Part shown: piece after piece, positions 1 through 64,000 of the stretch
Layout of the letters: every line of letters starts with the position of its first letter
Numbering within the stretch: position 1 is the first letter of the stretch
NCBI GenBank assembly: GCA_035468285.1
Contig: DATISY010000009.1
Coordinates: forward strand, 1,134 to 65,133
From: Acidimicrobiia bacterium
GTDB taxonomy: Bacteria; Actinomycetota; Acidimicrobiia; IMCC26256; PALSA-555
Reading direction: 5' to 3'
DNA length: 64,000 nt
Position numbers and translations under genes: made by a program
The notes under the pieces: model-generated
Seen by the model: the letters and a program-made list of their open reading frames with translations, nothing else
Told to the model about the DNA's origin: nothing
Databases searched by the model: none

Positions 1-228
1 ATGGGTGAGATCGGGGTCGCGGTCGTCGTCCCTCGCGACTCGACCGACCCTCCGACCCTCGACGCGCTCCGGGCCCACGGCCAAGCCGCGCTCGCGGTCT
101 ACAAGCTGCCGGAGGCGCTCGAGCTGACGGACGCCCTGCCCCTGACCGCGATGGACAAGGTCGATCGACGCGCCCTGAGCCAGGTGGTGGCCGGTGGGGC
201 GTCCGGCCCCGTCGGGCGTGCTGGCTGA
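1..228 (+). CDS. AMP-dependent acyl-CoA synthetase/ligase, C-terminal fragment (5' end outside window)
   Basis: Open at the window edge in frame 1, stop TGA 226-228. 'GEIGVAVVVP...YKLPEALELTDALPLTAMDKVDRRAL' looks like the A9/A10 C-terminal end of ANL-superfamily ligases. Confidence 0.7.
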   Translation: MGEIGVAVVVPRDSTDPPTLDALRAHGQAALAVYKLPEALELTDALPLTAMDKVDRRALSQVVAGGASGPVGRAG

Positions 229-604
229 GGAGACGACGATGCGCGCCACCGGGGACGAGCTCGTGCGGATCGGGCGGCCCCACGCCGCCGCGGAAGCCGC
301 CGACGACTTTCGCCACGACGATGGTCACTCGCGCTGTCCGGTGCGCGGCTCTACGCCAGCGACCGCCTCTTGGAGCTGCTGTTCGGGACGACGGTGGCGC
401 TGGCCACGCCGCTCACCTGAGGCCCACCGCCGGGTCCGCTGACCGGTCGGGACGGAGGCGCGCCGCGCGCGGATCGCGCGGGCGGCCGGCGAGGGACGAG
501 CGTGTCACCCGGGTCGAAACTGCCCAGATCGGGTGGCTGCGGGGCGAGGCGTTGGGGGTGGGGCCGATGCCCACCGGGGTGGCGCTGTCGAGTAGAACAC
601 TCCG

Positions 605-1675
605 GTGCGCTCACGCCTTTTCCTTTCCGTTGTCGCGCTCACAATCGTCGCCGCTGCCTGCGGTGGGGGTGGCGGAAACGTGTCGGCGAAGCACAAGACC
701 GCGCCGACGACCACGACGCCGAAGGGCCCCCCGGTGGCGCCGCTCACCGGCCTGCCGGACCCGACGGGGCAGACCTTCAACCGGCCGGCACTGTCGGTGA
801 AGATCGAGAACGCTCCTGAGTCCCGGCCTCAGACGGGGCTCCAGAGCGCCGACATCGTCTACGAGCAGGTCGTCGAGGACGGCATCACCCGGTTCATGGC
901 CGTGTTCAACTCGAACATCCCGCCCGTCGTCGGCCCGATCCGCTCGGGCCGCATCATGGACCCGTACCTGGCCGCCCCCTTCGGTGGCATCTTCGCGTAC
1001 TCCGGCGGGATCCAGGCGACCGAGGACGCGATCAAGGCGACGCCCGGCGTGAACGTGATCGTGGACACCGGGTCCGACCCGGCGCTGTTCCGCGACAACT
1101 CGAAGCCCGCACCACACAACCTCTACGGCCACACGGACCAGCTCCTGGCCCGGGGCGGCAAGCCCGTCCCGCCGCCGGCCCAGTTCAGCTACCTGCCGGC
1201 CGGTGTCCCGTTCACCGGCGACAACGTCAACGCGTTCACCATCAAGTACAACCCGACGTACGGTGACCCGACGTACACGTGGGACGCGACGATCGGCGCG
1301 TGGCGCCGCTCGATCGGCGCCACGCCGTTCACGACGACCGACGGCGGCCAGGTCACCCCGAACAACGTGATCATCCAGTTCGTCGGCTCGCTCCTCCCGA
1401 GCCCCGAGGCCGGCAGCTTCAACCTCGTCGGATCCGGCGACGCGTGGATCTTCAGCGCCGGCAAGCTCGTCCGAGGCAAGTGGTCCCGCACCGGGTCGAC
1501 GACCCCGACGTCGTTCACCGACGCCAATGGTGCGCCCGTCCGGCTCACCCCGGGTCGCACGTGGGTCGAGTTCGACGGCGCGGCCGCCTCGTTCGGCGGC
1601 GTCAGCATCGTCCCGGGCCCACCGACCCCGTCCACCCTGCCCACGACCACGACCACGACCAAGAAGAAGAAGTAG
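605..1675 (+). CDS. DUF3048-like secreted lipoprotein
   Basis: GTG start. Signal peptide 'LFLSVVALTIVAAAC' with lipobox Cys followed by Gly run. Core 'RPQTGLQSADIVYEQVVEDGITRFMAVFNS' matches DUF3048 as I remember it. Ends in a T6K4 tail. Confidence 0.7.
   Translation: MRSRLFLSVVALTIVAAACGGGGGNVSAKHKTAPTTTTPKGPPVAPLTGLPDPTGQTFNRPALSVKIENAPESRPQTGLQSADIVYEQVVEDGITRFMAVFNSNIPPVVGPIRSGRIMDPYLAAPFGGIFAYSGGIQATEDAIKATPGVNVIVDTGSDPALFRDNSKPAPHNLYGHTDQLLARGGKPVPPPAQFSYLPAGVPFTGDNVNAFTIKYNPTYGDPTYTWDATIGAWRRSIGATPFTTTDGGQVTPNNVIIQFVGSLLPSPEAGSFNLVGSGDAWIFSAGKLVRGKWSRTGSTTPTSFTDANGAPVRLTPGRTWVEFDGAAASFGGVSIVPGPPTPSTLPTTTTTTKKKK
1643..1672 (+). repeat. Trinucleotide/hexanucleotide tandem repeat (ACGACC)x3 + (AAG)x4 encoding TTTTTTKKKK at the C-terminus
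   Basis: Read directly: acgaccacgaccacgacc aagaagaagaag, followed by tag at 1673-1675. Confidence 0.95.
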
Positions 1676-1757
1676 CCGTCGCCGGGCGGCGGGTGCCGAC
1701 CATCCCCGCCCCCGCCGCGACGGCCGGCGGGCGTCGTTGGGTTGACGCCCCGGCCGG

Positions 1758-2681
1758 TCAGGCGGCGCGGTCGAAGAGGACCGCCACCTGGCTGGCGTCG
1801 GCCGCCTCGTCGACCAGCCCGTATCGGCGGCGGATGGCCCGTTCCGCGGTCCCGAAGAGCAGCTCGTCGACGAGGACGCCGATGACGAGGATGACGATCA
1901 TCACCGCGATGAGACCCGCCGCGTCGAGGTTCTGACGGGCGAACTCGAGGCGCTGGCCGAGGGAGAAGGTCCCGGGGATCTGGACGAGGAGCTCGCCGGC
2001 CAGGAGGCTGCGCCAGGCGAACGCCCAGCCCTGCTTGAGCCCGGCCACGAAGGCGGGCAGGGCAGCCGGGAGGATGACGTGACGGAAGGCGCTGATCCCG
2101 CGAGCGCCGAGCACGCGACCGGCGCGGAGCCACAGCGGCGGGATCGTGTCGATGCCGCTGATGAGGCCGTTGGCAATGGACGGCGCCGCCCCGAGGACCA
2201 CGACGAACAGGATCGCCCCGTCTGTCAGCTTGAACAGCAGGATCGCGAGCGGGAACCAGGCGATCGACGGCATCGTCTGCAGGCCGGTGATCAGCGATCC
2301 GACCGCGGCGCGCAACACGCGCACCCGCGCGACGACCGCGCCGACGACGCTCCCAATGATGATCGCGAGGCCGAAGCCTTGCGCGGCTCGGCCGAGTGTC
2401 GTCCCCGCGGCCTGGAGGAGGTCGCTGAGATTGTCGACGAGTGTCGAGAACACCTTCGCCGGGCCCGGGAGCAGGTACTCGGGGCGCCAGCCGGTCCAGA
2501 CGACGATCTGCCAGAACCCGACGAAGATCGCGACGGCGAGCGCCTTCGGCCAGATGTGCTTCCAGATCCGCGCGGTCAGCCGAGACCGGGGGCGCAGCCC
2601 GATCTCGAGCGCGTCGAGCCCGGCGAGCTCGGCATCGATGCGGCCCCCTACGGACCGGGCATCGGACTCAGCGTTCGCCAT
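1758..2681 (-). CDS. ABC transporter permease (NitT/TauT family; sulfonate/nitrate/taurine type)
   Basis: Multi-TM hydrophobic profile. EAA-type loop 'IDTIPPLWLRAGRVLGARGISAFRHVILPAALP'. Its 5' end overlaps the ATPase gene by 14 nt (operon). Confidence 0.85.
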   Translation of the reverse strand: MANAESDARSVGGRIDAELAGLDALEIGLRPRSRLTARIWKHIWPKALAVAIFVGFWQIVVWTGWRPEYLLPGPAKVFSTLVDNLSDLLQAAGTTLGRAAQGFGLAIIIGSVVGAVVARVRVLRAAVGSLITGLQTMPSIAWFPLAILLFKLTDGAILFVVVLGAAPSIANGLISGIDTIPPLWLRAGRVLGARGISAFRHVILPAALPAFVAGLKQGWAFAWRSLLAGELLVQIPGTFSLGQRLEFARQNLDAAGLIAVMIVILVIGVLVDELLFGTAERAIRRRYGLVDEAADASQVAVLFDRAA

Positions 2682-3504
2682 GGCGGGTCACCTCGGCGCG
2701 GAGCTGGTCAGTGATCGTCGCCGCGAGGTTCGCGACCGCGGGCGAGTCGATACGGCGAGGCCGCTCGATGTCCACGGGGAACTCGGCGAGGACGCGCCCG
2801 GGACGACTGGAGAGCAGGACGACCCGGTCACCGAGCCGGACTGACTCGCGGACGTTGTGGGTGACGAACAGGACCGTCAGCCCGGCGTCGCGCCAGATCC
2901 GCTCGACCTCGTCGTGGAGGACGTCGCGGGTCATGGCGTCGAGCGCGCCGAACGGCTCGTCCATGAGCAAGACGTCGGCCCGCTGGCCGAGGGCTCGGGC
3001 CAGCGCTACCCGCTGGCGCATCCCACCGGACAGCTCGTGAGGCCGCTTCGTGGCGAACTCCTGGAGGTGCACGATGCGGAGCAGCTCCTCCACTCGCGCC
3101 CGTCGCTCGGCGCGGGCGGCGCCGTCGAGGCGCAACGGGAGCTCGATGTTGCGGGCCGCGGTGAGCCAGGGGAACAGCGCCGGCTCCTGGAACATGAGCG
3201 TGGCCCGTCCTTCCACGGTCACCTCCCCCGCGCTCGCCCGGTCCAGGCCCGCGACCAGGTTCAGCAGGGTGCTCTTCCCGCACCCGGACGCGCCGACGAC
3301 GCACACGAACCCGCCGGGTTCGATGTCGAGGGTGAGGCGGTCGAGGGCCGGAACCGGGTTCGCGGCGTCGCCGTAGACCTTCGAGACCTCACCGATCCGG
3401 ACCCGGCCCCGATCGCCCATCGGGCGCGTCCCCGTCGTCGGGGCGAGGGCCGGGTCGACCGGTGAGCTCACAGCCGATCTCCTGACGCGCGCCGCGACCG
3501 TCAT
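2668..3504 (-). CDS. ABC transporter ATP-binding protein (NitT/TauT family)
   Basis: Walker A 'GASGCGKST', signature 'LSGGMRQR', Walker B 'LLMDEPFGALD'. ATGA overlap with the upstream binding-protein gene. Confidence 0.9.
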   Translation of the reverse strand: MTVAARVRRSAVSSPVDPALAPTTGTRPMGDRGRVRIGEVSKVYGDAANPVPALDRLTLDIEPGGFVCVVGASGCGKSTLLNLVAGLDRASAGEVTVEGRATLMFQEPALFPWLTAARNIELPLRLDGAARAERRARVEELLRIVHLQEFATKRPHELSGGMRQRVALARALGQRADVLLMDEPFGALDAMTRDVLHDEVERIWRDAGLTVLFVTHNVRESVRLGDRVVLLSSRPGRVLAEFPVDIERPRRIDSPAVANLAATITDQLRAEVTRHGER

Positions 3505-4568
3505 GGTGCGGCGATCACCGGTTGCTGTCTCGCCTTGAGCACCTTGTTCAGCAGCCGAAGATCGTAGAGGCCCTTGAGGTTGGCGCTCTTCAGCAGCCCG
3601 AGCTTCTTGGCGTTGTCCGCCGTGGTCTGCAGCGACGAGGCGATCGGGTCGTTGGTGAAGGTGATCGACTGGAACGACGCGGCGATGATGCTCGGGGCGA
3701 GGCTCTTGCCGGTGGCGTGCACGATGCCCTGCCCGACGAGCTGCTCGGCACGGGTCGGGTTAGTGGCGATGAGGTGCACCGCGTCGACCTGGCCGGTGAG
3801 CAGGCTTTGCACCACGTCGGGGTGTGCTTGCAGGAAGTCGGTGCGGACGAGGAGCTCGGTGGTGACGAACGTCCCGTGCGGCCACAGGGTGCGCTCGTCC
3901 ACGAGGACCTTGCCGCCACCCTCGGTCACGAGCCGCGTGGCCCACGGCTCCGGCACCCACGCTCCGTCGATCTGCTTCTGCTCGAAGGCCTGCAGCGTCA
4001 CCGCGTTGTCCTGGGGCCGGATGGAGACGTCGCCGCCGCCGCTGACGTCGGTCTTGAGGCCGTGCTTGCTCAGATAGGTGCGCAACGCGACGTCCTGGGT
4101 GTTGCCGAGCTGTGGTGACGCGAGGACCTTGCCTTTCAGGTCGGCGGCCTTGGTGATGCCCGGGCGCACGACGAGGAACGCCCCGCCCGACGCCGCGCCG
4201 GACACGACCCGGACCCCGCCGTGCGATTGGACGAAGGCGTTGATGGCCGGGTTCGGACCGACATACGTCGCGTCGATGGAACCCGACAGGAGCGCCTCAC
4301 CGGCCGCCGGGCCGGCGTTGAATGTCGTCAGCGAGAGCTTCACGTTCGGGCCCAGATCCTGCTGGAACAGCCCGCTCTCCACGCCGACGAGCGCAGGCGC
4401 GTGGGTGACGTTCGGGAAGTAGCCGAGGTGCAACGTCGTCGTCGACGGGGCCGCCGCCGCCCCCACCGGCGAGAGCGTCGCGGCGACGACCGACCCCGCC
4501 AGGGCGAGGACGACGGCCGCGACGAGCGGTGCCCGTCGGTGGAAGTCGGCCAGCATGGTGCGCTCCAA
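3501..4568 (-). CDS. ABC transporter substrate-binding protein (NMT1/SsuA-like)
   Basis: N-terminal signal/anchor 'APLVAAVVLALAGSVVAA'. 'LHLGYFPNVTHAPALVG' and 'GNTQDVALRTYL' are typical of aliphatic sulfonate/NMT1-type binding proteins. First gene of the SBP-ATPase-permease operon. Confidence 0.8.
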   Translation of the reverse strand: MERTMLADFHRRAPLVAAVVLALAGSVVAATLSPVGAAAAPSTTTLHLGYFPNVTHAPALVGVESGLFQQDLGPNVKLSLTTFNAGPAAGEALLSGSIDATYVGPNPAINAFVQSHGGVRVVSGAASGGAFLVVRPGITKAADLKGKVLASPQLGNTQDVALRTYLSKHGLKTDVSGGGDVSIRPQDNAVTLQAFEQKQIDGAWVPEPWATRLVTEGGGKVLVDERTLWPHGTFVTTELLVRTDFLQAHPDVVQSLLTGQVDAVHLIATNPTRAEQLVGQGIVHATGKSLAPSIIAASFQSITFTNDPIASSLQTTADNAKKLGLLKSANLKGLYDLRLLNKVLKARQQPVIAAP

Positions 4569-4580
4569 TCCCGGTATCTC

Positions 4581-4620
4581 TAGGAAACTTGATTAATAAA
4601 GTCAGGAAACTAAACTATGG
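4581..4620. promoter_or_regulatory. AT-rich divergent promoter/operator region with a direct repeat AGGAAACT (4582-4589 and 4604-4611) flanking an ATTAAT palindrome
   Basis: The only strongly AT-rich stretch I saw in the window. It lies in the 102-nt gap between the divergent ABC operon (start 4568) and the Rrf2 regulator (start 4671). Repeat copies start 22 nt apart. Confidence 0.45.
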
Positions 4621-4670
4621 AGAGAACCAGGTCAAGGTGACTCGTTCTGAGGCCCGGGGAGCCCGCCACC

Positions 4671-5150
4671 ATGTGGATCAACCGCCGCACTGACTACGCC
4701 ACTCGAGCGGTGCTGGCCCTGGCGCTGGCCGATGGGAGTTATCCCCACAAGCTCCAGGAGCTCGCAGCCGCCACCCAGACCCCGGTCACGGTGCTCGAGC
4801 AGCTCCTCCCCCAGCTCCGCGCCGCCGGGATCGTGCGCTCCGAGCGCGGCCCCACCGGGGGCTACCGGCTGAACCACCCCCCCGAGGACATCACGCTGGG
4901 GAAGGTGGTTCGCCTCATCCAGGGACCGCTCGCCCCGATCTCGTGCGCGACACGTCACGGCCCCGAGCCCTGCCCGATGGAGCTGGGCTGCAGCCTCCAG
5001 GAGACCTGGGCTGCGGTGCGCGACGCGACGATCGCGATCCTGGACTCCACGACGTTCGCTGACCTGGCCGCCCGGGCCGACGGTCGCTGGACCGAGACTC
5101 CGGTGACGGTGACCACGCCGGGTACGCAGCCCGCCCCTACCCCGGCGTAG
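4671..5150 (+). CDS. Rrf2 family transcriptional regulator (three-Cys, probable Fe-S binding type)
   Basis: N-terminal wHTH 'RTDYATRAVLALA...LQELAAATQTPVTVLEQLLPQLRAAGIVRSERGPTGGYRL'. Cys92-x8-Cys101-x5-Cys107 cluster-ligand-like triad. Confidence 0.9.
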   Translation: MWINRRTDYATRAVLALALADGSYPHKLQELAAATQTPVTVLEQLLPQLRAAGIVRSERGPTGGYRLNHPPEDITLGKVVRLIQGPLAPISCATRHGPEPCPMELGCSLQETWAAVRDATIAILDSTTFADLAARADGRWTETPVTVTTPGTQPAPTPA

Positions 5151-5207
5151 GCGCGGCCTGGCACCAGCGAAGGGCTGACACCGACGTCAGATACGGTGCT
5201 CGCCGAC

Positions 5208-6338
5208 ATGCAGCTGGAATTCACGTCCGAGCAAGAGGACCTGCGCGACAGCGTGCGCGCGGTGCTCGAGCACGAGTGCCCGATGACCCTCGTCCGGGCG
5301 GTCGTCGAGACCGGCGTCGCGCCCGACGCGCTCTGGAAGCACATGGTCGACCTCGGCTGGACTGCCCTCACCGTCCCGGAGACGGCCGGCGGCCTGGGTC
5401 TCGGCCCGGTCGAGCTCGCGGTCGTCGTCGAGGAGCTGGGCCGCGTCGTCGCGCCGGGACCGTTCCTCGCCAGCGTCACCCAGTTCACGCCCGCAGTGCG
5501 TGCCACGGGCAGCCCGGCCCAGCAGGAGCGCTTCCTGGGCCCCCTCGTGGAGGGGACCGGCACCGGGGCGCTCGCCGTCACCGAGCTCGGAGCCGAGACG
5601 GACCCGCGCGCGGTGCAGGCCACTGCGACCCGAGACGGCGCCGAGTGGAGGCTGTCCGGCACGAAGACGTTCGTCCTCGACGGCGACACCGCCGATGAGG
5701 TCGTCGTCGTGGCGCGTGAGCCCGGAACGAGGGGCGAGGCAGGCGTCGTCGCGCTCGTGACCCCTCGCGACGCCCTTCGGGTCACCCCCCGGCGCCCACT
5801 CGACGCGACCCGGTCGCTGGTCGACCTCGATCTTGACGGCGCGCGGGTGTCCGACGACCGCCGCCTCGGCGAGCCCGGACCGGCGACGGTGCTGGCCCTG
5901 CACCGCGCCATCGACGAGGCCACCGCGATGCTCGCGGTCGAGATCGTCGGCACTTCCCAGGCGATCTTCGACGTGACGCTGGAGTACGCCAAGCAGCGAG
6001 AGCAGTTCGGCGTGCCCATCGGGTCGTTCCAGGCGATCAAGCACAAGTTCGCCGACCTGCTCATCGCGCTCGAGCGGGCCCGGGCCACCGCCTACTTCGC
6101 GGCCCTCTGCGTGGCGGAGGACGACCCGCGGCGAGCAATCGCCGTCGCGACCGCGAAGGCCGCGGCCGGGGACTGTCAGCGGCGGTTCGGGAAGGAAGGC
6201 ATCCAGATCCTCGGAGGCATCGGGTACACGTGGGAGCACGACATGCATCTGTACGTGCGTCGCGTCAAGACCGACGCCCAGCTGTTCGGGACCGCGCAAC
6301 AGCAGCGACGCCGCATCGCGACACTGCTCGGCCTCTGA
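5208..6338 (+). CDS. Acyl-CoA dehydrogenase ('TWEHD' C-terminal type, no adjacent partner)
   Basis: 'MQLEFTSEQEDLRD' is a typical ACAD N-terminus (an upstream GTG at 5196 is also possible). Also 'FGVPIGSFQAIKHKFAD' and 'ILGGIGYTWEHDMHLYVRR'. Confidence 0.85.
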   Translation: MQLEFTSEQEDLRDSVRAVLEHECPMTLVRAVVETGVAPDALWKHMVDLGWTALTVPETAGGLGLGPVELAVVVEELGRVVAPGPFLASVTQFTPAVRATGSPAQQERFLGPLVEGTGTGALAVTELGAETDPRAVQATATRDGAEWRLSGTKTFVLDGDTADEVVVVAREPGTRGEAGVVALVTPRDALRVTPRRPLDATRSLVDLDLDGARVSDDRRLGEPGPATVLALHRAIDEATAMLAVEIVGTSQAIFDVTLEYAKQREQFGVPIGSFQAIKHKFADLLIALERARATAYFAALCVAEDDPRRAIAVATAKAAAGDCQRRFGKEGIQILGGIGYTWEHDMHLYVRRVKTDAQLFGTAQQQRRRIATLLGL

Positions 6339-6341
6339 CGC

Positions 6342-6371
6342 GACAACGCCCGGCTCACGCCGGGCGTTGTC
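6342..6371. terminator. Bidirectional intrinsic-terminator-like hairpin between convergent genes
   Basis: Perfect 13-bp inverted repeat gacaacgcccggc (6342-6354) / gccgggcgttgtc (6359-6371) with 4-nt loop tcac. It starts 4 nt after the ACAD stop and ends 21 nt before the 3' end of the convergent membrane-protein gene (6393). Confidence 0.6.
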
Positions 6372-6392
6372 TCAGACTGCCTGCGATCAGGG

Positions 6393-7178
6393 TCAGAACA
6401 TGATCTCCCACAGGGCGTACCAGACGACCACGAGGACGAGGCCGGTGCCGATGGCGCGCCAGTGGTTCTCGTAGACCCAGTTCGTGATGTTACCGGCGGC
6501 CCGGCCGCCGATGATCCCGAGGGCGCTGAGCTCGAACACAGCCCAGATGACGGCCGTGATCGCGAAGTAGATCCCCCGATCGCTGCTCTTCGTCGTGTTG
6601 TAGAGCCCCGAGTTGAAGAAGTGCGCGGTGCCCACCATGAAGAACAGCATCGGGAACGAGAAGATGGTGTTTTGGCGCGACGCCAGCGCCGACCGGCGAG
6701 CGGCGTCCGGGACGGCGGGGTCTGCCTGCCCGCCCGCTTGGACGTTGCGGGCGTTGGCGATGACTTTCTTCTGCTGGGGCCAGATGACCAGCCAGACGTT
6801 GAGGAACATGGTGACGCCGAGCAGGATGCCGGTCGCGATGCTGATCCCGCTGCTGCTCTTCCAGTAGTCGCCGCTGATTAGCTCCGTCTTGCCGAGGTAC
6901 CGCTGATCCAGCAGGAGCAGGATGCCGAACCCGAGGGTCGCCGCCGCGGCCCAGCGGAACCACCACAGGGCCCGGGAGGCCAGCTTGTCGACGGCGTTGT
7001 TCCGGGCGGCCGCGTCCATCTGCGCGAACGACGGCACCTGGACGAAGTTGAAGTAGTAGAGCAGGCCGATCCAGGTGATCCCGACGACCACGTGGGCCCA
7101 CCGGGCAAGGAACGCCAGGCCCGGCTCGCGGTTGAAGATGTTCACGGCCAGGTGCAGCATGGTGTGGGCCCCCCTCAC
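6393..7178 (-). CDS. Integral membrane protein, urate-hydroxylase N-terminal (Urate_ox_N)-like
   Basis: About 6 predicted TM segments. 'RWAHVVVGITWIGLLYYFNFVQVPSF' resembles the conserved first helix of this membrane family as I remember it. Start may be the internal Met at 7157. Confidence 0.55.
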   Translation of the reverse strand: MRGAHTMLHLAVNIFNREPGLAFLARWAHVVVGITWIGLLYYFNFVQVPSFAQMDAAARNNAVDKLASRALWWFRWAAAATLGFGILLLLDQRYLGKTELISGDYWKSSSGISIATGILLGVTMFLNVWLVIWPQQKKVIANARNVQAGGQADPAVPDAARRSALASRQNTIFSFPMLFFMVGTAHFFNSGLYNTTKSSDRGIYFAITAVIWAVFELSALGIIGGRAAGNITNWVYENHWRAIGTGLVLVVVWYALWEIMF

Positions 7179-7254
7179 GGTTCCTGCAAGGTCGGCGGCA
7201 ACGTAGCACCCATTCCCGCCCGCGACCGGCTGGACACGTCCCCGGCGGGCCCAC

Positions 7255-7752
7255 TCACAGGTCGGGCGCCTGGGGGTCGGTGGGGATGACGCCCTCGAGC
7301 GGCTCGCGGCGCGCCACGACCATCGCCGAAAAGTCCGCGACGGCGATCAGGTTGTCGAAGGGGTCCAGGACGCGGACCTCGACGACAATCAGCATGCGTC
7401 CCGACCGCATCAGCTGCGCCTGCGCCCGGACCGGGCTCCCCTTGGGGCGGCCCAGGTACCGGACATGGAGGTCCGCGGTGACGAGGCTGTGCACACGAGG
7501 ATCGAAGTTCGAGGCCCGACCGGCGCAGGATCCGGCGGCGACGTCGACGAGGGTCGCGATCGCGCCGCCGTGGAGGTTGCCGGAGCCGTTGAACGCGGGC
7601 TTGTCGACCGGCATCTCGATCGTCACGGTCGGAGCGTCGAGCCCAGGGGGCTCCGAGAACCGTAGGCCGAGGAGACGGTGCAGCGGCGTCCGGGTGAACG
7701 CGTCGCGGAACGCCTCCAAGGCCTCGGCGCGGGGGTCGGGGGCTTCCGCCAT
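7255..7752 (-). CDS. PaaI-family hotdog-fold thioesterase
   Basis: Start taken at the internal ATG (MAEAPDP). The upstream part of the ORF is Arg/Gly junk overlapping the next gene. 'NGSGNLHGGAIATLVDVAAG' is the PaaI/4HBT signature. Confidence 0.8.
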   Translation of the reverse strand: MAEAPDPRAEALEAFRDAFTRTPLHRLLGLRFSEPPGLDAPTVTIEMPVDKPAFNGSGNLHGGAIATLVDVAAGSCAGRASNFDPRVHSLVTADLHVRYLGRPKGSPVRAQAQLMRSGRMLIVVEVRVLDPFDNLIAVADFSAMVVARREPLEGVIPTDPQAPDL

Positions 7753-7757
7753 GCCGG

Positions 7758-8306
7758 CTACTGGACCCGGGACAGGGTCTGGTCGCCGAGCGCCGCCACG
7801 GTGAGGTCGCTCCCGTCGACGTCGATCACGGTGATCGACGCGTGCCCCGGTGAGCACACCCACACCCGGTCGTCGCGTGTCGCCGCGCCCACCACGACGT
7901 TGATCGCCACGAAGTGCGTGAACGCGATCACGGTGCCGGTGGTGGCCCGCACGGTCTCGAGCACCGCGGCACGCCACCGGTGCACGTCGGGGTCGACCTC
8001 GGCCCAGTGCCCGCCGAGGACGGCGCGCAGCCACTCGGGTCGCGAGGCTGCCACCCCCGGCGGCGTCACGATCTCACCGAGCTGCGGCTCGATCCGGGCG
8101 GTGACGCCTCGGTGGGTCTCCAGCGGCGCGGCCGTCTCGCGGGCCCGGCGGAGCGGTGAGGTCACGACGGAGGCGAATTCGAACGCAGCGAGCCGGCCCA
8201 CGGTCGCCTCGGCCTGACCCGACCCGGCGCGGGACAGACCGGGATCGGGATGCTCGCCCCAGGACGCGTCGGGTTCGGCATGCCGCACCAGCACCATCCG
8301 CGCCAT
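7758..8306 (-). CDS. Histidine phosphatase (phosphoglycerate mutase-like) family protein
   Basis: 'MVLVRHAEP' RH-motif start, 'SPLRRARETA' second Arg motif, 'AFTHFVAI' His motif. Confidence 0.8.
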   Translation of the reverse strand: MARMVLVRHAEPDASWGEHPDPGLSRAGSGQAEATVGRLAAFEFASVVTSPLRRARETAAPLETHRGVTARIEPQLGEIVTPPGVAASRPEWLRAVLGGHWAEVDPDVHRWRAAVLETVRATTGTVIAFTHFVAINVVVGAATRDDRVWVCSPGHASITVIDVDGSDLTVAALGDQTLSRVQ

Positions 8307-8423
8307 CGCGGGAGGAAACTAGCCGCCGGACCCCTCGGGCCGGGCCACCGCGAACCCAACTGCGTGACGCGCGCCGGCCGAGCGGGTCATGGGAGGACAC
8401 CCGTTGCCCCTGGAGGTCCCCCC

Positions 8424-9137
8424 ATGAATCGTCACGCTCGCCGGATGCTCACCGTCGCCTCGATCGTCGGCGGTGGCCTGCTCGGGGCGGCGCCCGTCGC
8501 GGCCGCGGCCCCCGTCGACCCGCCCCCGTCCCCCGCGCCCACGACGGCCAGCGACGCGCCCGGTCCCCCGACCACGACCCCCGCGGTGCGCACGGGACGA
8601 GCGACCGGACCCGCCGACCCTGGGGCGGCGAGTGGGGCCCCCGTGCCCATTCCGGTGACCCCACCCGCGGGGCCCGTCGACTCGGTCCGCACCGGCCGGA
8701 CCGCCGATCTCGTCCCGCCCGTCGACGCCCCGGCGGCGCCGCCCGCCACCACCCCCTCCCCCACCCCCCCCCCCTCGGCTCCTGATCCGACCCCGTCGAG
8801 CCCGCCACCGACCGCGGCGACCCGGCCCGCGTCGGCGCTCCCGGCTCCCAACCACGGGAACCCCACAACGGCCAAGCCGCCGGCCGTCAGCGTCGCCACC
8901 GGTCCCCCGCCGCCGGGTCCGGGCATGCACCCGACCGTCGCCGGCGACGACCTCTGGAGCATCGCCGCGGCTCAGGTCGCACAGGCCACCGGTCGGCCGG
9001 TCGCGTCGCTGTCGGACGGCGAGGTGGCGGCCTACTGGGCGCAGGTCTGCGACGCGAACCGGGCCCGGCTGCGCTCCGGTGACCTCAACCTGATCTTCCC
9101 CGGGGAGGACATCGTCCTCCCCCCGATCCAGGTGTGA
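8424..9137 (+). CDS. Secreted proline-rich protein with C-terminal LysM-like domain
   Basis: ATG at 8424 with signal peptide 'MNRHARRMLTVASIVGGGLLGAAPVAAAAP'. Long P/T/S/A low-complexity linker. C-terminus 'TVAGDDLWSIAA...NLIFPGEDIVLPP' is LysM-like. Confidence 0.65.
   Translation: MNRHARRMLTVASIVGGGLLGAAPVAAAAPVDPPPSPAPTTASDAPGPPTTTPAVRTGRATGPADPGAASGAPVPIPVTPPAGPVDSVRTGRTADLVPPVDAPAAPPATTPSPTPPPSAPDPTPSSPPPTAATRPASALPAPNHGNPTTAKPPAVSVATGPPPPGPGMHPTVAGDDLWSIAAAQVAQATGRPVASLSDGEVAAYWAQVCDANRARLRSGDLNLIFPGEDIVLPPIQV
8764..8774 (+). repeat. Homopolymeric C11 tract inside the LysM-protein coding sequence
   Basis: Read directly: ...cca ccccccccccc tcgg..., encoding part of TPPPS. Confidence 0.95.
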
Positions 9138-9185
9138 GCCCCCGGGAGCGCGAGCGGTCTCGGTCGGCGTCCGGCGTGCGGGTGG

Positions 9186-11375
9186 TCAGGGATCGCGGGG
9201 CAGGCCGAGGACCCGTTCTGCGACGATGTTGCGCTGGATCTCACTCGTCCCGCCGGCGATGGTGAGGTTCCGGTTGAAGAGGAACCCTCGGCTCCAGGTG
9301 TCGCCGTCGCCCTGCGCGATCGCGCCCCGTGGGCCGAGGAGGGCGAGCCCGACCTCTTGGACGTGTTGGTCGTGGACGACGCCGAGCAGCTTGCGGACCG
9401 AGGCTTCGGATCCGCTCGGGTCGGCACCGGCGAGCGCGGCCAGGGTCAGCCGGAAGCCAAGGCAGGCGAGCGCGTGGGCGGTGGCCACGACGCCGCCGAG
9501 CTCGTCGAGCACGACCGTGTCGGGCGCGTCACCCTCGGCAACCATGCGGAGGATCTGCTCGAGGCCGTGGCCGAGCGCCAGCCCGCTGCCCATGAACACC
9601 CGCTCGTTGGCGAGCGTGGTGCGCGCCGCGCGCCAACCGTCCCCGGGTCGGCCGACCACGCAGTCGTCGGGCAAGAACGCGTCGTGGAAGAACACCTCGT
9701 TGAACATCGATTCGCCGGTGAGCTCGCGGAGGGGCCGGACGTCGAGCCCGTCGGTGTGGCGCATGTCGACCATGAAGCATGAGATGCCGTCGTGTTTGGG
9801 GAGGTCGGGGTCGGTGCGGGCGAGGAGGATCCCCCAGTCGGCGCTCTGGGCCATCGACGTCCAGACCTTCTGGCCGGTGACGAGCCACCCTCCCTCGGCC
9901 TTCGCTGCCCGGGTGGTGAGGCTGGCCAGGTCGGATCCGGCGCCGGGCTCGCTGAACAGCTGACACCAGGTGATCTCGCCGTAGAGCGTCGGGGGGATCC
10001 AGCGCGCTTGCTGCTCCTCGCTCCCGTACACCATGACCGGTGGGAGCGCCCAGCTCCCGACCATGATCCCCGGCCGGGGGACCCGGGCCCGGCGGAACTC
10101 CTCGTCGATGACGAGCTGCTCGATGGCTTTGGCGTCCCGGCCCCACGGCCGGGGCCACGTCGGCATGAGGTAGCCGGCGTCCGCGACACGTCGGCGCTGG
10201 TCGTCGCGGGGAAGGTCGCGGACCTCGTCGAGGAAGAGACGCACCTCGGCGCGGATCGCGTCCGCGGCGGGACCGAGATCGACGCTGAGCTGCGGTCGTG
10301 CCCCCGCGAGGGCGCGGCGCGCCGTCTCCACGCGCCACGCGGACGCGGGACCTGCGAGGCTGCGGAGCGCGGACGCGCGCTTGAGGTAGAGGTGCGCGTC
10401 GTGCTCCCAGGTGAACCCGATGCCTCCGAGAATCTGGATGCAGTCCTTCGCGTTGTCGAACGCCGCGTCGAGCGCCAATGCCACCGCGGACGCGGCGGTC
10501 AGATCGCTCGTCTCCTGGTCGGCGGCGGCGCCGCGGGCCGCGTCCCAGGTCGCGGCCCGGGCGAGCTCGACTCGTCCGACCATGTCGGCGCACTTGTGCT
10601 TCACGCCTTGGAACTGGCCGATGGGTCGGCCGAACTGGACCCGGACCTTGGCGTGCTCCGCCGCGGTCGTGACGCACCATTGGGCGACCCCGACGGCGTC
10701 CGCAGCGACGACGACGGCACCGAGGCCGCGGGCCGTGTCGGTCTCGAGCGCGTCGAGGATCCGATCCGGGGGTACGACAAGATCGTCGACCGTGACCTCG
10801 GTGACGCGGCGGGTCACGTCCACGCTCGGCAGCTCCCGGACCGCGAGGTCGTCGGCGTCGAGCGCGCACCACACGTCGCGGTCGCCGACGCGGACGGGGA
10901 CGACGAGGACGTCGGCGAGGTGGGCGCCGAGGACCGGCCGGAGCGTCCCGTGAACGCGGAGGCCGTCGGCGGTCTCCTGCCCCACGAGCCCGGGGGCAGC
11001 GTCGAGCGCTGCCGCGCCGATCCGTTCCCCGGAGGTCAGCGCGGGAAGCAGGGACTTGGCAATCGGTTCGCTGCCTCCCGCCTGGATGAGGGCCGCGGTG
11101 AGGACGGTGGGGAGCACGGGGCCCGGTGCCATCACGCGCCCGAGCTCCTCGAGGACGACGACCAGCTCGGGGAGTCCGAACCCGGAGCCGCCGTAGGCCT
11201 CGTCGACGTGGAGGCCGAGCCAGCCTTGCTGGGCCAGCTCGTCCCAGAACGGCGGGCGTGTCTCGGTCGGGGCGTCGAGGAGCGCGCGCGGCACGCTGGG
11301 CGGGCAGTGCCGCTCGCACCAGCCGCGCACGGCGTCGTGGAGCGCGAGATGGTCCTCCGAGACACCGATCGGCAC
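9186..11375 (-). CDS. Double-domain (fused) acyl-CoA dehydrogenase, FadE34-like
   Basis: 729 aa. The N-half ends 'ILGGIGFTWEHDAHLYLKR' (same type as 5208 and 46077). The C-half has 'WCQLFSEPGAGSDLASL' and ends 'AGGTSEIQRNIVAERVLGLPRDP' (same type as 47041). Confidence 0.9.
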   Translation of the reverse strand: MPIGVSEDHLALHDAVRGWCERHCPPSVPRALLDAPTETRPPFWDELAQQGWLGLHVDEAYGGSGFGLPELVVVLEELGRVMAPGPVLPTVLTAALIQAGGSEPIAKSLLPALTSGERIGAAALDAAPGLVGQETADGLRVHGTLRPVLGAHLADVLVVPVRVGDRDVWCALDADDLAVRELPSVDVTRRVTEVTVDDLVVPPDRILDALETDTARGLGAVVVAADAVGVAQWCVTTAAEHAKVRVQFGRPIGQFQGVKHKCADMVGRVELARAATWDAARGAAADQETSDLTAASAVALALDAAFDNAKDCIQILGGIGFTWEHDAHLYLKRASALRSLAGPASAWRVETARRALAGARPQLSVDLGPAADAIRAEVRLFLDEVRDLPRDDQRRRVADAGYLMPTWPRPWGRDAKAIEQLVIDEEFRRARVPRPGIMVGSWALPPVMVYGSEEQQARWIPPTLYGEITWCQLFSEPGAGSDLASLTTRAAKAEGGWLVTGQKVWTSMAQSADWGILLARTDPDLPKHDGISCFMVDMRHTDGLDVRPLRELTGESMFNEVFFHDAFLPDDCVVGRPGDGWRAARTTLANERVFMGSGLALGHGLEQILRMVAEGDAPDTVVLDELGGVVATAHALACLGFRLTLAALAGADPSGSEASVRKLLGVVHDQHVQEVGLALLGPRGAIAQGDGDTWSRGFLFNRNLTIAGGTSEIQRNIVAERVLGLPRDP

Positions 11376-11453
11376 GCGGTGATCCTACGAACTGGCTGAC
11401 GGGGCCGTCAGGTTGGGGGCGGCGGAACGGGTCGGCGCCCCGCCGCGGTCCTG

Positions 11454-11660
11454 TCACACGAGACGTTCGTCGTCCCGCCAGACGGCGATGGCCTGGGTCG
11501 GGCAGCCCTGCCCGGCGAGGACGACCTTGTCTTCGTCGTCGCCGGCGGGGTCGACCACGAACGCGATGCCGTCGTCACCAAGGTCGAACGTCTCGGGCGC
11601 CCAGAAGGAGCAGTTGCCCGAGCCCATGCACTTCGCGCTGTCGATCTCGATCCGGAGCAC
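11454..11660 (-). CDS. Ferredoxin, single-cluster 3Fe-4S type
   Basis: 68 aa. 'CMGSGNC' (C-x5-C) plus distal 'CP' motif. Starts immediately after the P450 stop (11661). Confidence 0.85.
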   Translation of the reverse strand: MLRIEIDSAKCMGSGNCSFWAPETFDLGDDGIAFVVDPAGDDEDKVVLAGQGCPTQAIAVWRDDERLV

Positions 11661-12902
11661 TCAGACCTGGACGGGCTCGGCGGTGTCGAACAGCACCGGG
11701 AGGGAAGTCGGGGACCGGAACGTCTCGCCGTGGATGTGCGCGTCGTCCCGGGACACGGCGGCCGGGTCGAGACGGAGGTGACCGCACCGGTCCAGGAGCC
11801 GGTTGACCGCGGCGCGCATCTCCATCCGCGCCAGGTGCATGCCGAGGCACATGTGCGGTCCGACGCCGAACGAGATGACCGGCTGGGGGGTCCGTCGGAG
11901 GTCGAACTCCTCGGCGTGGTCCCAGCGGCGCTCGTCGCGGTTGGCGGAGCCGATGTTCGGGATGACCTGCGCGCCGGCGGGGATCTCGGTCCCGGCGATC
12001 TCGGTGTCGCGCCGCGCGACGCGGGACGTGATGAGGAGCGGGGGCTCCCAGCGGATGGACTCCTCGACCGCCGCGGGGAGCGCGGACCGATCGGCACGGA
12101 CGGCGTCGAGCTGTCGATCGTCGGCGAGCAGACCGAAGAGGAGGTTGCCCGTCGCGCGGTACGTCGTCTCGGCTCCCGCGGGGAGCAGCAGCCGGAGGAA
12201 CGAGAAGATCTCCTCGTCGCCGAGCCGCTCCCCGTCGAGTTCGGTCGCGGCGAGCTCGCTGATGAGGTCGCCGCGGGGCTCGGCTCGACGCTGCTCGAGG
12301 AGCTGTTCCAGGTAGGCGCGCAGCTCCTGGGAGGCCCGGATGCCCTCCATGGGGCGCGCCCCGACGCTGATGATGGCCCCCGCCCACCGGTGGAACTGCT
12401 CGTCGTCCTCGCGGGGCAGACCAAGGATCTCGCCGATGACCTGCACCGGGTACCGGTAGGTGAGTTCCCGGACGAGCTCCGCCTCGCCATGCTCGATGAA
12501 CCCGTCGATCATCTCGTCGACGATCGGGACGACCAGGTCGTCTTCGAGGTGCGCGAGGGTCTTGTGCCGGAACGCCTGCGCGACGAGGGAGCGCAACCGC
12601 TTGTGGTCCGGCTCGTCCATGCCCACGAGGGGGTACGGGCCCATGACCGCCGACATGCCGGCTCGGATGCTCTCGGACGAGAACGTCTCGTTGTCCCGGA
12701 GCACCGCCGCGCAGTCGTCGTACCGGTACACCTCGTAGCCGTCGACCGGCTCGCCCCCGGCGCCCCACGCGGCCCGGGACCCGACGGGCATCTCCCGGCG
12801 GCGGCGGGCGAGCTCGGGATGGGGGTCCCGGACGTCGCGGCCGTCGGCCGCGAACTGCTCCATCGGGTCCCATCCGGTGAGCGGACGGACGGTCGAGGTC
12901 AC
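11661..12902 (-). CDS. Cytochrome P450
   Basis: Heme-thiolate loop 'FGVGPHMCLG', I-helix 'LLPAGAETT', 'EESIRWEPP' ExxR region. Confidence 0.95.
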   Translation of the reverse strand: MTSTVRPLTGWDPMEQFAADGRDVRDPHPELARRRREMPVGSRAAWGAGGEPVDGYEVYRYDDCAAVLRDNETFSSESIRAGMSAVMGPYPLVGMDEPDHKRLRSLVAQAFRHKTLAHLEDDLVVPIVDEMIDGFIEHGEAELVRELTYRYPVQVIGEILGLPREDDEQFHRWAGAIISVGARPMEGIRASQELRAYLEQLLEQRRAEPRGDLISELAATELDGERLGDEEIFSFLRLLLPAGAETTYRATGNLLFGLLADDRQLDAVRADRSALPAAVEESIRWEPPLLITSRVARRDTEIAGTEIPAGAQVIPNIGSANRDERRWDHAEEFDLRRTPQPVISFGVGPHMCLGMHLARMEMRAAVNRLLDRCGHLRLDPAAVSRDDAHIHGETFRSPTSLPVLFDTAEPVQV

Positions 12903-12912
12903 CGATCGCAGC

Positions 12913-14244
12913 CTATGCCGCCGCGTCGCGGAACCGCTCGTACCGCGCCGCGGTCGCTTCGACCCAGGCGCGGTCCGGTTCGAGGCGACGACCGACCCGA
13001 GCCCAGCGTCGCCCTTCGGTCATCGCGGTGGGCTCCTCGAGTCCTGCGGCGATCCGGGCGAGCCACGCCGACCCCAACGCGCCACCTTCGGGTACGGCGA
13101 CACAGTCCACGGGCAGGTTCGTGGCGTCGGCGACGGCTTGGACCCAGTCGTCGACGCGGGTGCCCCCGCCTGACGCGACGAGGCGACGGGGCGTGATCCC
13201 GTGATGCTCCCGGGCGATGTCGAGGATTCGGCGGGTCACGAACCCGGACGCCTCGAACGCGGCGCGCCGCACCGCGGCGGCGTCGTGGGTCAGGTCGAGG
13301 TCGAGGAGCTGGGCGCGCCGGTCGGGATCGTCGATCGGGGACCGCTCGCCGCGCGGGTAGGGGACCCAGACCGGCACTCGCCGGGGGTCGACGGGCCCGC
13401 GGGGGGCGCCGAGCATCCCGGACGCCCAGTTGCAGAAGAGGCCCCCGGCGTTGCTGGGGCCGCCGACGAGCATCTTCCCGGGCGCGGTGTGCGGGAGCAG
13501 GTACAGGCCGGGGGCCTCCGTGGTCTCGTTGGTAACGGCCCAGACGATGAGGGTCGTGCCGAGCAGCACCAGCACGTCACCGTCGTCGTCGGCGCCGGCG
13601 ACGAGCTGCTCGGCCAGCGCGTCGATGCATCCGGACGCCAACGGTGGGCCGTCGCCGTCGACCCGTTGCGCTTCCCATCCGGTCGGGACGAGGCGTGGGA
13701 ACTGGTCGGGGCGGGCGCCGACGTCGGCGGCGACGGCCGGGTCCCAGGTCTGCCAGTCGAAGAGCGGGTACGCGGTCGCGGCGGTGGACGTGTCGAGAAT
13801 CGCTTCGCCACTCAGCTCGTGGTTCGCGACGGCTTGGGCGGGCCAGTAGCCGGCGGCGTCGGGCTGCGCGGCGACGAGCCAGCGCAGGAACGTGAGCAGC
13901 TCCCCCGTCTCGACGGGGTTCCCGCGGGTCGCGGTGCGGCCTCGTTCGTCGCCGTAGAGCAGCCCCGGCTGCACGGGGATGCCGTCGTGGTCGACGGCGG
14001 TGAGCGACGGGACCATGGCCGCCACGCTGACGCCCCGCACATCGAGCGCACCCAGCTCGCGGAGCGCCTGACGGGGACCGCGCCGCCAGGCGTCAGCGGC
14101 GTCGTGCTCGAAACCGCCGGGCGTCGGCACCCGGAACGTGTGGGGCACGCGCGCGCTGGCGACGACGATGCCGTCATCGTCGGCGGCGACAGCCTTGACC
14201 GAGGAGGTGCCGATGTCGATGCCGACGGTGACCGGGGTGCTCAT
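12913..14244 (-). CDS. FGGY-family carbohydrate kinase (xylulokinase-like)
   Basis: 'VTVGIDIGTSSVKAVA' phosphate-1 motif. C-terminal 'LVASGGGTRVDDWVQAVADATNLPV' FGGY_C motif. Confidence 0.85.
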   Translation of the reverse strand: MSTPVTVGIDIGTSSVKAVAADDDGIVVASARVPHTFRVPTPGGFEHDAADAWRRGPRQALRELGALDVRGVSVAAMVPSLTAVDHDGIPVQPGLLYGDERGRTATRGNPVETGELLTFLRWLVAAQPDAAGYWPAQAVANHELSGEAILDTSTAATAYPLFDWQTWDPAVAADVGARPDQFPRLVPTGWEAQRVDGDGPPLASGCIDALAEQLVAGADDDGDVLVLLGTTLIVWAVTNETTEAPGLYLLPHTAPGKMLVGGPSNAGGLFCNWASGMLGAPRGPVDPRRVPVWVPYPRGERSPIDDPDRRAQLLDLDLTHDAAAVRRAAFEASGFVTRRILDIAREHHGITPRRLVASGGGTRVDDWVQAVADATNLPVDCVAVPEGGALGSAWLARIAAGLEEPTAMTEGRRWARVGRRLEPDRAWVEATAARYERFRDAAA

Positions 14245-15125
14245 GGATTCGCTCGCATCAGGTCGAGGACGTCGTCGTGGAGCCGCCCGTTCGTCGTGAG
14301 GCAGGGTGCACCCTCGGCCCAGCCGTCACCGGTCAGGTCACTGACGCGGCCCCCGGCTTCTTCCACGATGGGGCGCAGCGCCGCGATGTCCCAGACGCCG
14401 AGCGTCGGCTCGACCATGATGTCGACCGCGCCTTCCGCGACGAGCGCATGGCCCCAGAAGTCGGCGAAGCCAACGGCGCGCCACGCGCGCCGGGCGAGGG
14501 TCCGGTACGCGTCGCCGAGCCCGGCCTGCTCGAAGTTCCGCTCGTTGGGTCCGCACACGTGCGCGTCCTCGATTGCCTCGATACCGGAGACGTGGATGCG
14601 GTCACCGTTCGCGTAGGCGCCACCCCCCTGTCGGGCCCACCAGCGCCGTCCGAGCGCCGGCGCCGAGACCACGCCGACGACGAGGACCCCGTCGGATTCG
14701 AGGGCGAGCAAGGTCGCCCAGGCTGGCACGCCCCGCACGAAGCTCTTGGTCCCGTCGATCGGGTCGACGATCCAGCGGCGCGGCGAGTCGCCGACCAGCC
14801 CGAACTCCTCTCCGAGGATCGCGTCGCCCGGACGGCTGACGTCGAGCCGTTCCTGCATCATGGTCTCGACGGCCCGGTCCGCCTCGGTGACCGGCGTGTC
14901 GTCGGGCTTGGTCTCGACGTGGAGGTCGTGGGCGCGGAAATGGTGGGTCGTCAGCTCGTCGGCCTCGTCGCACAGCGCGAGCGCGAGCGCCAGGTCGTCG
15001 TCGAGCTCGGGGCTGGCCAGAGGATGTCCTGTCTCGTCGGTGCTGGGTGGCGTGCTCGCAGCCGCGGTGACGCCCGGTCTAGGCGGCCGGGACCTCGAGG
15101 ACGGTGGCTGAGCCCATGCCCCCAC
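14241..15125 (-). CDS. Inositol monophosphatase family protein, HisN (histidinol-phosphatase)-like
   Basis: 'LALALALCDEADELTTHHF...ETKPDDTPVTEADRAVE...ILGEEFG...WIVDPIDGTKSF' IMPase motifs. The only canonical start in frame is GTG 15125, giving a 47-nt overlap with the thiolase 3' end, so the start is uncertain. ATGA overlap with the FGGY kinase. Confidence 0.8.
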   Translation of the reverse strand: MGAWAQPPSSRSRPPRPGVTAAASTPPSTDETGHPLASPELDDDLALALALCDEADELTTHHFRAHDLHVETKPDDTPVTEADRAVETMMQERLDVSRPGDAILGEEFGLVGDSPRRWIVDPIDGTKSFVRGVPAWATLLALESDGVLVVGVVSAPALGRRWWARQGGGAYANGDRIHVSGIEAIEDAHVCGPNERNFEQAGLGDAYRTLARRAWRAVGFADFWGHALVAEGAVDIMVEPTLGVWDIAALRPIVEEAGGRVSDLTGDGWAEGAPCLTTNGRLHDDVLDLMRANP

Positions 15126-16275
15126 CGGCGCACATGCTCGCGACGGCGTACCCGCCGCCGCGGCGGCGCAGTTCGTAGAGCAGCGTCGTGATCATGCGGG
15201 CACCGGTGCACGCCACGGGATGACCGAGGCTGCAGCCGCTCCCGTTGACGTTGACGATGTCGTGGTCGAAGCCGAGGATCCGGGTCGACGCAACCGCCAT
15301 CGACGCGAACGCCTCGTTGATCTCGACGAGCGCGATGTCGTCGACGGTGAGGCCGGCGCGGTTCAGCGCCTTCGGGATCGCGACCGTCGGTCCGAGGCCC
15401 GTGTCGGCCGGCGGCACCCCGGCTGACGCCCAGGACCGGATGACGGCCAGCGGCTCGAGCCCGTGGGCGGCGGCGTAGTCCCCGTCGCAGACGACGACGG
15501 CGCACGCCCCGTCGTTCAGCCCCGAGGCGTTCCCCGCAGTGATCGAGAACCCGGGGATCTCGGGGTGCAGGGGTGGGAGCTGCGCCAGCTTCTCGCGTGT
15601 CGTGTCGCGGCGCGGGTGCTCGTCGGTGTCGAAGATGCGGGTCTCGCCGCGCCCGGCGGGCACCTCGACGGCGAAGATCTCCTCGCGGAGCCGGCCGTCG
15701 TCGATCGCTGCGATGGCCCGCCGATGGGAGTGGTAGGCCCAGTCGTCCATCTCCTCGCGGGTCACGTCGGCGCGCTGGGCGGTGTTCCAACCGACGGTGA
15801 TGGACATGTCCATCGCGGGCGCGTCAGGGGTCTCGGGGTGGCTAGGCGAGAGCCACGGTTGGACGCCGGCGTAGCTGCCGGGAAGCTTGCGGGACACCTG
15901 GGGTGACTGGGTGATGCTCTCGGTGCCACCGGCGATGACGACCGTGTCCATGCCGGCCTTGATGTTCGCCGCCGCGGTCTGCACGGCGGCCATGCCCGAA
16001 GCGCAGTGCCGGTTGTGGGCCATCCCGGGGACGTCGGTGAGACCGAGCTCGACGGCCACGTAGCGGGCGATGTCACCCCCGCCTTGGAGCACCTCGCCGA
16101 GGACGATGTCGTCGAGGTCGTCCGCGGGGATCCCGGAGCGCTTCAGCGCTTCCTCGACCGCGATGCGGCCGAGGTCGAAGGCGCTGAAGCCGGCCAGCGA
16201 GCCCCGGCGGGCGGTCCCGATCGGGGTGCGAGCGGCAGCCACGATGACGGCGTCTCCCACGGTGGTTCTCCTCAT
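15079..16275 (-). CDS. Acetyl-CoA C-acyltransferase (thiolase II/I family)
   Basis: Start at internal ATG (MRRTTVGDAVIVAAARTPIG). Active-site 'NRHCASGMAAV', 'NEAFASM', 'NGSGCSLGHPVACTGAR', 'CAGGGMG'. Confidence 0.9.
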   Translation of the reverse strand: MRRTTVGDAVIVAAARTPIGTARRGSLAGFSAFDLGRIAVEEALKRSGIPADDLDDIVLGEVLQGGGDIARYVAVELGLTDVPGMAHNRHCASGMAAVQTAAANIKAGMDTVVIAGGTESITQSPQVSRKLPGSYAGVQPWLSPSHPETPDAPAMDMSITVGWNTAQRADVTREEMDDWAYHSHRRAIAAIDDGRLREEIFAVEVPAGRGETRIFDTDEHPRRDTTREKLAQLPPLHPEIPGFSITAGNASGLNDGACAVVVCDGDYAAAHGLEPLAVIRSWASAGVPPADTGLGPTVAIPKALNRAGLTVDDIALVEINEAFASMAVASTRILGFDHDIVNVNGSGCSLGHPVACTGARMITTLLYELRRRGGGYAVASMCAGGGMGSATVLEVPAA

Positions 16276-16367
16276 CTCGTCGGCCTCGCGTCGTGCGCTG
16301 CGGGGCACGCGCTCCTCCGGACCCTACCCTGACGTTCCCGTCAGGTCGCTCGGCTACGTTCGGACCC

Positions 16368-17897
16368 GTGCCGGACTGGGGAGAGCTGCAGGTCGACCAG
16401 CTGCGCTTCATGGCCCGGGAGCACGCCGACGCGGTGGCGTACCGGAACCTCGACGCCGGCACCGCGATCACCTTCGCCGAGTGGGACGCGGCCTCGAACG
16501 CGTTGGCGCGAGGCCTGGCGGGGATGGGCGTCGGGAAGGGTGACCGGGTCTCGATCTACCTGCCGAGCGGCGAGGTCCTGCGGTGGATCGTCGCGTACGC
16601 CGCGATCCACAAGGCCGGTGCGGTCGTCGTCCCGACGAACACCCGCCTGACCGAACCCGAGCTCGCGGCGATCCTCAGCCACGCCGAGGCGTCGGTGCTC
16701 CTCACCGACGAGACCCTGGTGGGCGCGGCCCGGGCGGTCCGGTCCGACGTCGCCTCGCTCGGTCCGGTCGTCTGCGCCGGCGCCGTCGCGGCGGACGTGG
16801 TGGCGTGGGACACGGTTTCGGTGGCGGACACGAGCCCGTTCCAGGTCAAGGTCGATGTCAGCGATCTCGCGGACGTCATGTACACGTCGGGCACGACCGG
16901 GCTGCCGAAGGGAATCGCGGTGCGTCACGGCAACCTGGCGATGATCCCGAACCTCGAGCCAGCATGGACCGGCGAGGGTTGGATCCACGGCGCGCCGATG
17001 TTCACGTTCGCGGGGATCGCGTTCATCTACAACCCGATGAAGATGGGTCTGGTCGGGCTGTACCAGCCCCGGTTCGACGCGGGCCGCTGGCTCGAATACG
17101 TGGAGCGGGAACGGCCGTCCTTCTGCATGCTGGTCCCGGCGTACGCCGAGCTGATCGTGGCGCACCCCGAGTTCGCGACCCGGGACCTGTCCAGTCTCCG
17201 GTCGGTCTCGATCGGGAGCGCGCCCCTGGCACCCCAGACGCAGCTCACCTTGATCGAACGGCTCCCGGACGCGACCGTCGGGAACTCGTACGGCATGACG
17301 GAAGCGGGCCCTGCGTACATCGTGATGCCCAAGGAGGAGATCAGCAACCGGATCGGGTCGGTCGGCAAGCCCTTCGGCCCGATGGAGATCAAGATCGTCG
17401 ACGACGACGACCACGAGATGCCTGCACGGGAGATCGGCGAGCTCCTGCTGCGTATGCAGGGCAAACAGCGGGAGTACTACAAGAACGACGAGGCGACCGC
17501 GGCGACGTGGACGACCGACGGGTGGCTGCGCAGCGGCGACCTCGCGTACCTCGACGAAGACGGCTACCTCTATATCTGCGGCCGCAAGAAGGACATGATC
17601 ATCCGGGGTGGCAACAACATCTATGCGACCGACGTCGAAGCGGTCCTTCTCGAGCACCCGGACGTGCAGGAGGCCGCGGTCACCGGGGTGCCCCACCCGG
17701 TGCTGGGCGAGGACGTCGCGGCGTGGGTCGTGCCCCGAACCGACGGCGCGCTCGACCGTGACGAGCTCCGCGGGTTCGTCGCCGGGCGTCTCGCCGACTA
17801 CAAGCGGCCTCGCCAGCTGCACGTCGTCGAGAGCCTGCCTCGCAACGCGACCGGCAAGGTCATGAAGCACCGGCTCGAGGCGCCCCCGCCGCGGTGA
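16368..17897 (+). CDS. AMP-dependent acyl-CoA synthetase (canonical motifs)
   Basis: GTG 16368 chosen (the upstream part of the ORF overlaps the thiolase start region). P-loop 'MYTSGTTGLPKG', 'SYGMTE', 'LRSGDLAY', A10 'LPRNATGKVMKHRL'. Confidence 0.9.
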   Translation: MPDWGELQVDQLRFMAREHADAVAYRNLDAGTAITFAEWDAASNALARGLAGMGVGKGDRVSIYLPSGEVLRWIVAYAAIHKAGAVVVPTNTRLTEPELAAILSHAEASVLLTDETLVGAARAVRSDVASLGPVVCAGAVAADVVAWDTVSVADTSPFQVKVDVSDLADVMYTSGTTGLPKGIAVRHGNLAMIPNLEPAWTGEGWIHGAPMFTFAGIAFIYNPMKMGLVGLYQPRFDAGRWLEYVERERPSFCMLVPAYAELIVAHPEFATRDLSSLRSVSIGSAPLAPQTQLTLIERLPDATVGNSYGMTEAGPAYIVMPKEEISNRIGSVGKPFGPMEIKIVDDDDHEMPAREIGELLLRMQGKQREYYKNDEATAATWTTDGWLRSGDLAYLDEDGYLYICGRKKDMIIRGGNNIYATDVEAVLLEHPDVQEAAVTGVPHPVLGEDVAAWVVPRTDGALDRDELRGFVAGRLADYKRPRQLHVVESLPRNATGKVMKHRLEAPPPR

Positions 17898-17975
17898 CGG
17901 GCCACCGACGGCCCTCACCCCGAGCGTCGGTGCTGCCCGCGGCTACCGTCACGCAACCGAAGGAGGCAGGCCGTC

Positions 17976-18434
17976 GTGGCACTCACCGAACTCAAAGGCC
18001 AGACCGGGGGGACCCAGCGGGTCGTGATCGAGCGGGGCCCCGTGCGGGTCTTCGCCGAGGCGCTCGGGGACCCGGACGACGCCTACCGCCAGGACCATGC
18101 CCCGGTCCCGCCCACGTTCCCGTTCGTCATGTCGTACTGGGGATCCCTGGGCACCGGGGGCGCGGCGGGTCTGCCGATCGAGAAGCTGCGCGGCCCGGGC
18201 CGGGCGATCCTCCACGGCGAGCAGGCATTCGAGTACCACCGTTGGCCCGAGGTCGGCGACGTCCTCGAGGGGACGACGACGATCACCGACGTGTACGAGA
18301 AGGAACGCTCGAACGGCGGCAAGCTCGAGTTCTACGTCACCGAGACCGAGTGGAAGGACGCCACGACGCAGGACCCGGTGGTGACCGCGGTGTTCACGCT
18401 CGTCATCAACGTCCGGCCCCCGAAAGCCGACTGA
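17976..18434 (+). CDS. MaoC_dehydrat_N (FAS1-like) hotdog dehydratase subunit
   Basis: 152 aa. 'FAEALGDPDDAYR...PVPPTFPFV...LHGEQAFEYHRWPEVGDVL' resembles HadA/ChsH1-type N-terminal hotdog subunits. No partner subunit gene is adjacent. Confidence 0.7.
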   Translation: MALTELKGQTGGTQRVVIERGPVRVFAEALGDPDDAYRQDHAPVPPTFPFVMSYWGSLGTGGAAGLPIEKLRGPGRAILHGEQAFEYHRWPEVGDVLEGTTTITDVYEKERSNGGKLEFYVTETEWKDATTQDPVVTAVFTLVINVRPPKAD

Positions 18435-18450
18435 GTCGCGCCGGACCGGG

Positions 18451-19614
18451 TCAGGGGCGGAGCAGGAACTCCACGTTGTCCGCGAACAGGCCCCGGTCGG
18501 CGTCCAGGTCGCAGCGCGCCGCCCGGTAGTCCCCCAGCGGGTCCGCGGTGCCCTCGGAGTGCGGCCAGTCGCTGCAGGCCATGAAGAGGTCCCCGACCTC
18601 GTGGGCGAGGTGGACGGGCCGCTCGTAGGAGAACGCCGCGACGCGCACCTGGCGGCGCACGTACTCGCTCGGACGGAGCGACAGGTCGGTGAGGGCGGTG
18701 CCGTTGAGCCGGCGGGTGAAGTCGTGGCCGCCGTCCAGGAACATGAGGAACATCGGCAGCCAGACGGCCGAGAGCTCCATGACCCCGACGCGCAGGTCGG
18801 GATGGCGCTCGAAGACGCCGTTCAGCACGAGGTCGGCGATCGCGACCGCCGCGGGCACCCACCAGAACACCGAGGTGAGCACGGGCAGCGACGGATCGGG
18901 GTCCGACTCGTACCAGGCGTCGCCGAACGGGCGGGTCTGGTTCGCGACGTGGAACACGGGTGTGACCCCGTGCGCGAGGAACGCGTGCCAGGCCCGATCG
19001 AACGCGGGGTCCGACAGGGCGCGGCCGTCCACGAGACCCGGGGCGACCATCGCGGCGCGCACGCCGCCGGCACCGAGGTTCCGAAGCTCGGTCTCGAGCC
19101 AGTCCAGGTCCCGCAACGTGACGTGGCCGACCGGGTGCAACCGGCCCCGGCCGTCGTGAGCGACCTCGACCGCCCAGCGGTTCCAGGCCCGCAGGTTGGC
19201 GCGCGTCGCGGGGAGGTCGGCGGCCAGCTCACGTTCCCAGAGCAGCCCGTAGTTCGGGAAACACACCGCGGCGTCGACGCCGAGCTGATCGAGGCGGCCG
19301 AGTCGAGCCGTCGGGTCCCAGAAGTCCGCTGGCAGCGCCTCGTCGTAGCGGCGCCGGGGCGGGTCACCGGCGCGCGCACGGCGCTGCTGATCGCCGACGT
19401 CGTCGGGCTCCCCGGGGATCGTCACGTGCGCCAAGCCGATCCGCTGGTCGTGCCACCGCAGCCAGGCGTTGCCGGCGGCGTCGTCGACGATCGCCAGCAT
19501 GCGGTCCCGGTCGGCGGGGTCGCCATACTCGGCCCACAGGTTGCGCGGCTCAAACAGGTGCTGGTCGGCGTCGACGACGGTCACTGCCCTATCGTGCCAC
19601 TCCCTGACATCCAT
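18451..19614 (-). CDS. Amidohydrolase-2 (PF04909-like) metal-dependent hydrolase/decarboxylase family protein
   Basis: 'VVDADQHLFEP' N-terminal metal motif. Start set to ATG 19614 (MDVREW) because the ORF's upstream starts (19659/19635) overlap the divergent VOC gene. Confidence 0.8.
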   Translation of the reverse strand: MDVREWHDRAVTVVDADQHLFEPRNLWAEYGDPADRDRMLAIVDDAAGNAWLRWHDQRIGLAHVTIPGEPDDVGDQQRRARAGDPPRRRYDEALPADFWDPTARLGRLDQLGVDAAVCFPNYGLLWERELAADLPATRANLRAWNRWAVEVAHDGRGRLHPVGHVTLRDLDWLETELRNLGAGGVRAAMVAPGLVDGRALSDPAFDRAWHAFLAHGVTPVFHVANQTRPFGDAWYESDPDPSLPVLTSVFWWVPAAVAIADLVLNGVFERHPDLRVGVMELSAVWLPMFLMFLDGGHDFTRRLNGTALTDLSLRPSEYVRRQVRVAAFSYERPVHLAHEVGDLFMACSDWPHSEGTADPLGDYRAARCDLDADRGLFADNVEFLLRP

Positions 19615-19641
19615 GTCAGGGCCGTGTGGGAGCATGCGCGC

Positions 19642-20082
19642 ATGGCGGTCTTCAACCATCTGGGACAGTGCGTCGCCGACTTGGCGAGATCGCGACGGTT
19701 CTACGAGCAGGTCCTCGGCTTCGAGTTCTGGCGGGAGATCGCCCCGCCCGACTCACCGTCGGACCGGCTGCTGCGCCTCTCCCCGCCGATCGGGATGACG
19801 GCGTGCTACCTACGCCGCGACGGTCTCGTGCTCGAGCTGTTGGCGTTCGCGGGCGATCGGGCGCGGCCCGTACCCGGGCAGGCGCGGCGTATGAACGACC
19901 TCGGGTTGACCCATATCTCGGTGTCGGTCGACGATCTCGACGCGACGTGTCGCGCGGTCGCGGCGAACGGCGGTGAGGTTCTCGACGACACCAACATCGG
20001 TGCCGCAGTCTTCGTACGCGACCCCGACGGGCAGCTGATCGAGCTGCTGCCGATGAGCTACCGGGCATCGATCGAGTCGTGA
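19642..20082 (+). CDS. VOC (glyoxalase/bleomycin-resistance/dioxygenase) family protein
   Basis: 'FNHLGQCVADLARSRRFYEQVLGF...GLTHISVSVDDLDA...DPDGQLIELL' paired beta-alpha-beta-beta-beta signature. Its 3' end overlaps the next start by 4 nt. Confidence 0.8.
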   Translation: MAVFNHLGQCVADLARSRRFYEQVLGFEFWREIAPPDSPSDRLLRLSPPIGMTACYLRRDGLVLELLAFAGDRARPVPGQARRMNDLGLTHISVSVDDLDATCRAVAANGGEVLDDTNIGAAVFVRDPDGQLIELLPMSYRASIES

Positions 20083-21626
20083 CGACCGATCTCCTGCACG
20101 CCCTCACCCTCGGTGACGTCCTGCGGGAACACGCGCGGAGCCGACCGAGACAGGTCGCGGCCGTCGACGGTGAGACGCGACTCGACTACCGGACGCTCGA
20201 CGGCCGGGTAAACCAGCTCGCCGACCGGCTGGAGACCGCCGGCGTCGCGAGCGGGGAGCGGGTCTGCTGGCTGGGTCAGAACTCCTTCCGGCTGCTCGAG
20301 GCGCTCCTCGCGGCAGCGAAGCTCGGTGCGATGTTCTGTCCCGTCAACTGGCGCCAGAGCCCCGCAGAGCTGACCTTCGTCGTCGACGACCTCGATCCCC
20401 GCGTGGTGCTCTGGCAGGAGGAGGAGGTCGGGGCGTCCATCGCGGAGGCCCGGCGCCAGGTGCGCGTCTCGCCCCTCTGGGTCGGTCACGACGACGACGG
20501 GCCCGACGGGTACGAGGCGTGGCGCGAAGCGGGCTCGCCGGAGGATCGGGAGCGTCCGGTCGGTGACGACGCGCCGCTCCTGATCGTGTACACCGCCGCG
20601 TTCGGCGGTGTACCCAACGGCGCCATGCTGAGCCATACCGCCTGCATCAGCCAAGGGCTCGTGTACGGGCACTTCACGGCCACGTCGGCGTCAGACGTGT
20701 ACCTCAACAGCGGTCCCCTGTTTCACCTCGGGACGCTGATGCACCTGCTCGCGACCTTCGTGGCGGGTGGCACGAACGTGTTCGTGCCCCGCGTCGACGC
20801 GTCGCTGGTCTGCGCGGTGATCGACCGGGAGCGCTGCACCGGCGCGTTCGTGGTCGGTCCCATGTTCGAGGAGCTCCTCGCGGTCAACGAGGACGGCCGC
20901 TACGACCTGTCGAGCCTGCGGACACCCCGGGGCCGGCCCGACTGGGACGCAGCGACCAGCCCCGACCCGAGCCCGTGGGCGGCCCGCCCCGGCGGCTACG
21001 GGCAGACCGAGGCGGTCGGGATGATGACGTTCAACTGCCTCGGTGTCGACGCCGACGGCACCCACGGTCGCCCGTCACCGCTCGTGCAGATCCGGGTCGT
21101 CGACGACGCCGGCCGGGACGTGCCCGACGGGGAAGTCGGGGAGCTCGTCGCCCGGGGTCCCACCATCATGTGCGGCTACTGGAACCGTCCGGAGGAGAAC
21201 GCCCGCCGTCACCGCGACGGCTGGCATCACACCCACGACCTCGGCCGACGTGAGCCGGACGGGTCCCTCACCTTCATCGGGCCCAAGACGCGCATGATCA
21301 AGTCCGCCGCCGAGAACATCTATCCCGCGGAGGTCGAACGGTGCGTGGCGTCGCACCCCGCGGTGGCCGAGTGCGCGGTCATCGGGGTCCCGGACCCACG
21401 GTGGGTGCAAAGCGTCAAGGCCGTCGTGGTGCTGCGCGACGGCGAGTCCGTCACCGCCGATGACCTCGTGGAGCACTGCCGGGCCCGGATCGCGCCGTAC
21501 AAGAAGCCCCGCTCCGTGGAGTTCGTCGACGTTCTCCCCCGGGTCGGCTTCGCGGTCGACTACGACGCCCTCGACGTGCGCTTCGGAGGCGGGAGCTATC
21601 CCGGCGGGCATACCCGCAGCGCGTGA
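20079..21626 (+). CDS. ANL-superfamily adenylate-forming enzyme homologue with degenerate catalytic motifs
   Basis: Overall ACS architecture ('GGYGQTE' retained). However the P-loop is 'VYTAAFGGVPNG', the hinge is 'HTHDLG' instead of xTGDLG, and the C-terminus 'LPRVGFAVDYDAL' lacks the A10 Lys. Confidence 0.8.
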   Translation: MTTDLLHALTLGDVLREHARSRPRQVAAVDGETRLDYRTLDGRVNQLADRLETAGVASGERVCWLGQNSFRLLEALLAAAKLGAMFCPVNWRQSPAELTFVVDDLDPRVVLWQEEEVGASIAEARRQVRVSPLWVGHDDDGPDGYEAWREAGSPEDRERPVGDDAPLLIVYTAAFGGVPNGAMLSHTACISQGLVYGHFTATSASDVYLNSGPLFHLGTLMHLLATFVAGGTNVFVPRVDASLVCAVIDRERCTGAFVVGPMFEELLAVNEDGRYDLSSLRTPRGRPDWDAATSPDPSPWAARPGGYGQTEAVGMMTFNCLGVDADGTHGRPSPLVQIRVVDDAGRDVPDGEVGELVARGPTIMCGYWNRPEENARRHRDGWHHTHDLGRREPDGSLTFIGPKTRMIKSAAENIYPAEVERCVASHPAVAECAVIGVPDPRWVQSVKAVVVLRDGESVTADDLVEHCRARIAPYKKPRSVEFVDVLPRVGFAVDYDALDVRFGGGSYPGGHTRSA

Positions 21627-22381
21627 GCGGCCCCTGGCGCGGCGGCGCGTACCGGCGACGGATCCGGGTCGTGATCGACGCTCCCGGGTCCGTGGCCGGG
21701 GGTCTCGAGGACGACTTCCACTACTTCGAGGTCCAGCTCCGCCACGACGGCACCCAGGTCACCGCCGCGGACGCGACGTCGCGCCGCTGGCCGTGGACGA
21801 CGTGCCCCGGCGCGGCCGAGCCACTCCGGGCCCTGGCCGGGATGCCGCTCGCGCGTCGGTGCCTCGCGGTTGGAGACTGGACCGACCCGCGCCAGAACTG
21901 CACCCACATGTTCGACCTCGCCGGGCTGGCCGTGGCGCACGCGGCCCGGGGCGGCCCGGTCGGCACGACACGCCAGTACGACGTCGCGATCCCGTTCGGG
22001 GCCCAGAGTGGCCAGCGCACCACCGTCTCGCTGTCCCGGGACGGCGAGCCGGGGTTGGCGTGGACCCTCGAGGGTATGGCGTGCGTCGACCCCCCGCCGT
22101 ACAGCGAGGTCCGGTGGCGCGGTGGGTTCCTCCGCTGGGCCGACGAGGCGCTCGAGCCCGACGTCGCCGAGGCGGCGATCGTCTTGCGGCGCGCCTGTGA
22201 CATCGGGATGGGGCGGGGCATGGACCTCGACGCGATCCCGCACGCGGTCGACATCCTCGACACCCAGGGTCGCATCTGCCACACCATGCAGCCCGGGGTG
22301 GTCGAGGTGGCGCACCGGAACCGGGGCACCACCCGGGACTATGACGGCCGCGTCGACGAGATGCTCGCCGACGGCCCGTGA
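21623..22381 (+). CDS. DUF2889-like protein
   Basis: GTGA overlap with the preceding gene. Motifs 'LEDDFHYFEV', 'RWPWTTCPGA', 'NCTHMFDLAGLA' match my memory of DUF2889. High third-position GC. Confidence 0.6.
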   Translation: MSGPWRGGAYRRRIRVVIDAPGSVAGGLEDDFHYFEVQLRHDGTQVTAADATSRRWPWTTCPGAAEPLRALAGMPLARRCLAVGDWTDPRQNCTHMFDLAGLAVAHAARGGPVGTTRQYDVAIPFGAQSGQRTTVSLSRDGEPGLAWTLEGMACVDPPPYSEVRWRGGFLRWADEALEPDVAEAAIVLRRACDIGMGRGMDLDAIPHAVDILDTQGRICHTMQPGVVEVAHRNRGTTRDYDGRVDEMLADGP

Positions 22382-22383
22382 CG

Positions 22384-23223
22384 TCAGGCCAGGTGCTCGC
22401 CTGCGAAGCGACGCAGGCCGTCCACCGCCTCGCGCGACCGAGCCCAGGGCGCGACGATCAGGCGTGTCACGCCGAGCTCGGCCCAGCGGTCGACATCGGC
22501 CGACGAGGCGACCGGACCACCGAGGCAGAACTCGAACGCTGAGGCGTCGCGTCCCGCCTCTGCGAGCAGGTCGCGCAGCGCGCTGATCTGACGGGCACCC
22601 GACTCGAAGTCGTGGTTCATCCCGATCCAGCCGTCACCCAGCCGGGCGGCCCGGCGCAGCGCGGCGCGACTCTCACCGCCGACCACGATCGGCGGCGCCG
22701 GCCGCTGGCGCGGCTTGGGCTCGAACACGACGCCGTCGAAGGAGAAGAACTCGCCGTGGTGGGAGACCTCGTCCTCGGTCCACAGCCGGCGGCACACCTC
22801 CAGCGCCTCGTCGACCCGGCGGCCGCGGGTGTGGAAGTCCAGCTCGGCGGCGTCCCACTCCTCTTCGAGCCAGCTGGCGCCGACCCCGAACTCGACCCGG
22901 CCGTCGGACACGATGTCGACGGTTTGCACGGCCCGCGCCGCGACGAACGGATGGCGCAGCCCGATGTTGTACACGTGGGTGCCGAGCCGCACCCGCTCGG
23001 TGCGACCGGCTAGGTACGCCAGGTAGGCGAACGCGTCGAAGATCGGGGTCGTCGGAGGAACGGGGGGATGCTCCTCACCCGGGTGCGGTGAGCGGCTCAT
23101 GCGGGTGGTGAACACCAGGTGCTCCGGGAGCCACACCGACTCGTAGCCGAGCCGGTCGGCTTCGACCGAGCAGGCCTCGAAGAACGCCGGGTTGAGCCGG
23201 CCGAGCGCGATCCCGAACTTCAT
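22384..23223 (-). CDS. LLM-class (luciferase-like) F420-dependent oxidoreductase
   Basis: Start at ATG 23223 (MKFGIALG). 'ADRLGYESVWLPEHL', 'DIVSDGRVEFGVGASW', 'GDGWIG' are typical of the actinobacterial Rv2161c-like LLM group. Confidence 0.85.
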   Translation of the reverse strand: MKFGIALGRLNPAFFEACSVEADRLGYESVWLPEHLVFTTRMSRSPHPGEEHPPVPPTTPIFDAFAYLAYLAGRTERVRLGTHVYNIGLRHPFVAARAVQTVDIVSDGRVEFGVGASWLEEEWDAAELDFHTRGRRVDEALEVCRRLWTEDEVSHHGEFFSFDGVVFEPKPRQRPAPPIVVGGESRAALRRAARLGDGWIGMNHDFESGARQISALRDLLAEAGRDASAFEFCLGGPVASSADVDRWAELGVTRLIVAPWARSREAVDGLRRFAGEHLA

Positions 23224-23251
23224 CGTGGCCTCCGGGCCCCGCACCGGGCCG

Positions 23252-24037
23252 TCATGTGGCGTGCGTGATGTACTGGCCGTCGGGATGGCGGTGCCAGCCG
23301 CCCGCGGCGAGGTTGCCGCCGTCGACGTGGATCGTGGTGCCGGTCACGAAGCGGCTCAGGTCGCTGGCGAGGAACACCGCGCAGCCGGCGACGTCGTCGA
23401 CGTGACCCGGGATCGGGAGCGGGGTGTGGACCCCGACGGTTCCGACGCCCGGGGTGGGGATCACGTCGGGCGCGATGCAGTTGACCCGGATCATGCGGGG
23501 ACCGAGCTCCAACGCCAGGCTCATGGTCAGGTTGGTGACCGCGGCCTTCATCGCCGAGTACACCGCGTAGCCCGGAGCGGCCCGGTGCGCCTCGATGGAC
23601 GTGAGGTTCACGATGGAGCCACCCCGCTCCCCCATCGTCGCGGTCACGGGCCGCACGAAGTTCGTGACGCTCCCGAAGTTCTCCCGCACCAGCGCGTCTT
23701 GGCCTTTCGCGTTCACGTTCACGAAGTCAGCGAAGAAGCCGCCTCCCGCGTTGTTGACGAGGATGTCGACCGGACCCAGCTCCTGGGTCACCGTGCCGAC
23801 GAAGTCGCGACAGGCGTCCTCGTCGCGGACGTCGAGCTCGGCGGCCACGACCCGCCGTCCGGCGGCTTCGATCCCGTCGGCGGTCGCGTCGAGCTGCTCG
23901 ACGTCCCGGTCGCAGATCGCGACGTGGGCCCCGAAGCGGGCGAACGCGAGGCCGATGGCCTCGCCGATGCCGACCGCGGCGCCGGTGACGATCGCGACCC
24001 GGTCAGTCAGGAGCACGGCGGACGGGTCCAGGGTCAC
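23252..24037 (-). CDS. SDR family oxidoreductase
   Basis: 'VAIVTGAAVGIGEA' Rossmann motif, 'NNAGG', catalytic 'YSAMKAAV'. Confidence 0.9.
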   Translation of the reverse strand: MTLDPSAVLLTDRVAIVTGAAVGIGEAIGLAFARFGAHVAICDRDVEQLDATADGIEAAGRRVVAAELDVRDEDACRDFVGTVTQELGPVDILVNNAGGGFFADFVNVNAKGQDALVRENFGSVTNFVRPVTATMGERGGSIVNLTSIEAHRAAPGYAVYSAMKAAVTNLTMSLALELGPRMIRVNCIAPDVIPTPGVGTVGVHTPLPIPGHVDDVAGCAVFLASDLSRFVTGTTIHVDGGNLAAGGWHRHPDGQYITHAT

Positions 24038-24069
24038 GGCGCGGGACAGTACCGGGCTCGGCCATTAGC

Positions 24070-24861
24070 GTGAGATGGGTGAGTTACTCCATCGAAGGCA
24101 AGCATGTCCTCGTCACCGGAGCGTCATCAGGCATCGGCGCCGCGCTGGCCGAGGGGTTCGCCCAGCGGGGCGCGGTGGTCGGAATCTGCGCCCGGCGGGC
24201 CGACCGGCTCGCCGAGACCCTCCACCGACTCCAGGAGCACTCGCCGGATTCGAAGGCGTGGACGGTCGACCTCGCGGACCTGGACGCGATCGCCGGGTTC
24301 GCGGCTGAGGTCGAACAGGACCTCGGGGGTGTCGACGTGCTGGTGAACAACGCCGGGATCCCCAAGCGGCGCCACGGGACCCGCCTCGCTCCCGACGAGG
24401 TCGAGAGCGTCATGCGCATCAACTACTTCTCGCCGGTTCGTCTGACCCTGGCGTTGTTGCCTGGCCTGATCGACCGGTCGGGGCGGATCGTGAACATCTC
24501 GTCGGTCGCGGCTCGGCTCGGCCCACCGATCGAGGCGGCGTACGCCGCGAGCAAGGCGGCGATCACAGCATTCTCCGAATGCATGGCCGTCGACCTGCGG
24601 GACACCGACGTGCTCGTGCACGTCGTGAACCCGGGTGTGCTCGACACGGAGCTGTTCCACTTGCCTGACAACGAGCCCGGGTTCCACGAGTCGGTGGAGA
24701 TGCTGCCCGTCGACGCCATCGTCGAGCCAGTCCTCGCCCAGATCGACGAAGGCTCCTTCGAGGGCTACGTCCCCGATTGGTTCATGGAGATCGTCGCCGG
24801 CAAGTTCCGCGACCCGGACGCGTTCCTGAACGGCACGAAGGACTACGCCCGGTCCAAGTGA
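24070..24861 (+). CDS. SDR family oxidoreductase
   Basis: 'VLVTGASSGIGAALA', 'NNAGI', 'YAASKAAI'. Start is GTG 24070 or GTG 24079. Confidence 0.9.
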   Translation: MRWVSYSIEGKHVLVTGASSGIGAALAEGFAQRGAVVGICARRADRLAETLHRLQEHSPDSKAWTVDLADLDAIAGFAAEVEQDLGGVDVLVNNAGIPKRRHGTRLAPDEVESVMRINYFSPVRLTLALLPGLIDRSGRIVNISSVAARLGPPIEAAYAASKAAITAFSECMAVDLRDTDVLVHVVNPGVLDTELFHLPDNEPGFHESVEMLPVDAIVEPVLAQIDEGSFEGYVPDWFMEIVAGKFRDPDAFLNGTKDYARSK

Positions 24862-24879
24862 CCCGGCAGCGCGGTCGCG

Positions 24880-25665
24880 TCACTCCAAGAGGTCAGGCTG
24901 CTCCCGGACGATCGTGGCGTACAGCGGCGAGAAGCTGAAATAGCCGGCGACGTGGGAACCGACCTGGGGCTGGGTGTGGCGGGCCGCCTCCTCGGAGATC
25001 AGGACCGGGGTGCCGGCAGCCTCCGCGAGCAGCTGGGCCTGACAGGACCGCTCCATCGTGATGAACCACCAGACCGCTTCGTCGATCGACTGGCCGACGG
25101 TGAGCAGCCCGTGGTTGCGGAGGATCACAGCCTTCGAGTCGCCGAGAGCGTGCGCGATGCGCTTTCCCTCCTCGAGGTCGAGCACGACCCCGGTGTAGTC
25201 GTCGAAGAGGGCGTGGTCCCCGTAGAACGCGCACGCGTCCTGGGTCAGCGGATCGAGGAGGCGGCCGAGTGACGACCAGGCCTTGCCGTGCAGGGAGTGC
25301 GAGTGCGCTGCGGCGACGACGTCGGGTCGCGCCTCGTGCACCTGGGAGTGGATCGCGAACGCGGCGCGGTTCACGGGAGCGTTGCCTTCGACGACGTCCC
25401 CGCTTCGATCCACGCGGATGAGGTCTGAGACACGGATCTGCTTGAAGCTCATGCCGAACGGGTTGACCCAGAAGTGGTCGAGGTGCTCTGGGTCGCGGGC
25501 CGTGATGTGGCCGGCGACACCCTCGTCGAATCCGAACTTCCCGAACAGACGAAAGCCGGCCGCGAGCCGCTGCTTGCGGTGGAGGCGTTCCTCCTCGACC
25601 GTGTCGAACTTCGGCGGGTAGTCAGCGAACTGCCCGAGGGGCATGTCCGTCTCAGTGGTGGCCAT
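24880..25665 (-). CDS. Class II aldolase/adducin-domain protein
   Basis: Start ATG 25665 preceded by AGGAGGA. 'GHITARDP', 'AFAIHSQVHEARPDVVAAAHSHSLHGKAW', 'ILRNHGLLTVG' metal-His motifs. Confidence 0.85.
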   Translation of the reverse strand: MATTETDMPLGQFADYPPKFDTVEEERLHRKQRLAAGFRLFGKFGFDEGVAGHITARDPEHLDHFWVNPFGMSFKQIRVSDLIRVDRSGDVVEGNAPVNRAAFAIHSQVHEARPDVVAAAHSHSLHGKAWSSLGRLLDPLTQDACAFYGDHALFDDYTGVVLDLEEGKRIAHALGDSKAVILRNHGLLTVGQSIDEAVWWFITMERSCQAQLLAEAAGTPVLISEEAARHTQPQVGSHVAGYFSFSPLYATIVREQPDLLE

Positions 25666-25708
25666 GCGTGATCCTCCTGTGCTCAGTTCCGATGGTAGCG
25701 GTCGGCTC

Positions 25709-25999
25709 TCACGCTCCCGTCGGCTGCCCGGTGAGCTCCCCGGTCTCGTCGCGCAGCACGCGGCGGACGTCGCGCAGGAGGATCCGCCGTCCCGCGGGCC
25801 GCTGGACGTCGTAGCGCAGCCAGCAGCCGTCCGCCTTGAGGTCGGCGGCGGGCCCGGACGTGAACCCATGGAAGTGCAGGAAGGCGGCCGACCCTCGGGT
25901 GAACGTGCCGCGCCGCCGCTCGTGCAGCGGACCGATCGCCCGCAGCTGGGCGAGGAGCGGCTCGAGGCGGTCCAGGTCCTCGTCTCGGACTCGGCTCAC
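25709..25999 (-). CDS. Hypothetical protein (96 aa)
   Basis: GTG start with a 7-nt gap after the ALDH stop. Codon third positions are almost all G/C. No family recognised ('AAFLHFHGFTSGPAADLKADG'). Confidence 0.45.
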   Translation of the reverse strand: MSRVRDEDLDRLEPLLAQLRAIGPLHERRRGTFTRGSAAFLHFHGFTSGPAADLKADGCWLRYDVQRPAGRRILLRDVRRVLRDETGELTGQPTGA

Positions 26000-26006
26000 G
26001 AGCCCG

Positions 26007-27482
26007 TCAGGCGGCGTCCGCGGGGAGCCCGATCGTCTTCAGCTCGAGGTACTCCTCGAACCCGGCGATGCCGTGCTCACGGCCGATGCCGCTCTCCTTG
26101 TATCCCCCGAACGGCGAGTCGGCGCCGAACCACTGGCCGCCGTTCACCGCGACGGTGCCGGTGCGGATCCGGGTGGCGACCCGGAGGGCCCGGTCGAGCG
26201 ACGCGCCGGTCACAGCGCCGGAGAGCCCGTACCGCGAGTTGTTCGCGATTCGCACGGCGTCGTCGTCGTCCTGGTAGCGCAGGACGGCGAGCACGGGACC
26301 GAAGATCTCCTCCTGGGCGATCGTCGATTCTGGGTCCACGTCGACGAACAAGGTGGGCTCGACGAAGTAGCCCTTCGGGAACCGGTCGGGAACTCCCCCT
26401 CCGACCGCGAGGCGGGCGCCTTCGGCCTTCCCTTGCTCGATGTAGCCGAGGACGCGCTCGCGTTGCCGCGCGTTGATGAGCGGGCCCATGAGGTTGGCGG
26501 GATCGGTGGGGTCACCGTACGGGAACCCGGCGAAGGCCTCGGTGAGCATCTCGACGCCCTCGTCATACCGGGACGCGGGGAGCAGCATCCGGGTGGTGAT
26601 GGCACACCCTTGGCCGGCGTGCATGCACGTCATCGACCCCGACGGGACCACCGACGCGAAGTCGGCGTCGTCGAGCACGATGCTCGCCGACTTGCCTCCG
26701 AGCTCCAGGAAGACTCGCTTCAAGGTCTCCGCGCCGCGGGCCATGATCCGCTTCCCCGTGGCGGACGAGCCGGTGAAGCTGATCATGTCCACGCGGGGGT
26801 CGCCGGTGAGGACCTCGCCGACTTCGGACTTGTCCCCGGAGGCGACGACGTTGAGCACGCCGGGGGGCAGGTCGGTCTGCTCGGCCGCGAGGCGACCGAG
26901 GAATGTGGCGCTCCAGGGCGTATCGGGTGCCGGCTTGAGCACGACGGTGTTGCCCGCAGCGAGCGCCGGACCGATCTTGGAGAGGTTGAGCATGAACGGA
27001 AAGTTCCAGGGCGTGATCGCGCCACATACTCCGACCGGCTCCTTGAACACCCGGCGCGCGCTGCGCATCCCCATGAACTCGTTGACGGGGAGGTCCTGTT
27101 CCCATTCGTAGGCGTCGATGAGGTCGATGTCCCACTGCAGGTCGTCGATGCACGAGTCGAGCTGGATGGCGTAGGTGAGCATGATCGGGGTGCCGACCTC
27201 GGCGACGATCTGGGGACGCAGCGTCTCGCGTTCGCGGTCGAGGGCGTCCTTGAGCTGCTGGAGGCAGCGGCGCCGAAGTTCGCGGTTGGTGGACCAGTCG
27301 GTCTCGTCGAAGGCGCGGCGGGCGGCGCCGATGGCACGGTCCATGTCGGGGGCGCCGGCGTCGGCGACGTGGCCGATGATCTCCTCGGTCGCAGGGTTGA
27401 TGTTCGGGAACGTCGCGCCCGAGGCGGCGTCGGCGAGCTTCCCGTCGATCAGGAGGCGAGATTCAGCGTCGAGGTCAGCCAT
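26007..27482 (-). CDS. NAD(P)-dependent aldehyde dehydrogenase
   Basis: 'FTGSSATGKRI', catalytic Glu 'LELGGKSA', catalytic Cys 'HAGQGCAITTR', C-terminal 'GGYKESGIGRE'. Confidence 0.95.
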   Translation of the reverse strand: MADLDAESRLLIDGKLADAASGATFPNINPATEEIIGHVADAGAPDMDRAIGAARRAFDETDWSTNRELRRRCLQQLKDALDRERETLRPQIVAEVGTPIMLTYAIQLDSCIDDLQWDIDLIDAYEWEQDLPVNEFMGMRSARRVFKEPVGVCGAITPWNFPFMLNLSKIGPALAAGNTVVLKPAPDTPWSATFLGRLAAEQTDLPPGVLNVVASGDKSEVGEVLTGDPRVDMISFTGSSATGKRIMARGAETLKRVFLELGGKSASIVLDDADFASVVPSGSMTCMHAGQGCAITTRMLLPASRYDEGVEMLTEAFAGFPYGDPTDPANLMGPLINARQRERVLGYIEQGKAEGARLAVGGGVPDRFPKGYFVEPTLFVDVDPESTIAQEEIFGPVLAVLRYQDDDDAVRIANNSRYGLSGAVTGASLDRALRVATRIRTGTVAVNGGQWFGADSPFGGYKESGIGREHGIAGFEEYLELKTIGLPADAA

Positions 27483-27549
27483 TCGTTCCTCACGGTTCGT
27501 GTCCGGGTCCGTGCCCGATCAGCCGGGAGAGTACCGCTACTGTCGGTGG

Positions 27550-29118
27550 GTGCGGATCGCCGCGCTTGACCTCGGCACGAACTCGTTCCATCTCCTCATT
27601 GCCGAGGTCCAGGGCGACGGTCACTTCGAAGCGTTGGCCCGCGAGAAGGCGATGATCCGCCTCGGCGATGTCGTCGTCCGGAAGGGCCGGATCACGTCCG
27701 CCGCGGCGGACGTCGCCGTCCAGACCGTCCGCCGCTTCAAGCTTCTCGCCGACGCGGCCGACGTCCAGGAGATTCACGCCTGCGCGACCAGCGCCATCCG
27801 CCAGGCAGCCAACGGGGCCGCGCTCGTCGATCGGATCGAGGCCGAGACCGGCGTCGCGGTCGAGGTGATCAGCGGCCGACGCGAGGCCGAGCTCATCTTC
27901 GGGGCGATCCGAGCCAGCGTGCTCCTCGACCCCGCGCCGGCGCTGTGCTTCGATCTCGGCGGCGGCAGCCTCGAGGTGATGGTCGGCGACGCGGCCAGCT
28001 TGCAGTGGGCCACGAGCGAGAACCTCGGGGTCGGGCGGCTCACCGCAGACTTCGTGCACAGCGACCCGATCTCCAAGGACGACCGCCGCCGCCTCGAGCA
28101 GCACCTCGCGTCGGTGCTCGCGCCGGTGGCGGAGGCGGTGCAGCCGTTCGCTCCGAAGCTGGTCGTCGGGAGCAGCGGCACGCTGATGGACCTGGCGCAC
28201 ATGGTCACGGCCCGCCGATCGGGCGATGTTCCCGTGTCGCTGAACCAGCTGAGCTTCAGCCGCAACGAGTTCCTCCCGCTGCACAAGCAGATCCTCACCT
28301 CGAAGGCCAGCGAGCGGCTGCGGATGGACGGCCTCGAGGCGCGCCGCGTCGATCTCATCCCCGCCGGGTCCATCGTGCTCGCGGTCGCGATGGACTGCTT
28401 CGGCTTCGATGCCATGACGGTGAGCGAGTGGGCATTGCGTGAGGGGATCGTCCTCGACGTGATCGGCCGCCACGATCCGGCCGACTGGTCAGACGACCCC
28501 CGGGCGATCCGGCGGGCGTCGGTGCAGGGCTTCGCCCGCCGCTCCACGTGGTCCGAGCAGCACGCCCGGCAGGTCGCCCGCCTTGCGCTCGAGCTGTTCG
28601 ACCAGACCAACGAGCTCCATGGTCTCGGCCCGAACGAGCGTGAGCTCCTCGAGTACGCGGCGCTGCTCCACGACATCGGCGAGCACGTCTCCACGACCGG
28701 TCACCACAAGCACGGCGCGTACCTGATCCGACACGCGCAGCTGCGCGGGTTCACACCCGAAGAGGTCCAGCTGCTCGCGGGCCTCTCCCGATGGCACCGT
28801 CGGGGAGAGCCCAAGCTGGGCGACGACTTCGCGCTCGTGGACCGTGACCACCTGCGGGCCCTCGCGGCGATTCTGCGCCTGGCCGACGGGCTGGACCGCA
28901 GCCGCAGCAACGCGGTCGATCATGTCGAGGTCAGTGTCGGCCCGTCGCTGGTGATGATGCGACTCCGGTCCTCCCGCGACACCGAGCTCGAGCTCTGGGG
29001 CGCGCGCCGCAAGCGGGAGCTGTTCGAGAAGGTGTTCGAACGCGACGTCGAGATCACGACGCATCCTGCGGGCTCGGCGTTGCCGGGAGCGGCTCAGGAG
29101 GGGCCGGTGACCGTCTGA
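27550..29118 (+). CDS. Ppx/GppA-family exopolyphosphatase / guanosine pentaphosphate phosphohydrolase with C-terminal HD domain
   Basis: GTG 27550 'VRIAALDLGTNSFHLLI' (ASKHA phosphate-1), 'FDLGGGSLE'. C-terminal 'LLHDIGEHVS...HHKHGAYLI' HD motif. Confidence 0.85.
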   Translation: MRIAALDLGTNSFHLLIAEVQGDGHFEALAREKAMIRLGDVVVRKGRITSAAADVAVQTVRRFKLLADAADVQEIHACATSAIRQAANGAALVDRIEAETGVAVEVISGRREAELIFGAIRASVLLDPAPALCFDLGGGSLEVMVGDAASLQWATSENLGVGRLTADFVHSDPISKDDRRRLEQHLASVLAPVAEAVQPFAPKLVVGSSGTLMDLAHMVTARRSGDVPVSLNQLSFSRNEFLPLHKQILTSKASERLRMDGLEARRVDLIPAGSIVLAVAMDCFGFDAMTVSEWALREGIVLDVIGRHDPADWSDDPRAIRRASVQGFARRSTWSEQHARQVARLALELFDQTNELHGLGPNERELLEYAALLHDIGEHVSTTGHHKHGAYLIRHAQLRGFTPEEVQLLAGLSRWHRRGEPKLGDDFALVDRDHLRALAAILRLADGLDRSRSNAVDHVEVSVGPSLVMMRLRSSRDTELELWGARRKRELFEKVFERDVEITTHPAGSALPGAAQEGPVTV

Positions 29119-29717
29119 TCGATGATCCGGGCGGTGGTCTCGACGAGCGCCCCGTGGGTGACGCCGAGCTCCTCGATCTCGCGGTGGAACGCGGCGACAC
29201 GCTCGGTCATGGCGATCATCGCTGACGCAGCCGCGATCGGTGACATCGCGGCGTCGAGTCGTCCGGCCCGCTGTGCCTCACCGATCTTGGCCGCGAGCGC
29301 CTCGGTGATCGGGCGCAACGACGCGTTGCGGACGGCCCGGAAGCGCTGGTCGCCCTCCTGGGCGGCGAGGTTCCGGGTCCGGAGCACGGCGCGGTGCTGT
29401 GACCAGGAGTCGACGAACGCGTCGACCATCCGGTGGGACGACTCGTCGCTCCACGGCTCGTCGAGGCCGGCCAGGACGCCGCCGAGGTCCTCGGCGGCCT
29501 CCTCGGCGAGCACCAGGACGGCGTCCTCGACCGCTCGGAAGTACTGGTAGAAGGTCGCGGGCGACGTCCCGGCGGCGCGGGCGATGTCGACGACGCGGAG
29601 GTCCCGGAGCCCGCGGGTCTCGAGCAGGTCCCGGGTGGCATCGAGGAGCCGACGACGGGTCAGCGTGCCTCGCCGGCCGAGGGACCGGCCGTCGAGGGCC
29701 ACGGACGGTGACGTCAC
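29094..29717 (-). CDS. TetR/AcrR family transcriptional regulator
   Basis: 'RRRLLDATRDLLETRGLRDLRVVDIARAAGTSPATFYQYF' HTH. GTG start 29717 (or 29702). Its 3' end overlaps the convergent Ppx gene by 25 nt. Confidence 0.85.
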   Translation of the reverse strand: MTSPSVALDGRSLGRRGTLTRRRLLDATRDLLETRGLRDLRVVDIARAAGTSPATFYQYFRAVEDAVLVLAEEAAEDLGGVLAGLDEPWSDESSHRMVDAFVDSWSQHRAVLRTRNLAAQEGDQRFRAVRNASLRPITEALAAKIGEAQRAGRLDAAMSPIAAASAMIAMTERVAAFHREIEELGVTHGALVETTARIIDQTVTGPS

Positions 29718-29730
29718 CGGGGGGCGAGCC

Positions 29731-30966
29731 TTATCCGAGCGCGCCCGCGTCGCTGAGCGCGTCGTGGCGGGCTTGGTCGTAGCCGAGGACGTCGGTGAGG
29801 ATCTCGTCGGTGTGCTGGCCCACGGTGGGTGCCCGGGTGGGGACCGGCAGCTCCTCCCCGTCGAGCTTGACGGGGAGGGGCATCTCGTCGGCGCCGAGCC
29901 GATCAGCGGGGAACCACGGGAACCGGTCTTGGAACTGGGGGTCGTCGATGATCGTCTTGGACGTGTTGACCGGCGCGATCGGCGTGTTGACCTCGTTGCC
30001 GAACGCGAGCCATTCCGCGGAGGTGCGGGTGCGGAAGATGTCGCGCAGCTCGATCTGGAGCTCGCGGTTGTTCCGCGCGTGGTCGGCGTACTCCTCACCG
30101 GGCCAGCGCTCGAAGAGCTCGGGGCGTCCGACCCCCTCGCAGAAGTTCTTCCAGAACGCCCGCTCCGACGCCATGAAGAGGACGTGCCCGTCTGCCGATT
30201 CGTACATCTGGTACCGGACACCTTCACGCATGCCCGCGGTGCCGGGGGCGCGGCGCTCGTAGTTGTCGCTGGCGTTGCCGGTGACCTCGGACTGCGGTCG
30301 CTCGTAGGCACGCCAGGTCTCGATCCGGTACCAGTCCATGTAGGCGGCGGCGTCGGACTGGGCGAGCTCCATCGCGGTGCCTGCCCCGGTCGCTCGGGCC
30401 CGGGTGACCCCGGCGAGGAGCGCCAGCGCGCCGAGGAGAGGCCCCGCGTGGATCCCCATCGACGGGTGCTCGGGGAGGTAGCAGAACCCTTCGTCGTCGT
30501 ACGCGGCCGGGACCAGGCCGGCCCACGTGTCGAACGCGATGCCGTGCGCAGGCAAGTCGCGGTACGGGCCGGTGGCGCCGTAGCCGGAGATGGAGCAGAA
30601 GACGATCTTCGGGTTGACCTCGCGGAGGTCGTCGAAGCCCAGGCCCCGCTTCGCGAGGGCGCCGGGGCGCATCGCCTCGACGACCGCGTCGGCGTTCCGG
30701 ACGAGGTCGAGGTACACCTCGATCCCTTCGGGCTTGCGGAGGTCGAGGGTGATGCTGCGCTTGCCGCGATGGATGTGCAGGTGCAGCAGCGAGTCGCCTT
30801 CGATGATCGGCCAGGTCATCCGCCGGATGTAGTCACCCTGGGGGGGCTCCACCTTGATGACGTCGGCGCCGAGGTCGGCGAGGAACGAGGCGAGCTCCCC
30901 AGGACCGAGGAGCGAGCTCTCGATGATCCGCACCCCGGTGAGGAGCCCACGGTCCGGGGCGCTCAC
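29731..30966 (-). CDS. CaiB/BaiF family III CoA-transferase
   Basis: 'LTGVRIIESSLLGPGELASFLADLGADVIKVEPPQGD' N-terminal signature. 'AISGYGATGPY' region. Confidence 0.9.
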   Translation of the reverse strand: MSAPDRGLLTGVRIIESSLLGPGELASFLADLGADVIKVEPPQGDYIRRMTWPIIEGDSLLHLHIHRGKRSITLDLRKPEGIEVYLDLVRNADAVVEAMRPGALAKRGLGFDDLREVNPKIVFCSISGYGATGPYRDLPAHGIAFDTWAGLVPAAYDDEGFCYLPEHPSMGIHAGPLLGALALLAGVTRARATGAGTAMELAQSDAAAYMDWYRIETWRAYERPQSEVTGNASDNYERRAPGTAGMREGVRYQMYESADGHVLFMASERAFWKNFCEGVGRPELFERWPGEEYADHARNNRELQIELRDIFRTRTSAEWLAFGNEVNTPIAPVNTSKTIIDDPQFQDRFPWFPADRLGADEMPLPVKLDGEELPVPTRAPTVGQHTDEILTDVLGYDQARHDALSDAGALG

Positions 30967-31667
30967 AGCGGATCACCCGCGGACAGCAACGTCTTCGGAT
31001 GGGGAGTCATGAGCTCCTCGCGCCAGGTGGTCAGGAACTCCCGGGCCCGGGCGCGCCACCGGGTGATCCGGTCGTCCGTGGCCTCGGTCGCGGCGGCCTG
31101 CAGCGCGCAGTGCCCCGCGGGGTCGGTCGCCCAGATCGTGAGCACCTCACGATCGGTGAGCAGGACCTCATACAGCCCAACGAGCCCATGCCCGTACTCC
31201 TCGAGCACCGGCTGCCACTCCTCGCGGAGGGCGGCGAGATAGTCGAGGGCCACGCCGGGGCGGCAGCGGGACAGCTCGTGGACGAACACGCTGGCGTGCA
31301 CATCAGCGCGGCGCAGGTCGGCAAACGACGGGCAGCCGGGCGCGCCGGCGAGGAGCCGGTCGACCCCACCCGTGCGGACCTCCAACGCCCGGCGCCACCA
31401 CTCCTCGAGCTCCGGTGTCCGCGTGCGCTGCAGATTCGTCCGCTCCATGAGCGCCCGCCAGCTCTCCCACCCGTCGACGCACTCCCAGAGGTTGACCACC
31501 TGGGGCCACCGTCCCGTCGAACCCATCGTGTACCAGGTGCCGACGAGGTCGAGGGTTCCCCCCGAGGCGGCCGACGCACCCCGTTCGGCGGTGTGCTCCA
31601 TGTACGGCATCGCGCCTTCACCGACGATGTCGATGTACTCATGGAGATACAGCTTCCGGCTCGACAC
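30963..31667 (-). CDS. NIPSNAP-like (tandem dimeric alpha-beta barrel) protein
   Basis: GTG 31667 'VSSRKLYLHEYIDIV'. 'VNLWECVDGWESW' and a second repeat 'VFVHELSRCRPG...LTIWATD'. 4-nt overlap with the CoA-transferase start. Family call is tentative. Confidence 0.5.
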   Translation of the reverse strand: MSSRKLYLHEYIDIVGEGAMPYMEHTAERGASAASGGTLDLVGTWYTMGSTGRWPQVVNLWECVDGWESWRALMERTNLQRTRTPELEEWWRRALEVRTGGVDRLLAGAPGCPSFADLRRADVHASVFVHELSRCRPGVALDYLAALREEWQPVLEEYGHGLVGLYEVLLTDREVLTIWATDPAGHCALQAAATEATDDRITRWRARAREFLTTWREELMTPHPKTLLSAGDPL

Positions 31668-31766
31668 CGGGCGGGATCGTATCGGACCGTCGCGTCTCGG
31701 ATCCCGGTCCGGTCGCCGGGCGGCAGGCCCACCGCGAGCCAAATCGCGGCGTGCCACGATGCGATC

Positions 31767-32693
31767 GTGTCGAACGACATCCCGGAGCGCCGCGGTCGGA
31801 TCCGGGTCCTGGTCGGTCCCGGTGTCGTCGATGCGGGGATGGTGGAGGAGCTCCGCGTGTTCGCCGCCGCCGGTGGCCTCGGCGTCGCGAACACGTGGGG
31901 CGCGAAGGGCGTGTTCGCCTGGGACAGCCCCCACCATCTGGGGACGTGCGGCCTCCAGGCCCGCGACTTCGAGCTCCTCGGCTTCGCCGACGCCGATCTC
32001 ATCGTCACCATCGGCCTCGACGACGCCGAGTCACCCCCCGGTCGGGTTCGGCTGGCGCCGCTCCTCGAGCTGGAGCCGGACGACCTCGTCGCCGCGGCCG
32101 GTCGTGTGCGCGCGGAGGGAGACCCGATCCGCAACGACCTGTACCCGCGGCTGGCCGCGGTCGCGCAGCCAGGGTTCGTCGACGACTCGGTGCCGCTCCA
32201 CCCGGCGCGCGCCGTCGCCGACCTCGGCGCCGCGCTCCCCCCGGACGGGTTCCTCAGCGCCGAGCCGGGGGTGGCGGGCTTGTGGGTCGCGCGGACGTTC
32301 CCCACCCCGGCGTTGAGCCCGGGGGCGCCGCGCCGCGTCGTGGTTCCCGCGCATCGCGAGCCGGGCATCGGGGTGCGGCTCGCGGTGGAGCAGGCGCGGG
32401 CCGGTCGACCATCGATCGCCGTCGCCACCGCGCCCCTCGACCCGGCGAGCATCGCCGCACTCGACCAGATCCGCGACGAGCGTCTCCCGCTGGTCGCGAC
32501 CGTTTGGGATGACCAGGCCCCCGGTACGGGCCGCGTCGAGACCTACCGGGCTCGCATCGATGCCGCCCTCGCGGCGGGACGGCCCGGGGTGGTGGAGGTT
32601 CCCGTGAACCTCGACGCGACCGGTCAGCTCCTCGCGGCCGCGGGGGAGGTGGTCGCGTGGGGCGGCCTAACCTCCGCCGAGTCGAGGGGGTGA
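31767..32693 (+). CDS. Thiamine-diphosphate-enzyme-like protein lacking the N-terminal PYR domain (middle + degenerate PP domain)
   Basis: 'IRVLVGPGVVDAG...GLGVANTWGAKGVFAWDSPHHLGTCG...ADLIVTIGLD' matches the TPP_enzyme_M pattern. The C-terminal domain has 'TAPLDPASIAALDQ...PLVATVWDD' where GDG...NN is expected. GTG 31767 start is tentative. Confidence 0.6.
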   Translation: MSNDIPERRGRIRVLVGPGVVDAGMVEELRVFAAAGGLGVANTWGAKGVFAWDSPHHLGTCGLQARDFELLGFADADLIVTIGLDDAESPPGRVRLAPLLELEPDDLVAAAGRVRAEGDPIRNDLYPRLAAVAQPGFVDDSVPLHPARAVADLGAALPPDGFLSAEPGVAGLWVARTFPTPALSPGAPRRVVVPAHREPGIGVRLAVEQARAGRPSIAVATAPLDPASIAALDQIRDERLPLVATVWDDQAPGTGRVETYRARIDAALAAGRPGVVEVPVNLDATGQLLAAAGEVVAWGGLTSAESRG

Positions 32694-33493
32694 CGGCACC
32701 GGTGCCGACGGGACGGATGGCGATCGTCACGGGGGCTTCCTCGGGGATCGGTCGGGCGGTTGCGCTCGAGTTCGCTTCCCTGGGATGGCGTGTCGCGTTC
32801 GGTGCCCGCCGCACCGACCGACTCGAGGACGCCGCGGTGGAGGCGCGTGACCGGGGCGGCGAGGTGTTCGTGCATGCCCTTGACGTCACGGACCCGTCGT
32901 CCGTCGCGGGGTTCTTCGCCGCTGCGGAGGCCGCGCTCGGACCGGTCGACGTGCTGGTCAACAACGCGGGGGTCGCGGCGCCCGGATGGCTCGACCAGGT
33001 GCCGGTCGAGGCGCTCGACCGGGAGGTCGCGACCAATCTGCTCGGTCCAATCTTGATGACGCGACTCGCCATCGGCTCCTGGAAGCAGCACGGCCGCGGC
33101 GGTGACGTGGTGTTCGTGACCTCCGACGCGTCTCGCCACCCCCGGCCGCGCATGGCGGTGTACACGGCGACGAAAGCCGGGCTGGAGGCGTTCGCGCAGG
33201 CCCTCGCCATGGAGCTCGAAGGATCCGGGGTCCGGTCGACCGCGGTCCGGGTCGGCCCTACCCTCACCGACTTCGGGTTCGGGTGGCCGATGGACGACAT
33301 CGAGGACCTGTTGGGCTACTGGCCCCGGTTCGGTCTGCAACGCCACAACGGGCTACTCGACGCGTCGGCGGTCGCCCACGCGGTGGTCACCGCCGTGACC
33401 GCGCCGGCTGGGGTGCACTTCGACACCATCGAGGTCCAGCCCGAAGCCCCCGTCGACGGTGGGCCCGCACAGGCGATCGAACGTCCCGGCTGA
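32690..33493 (+). CDS. SDR family oxidoreductase
   Basis: 'MAIVTGASSGIGRAVA', 'NNAGV', 'YTATKAGLEAF'. GTG 32690 overlaps the upstream stop (GTGA). GTG 32657 or ATG 32717 are alternative starts. Confidence 0.85.
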   Translation: MTAPVPTGRMAIVTGASSGIGRAVALEFASLGWRVAFGARRTDRLEDAAVEARDRGGEVFVHALDVTDPSSVAGFFAAAEAALGPVDVLVNNAGVAAPGWLDQVPVEALDREVATNLLGPILMTRLAIGSWKQHGRGGDVVFVTSDASRHPRPRMAVYTATKAGLEAFAQALAMELEGSGVRSTAVRVGPTLTDFGFGWPMDDIEDLLGYWPRFGLQRHNGLLDASAVAHAVVTAVTAPAGVHFDTIEVQPEAPVDGGPAQAIERPG

Positions 33494-33514
33494 GCGGCGC
33501 CGACCGTCGCGGCG

Positions 33515-34336
33515 TCAGCCGTCCTGCATGTAGCGGCGCACCAGGCGTCGGCTGCGGTGACCGGTGTGTTCCATGATTCCGGCGTCGCTCGCCCCTTGCG
33601 CCGCCGCGGCCGCGACCATCCCTCGCCGTAGCGACCGTCCCGCGTACGGGGTGGGGTCGAGACCGGCGGCCCCGGCGGACCGGCGGACGATGCGCGTGAC
33701 AGCCTTCGGGCTGAGGCCCGCGTCCCCGAGGCGCCCGTGGCGGTCGACGCCGCGAAACGCGGCGCCGCCGCGCAGGCCGGCGGCGCGTCTCCATCGGGTC
33801 CAGGCGCGGACGGCGCACAGCTCGACGGCCGATCCGGGAGGCACGACAACCGTTCCTCGGGCGATCCGGACCCGTAGCCCCTTCGCCACGCGTCGCACAT
33901 CGTCGGTCGCGAGGCCGGCGAGCTCGCCGGGGCGCAGACCAGCTCCGTAGCCGAGCAGCAGGAGGGCCCGGTCTCGCGTCCCCGCGAGCGAGTCGGGCAG
34001 CGCCCGGGACATGGCGCGGAGCTCCTCGACGCCCAGCGGGACCGTGGCACGTGCCGCGCCCCGCTGGCGCCACTCGGCACGTGCGACGGCGAGCCGCACC
34101 GGGGCGTCGCCGGTCGGGGATGGCTCCCCCGCGTCGAGATGCGCGGCCCGGACCGCGGCCAGGCGTCGTCGCACGGTCGCGACCGTGTGACTGCGGGCGA
34201 CGTCATCGAGGTGGCGGGCGACGGTGCCGGCCGTGGCGGGCAAGGACGCCAGTCGCCGCTCGTCGCACCACGTGGTGAACGCGCTCCAGTCAGCGGCGTA
34301 GGCCCGGACGGTCGACGCGGCCCGCACGGCCCGCAC
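33515..34336 (-). CDS. Tyrosine-type site-specific recombinase/integrase (short, 273 aa)
   Basis: N-terminal SAM-like 'TVRAYAADWSAFTTWC'. Catalytic Arg 'GYGAGLRPGEL'. Box II 'YAGRSLRRGMV...MEHTGHRSRRLVRRYM' with terminal Tyr. Confidence 0.8.
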   Translation of the reverse strand: MRAVRAASTVRAYAADWSAFTTWCDERRLASLPATAGTVARHLDDVARSHTVATVRRRLAAVRAAHLDAGEPSPTGDAPVRLAVARAEWRQRGAARATVPLGVEELRAMSRALPDSLAGTRDRALLLLGYGAGLRPGELAGLATDDVRRVAKGLRVRIARGTVVVPPGSAVELCAVRAWTRWRRAAGLRGGAAFRGVDRHGRLGDAGLSPKAVTRIVRRSAGAAGLDPTPYAGRSLRRGMVAAAAAQGASDAGIMEHTGHRSRRLVRRYMQDG

Positions 34337-34403
34337 CGTAGCCCTGGGGTCCGATAACTGGCACGGCGTTGACCCGGGCTCGGGGGCCGCGGATCCTTCG
34401 GGT

Positions 34404-35543
34404 ATGGGAACGACAGAAACTCGAGAGTTCGTGGTCGACGCCGACGGCCACGTGTGCGAGCCGGCCGACCTCTGGACCCGGGGCCTGCCGGAACGGTTCC
34501 GCGACCAGGGAATCCGGCTGCGCTGGAACGAGGCGACGGGCTATGACGAGTGCCTCGTCGAGGACCGGGTGGCCACCGACCGGGGCCTGGTCGGACTGGG
34601 CAACGCGGGCGAGAGCTTCGACGACTTCGGGCGGGGTCGCCACTACGAGGACCTGAACCCCGCCGGATTCGACGCCGCGGAGCGGGTGAAGGTCCTCGAC
34701 TCCGAGCGGATCGACCTGTCGGTGATCTACCCCGGGCTGGGCCTGAAGCTCGGGGGTATCACCGACCCCGACCTCGCGGTCTGGTCGTGTCGGGTCTACA
34801 ACGACTGGATCGCCGAGTGGACCGCGTCCGCACCCGAGCGGCTCCGGGGTGTCGGCGCGCTCCCGATGCAGGATCCAGCCGCGGCGGCGGTGGAGGCCCG
34901 CCGCATCCAGGAGCTCGGCCTCGTCGGCGGCTTCGCCCGCCCGAACGCGTACCTCGGCCATCCCTTCCACGACCCGACGTACTCCCCGGTCTGGGAGGCC
35001 CTGGAGGAGACCGGGCTGCCGTTGGCGTTGCACCCGGCGGGCCTGCCCGACATGCCGGGTGCCGCGAAGGCGTTGCTGCTGCAAATGGCACCGGGCACCC
35101 ATCACGCGCTGATCCTGCTCTTCGACCAGCAGATGACCCTGTCCAACCTGACCTACGGCGGGGTGCTCGAGCGCCACCCCGGCCTCAAGGTGATCGTGCT
35201 CGAGTGCGGCGGGGGCTGGATCGCGCACTGGATGGATCGTCTTAACGAGTTCGAGGAGAGCTACGGGTGGGCGACCGCGTCGATGTCGTTGACCCCCGAG
35301 GAGTACTTCCGCCGCCAATGCTGGATCAGCTTCGACCCCGGTGAGCGCACCGCCGGTCTGATCGGTCCCATCGTGGGGCCGGACCGGTTCGTGTGGGCGT
35401 CGGACTTCCCCCACAGCGATGCGCAGTACCCGGGCGTGGTGGACGAGCTGCGGGAGCGCAGCGGCGCGTTGCCCCCCGGGGACCGGGCCGGGCTGTTCGG
35501 CCGCAACGCCCTCGACATGTACGGCATCCCCGCACCGCGCTGA
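34404..35543 (+). CDS. Amidohydrolase-2 (PF04909-like) family protein
   Basis: 'FVVDADGHVCEP' metal motif, 'SVIYPGLGL', 'WASDFPHSD' C-terminal Asp motif. Confidence 0.85.
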   Translation: MGTTETREFVVDADGHVCEPADLWTRGLPERFRDQGIRLRWNEATGYDECLVEDRVATDRGLVGLGNAGESFDDFGRGRHYEDLNPAGFDAAERVKVLDSERIDLSVIYPGLGLKLGGITDPDLAVWSCRVYNDWIAEWTASAPERLRGVGALPMQDPAAAAVEARRIQELGLVGGFARPNAYLGHPFHDPTYSPVWEALEETGLPLALHPAGLPDMPGAAKALLLQMAPGTHHALILLFDQQMTLSNLTYGGVLERHPGLKVIVLECGGGWIAHWMDRLNEFEESYGWATASMSLTPEEYFRRQCWISFDPGERTAGLIGPIVGPDRFVWASDFPHSDAQYPGVVDELRERSGALPPGDRAGLFGRNALDMYGIPAPR

Positions 35544-37252
35544 TGCCCGTGGCCCCCGCCCTCGACCTGCTGATCCGTGACGGCCTGGTCGTGGATGGCA
35601 CCGGCGCGACGGCCCGCCGGGCGGACGTCGCGGTCCGCGACGGCCGGGTCGTGAGCGTCGAGGACGGCATCCACACCAGCGCGTCCCGGGTCGTCGAGGC
35701 GGACGGTCGGATCGTGACGCCCGGGTTCGTCGACGTCCACACCCACTACGACGCGCAGCTGCACTGGGATCCCACCGCGTCGCCCGCGTCGTGGCACGGC
35801 GTCACCACACTCCTGACCGGCAACTGCGGTTTCACGATCGCTCCCTCGAAGCCCGCTGACCTCCAGTGGCTGCTGTTGATGCTGAGCCGGGTCGAGGGGA
35901 TGTCCGCCGACGCCCTCGCCGCCGGAGTCGACTTCCCCGGCGGGACCCTGGGCGACTTCCTCGGCAACCTGGACGGGCGGGTCGGGGTCAACGTCGGCGC
36001 GAACGTCGGGCACTGTGCGCTGCGCCGCCACGTCCTCGGGGACGACGCCTCCGAACGGGAGGCCACCGACGATGAGGTCGCGGTCATGCAGGACCTGTTG
36101 CGACAGGCCCTCACCGACGGTGCCGTCGGATTCACGTCCTCCCAGCTGGCCATCCACGTCGCGCACGACGGTCGGGGCGTCCCGTCGAACTACGCGGCGC
36201 CCGACGAGCTCATCGCGTTGGCGTCGGTCCTCGGGGAGTTCGGCCGCGGATCGATCGAGTTCATCCCCCGCACGTTCCTCGAGGGCTACGACAACGCCGA
36301 CCGCGACCTCATTCGGCGGATGGCTGAGGTGTCTGGACGGCCAGTGCACCTCAACACCCTCACGATGATGCCCCACGCCCCCGAGGGATGGCACCGCAGC
36401 CTCGAGTTCTCCGAAGCCGCAGCCCGCGACGGCCTCGCCATCCATCCCATGTTCGCCAGCAACCGCCAAGGCGCGCACTTCCAGCTCGGAACCACATTCC
36501 TGTTCGACGAGATGCCGAGCTTTCGCGACACGCTCACCTTGCCCGCGGCCAATCGGGACACGCGGCTGCGCGACCCGGCGTTGCGCGACCAGATGCGCCG
36601 CGAGATCGCCGACCCCACCGGGCGGGCCTTCGTCTTCGTCTGGCAGGTCCTCCGGGTCGAGACGGTGGTCCACGACCGCAACCGGCGCTGGCTGGATCGC
36701 AGCGTCACCGAGATCGCCGCCGAGCTCGGCGTCGACCCGCTGGACGCGTTCCTCGACCTGTCGCTCGACGAGAACCTCGAGACCCAGTTCGTCTTGGCGG
36801 CACCGCCGGACCAGAAGCGCCTCGCCGCGACCGAGACCATGATCCGGGCGCCGTTCGTGATGGCCGGCAGCAGTGACGGCGGCGCCCACCTCCTCTCGTT
36901 CTGCGGCGCCGACTACACGACCCGGCTCCTCACCGAGTGGGTGCCCGACGTGCTCACCCTCGAGGCCGCGGTGGCGCGGCTCACCTCGATCCCAGCCCGG
37001 GCGGTGGGCCTGACCGACCGTGGGGTGCTCGCCCCGGGCCGACCGGCCGACGTGCTGGTCATCGACCCGGAGCGGCTCTCGACGCCCGACGCGCCCCGCT
37101 ACGTGGAGGACTTCCCCGCCGGCAGCGGCCGCTTCGTCACCGACGCCGACGGATACGACGCGGTCATCGTCAACGGCGAGATCCTCCTCGACGGTGGCAC
37201 CTGGACCGGCGCGACACCCGGGACGATCGTGCGCGGGGGCGCCGTTCCCTGA
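35543..37252 (+). CDS. N-acyl-D-amino-acid deacylase (D-aminoacylase) family amidohydrolase
   Basis: ATG 35543 overlaps the upstream TGA. 'DLLIRDGLVVDGTG...DVAVRDGRVVSV...IVTPGFVDVHTHYD' and 'GSSDGGAHL'. Confidence 0.85.
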   Translation: MPVAPALDLLIRDGLVVDGTGATARRADVAVRDGRVVSVEDGIHTSASRVVEADGRIVTPGFVDVHTHYDAQLHWDPTASPASWHGVTTLLTGNCGFTIAPSKPADLQWLLLMLSRVEGMSADALAAGVDFPGGTLGDFLGNLDGRVGVNVGANVGHCALRRHVLGDDASEREATDDEVAVMQDLLRQALTDGAVGFTSSQLAIHVAHDGRGVPSNYAAPDELIALASVLGEFGRGSIEFIPRTFLEGYDNADRDLIRRMAEVSGRPVHLNTLTMMPHAPEGWHRSLEFSEAAARDGLAIHPMFASNRQGAHFQLGTTFLFDEMPSFRDTLTLPAANRDTRLRDPALRDQMRREIADPTGRAFVFVWQVLRVETVVHDRNRRWLDRSVTEIAAELGVDPLDAFLDLSLDENLETQFVLAAPPDQKRLAATETMIRAPFVMAGSSDGGAHLLSFCGADYTTRLLTEWVPDVLTLEAAVARLTSIPARAVGLTDRGVLAPGRPADVLVIDPERLSTPDAPRYVEDFPAGSGRFVTDADGYDAVIVNGEILLDGGTWTGATPGTIVRGGAVP

Positions 37253-37335
37253 TCGTCCGGTCGGCGCCACCCGAGGGGTACCGCGACCACCTGGCAGTAA
37301 CCTGAGCAGGCCGTCAGATCCGTGGAGGAACGCCC

Positions 37336-38616
37336 ATGCAGCTCGACGACATGATCATCGTCAGTGTCGACGACCACGTCGTCGAGCCCCCCGATCTGTT
37401 CGAACGGCACCTGCCGGCCAAGTACCGCGACCTCGCTCCCCGGGTCGTCCACCAAGACGACGGCACCGACGTGTGGGAATTCCACGGGCTGCACATCCCC
37501 AACATCGGGCTCAACGCGGTCGCGGGTCGGCCACCCGAGGAGTACGGGATCGACCCGACGTCCTTCGACGAGCTGCGGGAGGGCTGCTTCGACGTCGAGA
37601 AGCGGGTGCTCGACATGAGCGCCAACGGTGTGCTCGGGTCGCTCAACTTCCCGTCGCTGCCCGGGTTCGCCGGCCGGCTGTTCGGTGCCCTCGAGGACAA
37701 GGACGCGGCTCGGATCCTCACCGAGGCCTACAACGACTGGCACATCGACGAATGGTGCGGGTACGCCCCGGAGCGGTTCATCCCGCTGGCGGTCCCGGCG
37801 ATCTGGGACCCTGCGGTGACCGCGGCCGAGATCCGGCGGGTGGCCAAGAAGGGCTGCCACGCGATCACGTTCCCGGAGAACCCGGTGCCGCTCGGGCTGC
37901 CGAGCCTCCACTCCGACCACTGGGACCCGGTCTGGGAGGCCGTGTCCGACACCGGGATGACGGTGTGCATGCACATCGGGTCGTCGTCCAAATTGGTGAT
38001 CACCGCGCCGGACGCGCCCATGGACGTCATGATGGTCCTGCAGCCGATGAACATCGTGCAGTGCGCCGCCGACCTGGTCTACTCACCGATCTGGAAGAAG
38101 TTCCCGGACATGACCGTGGCGCTGTCCGAGGGTGGGATCGGGTGGATCCCCTACTTCCTCGAGCGGCTCGACCACACCTACCGGACCCACCGGGCCTGGA
38201 CCGGGGTGGACTTCGGGGACCAGACCGCCAGCGAGTTCTTCCTCGATCACGTCATGCTCTGCTTCATCACCGACCCCATCGGTTTGAAGCTGGTGCGGGA
38301 CCACATCGGTGTCGAGCGCGTCACGGTCGAGATCGACTATCCCCACTCCGACACCACGTGGCCGAACGCACCGGAACGGCTGCTCGGCGAGTTCGATGAC
38401 ACCGACCTGACCGACGCCGAGATCAACGCCATCACCCACGAGAACGCCATGCGGTACTTCCAATACGACCCGTTCTCGGCCCGGCCCCGGGAGCGCAGCA
38501 CCGTCGGCGCGTTGCGGAGCGAGGCGATCGGTGTCGACACTCAGCCGGTCGCCCGGGGACGACGGTTCCCGGAGCAGAAGGGCATCACGATCAACAAGAT
38601 GGTCCCGACGGCGTGA
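37336..38616 (+). CDS. Amidohydrolase-2 (PF04909-like) family protein
   Basis: GGAGGA RBS. 'IIVSVDDHVVEPPDLF' metal motif, 'EIDYPHSDTTWP' C-terminal motif. Confidence 0.85.
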   Translation: MQLDDMIIVSVDDHVVEPPDLFERHLPAKYRDLAPRVVHQDDGTDVWEFHGLHIPNIGLNAVAGRPPEEYGIDPTSFDELREGCFDVEKRVLDMSANGVLGSLNFPSLPGFAGRLFGALEDKDAARILTEAYNDWHIDEWCGYAPERFIPLAVPAIWDPAVTAAEIRRVAKKGCHAITFPENPVPLGLPSLHSDHWDPVWEAVSDTGMTVCMHIGSSSKLVITAPDAPMDVMMVLQPMNIVQCAADLVYSPIWKKFPDMTVALSEGGIGWIPYFLERLDHTYRTHRAWTGVDFGDQTASEFFLDHVMLCFITDPIGLKLVRDHIGVERVTVEIDYPHSDTTWPNAPERLLGEFDDTDLTDAEINAITHENAMRYFQYDPFSARPRERSTVGALRSEAIGVDTQPVARGRRFPEQKGITINKMVPTA

Positions 38617-38864
38617 GCGACCCGCCGCGCCCCGACAGCGCGGACACCCCGACCCCAGCGCCGCTCCGCACGGAGCCTCGCTCGTTCGCGGTGCACTGGC
38701 TCGTCGACGCCGCGGTCGTGTTCCTCGCCACGATCATCGTCGCGCTGTTCCTCGGCATCCCGTGGTGGGCCGTCGGGATCATCGCGGTCGTGGTGGGGAG
38801 CGCCGGCGCGCGGCTCACCTACCGGGCCGATGTCCGCGCCATGACCGCCCGGCGCGCCGGCTGA
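38613..38864 (+). CDS. Small two-TM membrane protein (hypothetical)
   Basis: GTGA overlap with the upstream stop. Two hydrophobic helices 'AAVVFLATIIVALFLGI' and 'WWAVGIIAVVVGSAGA'. No family recognised. Confidence 0.45.
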   Translation: MSDPPRPDSADTPTPAPLRTEPRSFAVHWLVDAAVVFLATIIVALFLGIPWWAVGIIAVVVGSAGARLTYRADVRAMTARRAG

Positions 38865-38877
38865 GGCCAGCCCACCG

Positions 38878-39591
38878 ATGCCCGCCACCGTCGTCCTCGT
38901 CCACGGCGCGTGTCACGGCGCGTGGTGCTGGGACAAAGTCGTGGCGGGGCTGACCGAACGGGGCATCCCGTGCGTCGCGGTGGACCTCCCGGGCCACGGG
39001 GACAGCCGGGAGCCGCTCGGGGATCTCGCCGCGGGAGCCGCGGCGCTGCGCGCCACCCTGGACGGGATCGACCGGTCGGTCGTGTGCGGACACTCCTATG
39101 GCGGCGCGGTCATCACCGAAGGCGCCGCCGAGCACCCCGGGGTCCGCCACCTCGTCTACATCACCGCGTTCGCGCTCCTCCCGGGGGAGTCGACGATGGC
39201 TGCCGCCACCGACGGGTCAGACTCGGACACCGCCACCGAGCTCGGGCAGGCGATGGCCTTCGCGGACGATGGGACCGTGACCTTCCAGGCGCCGGCCGTC
39301 GTCGACGCGCTCTACCACGACTGCACCCCGGCCGATGTCGAGTTCGCCCTGTCCCGGCTCGGCCCAGAGCGCCTCGACGCGCTCGGTGGTGTCGCCACGC
39401 GCGCCGCCTGGCAGTCGATCCCGAGCACGTACGTCGTCTGCACCGAAGACCGCGGCGTGGCACCGTCGCTGCAGCGCCGACTCGCGGCCCGCACGACGAC
39501 GACCGTCGACTGGCCCACCAGTCATTCGCCGTTCCTGTCCCGCCCCGATCTCGTGGTGGACCTGCTCGCCGGCCTCGCGGAAGGGACGTAG
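38878..39591 (+). CDS. Alpha/beta hydrolase (methylesterase-like)
   Basis: 'VVLVHGACHGAWCWDKV' and nucleophile elbow 'VCGHSYGG'. C-terminal 'SHSPFLSRPD' His motif. Confidence 0.8.
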   Translation: MPATVVLVHGACHGAWCWDKVVAGLTERGIPCVAVDLPGHGDSREPLGDLAAGAAALRATLDGIDRSVVCGHSYGGAVITEGAAEHPGVRHLVYITAFALLPGESTMAAATDGSDSDTATELGQAMAFADDGTVTFQAPAVVDALYHDCTPADVEFALSRLGPERLDALGGVATRAAWQSIPSTYVVCTEDRGVAPSLQRRLAARTTTTVDWPTSHSPFLSRPDLVVDLLAGLAEGT

Positions 39592-39600
39592 GATCGCCCG

Positions 39601-39993
39601 ATGAGCACGCTCGACGACTACGTCATCAAGGCCCAGGCCGCGTTGGACGGGCTGCGCCCCCAGCTCGATGAGCTCCGGGTCCAGGCCGACCTGGCGCAGG
39701 CTGAGGCCCGCGACCGGCTCGAAGCCGGGATCGCCGCGCTGCAGAAGGCGCAAGCCGCGGCGAAGGCGCAGCTCGAGCAGGCGTCCCGTGCCGGGAAGGA
39801 CACCTGGAAGACGACGGCGCAGCAAGCGGAGCAGGCCGTCGACGACCTCGGCACCCAGCTGCAGCAGATCGCGGAGCAGGTCCAGAAGTCGGTCGGCGCG
39901 GCGGCGCCCGCGGCGCAGAAGGGGTGGCGGACCTTCCTCGACGAGTGGAACCGCCAACGCCAGGAGCGTCAGCGCCTCATCGACGAGGGTTGA
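39601..39993 (+). CDS. Coiled-coil / apolipoprotein-like helical hypothetical protein
   Basis: 130 aa rich in A/Q/E/L heptad-like repeats ('LDELRVQADLAQAEARDRLEAGIAALQKAQAAAKAQLEQA'). Good third-position GC. No family recognised. Confidence 0.55.
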   Translation: MSTLDDYVIKAQAALDGLRPQLDELRVQADLAQAEARDRLEAGIAALQKAQAAAKAQLEQASRAGKDTWKTTAQQAEQAVDDLGTQLQQIAEQVQKSVGAAAPAAQKGWRTFLDEWNRQRQERQRLIDEG

Positions 39994-40748
39994 CGTCCTC
40001 GTACGAGCGACGCAACCGGGCGTTCTGGGACGCCGACGCGGACGACTACCAAGCGGCCCACGCCGCTGATCTCGCCCCGCACCGGGCCCCGGCGTGGGGA
40101 GTGTGGCGCGTCCCCGAGTCGGAGGTGCGCGCGCTCGGCCCGGTCGCTGACCATGATGTCCTCGAGTACGGGTGCGGCGCCGCGCAGTGGTCGATCGCGT
40201 TGGCCCACGACGGCGCGCGCCCCGTCGGGCTCGACCAGTCCGTCGCGCAGCTGCGCCATGCGCGCCGGCTCCAAGACGAGCACGGAACGCCGTTTCCGCT
40301 CGTCGCGGCGAGCGCGGTCGCGACACCGTTCACCAGCGAGGCGTTCGACCTGGTGTTCTGCGACCACGGCGCGATGTCGTTCTGTGACCCGCAGGCCACG
40401 ATCCCGGAGGTGGCGCGCCTCGTGCGCCCCGGGGGCCGATTCGTGTTCAGCAAGACGACGGCGCTCGTATACCTGACGTTCGACTGGGCGCGGGACCGTC
40501 AGGACGACCGGCTTCACCACGACTACTTCGGGATGCGCCTGTTCGACAGCGGTGAGGGCACCGTCGACTTCCAGCTCCCGTACGGCGATATGGTCCGGAT
40601 CCTCCGCCGGCACGGGTTCACGCTCGAGGATCTCGTGGAACTGCAGGCACCGGTCGATGCCGCGACGACCTACCACGAGTTCGTGCCCGCGGACTGGGCG
40701 CGTCGGTGGGCTGCGGAGGAGATCTGGGTGCTGACCCGCGCCGGGTGA
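39990..40748 (+). CDS. Class I SAM-dependent methyltransferase
   Basis: Motif I 'VLEYGCGAAQWS', 'GLDQS', post-I/II 'FDLVFCDHGA', 'LVRPGGRFVF'. TTG 39990 overlapping the upstream TGA is tentative (alternative ATG 39924). Confidence 0.8.
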   Translation: MTSSYERRNRAFWDADADDYQAAHAADLAPHRAPAWGVWRVPESEVRALGPVADHDVLEYGCGAAQWSIALAHDGARPVGLDQSVAQLRHARRLQDEHGTPFPLVAASAVATPFTSEAFDLVFCDHGAMSFCDPQATIPEVARLVRPGGRFVFSKTTALVYLTFDWARDRQDDRLHHDYFGMRLFDSGEGTVDFQLPYGDMVRILRRHGFTLEDLVELQAPVDAATTYHEFVPADWARRWAAEEIWVLTRAG

Positions 40749-40751
40749 CGG

Positions 40752-41558
40752 CTACGGGTAGCGGAGCGGGACGGCGGCCTCGGGGCTGTGCGCGTGGAAG
40801 GTGAGGCTCTCCTCGAAGTACAGCCACACCGCGTCGGCATCGGAACGTTCGTACCCGATCGAGAGGTCTTGACCGCACGACAGCTCGAAGTCCTCGCCCC
40901 GCAAGCTGAGGACGATGGCCCCGTCGACGGCGGGCGCGTAGGTGACGGGGCCACCCAGGATCAGGCGGAGCCGTTCGAGCACGGGGTAGCCGCCGTCCTC
41001 GGTGGTCTCGAGGATGCCGGCGTAGCAGCGCGGCCCGAGCGCGATCCCGTAGGGGCCTTCGACGCCGCCGTCGCGCAGCCGGGCGACGGCCATGGCGGTC
41101 CAGCGCGGGTAGTCGCCGAAGCGGTCGCCCAGCTCCACCGGCTCATGGGGTGAGGCGTCGGCGATCCCGATGATCCCCGCGCTCGGGTATCCGCGGAACA
41201 CCGCGCTGTCCTCGGCGAGGGCGGCGCGCCTTGCGGCGTCGGTCACGGGCTGGAGGTCGGGTGACTTGTGGCCCCGGTCGATGGTGTCGAGCTCGGCGCG
41301 CTGGAGCGAGAAGCGGGCCCGGAGCTCCACGTAGGGCTGGACGAGGCGGCGGGCGCCTTCGACGCCGGCCACCGGTGCGTCGCTGAGCGTCTCGATGGTC
41401 CCGAGGGGCACCGCAGCGGCGTCCCAGCCGTGGGGACCGGTGAAGTCGACCAGCCGCCGGGCGGCGAGGAAGCTGGCGAGGGAGCGTTTGGCTTCGTCCT
41501 CGATCTCGGCCCACGCCGCGTCCGAGATCGGCGCCAGCTCCCGGTAGAGGTGGTTCAT
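40752..41558 (-). CDS. Family 1 encapsulin shell protein (linocin M18 / HK97-fold nanocompartment)
   Basis: 268 aa. N-terminus 'MNHLYRELAPISDAAWAEIEDEAKRSL' is the hallmark encapsulin start. Length and 'YPVLERL...GGPVTYAPAVDGAIVLSLRGEDFEL' fit. ATGA overlap with the cargo gene. Confidence 0.9.
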   Translation of the reverse strand: MNHLYRELAPISDAAWAEIEDEAKRSLASFLAARRLVDFTGPHGWDAAAVPLGTIETLSDAPVAGVEGARRLVQPYVELRARFSLQRAELDTIDRGHKSPDLQPVTDAARRAALAEDSAVFRGYPSAGIIGIADASPHEPVELGDRFGDYPRWTAMAVARLRDGGVEGPYGIALGPRCYAGILETTEDGGYPVLERLRLILGGPVTYAPAVDGAIVLSLRGEDFELSCGQDLSIGYERSDADAVWLYFEESLTFHAHSPEAAVPLRYP

Positions 41559-41917
41559 GAGTCTTCCCGGGTGGAGCCCACGTCGAGCGAGCCGGAGCCG
41601 GTTCCGCCGGCGCTGTCGCCCGCTTCGTGCTCCTCTTCGACGATCGACGTCTCCGTGAAGAGGTAGGTGCGGAGATGCCGGTCGAGGACGGGGTCGTGAC
41701 GGCGGAGCCATTCGAGGCCCATCGCCGCGTGCTCCTTCTCCTCGTCGCGGTTGTGAGCGAGGATCTCGGCGAGGGTCGGGTCGTCGGTGGCCTGCACCCG
41801 TTGGTCGTACCAGTCGACGGCTTGGAGCTCCTCGATGACCGACTGGATGGCCCGGTGTCGATCGATCGTCGCCGCGTCGAGCAGTGCGGCATCCTCGTGT
41901 AGGCCTTCGCTCGCCAT
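41555..41917 (-). CDS. Encapsulated ferritin (EncFtn) cargo protein with C-terminal targeting peptide
   Basis: 'DRHRAIQSVIEELQAVDWYDQRV...ILAHNRDEEKEHAAMGLEWLRRHD...LRTYLFTE' is near-identical in pattern to characterised EncFtn. Gly/Ser linker then 'GSLDVGSTREDS' targeting-peptide-like tail. GAGGAGG RBS. Confidence 0.9.
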   Translation of the reverse strand: MASEGLHEDAALLDAATIDRHRAIQSVIEELQAVDWYDQRVQATDDPTLAEILAHNRDEEKEHAAMGLEWLRRHDPVLDRHLRTYLFTETSIVEEEHEAGDSAGGTGSGSLDVGSTREDS

Positions 41918-41948
41918 CGTCGCCTCCTCGGTTCTCCCGGCAGGCTAG

Positions 41949-43565
41949 TCAGCGCCGCTCGAAGGTGAGCCCGGCCGCCTCCCGGTCCCAGGTCGCGGCG
42001 GTGACCCCGTCTGCTCGCAGCTGGTACTTGAGGACCCGGCCGACGGGGTTGCGGGGCAGGTCGGAGCGGAACTCGACGTAGCGGGGCACCGCGAAGTACG
42101 GGACGTGGTCGACCGCCCATCGACACAGCGCTTCCTCGGTGATCGACCCCTCCTCGACGAGGACCACGGTCACCTTCACGTCGTCTTCCCCGACGTCGCT
42201 CGGCACCGAGTGCACGGCGACGTCCTGGATCGCCTCGTGATCATGGAAGATTCGCTCCAGCTCGAAGCTGGAGATGTTCTCGCCCCGCCGACGCAGGTAA
42301 TCCTTCTTCCTGTCGACGAAGTAGAGGAAGTCGTCGTCGTCGAGCCGGCCGAGGTCGCCGGTGTGGAACCAGAGGTTGCGAAACACCGCGAGGGTCTCCT
42401 CGGCGCGACCCCAGTAGCCCGCGAACATGACGTTCGGGAACCGGGGGCGACACACGATCTCACCGGTGGTGCCGGTCGGGACCTGACGGTCGTCGTCGTC
42501 GACGAGGGCGACCTCGAACTCGTGGCGGTTCGGCTTCCCCGCGGCGCCGGCCCGGTTCGTCTCCCCCGCGGGCAGCATCGAGATCAGCGACGCCTCGGTC
42601 AGCCCGTAGCCGCCGCTGAACGTGGCGCACCCGAACCGTTCCCGCCAGATGCGGTCGGTGTCGGGCGGGATGGGCGCGGCGGCGCAGAGCCGGAGGTGGT
42701 GCCCGGCCTGGTCGGGGTGGTCGGACGCGTCGGCGAGGAGGATGGCCAGCGACCCGAGCAGCGACACCATCGTGGCCTTGGTGCGCTTGACCTCGGGCCA
42801 GAACTGCGAGACCGAGAACCGGCGGGCGATGCTCGCCGTGCCGCCGTTCACGAGGGTCCCGACGACACAGATCGAGATCGCGTTGAAGTGGAACAGCGGC
42901 AGCGGGGTGAGGACGATGTCGTCGGGTCGGCGTTGCCAGGCCCGGGCGATCTGGTCGGCGAGACACACGATGTAGTTGTGCGCCAGCATGCAGCCCTTCG
43001 ACGGGCCCGTGGTCCCCGCGGTGTAGATGAAGCAGGCCAGGTCCGCCGGTCCCACCTCCGCGGGTGGCGGAGGCGCGTCGGGGGCCTCCTCCAGCAGCGT
43101 CGCCCACGGGTGGAGGGGCACGTCCCGGATCGGGGTGTCAGGCTCGCCGGTCACGACGACGGCGCGTAGCTCGGGCAGCGTGGGGTTCGTGACGCCCGCG
43201 ACGCGAGACGCGAAGTCCCCCTGGACGACCACCACCCGGGCCCCGGAGTCGCTGAGCTGATGGCGGAGGAACTCACCCTTGTACGCGGTGTTGACCGGGA
43301 CCTGGATCGCACCGAGCTTCAGCGCGGCGAAGAAGGACACCACTTGCTCCGGCCCGTTCTCGAGGAGTGTCGCCACCCGGTCGCCCCGCTCGACCCCAAG
43401 TCGCGCCAGGCCGTGCGCGAGGCGGTTGCTCACTGCATCGATGTCACGGGCAGACAGCACGGTCCCGGCGAAGTCGAGGTAGGGCCCGTCCGGGTCGCGT
43501 GCGAGGCGGTACGCGAGCGCGTCGAGAACAGTCGTGCCGGCAGCGAGGTCCACGGAGGCTGACAC
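41949..43565 (-). CDS. AMP-dependent acyl-CoA synthetase
   Basis: GTG 43565 (VSASVDLAAG). 'IYTAGTTGPSKG', 'GYGLTE', 'FHTGDLG'. A10 region reads 'LPRNPVGRVLKYQL' (Arg in place of the usual Lys). Confidence 0.85.
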   Translation of the reverse strand: MSASVDLAAGTTVLDALAYRLARDPDGPYLDFAGTVLSARDIDAVSNRLAHGLARLGVERGDRVATLLENGPEQVVSFFAALKLGAIQVPVNTAYKGEFLRHQLSDSGARVVVVQGDFASRVAGVTNPTLPELRAVVVTGEPDTPIRDVPLHPWATLLEEAPDAPPPPAEVGPADLACFIYTAGTTGPSKGCMLAHNYIVCLADQIARAWQRRPDDIVLTPLPLFHFNAISICVVGTLVNGGTASIARRFSVSQFWPEVKRTKATMVSLLGSLAILLADASDHPDQAGHHLRLCAAAPIPPDTDRIWRERFGCATFSGGYGLTEASLISMLPAGETNRAGAAGKPNRHEFEVALVDDDDRQVPTGTTGEIVCRPRFPNVMFAGYWGRAEETLAVFRNLWFHTGDLGRLDDDDFLYFVDRKKDYLRRRGENISSFELERIFHDHEAIQDVAVHSVPSDVGEDDVKVTVVLVEEGSITEEALCRWAVDHVPYFAVPRYVEFRSDLPRNPVGRVLKYQLRADGVTAATWDREAAGLTFERR

Positions 43566-43602
43566 TACTGTCAGGTTTCGTGCGCGCTGCTCCGCGGTCG
43601 GC

Positions 43603-44049
43603 TCAGCCGCCGGACGACGGCCCGGACTCGTGTGCCGTGACCGTGAACGCGACCGTCTGCCCGTAGGACAGCTCGAGGTTGTGCCCGTCCGGGTCCGCGA
43701 TGATCGCCCAGTACCCAACGGGTGGCCCGTCGTCGAGCGGGCCGAAGACCTCGTGACCCGCAGCGCGGGCCGCGGTGACGCGGGCGTCGACCTCGTCCCT
43801 GCTGGCGCAGCCGACGCCGAGGTGCGCGAACCCGCCGAGGTGGTGGCTCACCGCGGTCTCGATGAGCACCACGACGAATGGGCGCGTCAGATCACTGAGC
43901 CAGACGACGACGACACCGGTCTGGTCGTCGGTGCGCCGGTGGACGACCTGCATCTCGGCGAAACGCTCGTAGAAGGCGACGCTGCGCGCCGCGTCGGCGA
44001 TGGGCAGCGCGACATGGGTAAGGCCGAGATCGCGGCGGGATCCTGTCAC
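43603..44049 (-). CDS. VOC (glyoxalase/dioxygenase) family protein
   Basis: GTG 44049. 'LTHVALPIADAARSVAFYERFAEM...GFAHLGVGC...DPDGHNLELS'. Confidence 0.75.
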   Translation of the reverse strand: MTGSRRDLGLTHVALPIADAARSVAFYERFAEMQVVHRRTDDQTGVVVVWLSDLTRPFVVVLIETAVSHHLGGFAHLGVGCASRDEVDARVTAARAAGHEVFGPLDDGPPVGYWAIIADPDGHNLELSYGQTVAFTVTAHESGPSSGG

Positions 44050-44087
44050 GATGGGAGCGTACCGACACGAGGGCGACGGGAGAGCCG

Positions 44088-44555
44088 ATGAGCGGGAGCG
44101 TGCACCGCTACGTGACGACGTGCGTGTGGTCGGGGTCGACCGCGGCCGGATATGACCAGTACGACCGGGCGCACGTCGGGAGCGCCCCTCCGGCGCTACC
44201 GGCCATGGATCTCTCGGCAGACTCGGCGTTTCGCGGCGACGCGCGCCGCTGGAACCCGGAGGCGCTCCTGGTGCTGGCGGCGTCGTCGTGCCAGCTGCTC
44301 TCGTTCCTGGCGGTGGCGGCACGGGCACGCGTCGACGTGGTCGACTACCAGGACGACGCCGAAGGCGAGATGCCAGAGACGGTGACGCCGATGCGGATCA
44401 CCCGGATCGTGCTGCGACCCCGGATCACGGTCCGCGGGGACGTGGACACGGCACGCCTGGTGCATCTCGTCGGCGTCGCGCACCGGGAGTGCTTCATCGC
44501 GAACACCCTCCGGTCGCCCATCGTCGTCGAGCCGACGTTCGTCACGACGCCCTGA
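44088..44555 (+). CDS. OsmC-family peroxiredoxin-like protein
   Basis: 'WNPEALLVLAASSCQLLSFL' and 'AHRECFIANTL' carry the two conserved OsmC/Ohr Cys. Confidence 0.8.
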   Translation: MSGSVHRYVTTCVWSGSTAAGYDQYDRAHVGSAPPALPAMDLSADSAFRGDARRWNPEALLVLAASSCQLLSFLAVAARARVDVVDYQDDAEGEMPETVTPMRITRIVLRPRITVRGDVDTARLVHLVGVAHRECFIANTLRSPIVVEPTFVTTP

Positions 44556-44568
44556 CGGCGCGATCGAG

Positions 44569-46080
44569 CTAGGGCAGCACCCCGGGAACCCGGAGGGGCC
44601 GCACCGGGAGTTGGCGTCGAACCGACGTCAGACGCAGGGCGTCGAGCAGCGCGTCGCGCAGTTCGCTCGGCGCGACGATCTCGTCGTAGCTCATGGTGTC
44701 CGCCGCGGAGTACGCGCCCCCGAGCTCGGCGTGTTCGAGCACGGCGCGAGTGTCGTTGTCGACCCCGGCCGCGTCCGCGCTCCCGGCCGCGGGCATGGCA
44801 CCGAGCCGGGCCCCGGGGAGCGCGAGGGAGACGGTCTGGTCGTCGAAGGGGTTCATGGCCATCAGGGAGCTCCCGAACCCGTAGGCCTTGCGGAGCGTCA
44901 CGTGCAGCTTCGGCGCGGTGATCCGGGCCTGCGCGGCGAACATGCGGGCGGCGTGACGGAGGATCCCGGACCGCTCGGAGGTGCTCCCCGCGAGCACCCC
45001 GGGGTTGTCGGCGAGGAAGACGACCGGGAGGTGGAAGGCCGCCGCCACGCCGAGGAAGTGCGCGGCCTTGTCCGCGCCGTCGACGTCGATCGACCCCGCC
45101 TTCACCGCGGGCTGGTTCGCGACGATCGCGACTGGCGCGCCGCCCAGCCGGGCGAGGCTCGTGACGATGGTCCGACCGTACGCGGGCTCGATCTCGAGGC
45201 CGGAGCCGTGGTCGACGAGCGCGTCGATGACCTGGCGGATCTCGTACGCACGGCGGGGGTCGGCCGGGATCAGGTCGACGAGCTCGGGTACCGGCCGGGC
45301 ACCGTCGGTTGGGGCAACCGCCGGCGGGTGGGTCCATGCGTTCGACGGGAAGTAGGAGAGGTAGCGGCGGACGAGGTCGAGGGCGTCGGCGTCGGTGGGG
45401 GCCGCGTTGTGGGCCACGCCGCTGACGGTTGTGTGCACCGCGGTGCCGCCCAGCGCATCTTTGGTGACCTCTTCGCCGACGGAGGTGCGGACGAGTGGCG
45501 GCCCGGCGGAGAACAGCGCCGCCCCTTCGACCATGACCACGAGATCCATCAGTGGCGCGGTGAGGGCGCCGTGACCGGCGGAGGAGCCCAGCACGACGCA
45601 CACCATGGGGACCAGGCCGCTCAACCGGGCGAGGCTCTGCAGGTCGTTCGGGGACCGGCCCCGCCGCTCGAAGGCGTTCTGGGTGCGCTCCCCCGCTCCC
45701 TCGAGCAGCATGACGAGCGGCACCCGTTCGCGGCGGGCCAGATCGGCGAGTCGTTGTCGTTTGGCGCCGGTCCCGTGGCCGATCGAGCCACCCATGACGG
45801 TGAAGTCCTCGGCGCCGGCGAGGACCGGGCGGCCGTCGACGAGGCCGTGCCCCGCGACGAGCCCGTCCGCGGGGGCGGGCGGGGTCACGCCGCGGTGGAC
45901 CGCACCCACGAGGGTGCCGAGCTCGACGAACGTCCCCGGATCGAAGAGTCGGGCGATGCGGGCGCGCGCGTCGAGACGGCCCGGGGTGCGGTGGCGCGCC
46001 AGGCGCTCCTCGCCGCCCATCGCCCGGGCGGCGTCCTGGCGGGCCGCGAAGTCGTCGAGGAGGGGCTGCCAGTCGTTCAC
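44569..46080 (-). CDS. Acyl-CoA carboxylase carboxyltransferase (beta) subunit
   Basis: GTG 46080 overlapping the upstream stop (GTGA). 'AEDFTVMGGSIGHGTGAK', 'GSSAGHGAL', second domain 'PVVFLADNPGVL...RKAYGFG'. Confidence 0.9.
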   Translation of the reverse strand: MNDWQPLLDDFAARQDAARAMGGEERLARHRTPGRLDARARIARLFDPGTFVELGTLVGAVHRGVTPPAPADGLVAGHGLVDGRPVLAGAEDFTVMGGSIGHGTGAKRQRLADLARRERVPLVMLLEGAGERTQNAFERRGRSPNDLQSLARLSGLVPMVCVVLGSSAGHGALTAPLMDLVVMVEGAALFSAGPPLVRTSVGEEVTKDALGGTAVHTTVSGVAHNAAPTDADALDLVRRYLSYFPSNAWTHPPAVAPTDGARPVPELVDLIPADPRRAYEIRQVIDALVDHGSGLEIEPAYGRTIVTSLARLGGAPVAIVANQPAVKAGSIDVDGADKAAHFLGVAAAFHLPVVFLADNPGVLAGSTSERSGILRHAARMFAAQARITAPKLHVTLRKAYGFGSSLMAMNPFDDQTVSLALPGARLGAMPAAGSADAAGVDNDTRAVLEHAELGGAYSAADTMSYDEIVAPSELRDALLDALRLTSVRRQLPVRPLRVPGVLP

Positions 46081-46994
46081 GCGGACACGACCGCGTCGGC
46101 GTGCTGGTCGGGGGTCCCGAAGACAGTGTCGAGCACCCAGGCCCGCTTCAGGTACAGGTGGACGTCCACGTCCCAGGTGAAGCCCATCCCCCCGTGGACC
46201 TGCAGCGACCCTTTCGCGTTCAGGCGCGCCGCGTCCCCAGCCATGACCTTGGCGCTGCTCACCGCACGGGCGGGGTCGCCGACCGTGGGGTCCTCGACGG
46301 TGCATGCCGCGGCGTCGACCGCGGCGCGGGCCACCTCGGCGCGCACGGCCATGTCGGCCAGAAGGTGCTTCACCGCTTGGAAGGAACCGATGGGTCGGGC
46401 GAACTGGTGCCGTTCCAGCGCGTACGCGCCGGCGCGGTCGACGCAGGCTTGCGCCATCCCGACCTGATACGCCGCGGTGAGCAGCGCGCCGCTCTGCCGC
46501 CACGCTGCGGCGAGGTCCGCGTCACCAATCCGGGGGCCGTCGGGGACCACCGTGGCGCGGCTCACGGGGGTGAGCGGGTCGAGTGGCCAGTCGAGCGGGG
46601 TGAGCGGCTCGAGCACCTCGCGGGCGACGACGATGATCCCGTCGTCGTCGAGCACGGCCAGGTGGTCGATCACGTCGGGGTGCTCGACGAGGATCGGGCC
46701 GTCCCCCGCCGGCCGTTCGAGCCCACCCACGATGCCGTCGACTTGACCGTGCGCAAGGTGGGACCAGGTGAGGGGGCCGGGGACGAGCGCCCGGCCGAGC
46801 TCCTGGAAGGCGATCGCGACGTCGGGCCAACCGAACCCGTCGGCCCGCAGGGAGAACAGGCCGGCGTCGGCGAGCTCGGCGAAGAGGCTGCGGTCGAAGC
46901 CCTTTCGGATCCGGGGCAGGTCGAACCGGCCTTCGCAGAGCCGGCGGACGCCGTCGCGCAGGGCGACCTGGTCGTCGGAGAGGTCGAAGTTCAC
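46077..46994 (-). CDS. Acyl-CoA dehydrogenase, short 'TWEHD'-type subunit of a probable alpha/beta pair
   Basis: 305 aa. 'MNFDLSDDQVALRDGVRRLCE', 'FARPIGSFQAVKHLLADM', 'VHGGMGFTWDVDVHLYLKR'. Lies 46 nt downstream of the partner gene. Confidence 0.8.
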   Translation of the reverse strand: MNFDLSDDQVALRDGVRRLCEGRFDLPRIRKGFDRSLFAELADAGLFSLRADGFGWPDVAIAFQELGRALVPGPLTWSHLAHGQVDGIVGGLERPAGDGPILVEHPDVIDHLAVLDDDGIIVVAREVLEPLTPLDWPLDPLTPVSRATVVPDGPRIGDADLAAAWRQSGALLTAAYQVGMAQACVDRAGAYALERHQFARPIGSFQAVKHLLADMAVRAEVARAAVDAAACTVEDPTVGDPARAVSSAKVMAGDAARLNAKGSLQVHGGMGFTWDVDVHLYLKRAWVLDTVFGTPDQHADAVVSA

Positions 46995-47040
46995 CGTGCG
47001 GCCGTCGAGCGGGTCGTCCGGGTCGGCTGCGGCGGGTCCT

Positions 47041-48180
47041 TTACGTCCACGCCTTCTCCTTGGGGAGCCCGAGCAGCCGCTCGCCGATGATGTTGCGCTG
47101 GATCTGGGAGGTGCCCGCCGCGATGGGGATGGAGAGGGTGCGGAGCCGTTCTTCGACGCGGTAATCGTGGACGTCGAACGCGCCGCGCCCGAGGACGCGC
47201 ATCGTGAGCTCGCCCAGCCGGTCGCGAGCTTCGCTGTACGCGAGCTTGAACATGAGCGCGCCTGGGCCCGGGGTGCCGTGCCCGGCCTGGGTGACGTTGC
47301 GTTGCGTCAGCGCCCACAGCGCGTCGAGCGCGGCGAGGACGTGGCCGAGCTCGCGTCGTTCGGCCGGGTCGACCACGATCGGTCGGAGCTCGTCGGCCAG
47401 GCGGCGGGCGTCGACCATCTCGCTCACGAAGGCGGTGCCCCGCTCGAAGGACAGCGTGACGTTCGTGACGCGCCAGCCGTCGTTCTCGACCCCGACGCGG
47501 TTCGCGACCGGGACGCGCACCTCGTCGAGGAACACCTCACAGAACTCCGATGACCCGAGGAGGGTCTCGATGGGCCGAACGTCGATCCCGGGGAGGTCCA
47601 TCGGGAGGATCAGCCAGGAGATGCCCCGGTGCTTCGTCGCGTCGGGGTCGGTGCGGACCAGCAGCTCCCCGAACTCGCCGACCTGGCCGAACGAGCACCA
47701 GATCTTCTGGCCGGTCACCACGTAGTGGTCGCCGTCGCGTACGGCACGGGTGCGGAGCCCGGCGAGGTCGGAGCCGGCCTCGGGCTCGGAGAAGCACTGG
47801 CACCAGACCTCGTCGCCGCGCAGGATCCGGGGGAGGTGCTCGGCCTTCTGGGTCTCGCTGCCCTCGGCGATCAAGGTCGGCCCGGCGTGGAGGTTCCCGA
47901 CGAAGTTGACGCCCACGTAGGGCGCCTGGGCGCGGGTCGTTTCCTCCAAGAAGATCAGCTGCTCCGTCGGGGACGCGTCTCGCCCCCCGAAGGCCCGAGG
48001 CCAGCTCATCCCGGCGTACCCGGCGTCGAAGAGGCGGCGTTGCCAGTCGGTGTCGTAGCGGACGCGGGCTGGCCAGTCGTCCCGGGTGGGTGGGGACGGG
48101 AGTCGCGGCAGCTCGGCGCGCAGCCAGGCGTGCAGCTCGGCGCGGAACGCCTCGTCGGCCTCCGAGAGTCGCAGGTCCAT
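47041..48180 (-). CDS. Acyl-CoA dehydrogenase, 'IQRNI'-type subunit
   Basis: 'WCQCFSEPEAGSDLAGL', 'VTGQKIWCS'. C-terminus 'AAGTSQIQRNIIGERLLGLPKE'. Confidence 0.9.
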   Translation of the reverse strand: MDLRLSEADEAFRAELHAWLRAELPRLPSPPTRDDWPARVRYDTDWQRRLFDAGYAGMSWPRAFGGRDASPTEQLIFLEETTRAQAPYVGVNFVGNLHAGPTLIAEGSETQKAEHLPRILRGDEVWCQCFSEPEAGSDLAGLRTRAVRDGDHYVVTGQKIWCSFGQVGEFGELLVRTDPDATKHRGISWLILPMDLPGIDVRPIETLLGSSEFCEVFLDEVRVPVANRVGVENDGWRVTNVTLSFERGTAFVSEMVDARRLADELRPIVVDPAERRELGHVLAALDALWALTQRNVTQAGHGTPGPGALMFKLAYSEARDRLGELTMRVLGRGAFDVHDYRVEERLRTLSIPIAAGTSQIQRNIIGERLLGLPKEKAWT

Positions 48181-48250
48181 CGGCGCGGGAGCGTACGCCC
48201 GGTCCTGACGGAGCGTCAGATCGGCCCGACGGGCCCGGGTGCGCGGTCGC

Positions 48251-49729
48251 TTAGCAGTGCGTCCCGGGTGTCGGCGGGTGGAGGGCGATGAGGTACCGGT
48301 TGATCACGGTGTCGACGCAGGTGTTGCCGGACGCGTACGCGGTGTGCTGGGCGCTGTTGACCGTGACCAGCACTGCGGACTGGAGCTCGTGGGACAGACC
48401 CGTCGCCCAGGCCAGCGGTGTGGCCGGGTCGTCGGTGTTGCCGACCACGACGATGGGCGGTGCCCCGACGGCGTGCGGCACCGGCGGGGTCTGCGTGGGG
48501 ATGGGCCAGAGGGCGCACGCGAGGCTGTTGTTGATCACCGAGCGGCCGACCCGGGGCGCGACCTGAGCCGCTTGCTCCTCGATGGCGCGCAGGCCAGCCA
48601 CGCCACCCACGTCGGGGCCGTCCAGACACCCGATGGCGAGGAACGCGTCCTGGGACGCGTCGTACGTCCCGTTGGGTTGGCGCCCCGTGTAGGCGTCGGA
48701 CTGCTTCAGCAGCTCGGTGCCGTCCCCGGCCGCGGCCGCGGCGAGGGCGTGCCCGAGGTCGGGCCATGCCTGGCGGCCGGAGTAGAGGAGCTGGGTGACC
48801 CCGATGTCGAACTCGGTCCCGTTCAACGTTCGGCCCTTGCCGGCACCGTCCGCAGGGATCGGGGTGGCTCCGACGCGCGCCCTGAGCGCGTCGTACGCCG
48901 CGGGGGTGGTGCCGTTCTGACGGAACGAGCACGTGGTGTCCGTCGCGCAGGACTGCAGGAACTGGTCGAGGTCGTGCTCGAAACCCACGGCTTGTTGCAC
49001 CTGCTGCGCCGACGCGCTCAGTGCGGGGTCGACGGCACCGTCGAGCACCATCGCGCGGATGTGCGTCGGGAACCGGTCGGCGTACAAGGACCCGAGATAG
49101 GTGCCGTACGAGAAGCCGAGGTACGTGAGGCGCGCTTCGCCGAGCGCGGCCCGGACTCGATCCATGTCGCGGGCAGCGCGCTCCGTCGAGAGATAGGGCA
49201 GCTCGGCGCCGGCCTTCGCCTGGCACTGGGCGACGAAGGCTCGCACACCGGCGAGGAGCTCCTGGCGCGCGGCGTCGTCGCGGGGGGCGAACTCGAGGTT
49301 GTAGAGCGGATCGAGGTTCGGGGTGCACTCGACCGCGGCGCTCCCGCCCGTCCCGCGGGGGTCGAACGTCACGAGATCGAACCGGTCGCGGATGCTCCCC
49401 GGGAGGGTGGACGAGAAGTCCCGCAGGAACGGGATGCCGGGGGCGCCGGGGCCGCCGGGGTTCATGACGAGGGAGCCGATGCGCTGCTGAGGGTTCCGGG
49501 CCGGCACCCGTCCGAGGGCCAGGGTGATCGTCGGGCCGCCGGTCGTGGTGTCGTCGAGGGGGACCTTGAGGTGCGAGCACTGGACGCCACCGCCGCACGC
49601 GTTCCAGCGCAAGGTGGAATGGGGGGCAGACGACGTGGCCGACGCGGGCGACGCGACGGTCGGGGCGACACTGACGAGGAGCGCGACGGCGATCAGGGCG
49701 GCGACCGCGCGCCGGGGAGGGAAGGGCAC
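48251..49729 (-). CDS. Secreted alpha/beta-hydrolase, S33 tripeptidyl-aminopeptidase-like
   Basis: Signal peptide 'AVAALIAVALLVSVAPTVASPASA'. 'NPGGPGAPG' oxyanion region. Nucleophile 'YLGFSYGTYLG'. C-terminal conserved Cys pairs. Confidence 0.8.
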   Translation of the reverse strand: MPFPPRRAVAALIAVALLVSVAPTVASPASATSSAPHSTLRWNACGGGVQCSHLKVPLDDTTTGGPTITLALGRVPARNPQQRIGSLVMNPGGPGAPGIPFLRDFSSTLPGSIRDRFDLVTFDPRGTGGSAAVECTPNLDPLYNLEFAPRDDAARQELLAGVRAFVAQCQAKAGAELPYLSTERAARDMDRVRAALGEARLTYLGFSYGTYLGSLYADRFPTHIRAMVLDGAVDPALSASAQQVQQAVGFEHDLDQFLQSCATDTTCSFRQNGTTPAAYDALRARVGATPIPADGAGKGRTLNGTEFDIGVTQLLYSGRQAWPDLGHALAAAAAGDGTELLKQSDAYTGRQPNGTYDASQDAFLAIGCLDGPDVGGVAGLRAIEEQAAQVAPRVGRSVINNSLACALWPIPTQTPPVPHAVGAPPIVVVGNTDDPATPLAWATGLSHELQSAVLVTVNSAQHTAYASGNTCVDTVINRYLIALHPPTPGTHC

Positions 49730-49753
49730 CGGGGGGAGCGTAGGCGTCGCCGG

Positions 49754-50662
49754 CTACCGGAACGCCGCGGCGATCTCCGCGAGGAACGGCGCGATGGCCG
49801 CGCGGTCTCGCAGGAACCGGCCGAGCGCGAGGGAGATGAGGGTGACGCCCGCCTCGGCGAGCCGCGGGACGGGCTCGAGGGTGCGGGTCAGGTCGAGCCC
49901 ACCGTCGTCGCGGGTCACGACCGCGACGCCGGCACGGACACCGAGGTCTGCCGGATCGCGCCCCGCGGCTCGATACGCGGCGCGGATCTTCTCGATCCCG
50001 AGGATCAGATCATCGATGGGCATGACGCCGACCGGCAGCCAGCCGTCACCGAGCGCGGCGACGCGCGTCGCGGTGGCGTCGGTCGGTCCTCCGCCGAACC
50101 AGATGGGCACGCCGCCGGTCTGGTGGGGGCGAGGCTCACACCAGAGGTCGCGGAACGACACGGTCGGCGACCTGAAGGACACCGGCGGGGGTTCGGACCA
50201 CAGCGCCTGGCAGGCCCGGACGGTGTCGTCGAGACGGGCGGTGCGACCGAGGAACGGCTGGCCGGGGTCGGTGAACTCCTCGGGCTGCCATCCGGTTCCA
50301 ACGCCGAGGTCGAGTCGCCCACCGCTCAGCACGTCGAGGGTCGCGGCGGTCTTAGCGAGGACGAGCGCGGGACGGAGCGACGCGATGAGCACCCCGGTGC
50401 CGAGGCGGACCCGCTCGGTGGCACCCGCGATCGCGGCGAGCGTCGTGAGCGGCTCGAGCCACGGCTCGGACGGCGGGTACGGGAACGTGCCGAACGGGTA
50501 GCGGTCGGTCCGCGGGCCGATCGCGAGGTGGTCGGGCAGGACCAGCTGATGGATCCCGACCTCGTCGGCGGTGCGGGCCACGTCGACGACCGCGGCGAGG
50601 TCCTCGCCAAACAGGCGCGACAACCCCGAGATGGTGATCGACACCCCCGGAGCGGCGGTCAT
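49754..50662 (-). CDS. LLM-class F420-dependent oxidoreductase
   Basis: ATG 50662 (MTAAPGVS). 'DVLSGGRLDLGVGTGW', 'GDGWLP'. Confidence 0.85.
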   Translation of the reverse strand: MTAAPGVSITISGLSRLFGEDLAAVVDVARTADEVGIHQLVLPDHLAIGPRTDRYPFGTFPYPPSEPWLEPLTTLAAIAGATERVRLGTGVLIASLRPALVLAKTAATLDVLSGGRLDLGVGTGWQPEEFTDPGQPFLGRTARLDDTVRACQALWSEPPPVSFRSPTVSFRDLWCEPRPHQTGGVPIWFGGGPTDATATRVAALGDGWLPVGVMPIDDLILGIEKIRAAYRAAGRDPADLGVRAGVAVVTRDDGGLDLTRTLEPVPRLAEAGVTLISLALGRFLRDRAAIAPFLAEIAAAFR

Positions 50663-50766
50663 GACGAGCCCGCTCCAACGGGCGGGTGAGCCCCGCGTCC
50701 CGCGGACGCTCGACGTCCACGCGAAGAGAGATGGCCGGGGCGGCGCACGCGGGGCAGCATACGGGG

Positions 50767-51552
50767 ATGCCGACATCGGACCGCCTGCCCGGGAAGGTCG
50801 CGCTCATCACGGGTGCGGGAAATGGCATGGGGCGAGCCGCGGCGCTGCTGTTCGCGTCGGAGGGCGCACGCGTCGTCGTCGCAGACGCCGTCGAGGCGGG
50901 CGGCGCGCTGACGGTCGAGTCCATCCGCGACGCGGGTGGTGACGCCATCTTCGTGCACGTCGACGTCTCCGACGCGGGTCAGGTGGCCGCGATGGTCGAC
51001 ACCGCGATGCGCCGCTACGGGACGCTCGACGTCCTGTACAACAACGCCGGGATCCTCCCGCCGGACGACGCTGGGCTCGCCGAGACACCCGAGGCGACCT
51101 GGGACCGGGTGATGGAGGTGAACCTCAAGGGCGTCTGGCTCGGGTGCCGCTTCGGCGCGCCGGCGATGGTCGACTCGGGCGGCGGTTCGATCGTGAACGT
51201 CTCGTCGCTCGTGGCGCTCATGGGATCCGCCACGCCGCAGATCGCGTACACCGCGAGCAAAGGCGGTGTGCTCGCACTGACCCGCGAGGTCGCGATCGAG
51301 TACGCCAAGCAGGGAATTCGCGCCAACGCGTTGTGTCCGGGACCGATCGAGACACCGCTGCTCGCCGAGCTGCTCGGCGATCCCGACTGGGCCCGGCGAC
51401 GGCTGGTGCACATCCCGATGGGCCGACCCGGGCGCGCCGAGGAGGTGGCGCGGGCCGCGCTGTTCCTCGCCTCGGACGACTCGTCGTTCATGACTGGAAC
51501 GTCCCTCGTCGTCGACGGTGGCATCAGCGCCGCGTACGTGACCCCGGAGTGA
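50767..51552 (+). CDS. SDR family oxidoreductase
   Basis: ATG 50767. 'VALITGAGNGMGRA', 'NNAGI', 'YTASKGGVLAL', 'GRPGRAEEVARAALFLASD'. Confidence 0.9.
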   Translation: MPTSDRLPGKVALITGAGNGMGRAAALLFASEGARVVVADAVEAGGALTVESIRDAGGDAIFVHVDVSDAGQVAAMVDTAMRRYGTLDVLYNNAGILPPDDAGLAETPEATWDRVMEVNLKGVWLGCRFGAPAMVDSGGGSIVNVSSLVALMGSATPQIAYTASKGGVLALTREVAIEYAKQGIRANALCPGPIETPLLAELLGDPDWARRRLVHIPMGRPGRAEEVARAALFLASDDSSFMTGTSLVVDGGISAAYVTPE

Positions 51553-51591
51553 CGGCGGTGGCGATGTTCCGCCTGACGGGGGCATGAGAGG

Positions 51592-52995
51592 ATGAGCGCC
51601 CAGCCGGGAGGACCACCGATGGACACAGGCCGACTCGACGGCGCGACGCTGGAGCGTCGCATCGCCGAGGGTGACGTGGACACGGTGATCGTCGCGTTCA
51701 CGGACCTCCAGGGCCGTCTGGTCGGCAAGCGCGTGACCGGCCACTTCTTCGCCGACCACGTGCTGCAGGAGGGGATCGAGGTCTGCAACTACCTCCTCGC
51801 GGTCGACGTCGACATGACGCCCCTCCCGGGTTACGACTTCGCGAACTGGGATCAGGGATACGGCGACGTCCTCTGCCGGCCCGACCTCGCGACACTGCGC
51901 ACGGTGCCGTGGCTGGAGCGGACCGCCCTGGTCCTCTGCGACGTCGTCGACACCGAGACGGGTGAGCCCGTGGACGTGTCGCCTCGTCAGATGCTTCGCC
52001 GCCAGGTCGACCGGGCGGCCGCGCTTGGGTACCAGGTGCACTGCGGTTCCGAGCTCGAGTTCTACCTGTTCGAGGACTCTTACGCGCAGGCCCGGGCGAA
52101 AGGATTCGCCGGCCTCACGTACCACGCGGGGTACGTGCAGGACTACCACGTGCTGCAGACGACCCGCGACGAGTATGTGATCCGAGCGATCCGGAACGGG
52201 ATGGACGCGGCCGGAGTCCCGGTGGAGTTCTCGAAGGGCGAAGCCGGTCCGGGCCAACACGAGATCAACCTGCGGTACGCCGACGCGCTCGAGATGGCTG
52301 ACCGTCACGTCATCTACAAGAACGGGGCGAAGGAGATCGCCGGGCAGCACGGACGGTCGCTCACGTTCATGGCGAAGTACGCCATGGACCAGTGCGGGTC
52401 GTCGTGCCATATCCATTCGAGCCTGGCGGCCGCGGATGGGGGCGCCCCCCTGTTCTGGAGCGAGGAGGAGCCGGACCGCTGGTCGCCCCTGTTTCGCGGC
52501 TGGCTCGGCGGCCTGGTGCGTCACACCCGCGAGCTGACGTGGCTGTTCGCGCCGACGGTCAACTCCTACAAGCGGTACCAGCTCGAGTCGTGGGCGCCCA
52601 CGGCGCTGGCCTGGGGCTCGGATAACCGGACCTGCGGGTTCCGCGTCGTCGGCCGCGCCCCCGCCAGCCTGCGGGTCGAGACCCGCGTCCCGGGCGCCGA
52701 CTGCAACCCGTACCTCGCGTTCGCGGCGACGATCGCGGCCGGGCTTCACGGCATCGAGCACCACGAAGACCCCGGCGCCCGCTTCGACGGCAACGCCTAC
52801 GACAACGACCTCGTCGAACGGATCCCGACCAACATCGTCGACGCGATCACCGAGCTCGAGGACAGCAAGCTCGTCCTCGAAGCGTTCGGTCCCGCGGTCC
52901 ATCAGCACCTCGTGAACACCGCCCGGCAGGAGTGGGCCGCGTTCGGCGCCGTTGTCACCGATTGGGAGCGGCGCCGCTGCTTCGAGCAGTTCTGA
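51592..52995 (+). CDS. Glutamine synthetase family protein (gamma-glutamyl-amine ligase type, GlnA2-4-like)
   Basis: GS beta-grasp 'VIVAFTDLQGRLVGKRV'. Catalytic 'GSELEFYLF', 'KGEAGPGQHEIN', 'CHIHSSL', 'NSYKR', 'RVETRVPGADCNPYL'. Confidence 0.9.
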   Translation: MSAQPGGPPMDTGRLDGATLERRIAEGDVDTVIVAFTDLQGRLVGKRVTGHFFADHVLQEGIEVCNYLLAVDVDMTPLPGYDFANWDQGYGDVLCRPDLATLRTVPWLERTALVLCDVVDTETGEPVDVSPRQMLRRQVDRAAALGYQVHCGSELEFYLFEDSYAQARAKGFAGLTYHAGYVQDYHVLQTTRDEYVIRAIRNGMDAAGVPVEFSKGEAGPGQHEINLRYADALEMADRHVIYKNGAKEIAGQHGRSLTFMAKYAMDQCGSSCHIHSSLAAADGGAPLFWSEEEPDRWSPLFRGWLGGLVRHTRELTWLFAPTVNSYKRYQLESWAPTALAWGSDNRTCGFRVVGRAPASLRVETRVPGADCNPYLAFAATIAAGLHGIEHHEDPGARFDGNAYDNDLVERIPTNIVDAITELEDSKLVLEAFGPAVHQHLVNTARQEWAAFGAVVTDWERRRCFEQF

Positions 52996-52996
52996 C

Positions 52997-53755
52997 GTGA
53001 CCCGACCCCTCGTCGCGATCCCGACGTATCCCCGCCTCGACCCCGGCCGTGTCCTGGGCTGGGCCGACGACGGCGTCGGCCTCCCCGCCCGCTACGTCGA
53101 CGCGCTCCGCCGGTCGGGTGCCCAGGAGGCGCTGTTCCTCCCGGAGCTCGACGACCACGCTGCCGGAGACGTCGTGACCCGCGTCGATGGCCTCCTCCTC
53201 GCGGGCGGCGGTGACCTCGATCCCAGCACGTACGGCGCTGCCCCCGCGGACACGGTCTACGGCGTGAGCGCGGCGCGCGACGCCACTGAGCTGGCGTTGG
53301 TCCGCGCCGCGATCGAGCGAGGGCTGCCGACGTTGGCGATCTGTCGAGGCCACCAGGTCCTCGCGGTCGCGCTCGGAGCCCAGCTCGACCAGCACATCAC
53401 GGGCCGTCCCGGGCTCCTCGACCACGGTCGACCGGGCGTTGCCGACGGGGCCCGCACCCACACGATCCGCGTCGAGCCCGACTCGAAGCTCGCCGCCGCG
53501 CTCGGCACCACGTCTCCGGCGGTGTCCTGTCACCACCATCAGGCCGTCTCCACGGTCAGTCCCCGCCTCCGGGTGGTCGCCACCGCGTCCGACGGGGTGA
53601 TCGAGGGCATCGAGCTGGTCGGCGACGACGTGTGGATCGTCGGTGTGCAATGGCACCCCGAGGACACGGCCCCGACCGATCGGGCGCAGCAGGTTCTCTT
53701 CGACACGTTCGTCCGGGCGTGCGCCCGCGATCAGCTCGGCTCCGCGGTCCCGTAG
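52997..53755 (+). CDS. Gamma-glutamyl-gamma-aminobutyrate hydrolase family (peptidase C26, class I amidotransferase-like)
   Basis: GTG 52997, with a 1-nt gap after the GS stop. Catalytic 'AICRGHQVL' Cys, 'HHHQAV', 'GVQWHPE' His/Glu. Confidence 0.85.
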   Translation: MTRPLVAIPTYPRLDPGRVLGWADDGVGLPARYVDALRRSGAQEALFLPELDDHAAGDVVTRVDGLLLAGGGDLDPSTYGAAPADTVYGVSAARDATELALVRAAIERGLPTLAICRGHQVLAVALGAQLDQHITGRPGLLDHGRPGVADGARTHTIRVEPDSKLAAALGTTSPAVSCHHHQAVSTVSPRLRVVATASDGVIEGIELVGDDVWIVGVQWHPEDTAPTDRAQQVLFDTFVRACARDQLGSAVP

Positions 53756-55284
53756 ACGGCCCGTAGGTCCTGCTTCAGGACCTTCCCCGACGCGTTGCGG
53801 GGCAAGGCGTCGACGACCTCGAGCTGCTCGGGCACCTTCTGGACCGTCAGGCCCTCCCCGGTCAGGAACTCGAAGATCTCGCTCAGCGTCGGTGCGGTGG
53901 TCTCGGACGCGACGACGACGGCGCAGCTGCGTTCCCCGAGCCGGGCGTCCGGAACGCCGATGACCGCGACGTCCGCGATACGGGGGTGGGTGAAGAGGAG
54001 GTCTTCGACTTCCTTGGCCGAGATGGTCTCCCCCTTGCGAATGATCACGTCTTTGACGCGGCCGGTGATGCGCACGTGCCGGTCGGGGCGGAGCACGCCC
54101 AGGTCACCGGTGCGGATCCATCCCTCGTCGTCGAAGGCGTCGGCGTCGAGGGACCCGTCGAGGTACCCGCGGAAGACCTGGGGGCCCTTGGCGCGGATCT
54201 CACCTTCCTCGCCGGGCGCGGCGACGGTCCCGTCGAGCCTCACGACGCGCAGCTCCACACCCGGGGTCGGTGGCCCTTCGGTCTCGGCGAGCTGCTCGTC
54301 GGTGCCGCGGACCGTGTTCATCGTGAGGATCGGTGCCTCGGTCAGCCCGTAGCCCGAGACGATGCCGACACCGCCCAGCTCGGCCTTGAGCTCGTAGTGC
54401 AGGTTCGGCGGCTTGGGCGCGGCACCGCCGGGGAAGGCACGCACCGCGGGGAAGAGCGGCACGTCAGGTTGCGCGCGTTGCGCAGCGAGATAGGCAAGGT
54501 GAAAGGTCGTCCCGGCGCCGGCGAGCGTGATCGTTTCGCGCTGCAGGATCGGGATCGTGGTCGGTGGTACGAACGCCTCGACGAAAACTCCGGTGCAGCC
54601 AGTGACCAGGATCGTGTACAGCAGCGCGATTCCGCCGATGTGGGTGAAGGGGAACACGATTGCCGTGCGGTCGTCGGGTCCCATCTCCAGTGCTTGGAGC
54701 ATCCCATCGGCCGAGGCCTTGACCGTGTGGTCGGTGTGCTGCGCGCCCTTGGGGTCGGCAGTGGTCCCGGACGTGTAGAACACCCAGCGGACGGGGGCCT
54801 CGGCGGGTGTCGTGGAGGGGGGCGGTGGGGGCAGCGCCGCCCGGTCCCCGGCGGGCAGCGGGTGGGCGTCGTCGACGACGACGACCTGGAGGTCGGGGCG
54901 GTCCTCGCGGAGCTCATGGGCTTCGTCGGCATAGGCGCGGCCTCGCCAGACGCCGGGGACGAGGAGCATCCGGGCGTTGGTCTGGGTGGTGATGAACCGC
55001 GTCTCGCGGGGACCGAGCATGGGCAGGATCGGGTTCTGCACCGCGCCCAGGCGAGCCAACGCGCCGACGAGGACCGCGGCGTCGAGCCGTGTCGGCAGCA
55101 TCCATGACACCGGCGTGTCGCGGTCCACCCCGAGCCGGTGGAGGCCCGCCGCGGTCACCTCGGCGCGGTCGTGGAGGTCCTGCGCAGTGAGGCGCTGCTC
55201 CCGCTCGTCGACCGCGAGGACCGCATCCGGTGTCGCCGCGGCGCGAGCCACGATGAGCTCCCAGAGATTGGGGTGATCGCTCAC
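53731..55284 (-). CDS. AMP-dependent acyl-CoA synthetase
   Basis: 'FYTSGTTADPKG', 'GYGLTE', 'IRTGDLG', 'LPRNASGKVLKQDL'. Its 3' end overlaps the convergent gene by 25 nt. Confidence 0.9.
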   Translation of the reverse strand: MSDHPNLWELIVARAAATPDAVLAVDEREQRLTAQDLHDRAEVTAAGLHRLGVDRDTPVSWMLPTRLDAAVLVGALARLGAVQNPILPMLGPRETRFITTQTNARMLLVPGVWRGRAYADEAHELREDRPDLQVVVVDDAHPLPAGDRAALPPPPPSTTPAEAPVRWVFYTSGTTADPKGAQHTDHTVKASADGMLQALEMGPDDRTAIVFPFTHIGGIALLYTILVTGCTGVFVEAFVPPTTIPILQRETITLAGAGTTFHLAYLAAQRAQPDVPLFPAVRAFPGGAAPKPPNLHYELKAELGGVGIVSGYGLTEAPILTMNTVRGTDEQLAETEGPPTPGVELRVVRLDGTVAAPGEEGEIRAKGPQVFRGYLDGSLDADAFDDEGWIRTGDLGVLRPDRHVRITGRVKDVIIRKGETISAKEVEDLLFTHPRIADVAVIGVPDARLGERSCAVVVASETTAPTLSEIFEFLTGEGLTVQKVPEQLEVVDALPRNASGKVLKQDLRAVYGTAEPS

Positions 55285-55312
55285 GCCGGCTCGCGGAGCG
55301 ATGGTGTGGGGC

Positions 55313-56065
55313 TCACCCGCAGGTGATCCCTCCGTCCATCGAGACGATCTGGCCGACCATGTAGCGTGCCTCGTCGGACGCGACGAACGCGATGAGTCCG
55401 GCGATCTCCTCCGGCTCGGCGTAGCCGAGCGGGCTCGTGATCGCGGCGAAGTCCTCGGGCTTGGCTCCCTCCGGGAACCCGAACGTGTGGATCATCGGGG
55501 TGTTCATCCCGCCGGGAGCGATGGCGTTGGCTCGGACGCCCCGAGCTCGGTACTCGACGCCGAGCGCACGGGTGAGGTTGACGACACCGCCTTTCGATGC
55601 GCAGTACGCGGCCGAGTAGGGCTGGCCCATCAGCCCGGCGTTCGACGCGACGTTGACGATCGCGCCTCCCCCGCCGAGGAGGTGCGGGAGTGCCGCGCGG
55701 CACATGAGGAACGTCCCGGTGAGGTTCACTCCGATGATGCGGGACCAGTTCTCGGGGAGCTCCTCCTCGGTGCGGACGAACTTCCCGACCCCGGCGCAGT
55801 TCACGAGGATCTCGGGGCGGCCGAGGTCGTTCGCGACCTTCGCGACCGCGGGTTCGACCGATCCCCAGTCGCTGACGTCCACGGCGTACGGACGCGCCGT
55901 GCGGCCGTCGGCCTCGATCTGCGCCGCGGTGTCCTTGGCCGCGCCCTCGTCGATGTCCAGGACGGCGACCAGGGCGTGGTCGGCCGCCAGCCGCTTCGCG
56001 GTGGCCCGGCCCAGTCCGGATCCCGCTCCCGTCACCAATGCCACCCGATCGGTCAAGCGCGCCAT
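55313..56065 (-). CDS. SDR family oxidoreductase
   Basis: 'VALVTGAGSGLGRA', 'NCAGV', 'YCASKGGVVNL'. Confidence 0.9.
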   Translation of the reverse strand: MARLTDRVALVTGAGSGLGRATAKRLAADHALVAVLDIDEGAAKDTAAQIEADGRTARPYAVDVSDWGSVEPAVAKVANDLGRPEILVNCAGVGKFVRTEEELPENWSRIIGVNLTGTFLMCRAALPHLLGGGGAIVNVASNAGLMGQPYSAAYCASKGGVVNLTRALGVEYRARGVRANAIAPGGMNTPMIHTFGFPEGAKPEDFAAITSPLGYAEPEEIAGLIAFVASDEARYMVGQIVSMDGGITCG

Positions 56066-56190
56066 GACCTCTCCCCTGCTCGTGTCGGCATCCGACGCCC
56101 GAAACCTAACGCGCCGTCAGGAAACGCGGGCTGGGGCCCGGGCGGGCGGGAAGCCACCCGTTGTCCGGGTGGGTGGAACCCGGTCCGGGG

Positions 56191-56532
56191 TCAAGCCGCG
56201 CCGGAGAGATAGGCGTCGACGGCGCCGAGGTCGGCGGAGTCCGCACCGCTCAGCACGCCGAGCGTCCCTGCGATCAGGTGCTTGGCTGTCTCCATCATCT
56301 CCACCGCGTCGCTCCGCGCCACGAGCTCGACCGAGACGGCCCGGGTGAGCGCCTCGATGATGGGGTTGCCCCGATGTTCGGCCCGGACCGTCGCGAGCTG
56401 GGCCAGTGTCGCCCACCCGGCCCGCTCGGAGCCGGCACGCCACCGCACGACGAGTGGCGGGCAGACGATCCCGGTCGGCCACGCGGTGCGGATGCCCGCC
56501 CGGACACGATCCAGATGCGTCACGGAGGCCAT
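56191..56532 (-). CDS. Hypothetical protein (113 aa)
   Basis: ATG 56532 preceded by GGGGGAGGA RBS. Third codon positions are nearly all G/C. No family recognised. Confidence 0.5.
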   Translation of the reverse strand: MASVTHLDRVRAGIRTAWPTGIVCPPLVVRWRAGSERAGWATLAQLATVRAEHRGNPIIEALTRAVSVELVARSDAVEMMETAKHLIAGTLGVLSGADSADLGAVDAYLSGAA

Positions 56533-56655
56533 GGGCTGGTCCTCCCCCTTGCCGTGATCTGCACGGTACGGCCGCGGCTGCCCGCCCGCGCGGATCCATC
56601 ACCCTACTGGCGGGCCACCGCCGGGCGCCCGTGCCCCCGAATACAGTCCGACGAC

Positions 56656-58170
56656 GTGACGCCGACACCCCTCATCGGTGACTTGCTGCGCGAGGCGGCG
56701 GGCGCGCACCCCGAGCGCGAGGCCTATGTGCACGGCGAGAAGCGGGTCACCTACGCGTGGCTCGATCGGGTCGCCGACGGGTTCGCTGCCACGCTCCTCG
56801 ACTTGGGGGTCGGGCGGGGCGACGTGGTCGTGCTCCTGCTGGGGTCGTCGATCAAGTTCGCCGGCTGCTACCTCGGTGCGCTCCGCGTGGGCGCGATCAC
56901 CTCCGCGATCAACCCGCGGCTCGGTGCCGCCGAGCAGCGCAGCATCTTCGACCGCACCCAGCCACGCGTGACGGTGCTCGGCGACGGCGTTTCGCTCGCT
57001 CCGGGCGCCCCAGCCGGCCACGTGCTCGAGGTCGACGATCTCAAGAGCGCGTTCGCGAGCGGGCCGCCGACGGCGTTGCCTCGCCTCGATCCGACCGACC
57101 CGACGTGCATCGTGTGGACGAGCGGCACGACCGGGGTCCCGAAAGGCGCGGTCTACGACCACGTGACGCAAGCCGCGATCTCCCGCAACGTCGGCGAGCT
57201 CACCGCGCCCGGCGACCGGCGGCTCGTGGTCCTGCCCTTCCCGCACGTTGGCTACATGACCCGGATGTGGGACGAGCTCGCGAACGCCACCACCATCGTC
57301 CTGGTCGGTGAGCCGTGGTCCGCGACGGAGACGTTACGGCTGGTTCGCGACGAGGGGATCACCATGGCGACCGGTGTCCCGACCCAGTGGACGTTGGTGC
57401 TGGGGCACCCAGACGTGGCGCGCACGGACTTCTCCCAGCTTCGCGTCGCGGCGCTCGGGGGCGCCGCCATCCCGCCCGAGCTCGTGCGCCGGATGCGCGA
57501 CACGTTGGGGTGTCCCGTCATCACCCGGTACACGAGCACCGAAGCGGGAGTCACGACGTCCACGCTCGCCTCCGATTCCCCTGAGGTGATCGCGACGACC
57601 GTCGGCCGACCGGCCCCGGAGGTGGAGTTGCAGATCCGGGCGCCGACGGGCGGCGCACCGCTCCCCCACGGCGAGGTCGGCGAGGTCCTCTGCCGCTCAC
57701 CGGCGATGATGCGCGGCTACTGGCACGACCCGGCGCTGACCGACCAGGTCGTCGACCGCGACGGATGGCTCCACACCGGCGATCTCGGCCTCATCGGTGA
57801 CGACGGCAACCTACGCCTCGTCGGACGGCTGAAGGAGATGTACATCCGCGGCGGCTACAACGTCTACCCCGCCGAGGTCGAGTCCGTCCTCGCGGAGCAC
57901 CCAGGCGTGGCGCGCGCCGCGGTGACGGGCGCCCCGGACCCAGTCCTCGGCGAGGTGGGCGTGGCCTTCCTCGTCCTGGTCCCCGACGCGGACCCGAGCT
58001 CGGTGACGCTCGAAGCGCTGCGGGGCTGGTGTCGGGCCCGCGTCGCGGACTACAAGGCCCCCGACCGGGTCATCGTCGTCGATGACCTGCCCATCACGCC
58101 CATGCTCAAGATCGACAAGCGGGCCTTGACGGCCCTGGCGAACAAGGAGCCCCACGATGAACGCCTCTGA
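56656..58170 (+). CDS. AMP-dependent acyl-CoA synthetase
   Basis: GTG 56656 (VTPTPLIGD). 'VWTSGTTGVPKG', 'RYTSTE', 'LHTGDLG', 'LPITPMLKIDKRAL'. Confidence 0.9.
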   Translation: MTPTPLIGDLLREAAGAHPEREAYVHGEKRVTYAWLDRVADGFAATLLDLGVGRGDVVVLLLGSSIKFAGCYLGALRVGAITSAINPRLGAAEQRSIFDRTQPRVTVLGDGVSLAPGAPAGHVLEVDDLKSAFASGPPTALPRLDPTDPTCIVWTSGTTGVPKGAVYDHVTQAAISRNVGELTAPGDRRLVVLPFPHVGYMTRMWDELANATTIVLVGEPWSATETLRLVRDEGITMATGVPTQWTLVLGHPDVARTDFSQLRVAALGGAAIPPELVRRMRDTLGCPVITRYTSTEAGVTTSTLASDSPEVIATTVGRPAPEVELQIRAPTGGAPLPHGEVGEVLCRSPAMMRGYWHDPALTDQVVDRDGWLHTGDLGLIGDDGNLRLVGRLKEMYIRGGYNVYPAEVESVLAEHPGVARAAVTGAPDPVLGEVGVAFLVLVPDADPSSVTLEALRGWCRARVADYKAPDRVIVVDDLPITPMLKIDKRALTALANKEPHDERL

Positions 58171-58963
58171 ACGCCGCTACCAGCGACCGGACGTGCCGCG
58201 CGACGACCGTCAGATCCGGGTCGGGTCCCTCCTGTTCACCATGGTCGAGCCCCATCGGGGCCACGAAGTCGCGTACAACCGCTGGTACGAGCGTGACCAC
58301 TTCTACGCCGGGTGCATGGTCGGCAAGTGGCAATTCGCCGGTGCCCGGTACGTCGCGACGCGGGACTGCAAGGCGAAGCGGTACCCGGCGGCGTCGCCGA
58401 TCACCCCCGATCCGATGGTCGGCTCGTACCTCGCGGTCTACTGGGTCCTCGACGGCCACCACGACGAGTGGAACGAGTGGGGCGTCGAGCAAGTGAACTG
58501 GCTCCACGCCAACGAGCGCATGTTCCTCGACCGTGACCACATCCACACCGCGCTCTACACCTACGCCGACGAGCTGAACGGTCCCGGGAGCACCATGCCG
58601 GTGGAGCTGGCCCTCGACCGCGCCTATCCGGGCATCGTCGCCGTGATCGGTGAAGCCGGCGACGGCGGCGTCGAAGCTGTCACCGAGTGGTCACGGGAAC
58701 GGGGCTGCCCCGCCGACGTGATGCTGGTGGGCACACCACTCCCACTGCGCGGTGACCGGCCCGCCGACGTTCCCGACCAGCCGACCGGGAACCGGTTCCT
58801 GCACCTCTACTTCTCCGCCGAGAACCCGCTCGACGTGTGGGACGAACGGTACGCGTCCCTGGGCGCGGAGCTCGCCGCGAGCGGGACCGGCGAGGTGCTG
58901 TTCGCGTCACCGTTCCTCTCGACGATCCCCGGGACCGACACCTACACCGACGAGCTGTGGTGA
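58157..58963 (+). CDS. Conserved hypothetical protein, tandem Dabb/EthD-like ('NxWYxxxH') architecture
   Basis: 14-nt overlap with the ligase 3' end. 'LLFTMVEPHRGHEVAYNRWYERDHF...YLAVYWV', then a second half 'FLHLYFSAENPLDVWDERY'. Good coding statistics. Confidence 0.6.
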   Translation: MNASERRYQRPDVPRDDRQIRVGSLLFTMVEPHRGHEVAYNRWYERDHFYAGCMVGKWQFAGARYVATRDCKAKRYPAASPITPDPMVGSYLAVYWVLDGHHDEWNEWGVEQVNWLHANERMFLDRDHIHTALYTYADELNGPGSTMPVELALDRAYPGIVAVIGEAGDGGVEAVTEWSRERGCPADVMLVGTPLPLRGDRPADVPDQPTGNRFLHLYFSAENPLDVWDERYASLGAELAASGTGEVLFASPFLSTIPGTDTYTDELW

Positions 58964-58966
58964 GCC

Positions 58967-59392
58967 TCAGGCGGCCGAGTCCCGCGGCCGGAACATCGGC
59001 AGCGTGAGCTCGTCGTCGACCGCCTCGAACGTGACCTCGACGGGAAGGTCGAGGCGCAGCACCTCGGGTCCGGCGCCACGGAGGTTGGTGACGACCCGGA
59101 CGCCCTCGTCGGTCTCCACGACGATGACCGCATAGGGGATCTCGGGGGCGAACGCCGGGCTCATCGCCTGGTGCACGACCGTCCACGTGAACACGCGGCC
59201 CCGGCCCGTGGAGCGACCCCACGCCCACCGCGCCGATCCGCACGCCGCGCACAGCGCCCGGGGCGGGTGCCGCCAAGTGCCGCAGTCCTCGCAGCGCTGG
59301 AACCGGAGCTCCCCACGGGCGCAGTAGTCGTAGTACGCCGCGGTCATGCCCTCCAGCACGGGCCGGGGCTTGGGCGCGGTCGGCGGCGTCAC
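58967..59392 (-). CDS. DUF35 OB-fold / rubredoxin-like zinc-ribbon protein
   Basis: '[25 protein letters not shown]' four-Cys ribbon followed by an OB-fold ('[11 protein letters not shown]...[18 protein letters not shown]'). ATGA-type 4-nt overlap with the upstream thiolase-like gene. Confidence 0.8.
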
Positions 59393-60564
59393 CGGTCTCG
59401 CCCCAGGATCGCGAGGCTCCCGTCGCCGAAGTCACCCCAACCGGTGACGACCCCGACCTCGGCGTCGGGGACTTGCGCCGCGCCGGCGTCGCCACGGAGC
59501 TGGCGGGTCGCCTCGACGATGTGGTTCAGACCCCAGACGTGACCCTGGGACAGCAGGCCACCGTGGGTGTTCATCGGGTACCGGCCGCCGAGCTCGATGG
59601 TCCCGCCGGCGACGAAGTCCGGTGCCTCGCCCCGGCCGCAGAGGCCCAACGCTTCCAGCTCGAGGAGCACGATGTGGGTGAAGCAGTCGTACACCTCGAG
59701 GAAGTCGAGCTCCTCGGGGCGGACGCCGGCCTGCGCGAACGCCTCGGGCGCCGCGTACGACAAGCCGATCTGGAACGGATCGGCGCGGCTCGGGATGTCG
59801 TCGGCGGGGTATGGGTGGCCCTCGGCGGCTCCGAGAATCAGCACCGGGCGGTGGGCCAGGTCACGAGCGCGGTCGTGCGTCGTGACGATGTACGCCGCGG
59901 CGGCATCCGTCTCCAGGCAGCAGTCGAAGAGACGGAACGGTTCGGAGATGAACCGCGCGGACCGGTACTCGTCGAGCGTCAGCTCCCGTCCCCGCATCAA
60001 CGCCTTCTCGTTCAGCTGCGCGTGACGGCGACACGCGAGCGCGACCGCGGCGGTGGCCTCCTCGGGCACGTGGAACTCCTGCTGGTACCGCATCGCGAGC
60101 CACGCGTACATCTGCACGGCGGCCATCGCGCCGTACGGTCGGTAGTAGTCGATCGCCGTGTCGACCACCGATGTGGACAGGAAGGCATGGCGGGGCCGGC
60201 GGGCTCCCGGTTTGGGCCGGAAGATCGAGTATCCGTTCCATCCCACCGTGACGAGCACCGTCGAGGCGATCCCGGTCGTCACCGCGGTCGCGGCGTGCTG
60301 CAACGCCGCGGTGGGGCTGGCGCCGCCCATCATGACCGTCGCCGCGAACCGCAGGTTCTCGATCCCGAGATTGGCAGCGAGCTCCTCTGCCGTGGTGAAG
60401 CCGGCGGGTGGGATGATGCCGTCGAGGTCGCCGCGGGTGAGGCCGGCGTCGTCGAGCGCGGCGAGTGACGCGTCCAGCATCAGCTCGAACGGGAGCCGGT
60501 CCGAGCCGCGCGTGTAGGCGGTTTCGGCGACCCCGACGACCGCCGCGCCGTCTCGGGTGGTCAT
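59389..60564 (-). CDS. Thiolase-like (SCP-x / Ltp-type) protein
   Basis: '[15 protein letters not shown]' start. C-terminal '[27 protein letters not shown]'. The usual N-terminal Cys-acyl motif is not evident. Paired with DUF35 as in Ltp2-type enzymes. Confidence 0.85.
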
Positions 60565-60591
60565 GGCCGGGGCAGACTACCGTCCGCGCCG

Positions 60592-61611
60592 ATGAAGCTG
60601 GACCACTACCTGCGCGCCGACCTGCCCGCCACCGCGCGTGTGGCGTCGCAGCTGGAAGCGCTCGGCTTCGATGGTCTGTACACCGCGGAAGGGCCGCACG
60701 AACCGTTCCTGCCGCTGGCGCTGGCCGCGGAGCACACCAGCCGGGCGACGCTCTTCACCAACATCGCGGTGGCGTTCGCCCGGAGCCCGATGGATCTCGC
60801 CCAGACCGCCAACGACCTCCAGCTCGGGTCGAAGGGACGGTTCGTCCTCGGTGTCGGCTCCCAGATCCGGCCCCACATCCAGAACCGCTTCTCGATGCCG
60901 TGGCAGCGGCCAGTGGAACGCATGCGGGAGCTGGTCCTGGCGATCAAGGCGATCCACCGGACGTGGAACGAGCGCGTGCCTCTCGAGTTCCCGGGCGCGC
61001 AGTTCACGCACACCCTCATGACGCCGTTCTTCGACCCGGGCCCAAACCCGTTTGGGCCGCCGCCCATCTGGGTCGCGGGCCTGGGGCCGCAGATGACGCG
61101 GGCCGCCGCCGAAGTCGGGGATGGGCTGCTCGTCCACCCGTTCCACTCGGGCCGCTTCGTGCGGGAGCGTCTGGCGCCGACCGTCACCGAAGGGCTCGCC
61201 GCGTCGGGCCGCCCCCGGGGAGCGTTCACGGTCGCGGCGGTGCCGATCGTCTGCACCGGTCGCACGGACGAGGAGCGCGCGGCCGCTGCTGCAGGAGTCC
61301 GACGGCTCTTGGCGTTCTACGGGTCGACGCCGGCGTATCGCGTGACGTTGGACCTGCACGGGTGGGGTGAGCTCCAGACCGAGCTGAACCGGCTCTCGAA
61401 GGCCGGGCGTTGGGCCGAGCTGGCGGATCGAATCGACGACGAGGTGCTCGAGACGCTCACGGTGTCCGGCCCGCCGGAGGAGATCGGGGCGCGGGTGGCC
61501 GCCCGCTACGGGGACACGGTCGACCGGGTGGGGCTCTCGATGCCATACGACGTGGCCGCCGAGACGTTGACCGCGCTCGTGGCGGGCTTCGGGTCCGCTC
61601 GGACAGGATGA
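60592..61611 (+). CDS. LLM-class F420-dependent oxidoreductase
   Basis: 'QLEALGFDGLYTAEGPHEPFL', 'GRFVLGVGSQI', 'GDGLLVHPF'. Confidence 0.85.
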   Translation: MKLDHYLRADLPATARVASQLEALGFDGLYTAEGPHEPFLPLALAAEHTSRATLFTNIAVAFARSPMDLAQTANDLQLGSKGRFVLGVGSQIRPHIQNRFSMPWQRPVERMRELVLAIKAIHRTWNERVPLEFPGAQFTHTLMTPFFDPGPNPFGPPPIWVAGLGPQMTRAAAEVGDGLLVHPFHSGRFVRERLAPTVTEGLAASGRPRGAFTVAAVPIVCTGRTDEERAAAAAGVRRLLAFYGSTPAYRVTLDLHGWGELQTELNRLSKAGRWAELADRIDDEVLETLTVSGPPEEIGARVAARYGDTVDRVGLSMPYDVAAETLTALVAGFGSARTG

Positions 61612-61615
61612 CGAC

Positions 61616-62362
61616 GTGACCGACGGGCAGACCTTCGAGGACCGGGTGGCGCTCGTGACCGGCGCGGGGCAGGGCGTCGGGGCGGGGATCGCCAGCCGGC
61701 TCGCCGCGGCCGGCGCCACCGTGGCCGTGAACGACGTGCACGCCGATCGGGCCCAGGCGATCGCGGACCGGATCACCGCGGCGGGGGGACGGGCACGACC
61801 TGCGGTCGCGGACGTGACCGACCTCGCCGCGGTGGAGACGCTGGTGGCCGACGTCGCGACGGCGGTCGGGCCGGTGGACATCCTCGTGAACAATGCGGGG
61901 ATCCCCACCGATGGGTTCGTCCCCCGCCCGTTCCGGGAGATGCCCGTCACCGAGTGGGACCGTTTCGTCCGGCTCAACCTCTATGGCGTTCTCCACGGCG
62001 TCAAGGCCACCGTGGACGGCATGTGCGACCGGGGATGGGGACGGATCGTGACCGTGTCGTCGGAGGCCGGCCGGATGGGTCTCCCCAGCGGGATCTCGCT
62101 CTACGGCGCCAGCAAGGCCGCAGCGATCGGGTTCTCCCGGCACCTGGCCCTCGAGCTGGTCGGGACGGGCGTCACGGCGAACTGTGTCGCCCTCGGGCTC
62201 ATGGCGACCGGGCCCGACGACGCCCGTCGGCCCCCGTGGCCGACGGGCCGGCTGGGCGATCCGGCGGACGTCGCCGCCGCGGTCTGCTTTCTCGCCTCCG
62301 ATGACGCCGAGTGGATCACCGGCCAGGTGCTGGGCGTCAACGGTGGAGCCCTGACGACCTGA
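61616..62362 (+). CDS. SDR family oxidoreductase
   Basis: GTG 61616. 'VALVTGAGQGVGAG', 'NNAGI', 'YGASKAAAIGF'. Confidence 0.9.
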   Translation: MTDGQTFEDRVALVTGAGQGVGAGIASRLAAAGATVAVNDVHADRAQAIADRITAAGGRARPAVADVTDLAAVETLVADVATAVGPVDILVNNAGIPTDGFVPRPFREMPVTEWDRFVRLNLYGVLHGVKATVDGMCDRGWGRIVTVSSEAGRMGLPSGISLYGASKAAAIGFSRHLALELVGTGVTANCVALGLMATGPDDARRPPWPTGRLGDPADVAAAVCFLASDDAEWITGQVLGVNGGALTT

Positions 62363-62382
62363 ACCGAACCGAGGAGCGCAAC

Positions 62383-62733
62383 ATGCCGAAGGGAATCTTC
62401 ATCGCCTTGTCCAACGCCGTCAGCAGCGATGTCGACGAGGAATTCAACGACTGGTACGACGCGGTGCACGCCCGGGAGGTGCTGGCGCTCCCCGGCGTCC
62501 GCTCCTTCCGCCGGTTCCGGTTGGCACCCGCGCAGGTGATCCCAGGCGACGAGCGATCCACGCACCAGTACCTGGCGTTGTACGAGCTCGACGTCGAGGA
62601 CTGGGAGTCGTTCGCCGCCGAGAATCAGCAGGCCTTCGTGGACGGCCGCATCACGATCCGGCCCGAGCTGCTCGAGCTCGACCCGATGGTCCTCACCTTG
62701 GTCTTCGAGGAGGTCACGCCCGAGACGACGTAG
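62383..62733 (+). CDS. Small Dabb/EthD-like protein ('NDWYDAVH' motif)
   Basis: ATG 62383 with GAGGAG RBS. 'IFIALSNAVSSDVDEEFNDWYDAVHAREVLALPGVRSFRRF...YLALYEL' parallels the N-half of the 58157 protein. Confidence 0.55.
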   Translation: MPKGIFIALSNAVSSDVDEEFNDWYDAVHAREVLALPGVRSFRRFRLAPAQVIPGDERSTHQYLALYELDVEDWESFAAENQQAFVDGRITIRPELLELDPMVLTLVFEEVTPETT

Positions 62734-62760
62734 GCGTCGGGTTCGCACAGCGCCGACGCC
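62733..62760. terminator. Candidate hairpin between convergent genes
   Basis: 8-bp GC-rich inverted repeat ggcgtcgg (62733-62740) / ccgacgcc (62753-62760) with a 12-nt loop. Weak, no U-tract. Confidence 0.3.
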
Positions 62761-62782
62761 ACGGCCCGCGTCGGCCCGCGCG

Positions 62783-63703
62783 TCACAGGTCCTGGATCGG
62801 TGCCAAGACCTCAGCGGCGAACGTCGTGATGTGCTCCAGGAGGTCTTGCACCGACCGGCCGGGGAGCGTGACGGTCAGGTAGGTGACGCCGAGGCCGGCG
62901 AGGGCGTGGACGCTCTCGAGGACGGGTCCCGGGTCGACGGTGCCGTTCGTGAACATGTCGAGCCCGGACGGCATGAACACCACCTCGAGCGGCTCGGTGC
63001 GCCCGACCGTCGCGGCGTGGGCCCGGGCGTAGTCGAGGCGACGGGCGAGGTCGCCGAGGGAGGCGATCGCCGGGGTATGCAGGCGCCGCTCGGAGCCCGA
63101 CGGGCTGGGCATGGGCATCCACCCGTCGGCCAGCTCGACGGCCCGGCGGATGGCGCGTCGGCTGTTCCCGCCGATCCAGATCGGCGGACCGGGCTGCTGC
63201 GCGGGCGCGGGTTGCATGGTGTTGCCCGTGGCGCGCCATCCGTGTCCCTCGGCGGTCACGCTCTCGCCGGTCCATGCCGCGCGCATGGCGAGGATCGCCT
63301 CGTCGGTGAGCTCGTTGCGGTGTTCGAACTCGACGCCGAGGGCCTCGAACTCCGGCTCGAGGTAGCCGGCGCCGACCCCGACGATGACCCGTCCCTTGGA
63401 GAGCGCGTCCAAGGACGCGATGGCCTTCGCGGAGTGGAACGGGCTCCGGTACGCGAGGACCAGCAGGTTGGTATGGAGACGAAGCCGGGTGGTGGCCGCC
63501 GCCGCGAAGCTCAGCGCGACGAAGGGGTCGAGGGCGTGGTGGCCGCCCGTCGCGAGCCAGCGGTCCGAGGGGAACGGGTGGTCGGTGACGAACACTGCGT
63601 CGAACCCAGCCGTCTCGGCGGCCTGCGCGACCTGCTCGATGCCCGTGGCGGTGGCGACATCGTGGCCGACATGGTGGGTCGGGAGGCCGAGCGACGCCTT
63701 CAT
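62783..63703 (-). CDS. LLM-class F420-dependent oxidoreductase
   Basis: 'AETAGFDAVFVTDHP', 'DALSKGRVIVGVGAGY', 'ADGWMP'. Confidence 0.85.
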   Translation of the reverse strand: MKASLGLPTHHVGHDVATATGIEQVAQAAETAGFDAVFVTDHPFPSDRWLATGGHHALDPFVALSFAAAATTRLRLHTNLLVLAYRSPFHSAKAIASLDALSKGRVIVGVGAGYLEPEFEALGVEFEHRNELTDEAILAMRAAWTGESVTAEGHGWRATGNTMQPAPAQQPGPPIWIGGNSRRAIRRAVELADGWMPMPSPSGSERRLHTPAIASLGDLARRLDYARAHAATVGRTEPLEVVFMPSGLDMFTNGTVDPGPVLESVHALAGLGVTYLTVTLPGRSVQDLLEHITTFAAEVLAPIQDL

Positions 63704-64000
63704 GCGCCCGGTCCCGGCTCGGTCACGCCAAACGAGAACGCCACTCGGTCGAGGGTGAGCGCGGTGGCGGGAAGATCGACGCCGAGCTCGGCGGCGTACT
63801 CCAACGTGACGCGCAGGTCCTTCGTCGCGAGCGCGACGAGGGGCGCGAGGTCGTCGGCGTAGGCGGCGTCGCCGCCGGGGACGGTGAGGAGGTTGCGCAT
63901 CATCGGGCTCAGGGTGCCCGTGTGCTCGAGGATCTCGTTCAGGCGTTCGGGGTCGGTCCCAGCCGCGGCCGCGAGCTCTCGGCCTTCTTGGGCGGCGAGC
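63700..64000 (-). CDS. NAD(P)-dependent oxidoreductase, 3-hydroxyisobutyrate/6-phosphogluconate dehydrogenase family, C-terminal part (5' end outside window)
   Basis: The frame stays open to the window edge ('...AAGTDPERLNEILEHTGTLSPMMRNLL...KDLRVTLEYAAELGVDLP', NAD_binding_11-like). ATGA-type overlap with the downstream LLM gene. Confidence 0.6.
   Translation of the reverse strand, partial: LAAQEGRELAAAAGTDPERLNEILEHTGTLSPMMRNLLTVPGGDAAYADDLAPLVALATKDLRVTLEYAAELGVDLPATALTLDRVAFSFGVTEPGPGA

What the first reader, a model, noticed from the sequence alone, without database searches (positions are those of the whole stretch)
40752..41917. Family-1 encapsulin nanocompartment operon (EncFtn cargo + shell) inside a lipid-catabolic region
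Seen: a 120-aa protein carries the EncFtn pattern (DRHRAI..EELQAVDWYDQRV..AHNRDEEKEHAAM..LRTYLFTE). It ends in a Gly/Ser linker plus a GSLDVGS tail. Its TGA overlaps (ATGA, 41555-41558) the ATG of a 268-aa protein that starts MNHLYRELAPISDAAWAEIEDEAKR, the hallmark encapsulin N-terminus. Established: EncFtn decamers are ferroxidases that are only useful when packaged in an encapsulin shell, normally T=1, via a C-terminal peptide. Inference: this is a complete iron-oxidising/iron-storing protein organelle. It sits only 31 nt downstream of an acyl-CoA ligase gene and close to OsmC and VOC genes, not in an iron-homeostasis locus. That suggests it buffers iron/peroxide stress generated by the many oxygenase and flavin/F420 enzymes encoded around it. 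The component families are known, but this genomic coupling is not something I recognise as described.
Basis: partly seen in the sequence, partly recalled or inferred. Interest (0 to 1): 0.75.

Follow-up and report, generated by a model that had tools for sequence, protein, structure and literature searches.

The report
Ordinary EncFtn encapsulin two-gene cassette
This is a genuine but ordinary iron-oxidising protein nanocompartment (encapsulated ferritin plus shell) in an uncultured Acidimicrobiia-like actinobacterium, and its position next to fatty-acyl-CoA genes comes from one lineage-specific insertion, not from a conserved functional link.

Summary
A 120-aa EncFtn gene (41555-41917, minus strand) overlaps by ATGA a 268-aa Family 1 encapsulin shell gene (40752-41558), 31 nt downstream of an acyl-CoA ligase gene. 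Both proteins pass curated family thresholds. The ferroxidase residues are intact, the predicted shell fold matches solved T=1 encapsulins (TM 0.92-0.95), and both genes are under purifying selection.

The proposed coupling to lipid catabolism is not supported.
- The ligase adjacency occurs only in one monophyletic sub-clade of Acidimicrobiia-like genomes.
- 59 of 62 metagenomic ligase orthologue loci lack the cassette. Twelve of these have the methyltransferase gene directly after the ligase.
- One very close relative (L065, ligase 88% identical) has deleted the cassette cleanly and kept the whole neighbourhood.
- Sister clades carry the same two genes elsewhere, in one clade next to a DtxR/IdeR-type iron repressor.
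- A -10-like TANNNT hexamer about 30 nt upstream of EncFtn suggests the cassette has its own promoter.

Two minor lineage-specific oddities remain. The targeting peptide is GSLDVGSTR, with Thr where Leu is almost universal. The "entry-site" glutamate (R. rubrum Glu34) is Gln.

Verdict: a new member of a known kind, of low interest.

The parts
41555..41917 (-). EncFtn (encapsulated ferritin) cargo gene, 120 aa including the stop codon. The ferroxidase-centre residues are E30, E60 and H63 (R. rubrum E32/E62/H65), with Y37 and W36 also present. The entry-site position is Q32 where R. rubrum has Glu34.
   Evidence: Pfam PF22277 1.7e-38. TIGR04535 140.3 bits against a cutoff of 125. PDB R. rubrum EncFtn 1.3e-35. 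Residue mapping from the alignments.
41594..41629 (-). Acidic, Gly/Ser-rich flexible linker of EncFtn (about residues 97-108, HEAGDSAGGTGS).
   Evidence: Read directly from the sequence. The linker varies in length and sequence among relatives. The literature describes disordered C-terminal regions of 10-40 aa in these proteins (PMC11202242).
41567..41593 (-). C-terminal targeting peptide GSLDVGSTR (residues 109-117). It is a variant of the consensus GSLGIGSL(K/R): Gly becomes Asp at the second variable position and Leu becomes Thr at the third hydrophobic position.
   Evidence: Consensus and mutagenesis data come from PMC10960027, PMC8791618 and PMC8346489.
40752..41558 (-). Family 1 (classical) encapsulin shell gene, 268 aa, whose start codon overlaps the EncFtn stop (ATGA). 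The targeting-peptide-binding residues R34 and D38 are present.
   Evidence: PF04454 1.3e-78. NF041155 284.3 bits. PDB 9ry4 3e-79. AF2 mean pLDDT 94.3. Foldseek TM 0.92-0.95 to T=1 encapsulins.
41918..41948 (-). 31-nt leader between the ligase stop and the EncFtn ATG. It holds a -10-like hexamer TAGCCT (41947-41942, 30 nt before the ATG) and the Shine-Dalgarno sequence GAGGAGG (41929-41923).
   Evidence: Sequence. A TANNNT hexamer lies at -29 to -39 in all 11 loci of the clade, and at -50 to -21 in 16 of 27 EncFtn loci, against 0.017 expected per locus. No consensus sigma-70 promoter or terminator was found.
41949..43571 (-). Context only: upstream AMP-forming acyl-CoA ligase gene, forming the left border of the insertion site. 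The start codon is uncertain (the longest ORF starts at 43718).
   Evidence: PF00501 and PF13193. It falls below every NCBIfam equivalog cutoff. Orthologues mostly lack the cassette.
39924..40748 (+). Context only: convergent SAM-dependent methyltransferase gene, forming the right border of the insertion site. Its stop lies 3 nt from the shell stop.
   Evidence: Methyltransf_11/25. In 12 metagenomic loci it lies within 100 nt of the ligase stop with no cassette between them.

Best explanation
The locus is a classical Family 1 encapsulin system. By homology, EncFtn forms decamers of two-helix subunits with di-iron ferroxidase centres at the dimer interfaces. Its C-terminal peptide (GSLDVGSTR) tethers it to the luminal P-domain pocket of the shell protein while 60 shell subunits assemble into a T=1 HK97-fold cage of about 24 nm. 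Fe(II) enters through the shell pores, is oxidised by EncFtn and is deposited as ferric mineral inside the shell, which gives both iron storage and protection from Fenton chemistry. The two genes form a translationally coupled (ATGA), self-contained cassette that probably has its own promoter. In one sub-lineage of Acidimicrobiia-like actinobacteria the cassette was inserted into the short spacer between a conserved acyl-CoA ligase gene and a convergent methyltransferase gene. Its neighbourhood is therefore a historical accident of insertion and not a dedicated partnership with lipid catabolism. Shown here: gene identities, catalytic residues, fold, selection, and presence/absence across relatives. 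Inferred: assembly state, cargo loading, iron chemistry, promoter use.
For: Identity: curated HMM thresholds are passed by both proteins. The closest solved structures are the R. rubrum and H. ochraceum Enc:EncFtn complexes. The ferroxidase residues E30/E60/H63 plus Y37/W36 are invariant in all 27 aligned sequences (the window and 26 related loci). The AF2 shell model has pLDDT 94.3, with TM 0.92-0.95 to T=1 shells and 0.73-0.78 to T=3/T=4 protomers. R34 and D38 of the peptide pocket are conserved (PMC10960027). dN/dS is 0.09-0.35.

Cassette behaviour: the ATGA or a similarly tight junction is kept across all clades. The ligase context is found only in a monophyletic group: the window plus L001-L006, L008, L013 and L061. 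Seventeen other EncFtn-Enc loci have other neighbours, including a divergent DtxR/IdeR-family repressor in L015/L021/L012 and pirin or aldo-keto reductase in L007/L009/L010. Of 62 ligase-orthologue loci with at least 400 nt downstream, only 3 carry the cassette, all with ligase identity of about 79% or more. None of the 58 loci below 78% identity carries it, and 12 of the 62 have the methyltransferase directly after the ligase. L065 keeps the full context (ACAD 96%, ligase 88%), but its 52-nt spacer retains only the cassette leader and the first EncFtn codons, which indicates deletion.

Own promoter: a -10-like TANNNT is present at -29 to -39 in all 11 clade members and is enriched across clades.
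Against: No experiment exists for this organism. No terminator separates the ligase from EncFtn, so co-transcription with the ligase is possible. The targeting peptide carries Thr at a position where Leu-to-Ala abolished loading in the K. pneumoniae DyP system (PMC10960027), so loading efficiency is uncertain. The -10-like element is only a consensus match, and the background rate used was for whole loci, not for intergenic DNA. The direction of events (one insertion, then loss in L065) rests on parsimony without a species tree.
Confidence: 0.85

Rival explanations
1. The cassette is functionally integrated with the surrounding catabolic and stress genes (VOC-ligase-EncFtn-Enc on one strand, OsmC divergent, sll1863-like stress protein nearby). 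It is co-transcribed with them and buffers iron and peroxide stress produced by the flavin/F420/oxygenase enzymes of this region.
For: The genes share a strand, lie 31 nt apart and have no terminator between them. OsmC, VOC and an sll1863-family stress protein are nearby. The arrangement is retained in about 10 species-level genomes of the clade and in 3 metagenomic loci.
Against: All loci with the arrangement form one clade in the shell tree, so they represent a single event. L065 deleted the cassette and kept everything else. L004/L067 have a 209-aa ORF between the ligase and EncFtn. 59 of 62 ligase orthologue loci work without the cassette. The cassette works without the ligase in 17 loci, some next to DtxR/IdeR. 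A -10-like element is conserved in the leader. Acyl-CoA and oxidoreductase genes are so dense in this window that any insertion would land near some.
Confidence: 0.1
2. The cassette is decaying or functionally impaired in this lineage. The divergent targeting peptide (Leu to Thr, Gly to Asp) no longer loads EncFtn into the shell, so the shell is empty or the system is on its way to loss, as in L065.
For: Thr at the third hydrophobic position was seen in 0 of 27 diverse representative peptides and only in the window, L001 and L139. Leu345Ala alone abolished loading in K. pneumoniae (PMC10960027). The entry-site Glu is lost. A close relative deleted the cassette.
Against: Both ORFs are intact and keep the ATGA coupling. 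dN/dS is 0.09-0.13 against L001. The GSTRED tail is itself conserved in three independent sequences. The ferroxidase residues and pocket residues R34/D38 are intact. Ferritin-type cargo peptides have been described as relying on two hydrophobic residues, and the T. maritima peptide GGDLGIRK lacks the third (PMC10960027).
Confidence: 0.05

Closest known systems
Rhodospirillum rubrum Enc:EncFtn (Rru_A0973/Rru_A0974; PDB 5da5, 9ry4/9rzu series)
   Same: It is the best sequence match among solved structures for both the shell (3e-79, full length) and the cargo (1.3e-35). It shares the cargo-then-shell two-gene order, the ferroxidase residues E32/E62/H65, Y39 and W38, and a C-terminal linker plus targeting peptide.
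   Different: Here the entry-site Glu34 is Gln. The linker is shorter (120 aa against 140 aa). The targeting peptide ends in GSTR where the canonical motif has GSL(K/R). The host is an Acidimicrobiia-like actinobacterium, not an alphaproteobacterium.
Haliangium ochraceum Enc:EncFtn (PDB 7odw, 7oe2)
   Same: It is a T=1 shell with an EncFtn decamer cargo and the targeting peptide GSLGIGSLR bound in the P-domain pocket. Foldseek TM is 0.92 and the sequence E-values are 1e-66 and 6e-34 (PMC8791618).
   Different: The core motif GxLGIxxL becomes GxLDVxxT here.
EncFtn-Enc operons of other Acidimicrobiia/Microthrixaceae MAGs (L007, L009-L021)
   Same: They are orthologous two-gene cassettes with 72-78% shell identity and the same ATGA-type junction.
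   Different: They carry the canonical GSLGIGSL(K/R) peptide and Glu at the entry site. Their neighbourhoods differ and include a divergent DtxR/IdeR repressor, imelysin, GroEL and pirin.
Mycobacterial and enterobacterial DyP encapsulins (Cfp29; K. pneumoniae 8u50)
   Same: Same Family 1 shell fold (TM 0.94), the same peptide-pocket residues R34/D38 and the same GSLxIGSLK-type targeting logic (PMC10960027).
   Different: The cargo there is a DyP peroxidase, not a ferritin-like ferroxidase.

Membership tests
Family 1 (classical) encapsulin shell | Matches the Linocin_M18 / encap_f1 profile above the curated threshold over the full length | tested here: met
   PF04454 264.2 bits (cutoff 24.3), profile positions 1-253 of 253. 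NF041155 284.3 bits (cutoff 100), 1-261 of 261.
Family 1 (classical) encapsulin shell | HK97-type fold with a T=1-type protomer conformation | tested here: met
   AF2 pLDDT 94.3, pTM 0.88. Foldseek TM 0.92-0.95 and rmsd 1.5-2.3 A to T=1 encapsulins, against TM 0.73-0.78 and rmsd 7-8 A to T=3/T=4 protomers. This is a prediction, not an experiment.
Family 1 (classical) encapsulin shell | [quoted passage not shown] | tested here: met
   EncFtn lies immediately upstream with an ATGA overlap. R34 and D38 are present, with R34 invariant and D38 conserved in at least 90% of 52 homologues. The peptide is present but variant.
Family 1 (classical) encapsulin shell | Self-assembly into a 60-mer cage that encloses the cargo | not testable with these tools
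   Needs expression followed by TEM, cryo-EM or SEC. Here it is inferred only from homology.
EncFtn (encapsulated ferritin, FLP with targeting peptide) | Matches the EncFtn-like / ferrit_encaps profile above the curated threshold | tested here: met
   PF22277 130.7 bits (cutoff 27). TIGR04535 140.3 bits (cutoff 125).
EncFtn (encapsulated ferritin, FLP with targeting peptide) | Ferroxidase-centre residues Glu32, Glu62, His65 (ExxH) and Tyr39 (R. rubrum numbering) | tested here: met
   E30, E60, H63 and Y37 are present and invariant in all 27 aligned sequences (the window and 26 related loci).
EncFtn (encapsulated ferritin, FLP with targeting peptide) | Secondary 'entry / C site' ExxE with highly conserved Glu34 (or Asp) | tested here: not met
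   The window has E29 but Q32 at the Glu34 position. In genome loci of the ligase-linked clade this position is Ala (8) or Gln (2); metagenomic members add Ala (L067, L069), Ser (L066) and Glu (L139). All 17 other loci have Glu. Of 150 diverse representatives, 131 could be scored: 124 Glu, 3 Asp, 4 Gln. This site is not needed for catalysis: E34A raises activity in R. rubrum (bioRxiv 10.1101/785121; PMC11202242).
EncFtn (encapsulated ferritin, FLP with targeting peptide) | C-terminal targeting peptide matching GSLxIGSL(K/R) | tested here: inconclusive
   GSLDVGSTR keeps G, S, L, a branched hydrophobic residue (V), G, S and the basic residue, but has Thr for the last Leu. Among 27 representative peptides this position was 24 Leu, 3 Met and 0 Thr. 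Binding cannot be tested here.
Iron-regulon member (DtxR/IdeR-controlled locus) | Adjacent DtxR/IdeR gene or an IdeR-type operator upstream | tested here: not met
   No IdeR-box match in the window with up to 3 mismatches, or in the 300 nt upstream of EncFtn with up to 5. No DtxR gene was found among the neighbouring genes scanned with Pfam (about 29.7-55.5 kb), whereas L012/L015/L021 have one. The operator consensus used is mycobacterial and may not apply.
   There is one monophyletic clade only. 59 of 62 ligase loci lack the cassette, 17 EncFtn-Enc loci lack the ligase, and L065 deleted the cassette.

The most novel reading that the evidence does not exclude
The insertion next to OsmC, VOC, an sll1863-type stress protein and F420/flavin-dependent catabolic enzymes was selected, not accidental. 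On this reading the cassette is read through from the VOC-ligase transcript, and in this lineage it has been re-tuned: loss of the flow-restricting entry-site glutamate would give a faster ferroxidase, and a Thr-containing targeting peptide would give weaker or altered tethering. Together these would form a lineage-specific iron/peroxide buffer for a redox-heavy catabolic island.
Probability: 0.08. Interest if true: 0.45.

Novelty: new member of a known kind. Interest (0 to 1): 0.15.

Why it matters
As it stands, this adds one more uncharacterised EncFtn encapsulin from uncultured Acidimicrobiia-like bacteria, and automated annotation (NCBIfam/PGAP models) already names such proteins correctly. 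The useful outcome is negative: gene neighbourhood is not a reliable guide to function for this cassette, which moves between contexts and can be cleanly deleted. Two small natural variants could interest encapsulin engineers and EncFtn enzymologists. One is a targeting peptide with Thr at a position thought essential in another system. The other is a whole clade lacking the entry-site glutamate, whose mutation speeds up the R. rubrum enzyme.

Tried and rejected
1. IdeR/DtxR operator search. The window was searched with up to 3 mismatches and the 300 nt upstream of EncFtn in 27 loci with up to 5. Nothing was found.

2. Sigma-70 consensus promoter and intrinsic terminator scan of 39500-44600. 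Nothing was found. The less stringent actinobacterial -10 pattern TANNNT was then tested and was enriched.

3. Flanking direct or inverted repeats that could mark a mobile element or target-site duplication around the cassette. Only short chance-level matches turned up.

4. RNA structure at the ligase-EncFtn junction. The z-score was -0.97, which is not significant.

5. Compositional anomaly of the cassette. None: GC is 0.69-0.745 against 0.715 for the window.

6. Secondary cargo proteins with a targeting-peptide-like C-terminus elsewhere in the 64-kb window. None were found.

7. The idea that shell substitutions F5Y and A92T, unique to the window, L001 and P0001, compensate for the Leu-to-Thr change in the targeting peptide. 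Rejected, because L139 has the Thr peptide with F5 and A92.

8. The idea that loss of the entry-site Glu is strictly linked to the ligase context. Weakened, because L139 keeps Glu and L066 has Ser.

9. An apparent bacterial EncFtn-shell fusion (P0050, 404 aa). This is a frameshift artefact: its linker ARSASAAS is the +1 frame of the DNA encoding GSLGIGSL.

10. A literature search for 'encapsulin' together with 'Acidimicrobiia' returned no papers.
Full report
OBSERVATION.
- The minus strand carries a 120-aa ORF (41555-41917). Its TGA overlaps, within ATGA (41555-41558), the ATG of a 268-aa ORF that ends at 40752.
- The ORF list also contains a longer 319-aa reading from 41711. Alignments to solved encapsulins begin at residue 1 of the MNHLYREL version, so 41558 is the real start.
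- The upstream AMP-binding ligase gene stops at 41949-41951, 31 nt before the EncFtn ATG. The Shine-Dalgarno sequence GAGGAGG lies at 41929-41923.

IDENTITY.
Both proteins pass curated family thresholds.
- EncFtn: Pfam EncFtn-like 1.7e-38; NCBIfam TIGR04535 140.3 bits (cutoff 125).
- Shell: Linocin_M18 1.3e-78; NF041155 'family 1 encapsulin nanocompartment shell protein' 284.3 bits (cutoff 100).
- The best solved-structure relatives are a shell chain (9ry4, 3e-79, residues 1-266 aligned to 1-271) and an EncFtn chain whose aligned sequence is identical to R. rubrum Rru_A0973 (1.3e-35). H. ochraceum, mycobacterial, K. pneumoniae and T. maritima encapsulins follow.
- Mapping onto R. rubrum numbering gives ferroxidase-centre residues E30, E60 and H63 (E32/E62/H65) plus Y37 and W36. 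All are invariant in the 27 aligned sequences (the window and 26 related loci).
- An AlphaFold2 model of the shell, built from a 52-sequence alignment, has mean pLDDT 94.3. It matches T=1 encapsulin protomers at TM 0.92-0.95 (rmsd 1.5-2.3 A) and T=3/T=4 protomers only at TM 0.73-0.78. A 60-mer of about 24 nm is therefore the expected assembly, by inference.
- The targeting-peptide pocket residues Arg34 and Asp38, defined in K. pneumoniae (PMC10960027), are present.
- dN/dS against relatives is 0.09-0.24 for the shell and 0.13-0.35 for EncFtn, so both genes are under purifying selection.
- No other ORF in the window ends in a targeting-peptide-like motif.

CONTEXT IN THE WINDOW.
- On the cassette's strand, a VOC/glyoxalase gene and the acyl-CoA ligase lie upstream.
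- OsmC is divergent from the VOC gene.
- Further upstream lie a carboxyltransferase, a pair of acyl-CoA dehydrogenases (PimC/PimD- or IpdE-like), an alpha/beta hydrolase and an F420-dependent LLM oxidoreductase (TIGR03619, above cutoff).
- Downstream, a SAM methyltransferase gene is convergent with the shell gene, and their stop codons are 3 nt apart. Beyond it lie a 130-aa sll1863-family stress-response protein, an alpha/beta hydrolase and three amidohydrolases.
- The window is 71.5% GC, and the closest homologues are MAGs labelled Acidimicrobiia, Microthrixaceae or Actinomycetota.

IS THE COUPLING TO THE LIGASE MEANINGFUL?
I tested this from both sides.

(a) Starting from the shell.
- A scan of one genome per species returned 64 loci.
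- The arrangement ligase-EncFtn-Enc-methyltransferase, usually with the whole LLM...ACAD...OsmC-VOC block, is present in L001-L006, L008, L013 and L061.
- Together with the window these form a single monophyletic group in a shell-protein tree.
- The sister group (L007, L009, L010; 78% shell identity, as close as several syntenic members) and the other Acidimicrobiia-like groups (L011-L021) have the same two-gene cassette but none of these neighbours.
- In L015 and L021 the gene immediately upstream and divergent is a DtxR/IdeR-family iron-dependent repressor. L012 has the same repressor a few genes upstream, with imelysin, GroEL and a chlorite-dismutase-family gene nearby.
- The L007/L009/L010 group has pirin, aldo-keto reductase and amine oxidase genes.

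(b) Starting from the ligase.
- A metagenome scan returned 80 orthologue loci, of which 62 have at least 400 nt downstream of the ligase.
- Only 3 of the 62 carry the cassette (L139, L066, L067; ligase identity about 79-90%).
- None of 35 loci at 70-78% identity and none of 23 at 55-70% carries it.
- In 12 loci the methyltransferase stop lies within 100 nt of the ligase stop, an 'empty site'.
- L065 is the most telling case. It is the second-closest ligase orthologue (88%) and has ACAD 96%, sll1863-like 91%, hydrolase 86% and methyltransferase 80%, but no cassette. Its 52-nt ligase-methyltransferase spacer still aligns with the cassette leader (TCGGTACC-TGCAC...GACCGACCGGCGGAGGCG) and with the first EncFtn codons (GGCCAG). 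This means both genes were cleanly deleted in a lineage that kept everything else.
- In L004 and L067 a 209-aa membrane methyltransferase-like ORF sits between the ligase and EncFtn.

The simplest history is as follows. The ligase and a convergent methyltransferase formed the ancestral junction. The EncFtn-Enc cassette was inserted there once. It was later lost at least once and separated from the ligase by another insertion at least once. The catabolic locus functions without the cassette, and the cassette functions without the locus.

TRANSCRIPTION.
- No consensus sigma-70 promoter or intrinsic terminator lies in 39500-44600, so read-through from the ligase gene cannot be excluded.
- All 11 members of the clade have a TANNNT hexamer, the actinobacterial -10 pattern (established knowledge from mycobacterial TSS mapping), 29-39 nt before the EncFtn ATG. 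In the window it is TAGCCT at 41947-41942, directly after the ligase stop.
- Across all clades, 16 of 27 loci have such a hexamer at -50 to -21, where the whole-locus background predicts 0.017 per locus.
- This is a consensus match, and the background is not intergenic-specific. Its persistence in unrelated upstream contexts nevertheless argues that the cassette brings its own promoter.
- No IdeR-type operator was found. There is no junction RNA structure, no flanking repeat and no GC anomaly.

LINEAGE-SPECIFIC ODDITIES.

(1) Targeting peptide.
- Relatives carry the canonical GSLGIGSL(K/R). The window has GSLDVGSTRED, L001 has GSLDLGSTRED and L139 has GSLQLGSTRED.
- At the third hydrophobic position, 27 diverse representative peptides showed 24 Leu, 3 Met and no Thr.
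- In the K. pneumoniae DyP system, Ala substitution of that Leu alone abolished loading.
- Ferritin-type cargos have been described as relying on two hydrophobic residues, and the T. maritima peptide GGDLGIRK lacks the third (PMC10960027; PMC8791618).
- Conservation of the GSTRED tail in three sequences, together with low dN/dS, argues that it is functional.
- A tentative compensation by shell changes F5Y/A92T was rejected, because L139 has the Thr peptide with F5/A92.

(2) Entry site.
- The position equivalent to R. rubrum Glu34, described as highly conserved (PMC11202242), is Gln in the window and L001.
- It is Ala in the 8 other genome loci of the clade. Among metagenomic members it is Ala in L067 and L069, Ser in L066 and Glu in L139.
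- It is Glu in all 17 loci outside the clade. Of 150 representatives of 50%-identity clusters, 131 could be scored: 124 Glu, 3 Asp and 4 Gln.
- In R. rubrum, removing this site raises ferroxidase activity; the site was proposed to attract metal ions and restrict their flow (bioRxiv 10.1101/785121).
- This is a modest, testable natural variation and does not change the kind of system.

COMPARISON AND NOVELTY.
Flp/EncFtn cargos are the second-largest Family 1 cargo class. They are spread over 23 bacterial phyla with frequent horizontal transfer, and their proposed role is iron storage and oxidative-stress protection (PMC8346489). NCBI already labels close homologues from Acidimicrobiia MAGs as Family 1 shell proteins. 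No paper in the searched library combines 'encapsulin' and 'Acidimicrobiia', so this clade is uncharacterised but not new in kind.

VERDICT.
This is a real, intact, ordinary EncFtn encapsulin cassette and a new member of a known kind. The proposed coupling to lipid catabolism is best explained as a single lineage-specific insertion. Interest is low (0.15). The residual novel reading, a selected and re-tuned stress buffer for a catabolic island, has a probability of about 0.08.

Noticed in passing
L065:5687-5740 (metagenome contig Ga0066793_10002909): This very close relative (ligase 88%, ACAD 96% identical) has the entire neighbourhood but has precisely deleted EncFtn-Enc. Its 52-nt spacer retains the cassette's leader, the SD-like GGCGGAGGCG and the first EncFtn codons.
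   Followed up: yes
L015:8831-9568, L021:8656-9585, L012:5993-6766: In another Acidimicrobiia-like clade the same EncFtn-Enc cassette lies next to a DtxR/IdeR-family iron-dependent repressor, divergent and immediately upstream in L015 and L021. Imelysin, GroEL and a chlorite-dismutase-family gene are nearby. This is a classical iron-homeostasis context that is absent from the window.
   Followed up: partly
window 41822-41824 (EncFtn codon 32): The 'entry-site' glutamate (R. rubrum Glu34) is Gln here. In the genome loci of the ligase-linked clade it is Ala (8) or Gln (2), and metagenomic members add Ser (L066) and Glu (L139). It is Glu in all 17 loci outside the clade and Glu or Asp in 127 of 131 scorable diverse representatives.
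   Followed up: partly
window 41567-41593 (targeting peptide): GSLDVGSTR carries Thr where the third hydrophobic Leu is otherwise nearly universal. The GSTRED tail is shared only with L001 and L139.
   Followed up: partly
window 39601-39993 (+): This 130-aa coiled-coil-like protein has no Pfam hit but matches NCBIfam NF052504, 'sll1863 family stress response protein' (51.9 bits, cutoff 35). It overlaps the start of the longest methyltransferase ORF (39924) and is conserved with it in most ligase loci.
   Followed up: no
L004:8985-9614 and L067 (between the ligase and EncFtn): A 209-aa hydrophobic ORF resembling membrane (ICMT/PEMT-like) methyltransferases is inserted between the ligase and EncFtn in one branch. 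The resemblance was judged by eye and not confirmed by HMM. The ligase 3' junction therefore seems to be a recurrent insertion point.
   Followed up: no
P0050 (404-aa protein from an ENA metagenome, found): This is an apparent EncFtn-shell fusion in a bacterial relative. The linker ARSASAAS is the +1 reading frame of the DNA encoding GSLGIGSL, so it is most likely a frameshift or assembly artefact and not an archaeal-type fusion.
   Followed up: yes
window 46080-48303 (-) and 44569-46100 (-): Adjacent large and small acyl-CoA dehydrogenase subunits (PimC/PimD- or IpdE-like, all below equivalog cutoffs) lie next to a carboxyltransferase. The VOC gene is variably present between OsmC and the ligase across orthologous loci.
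   Followed up: no
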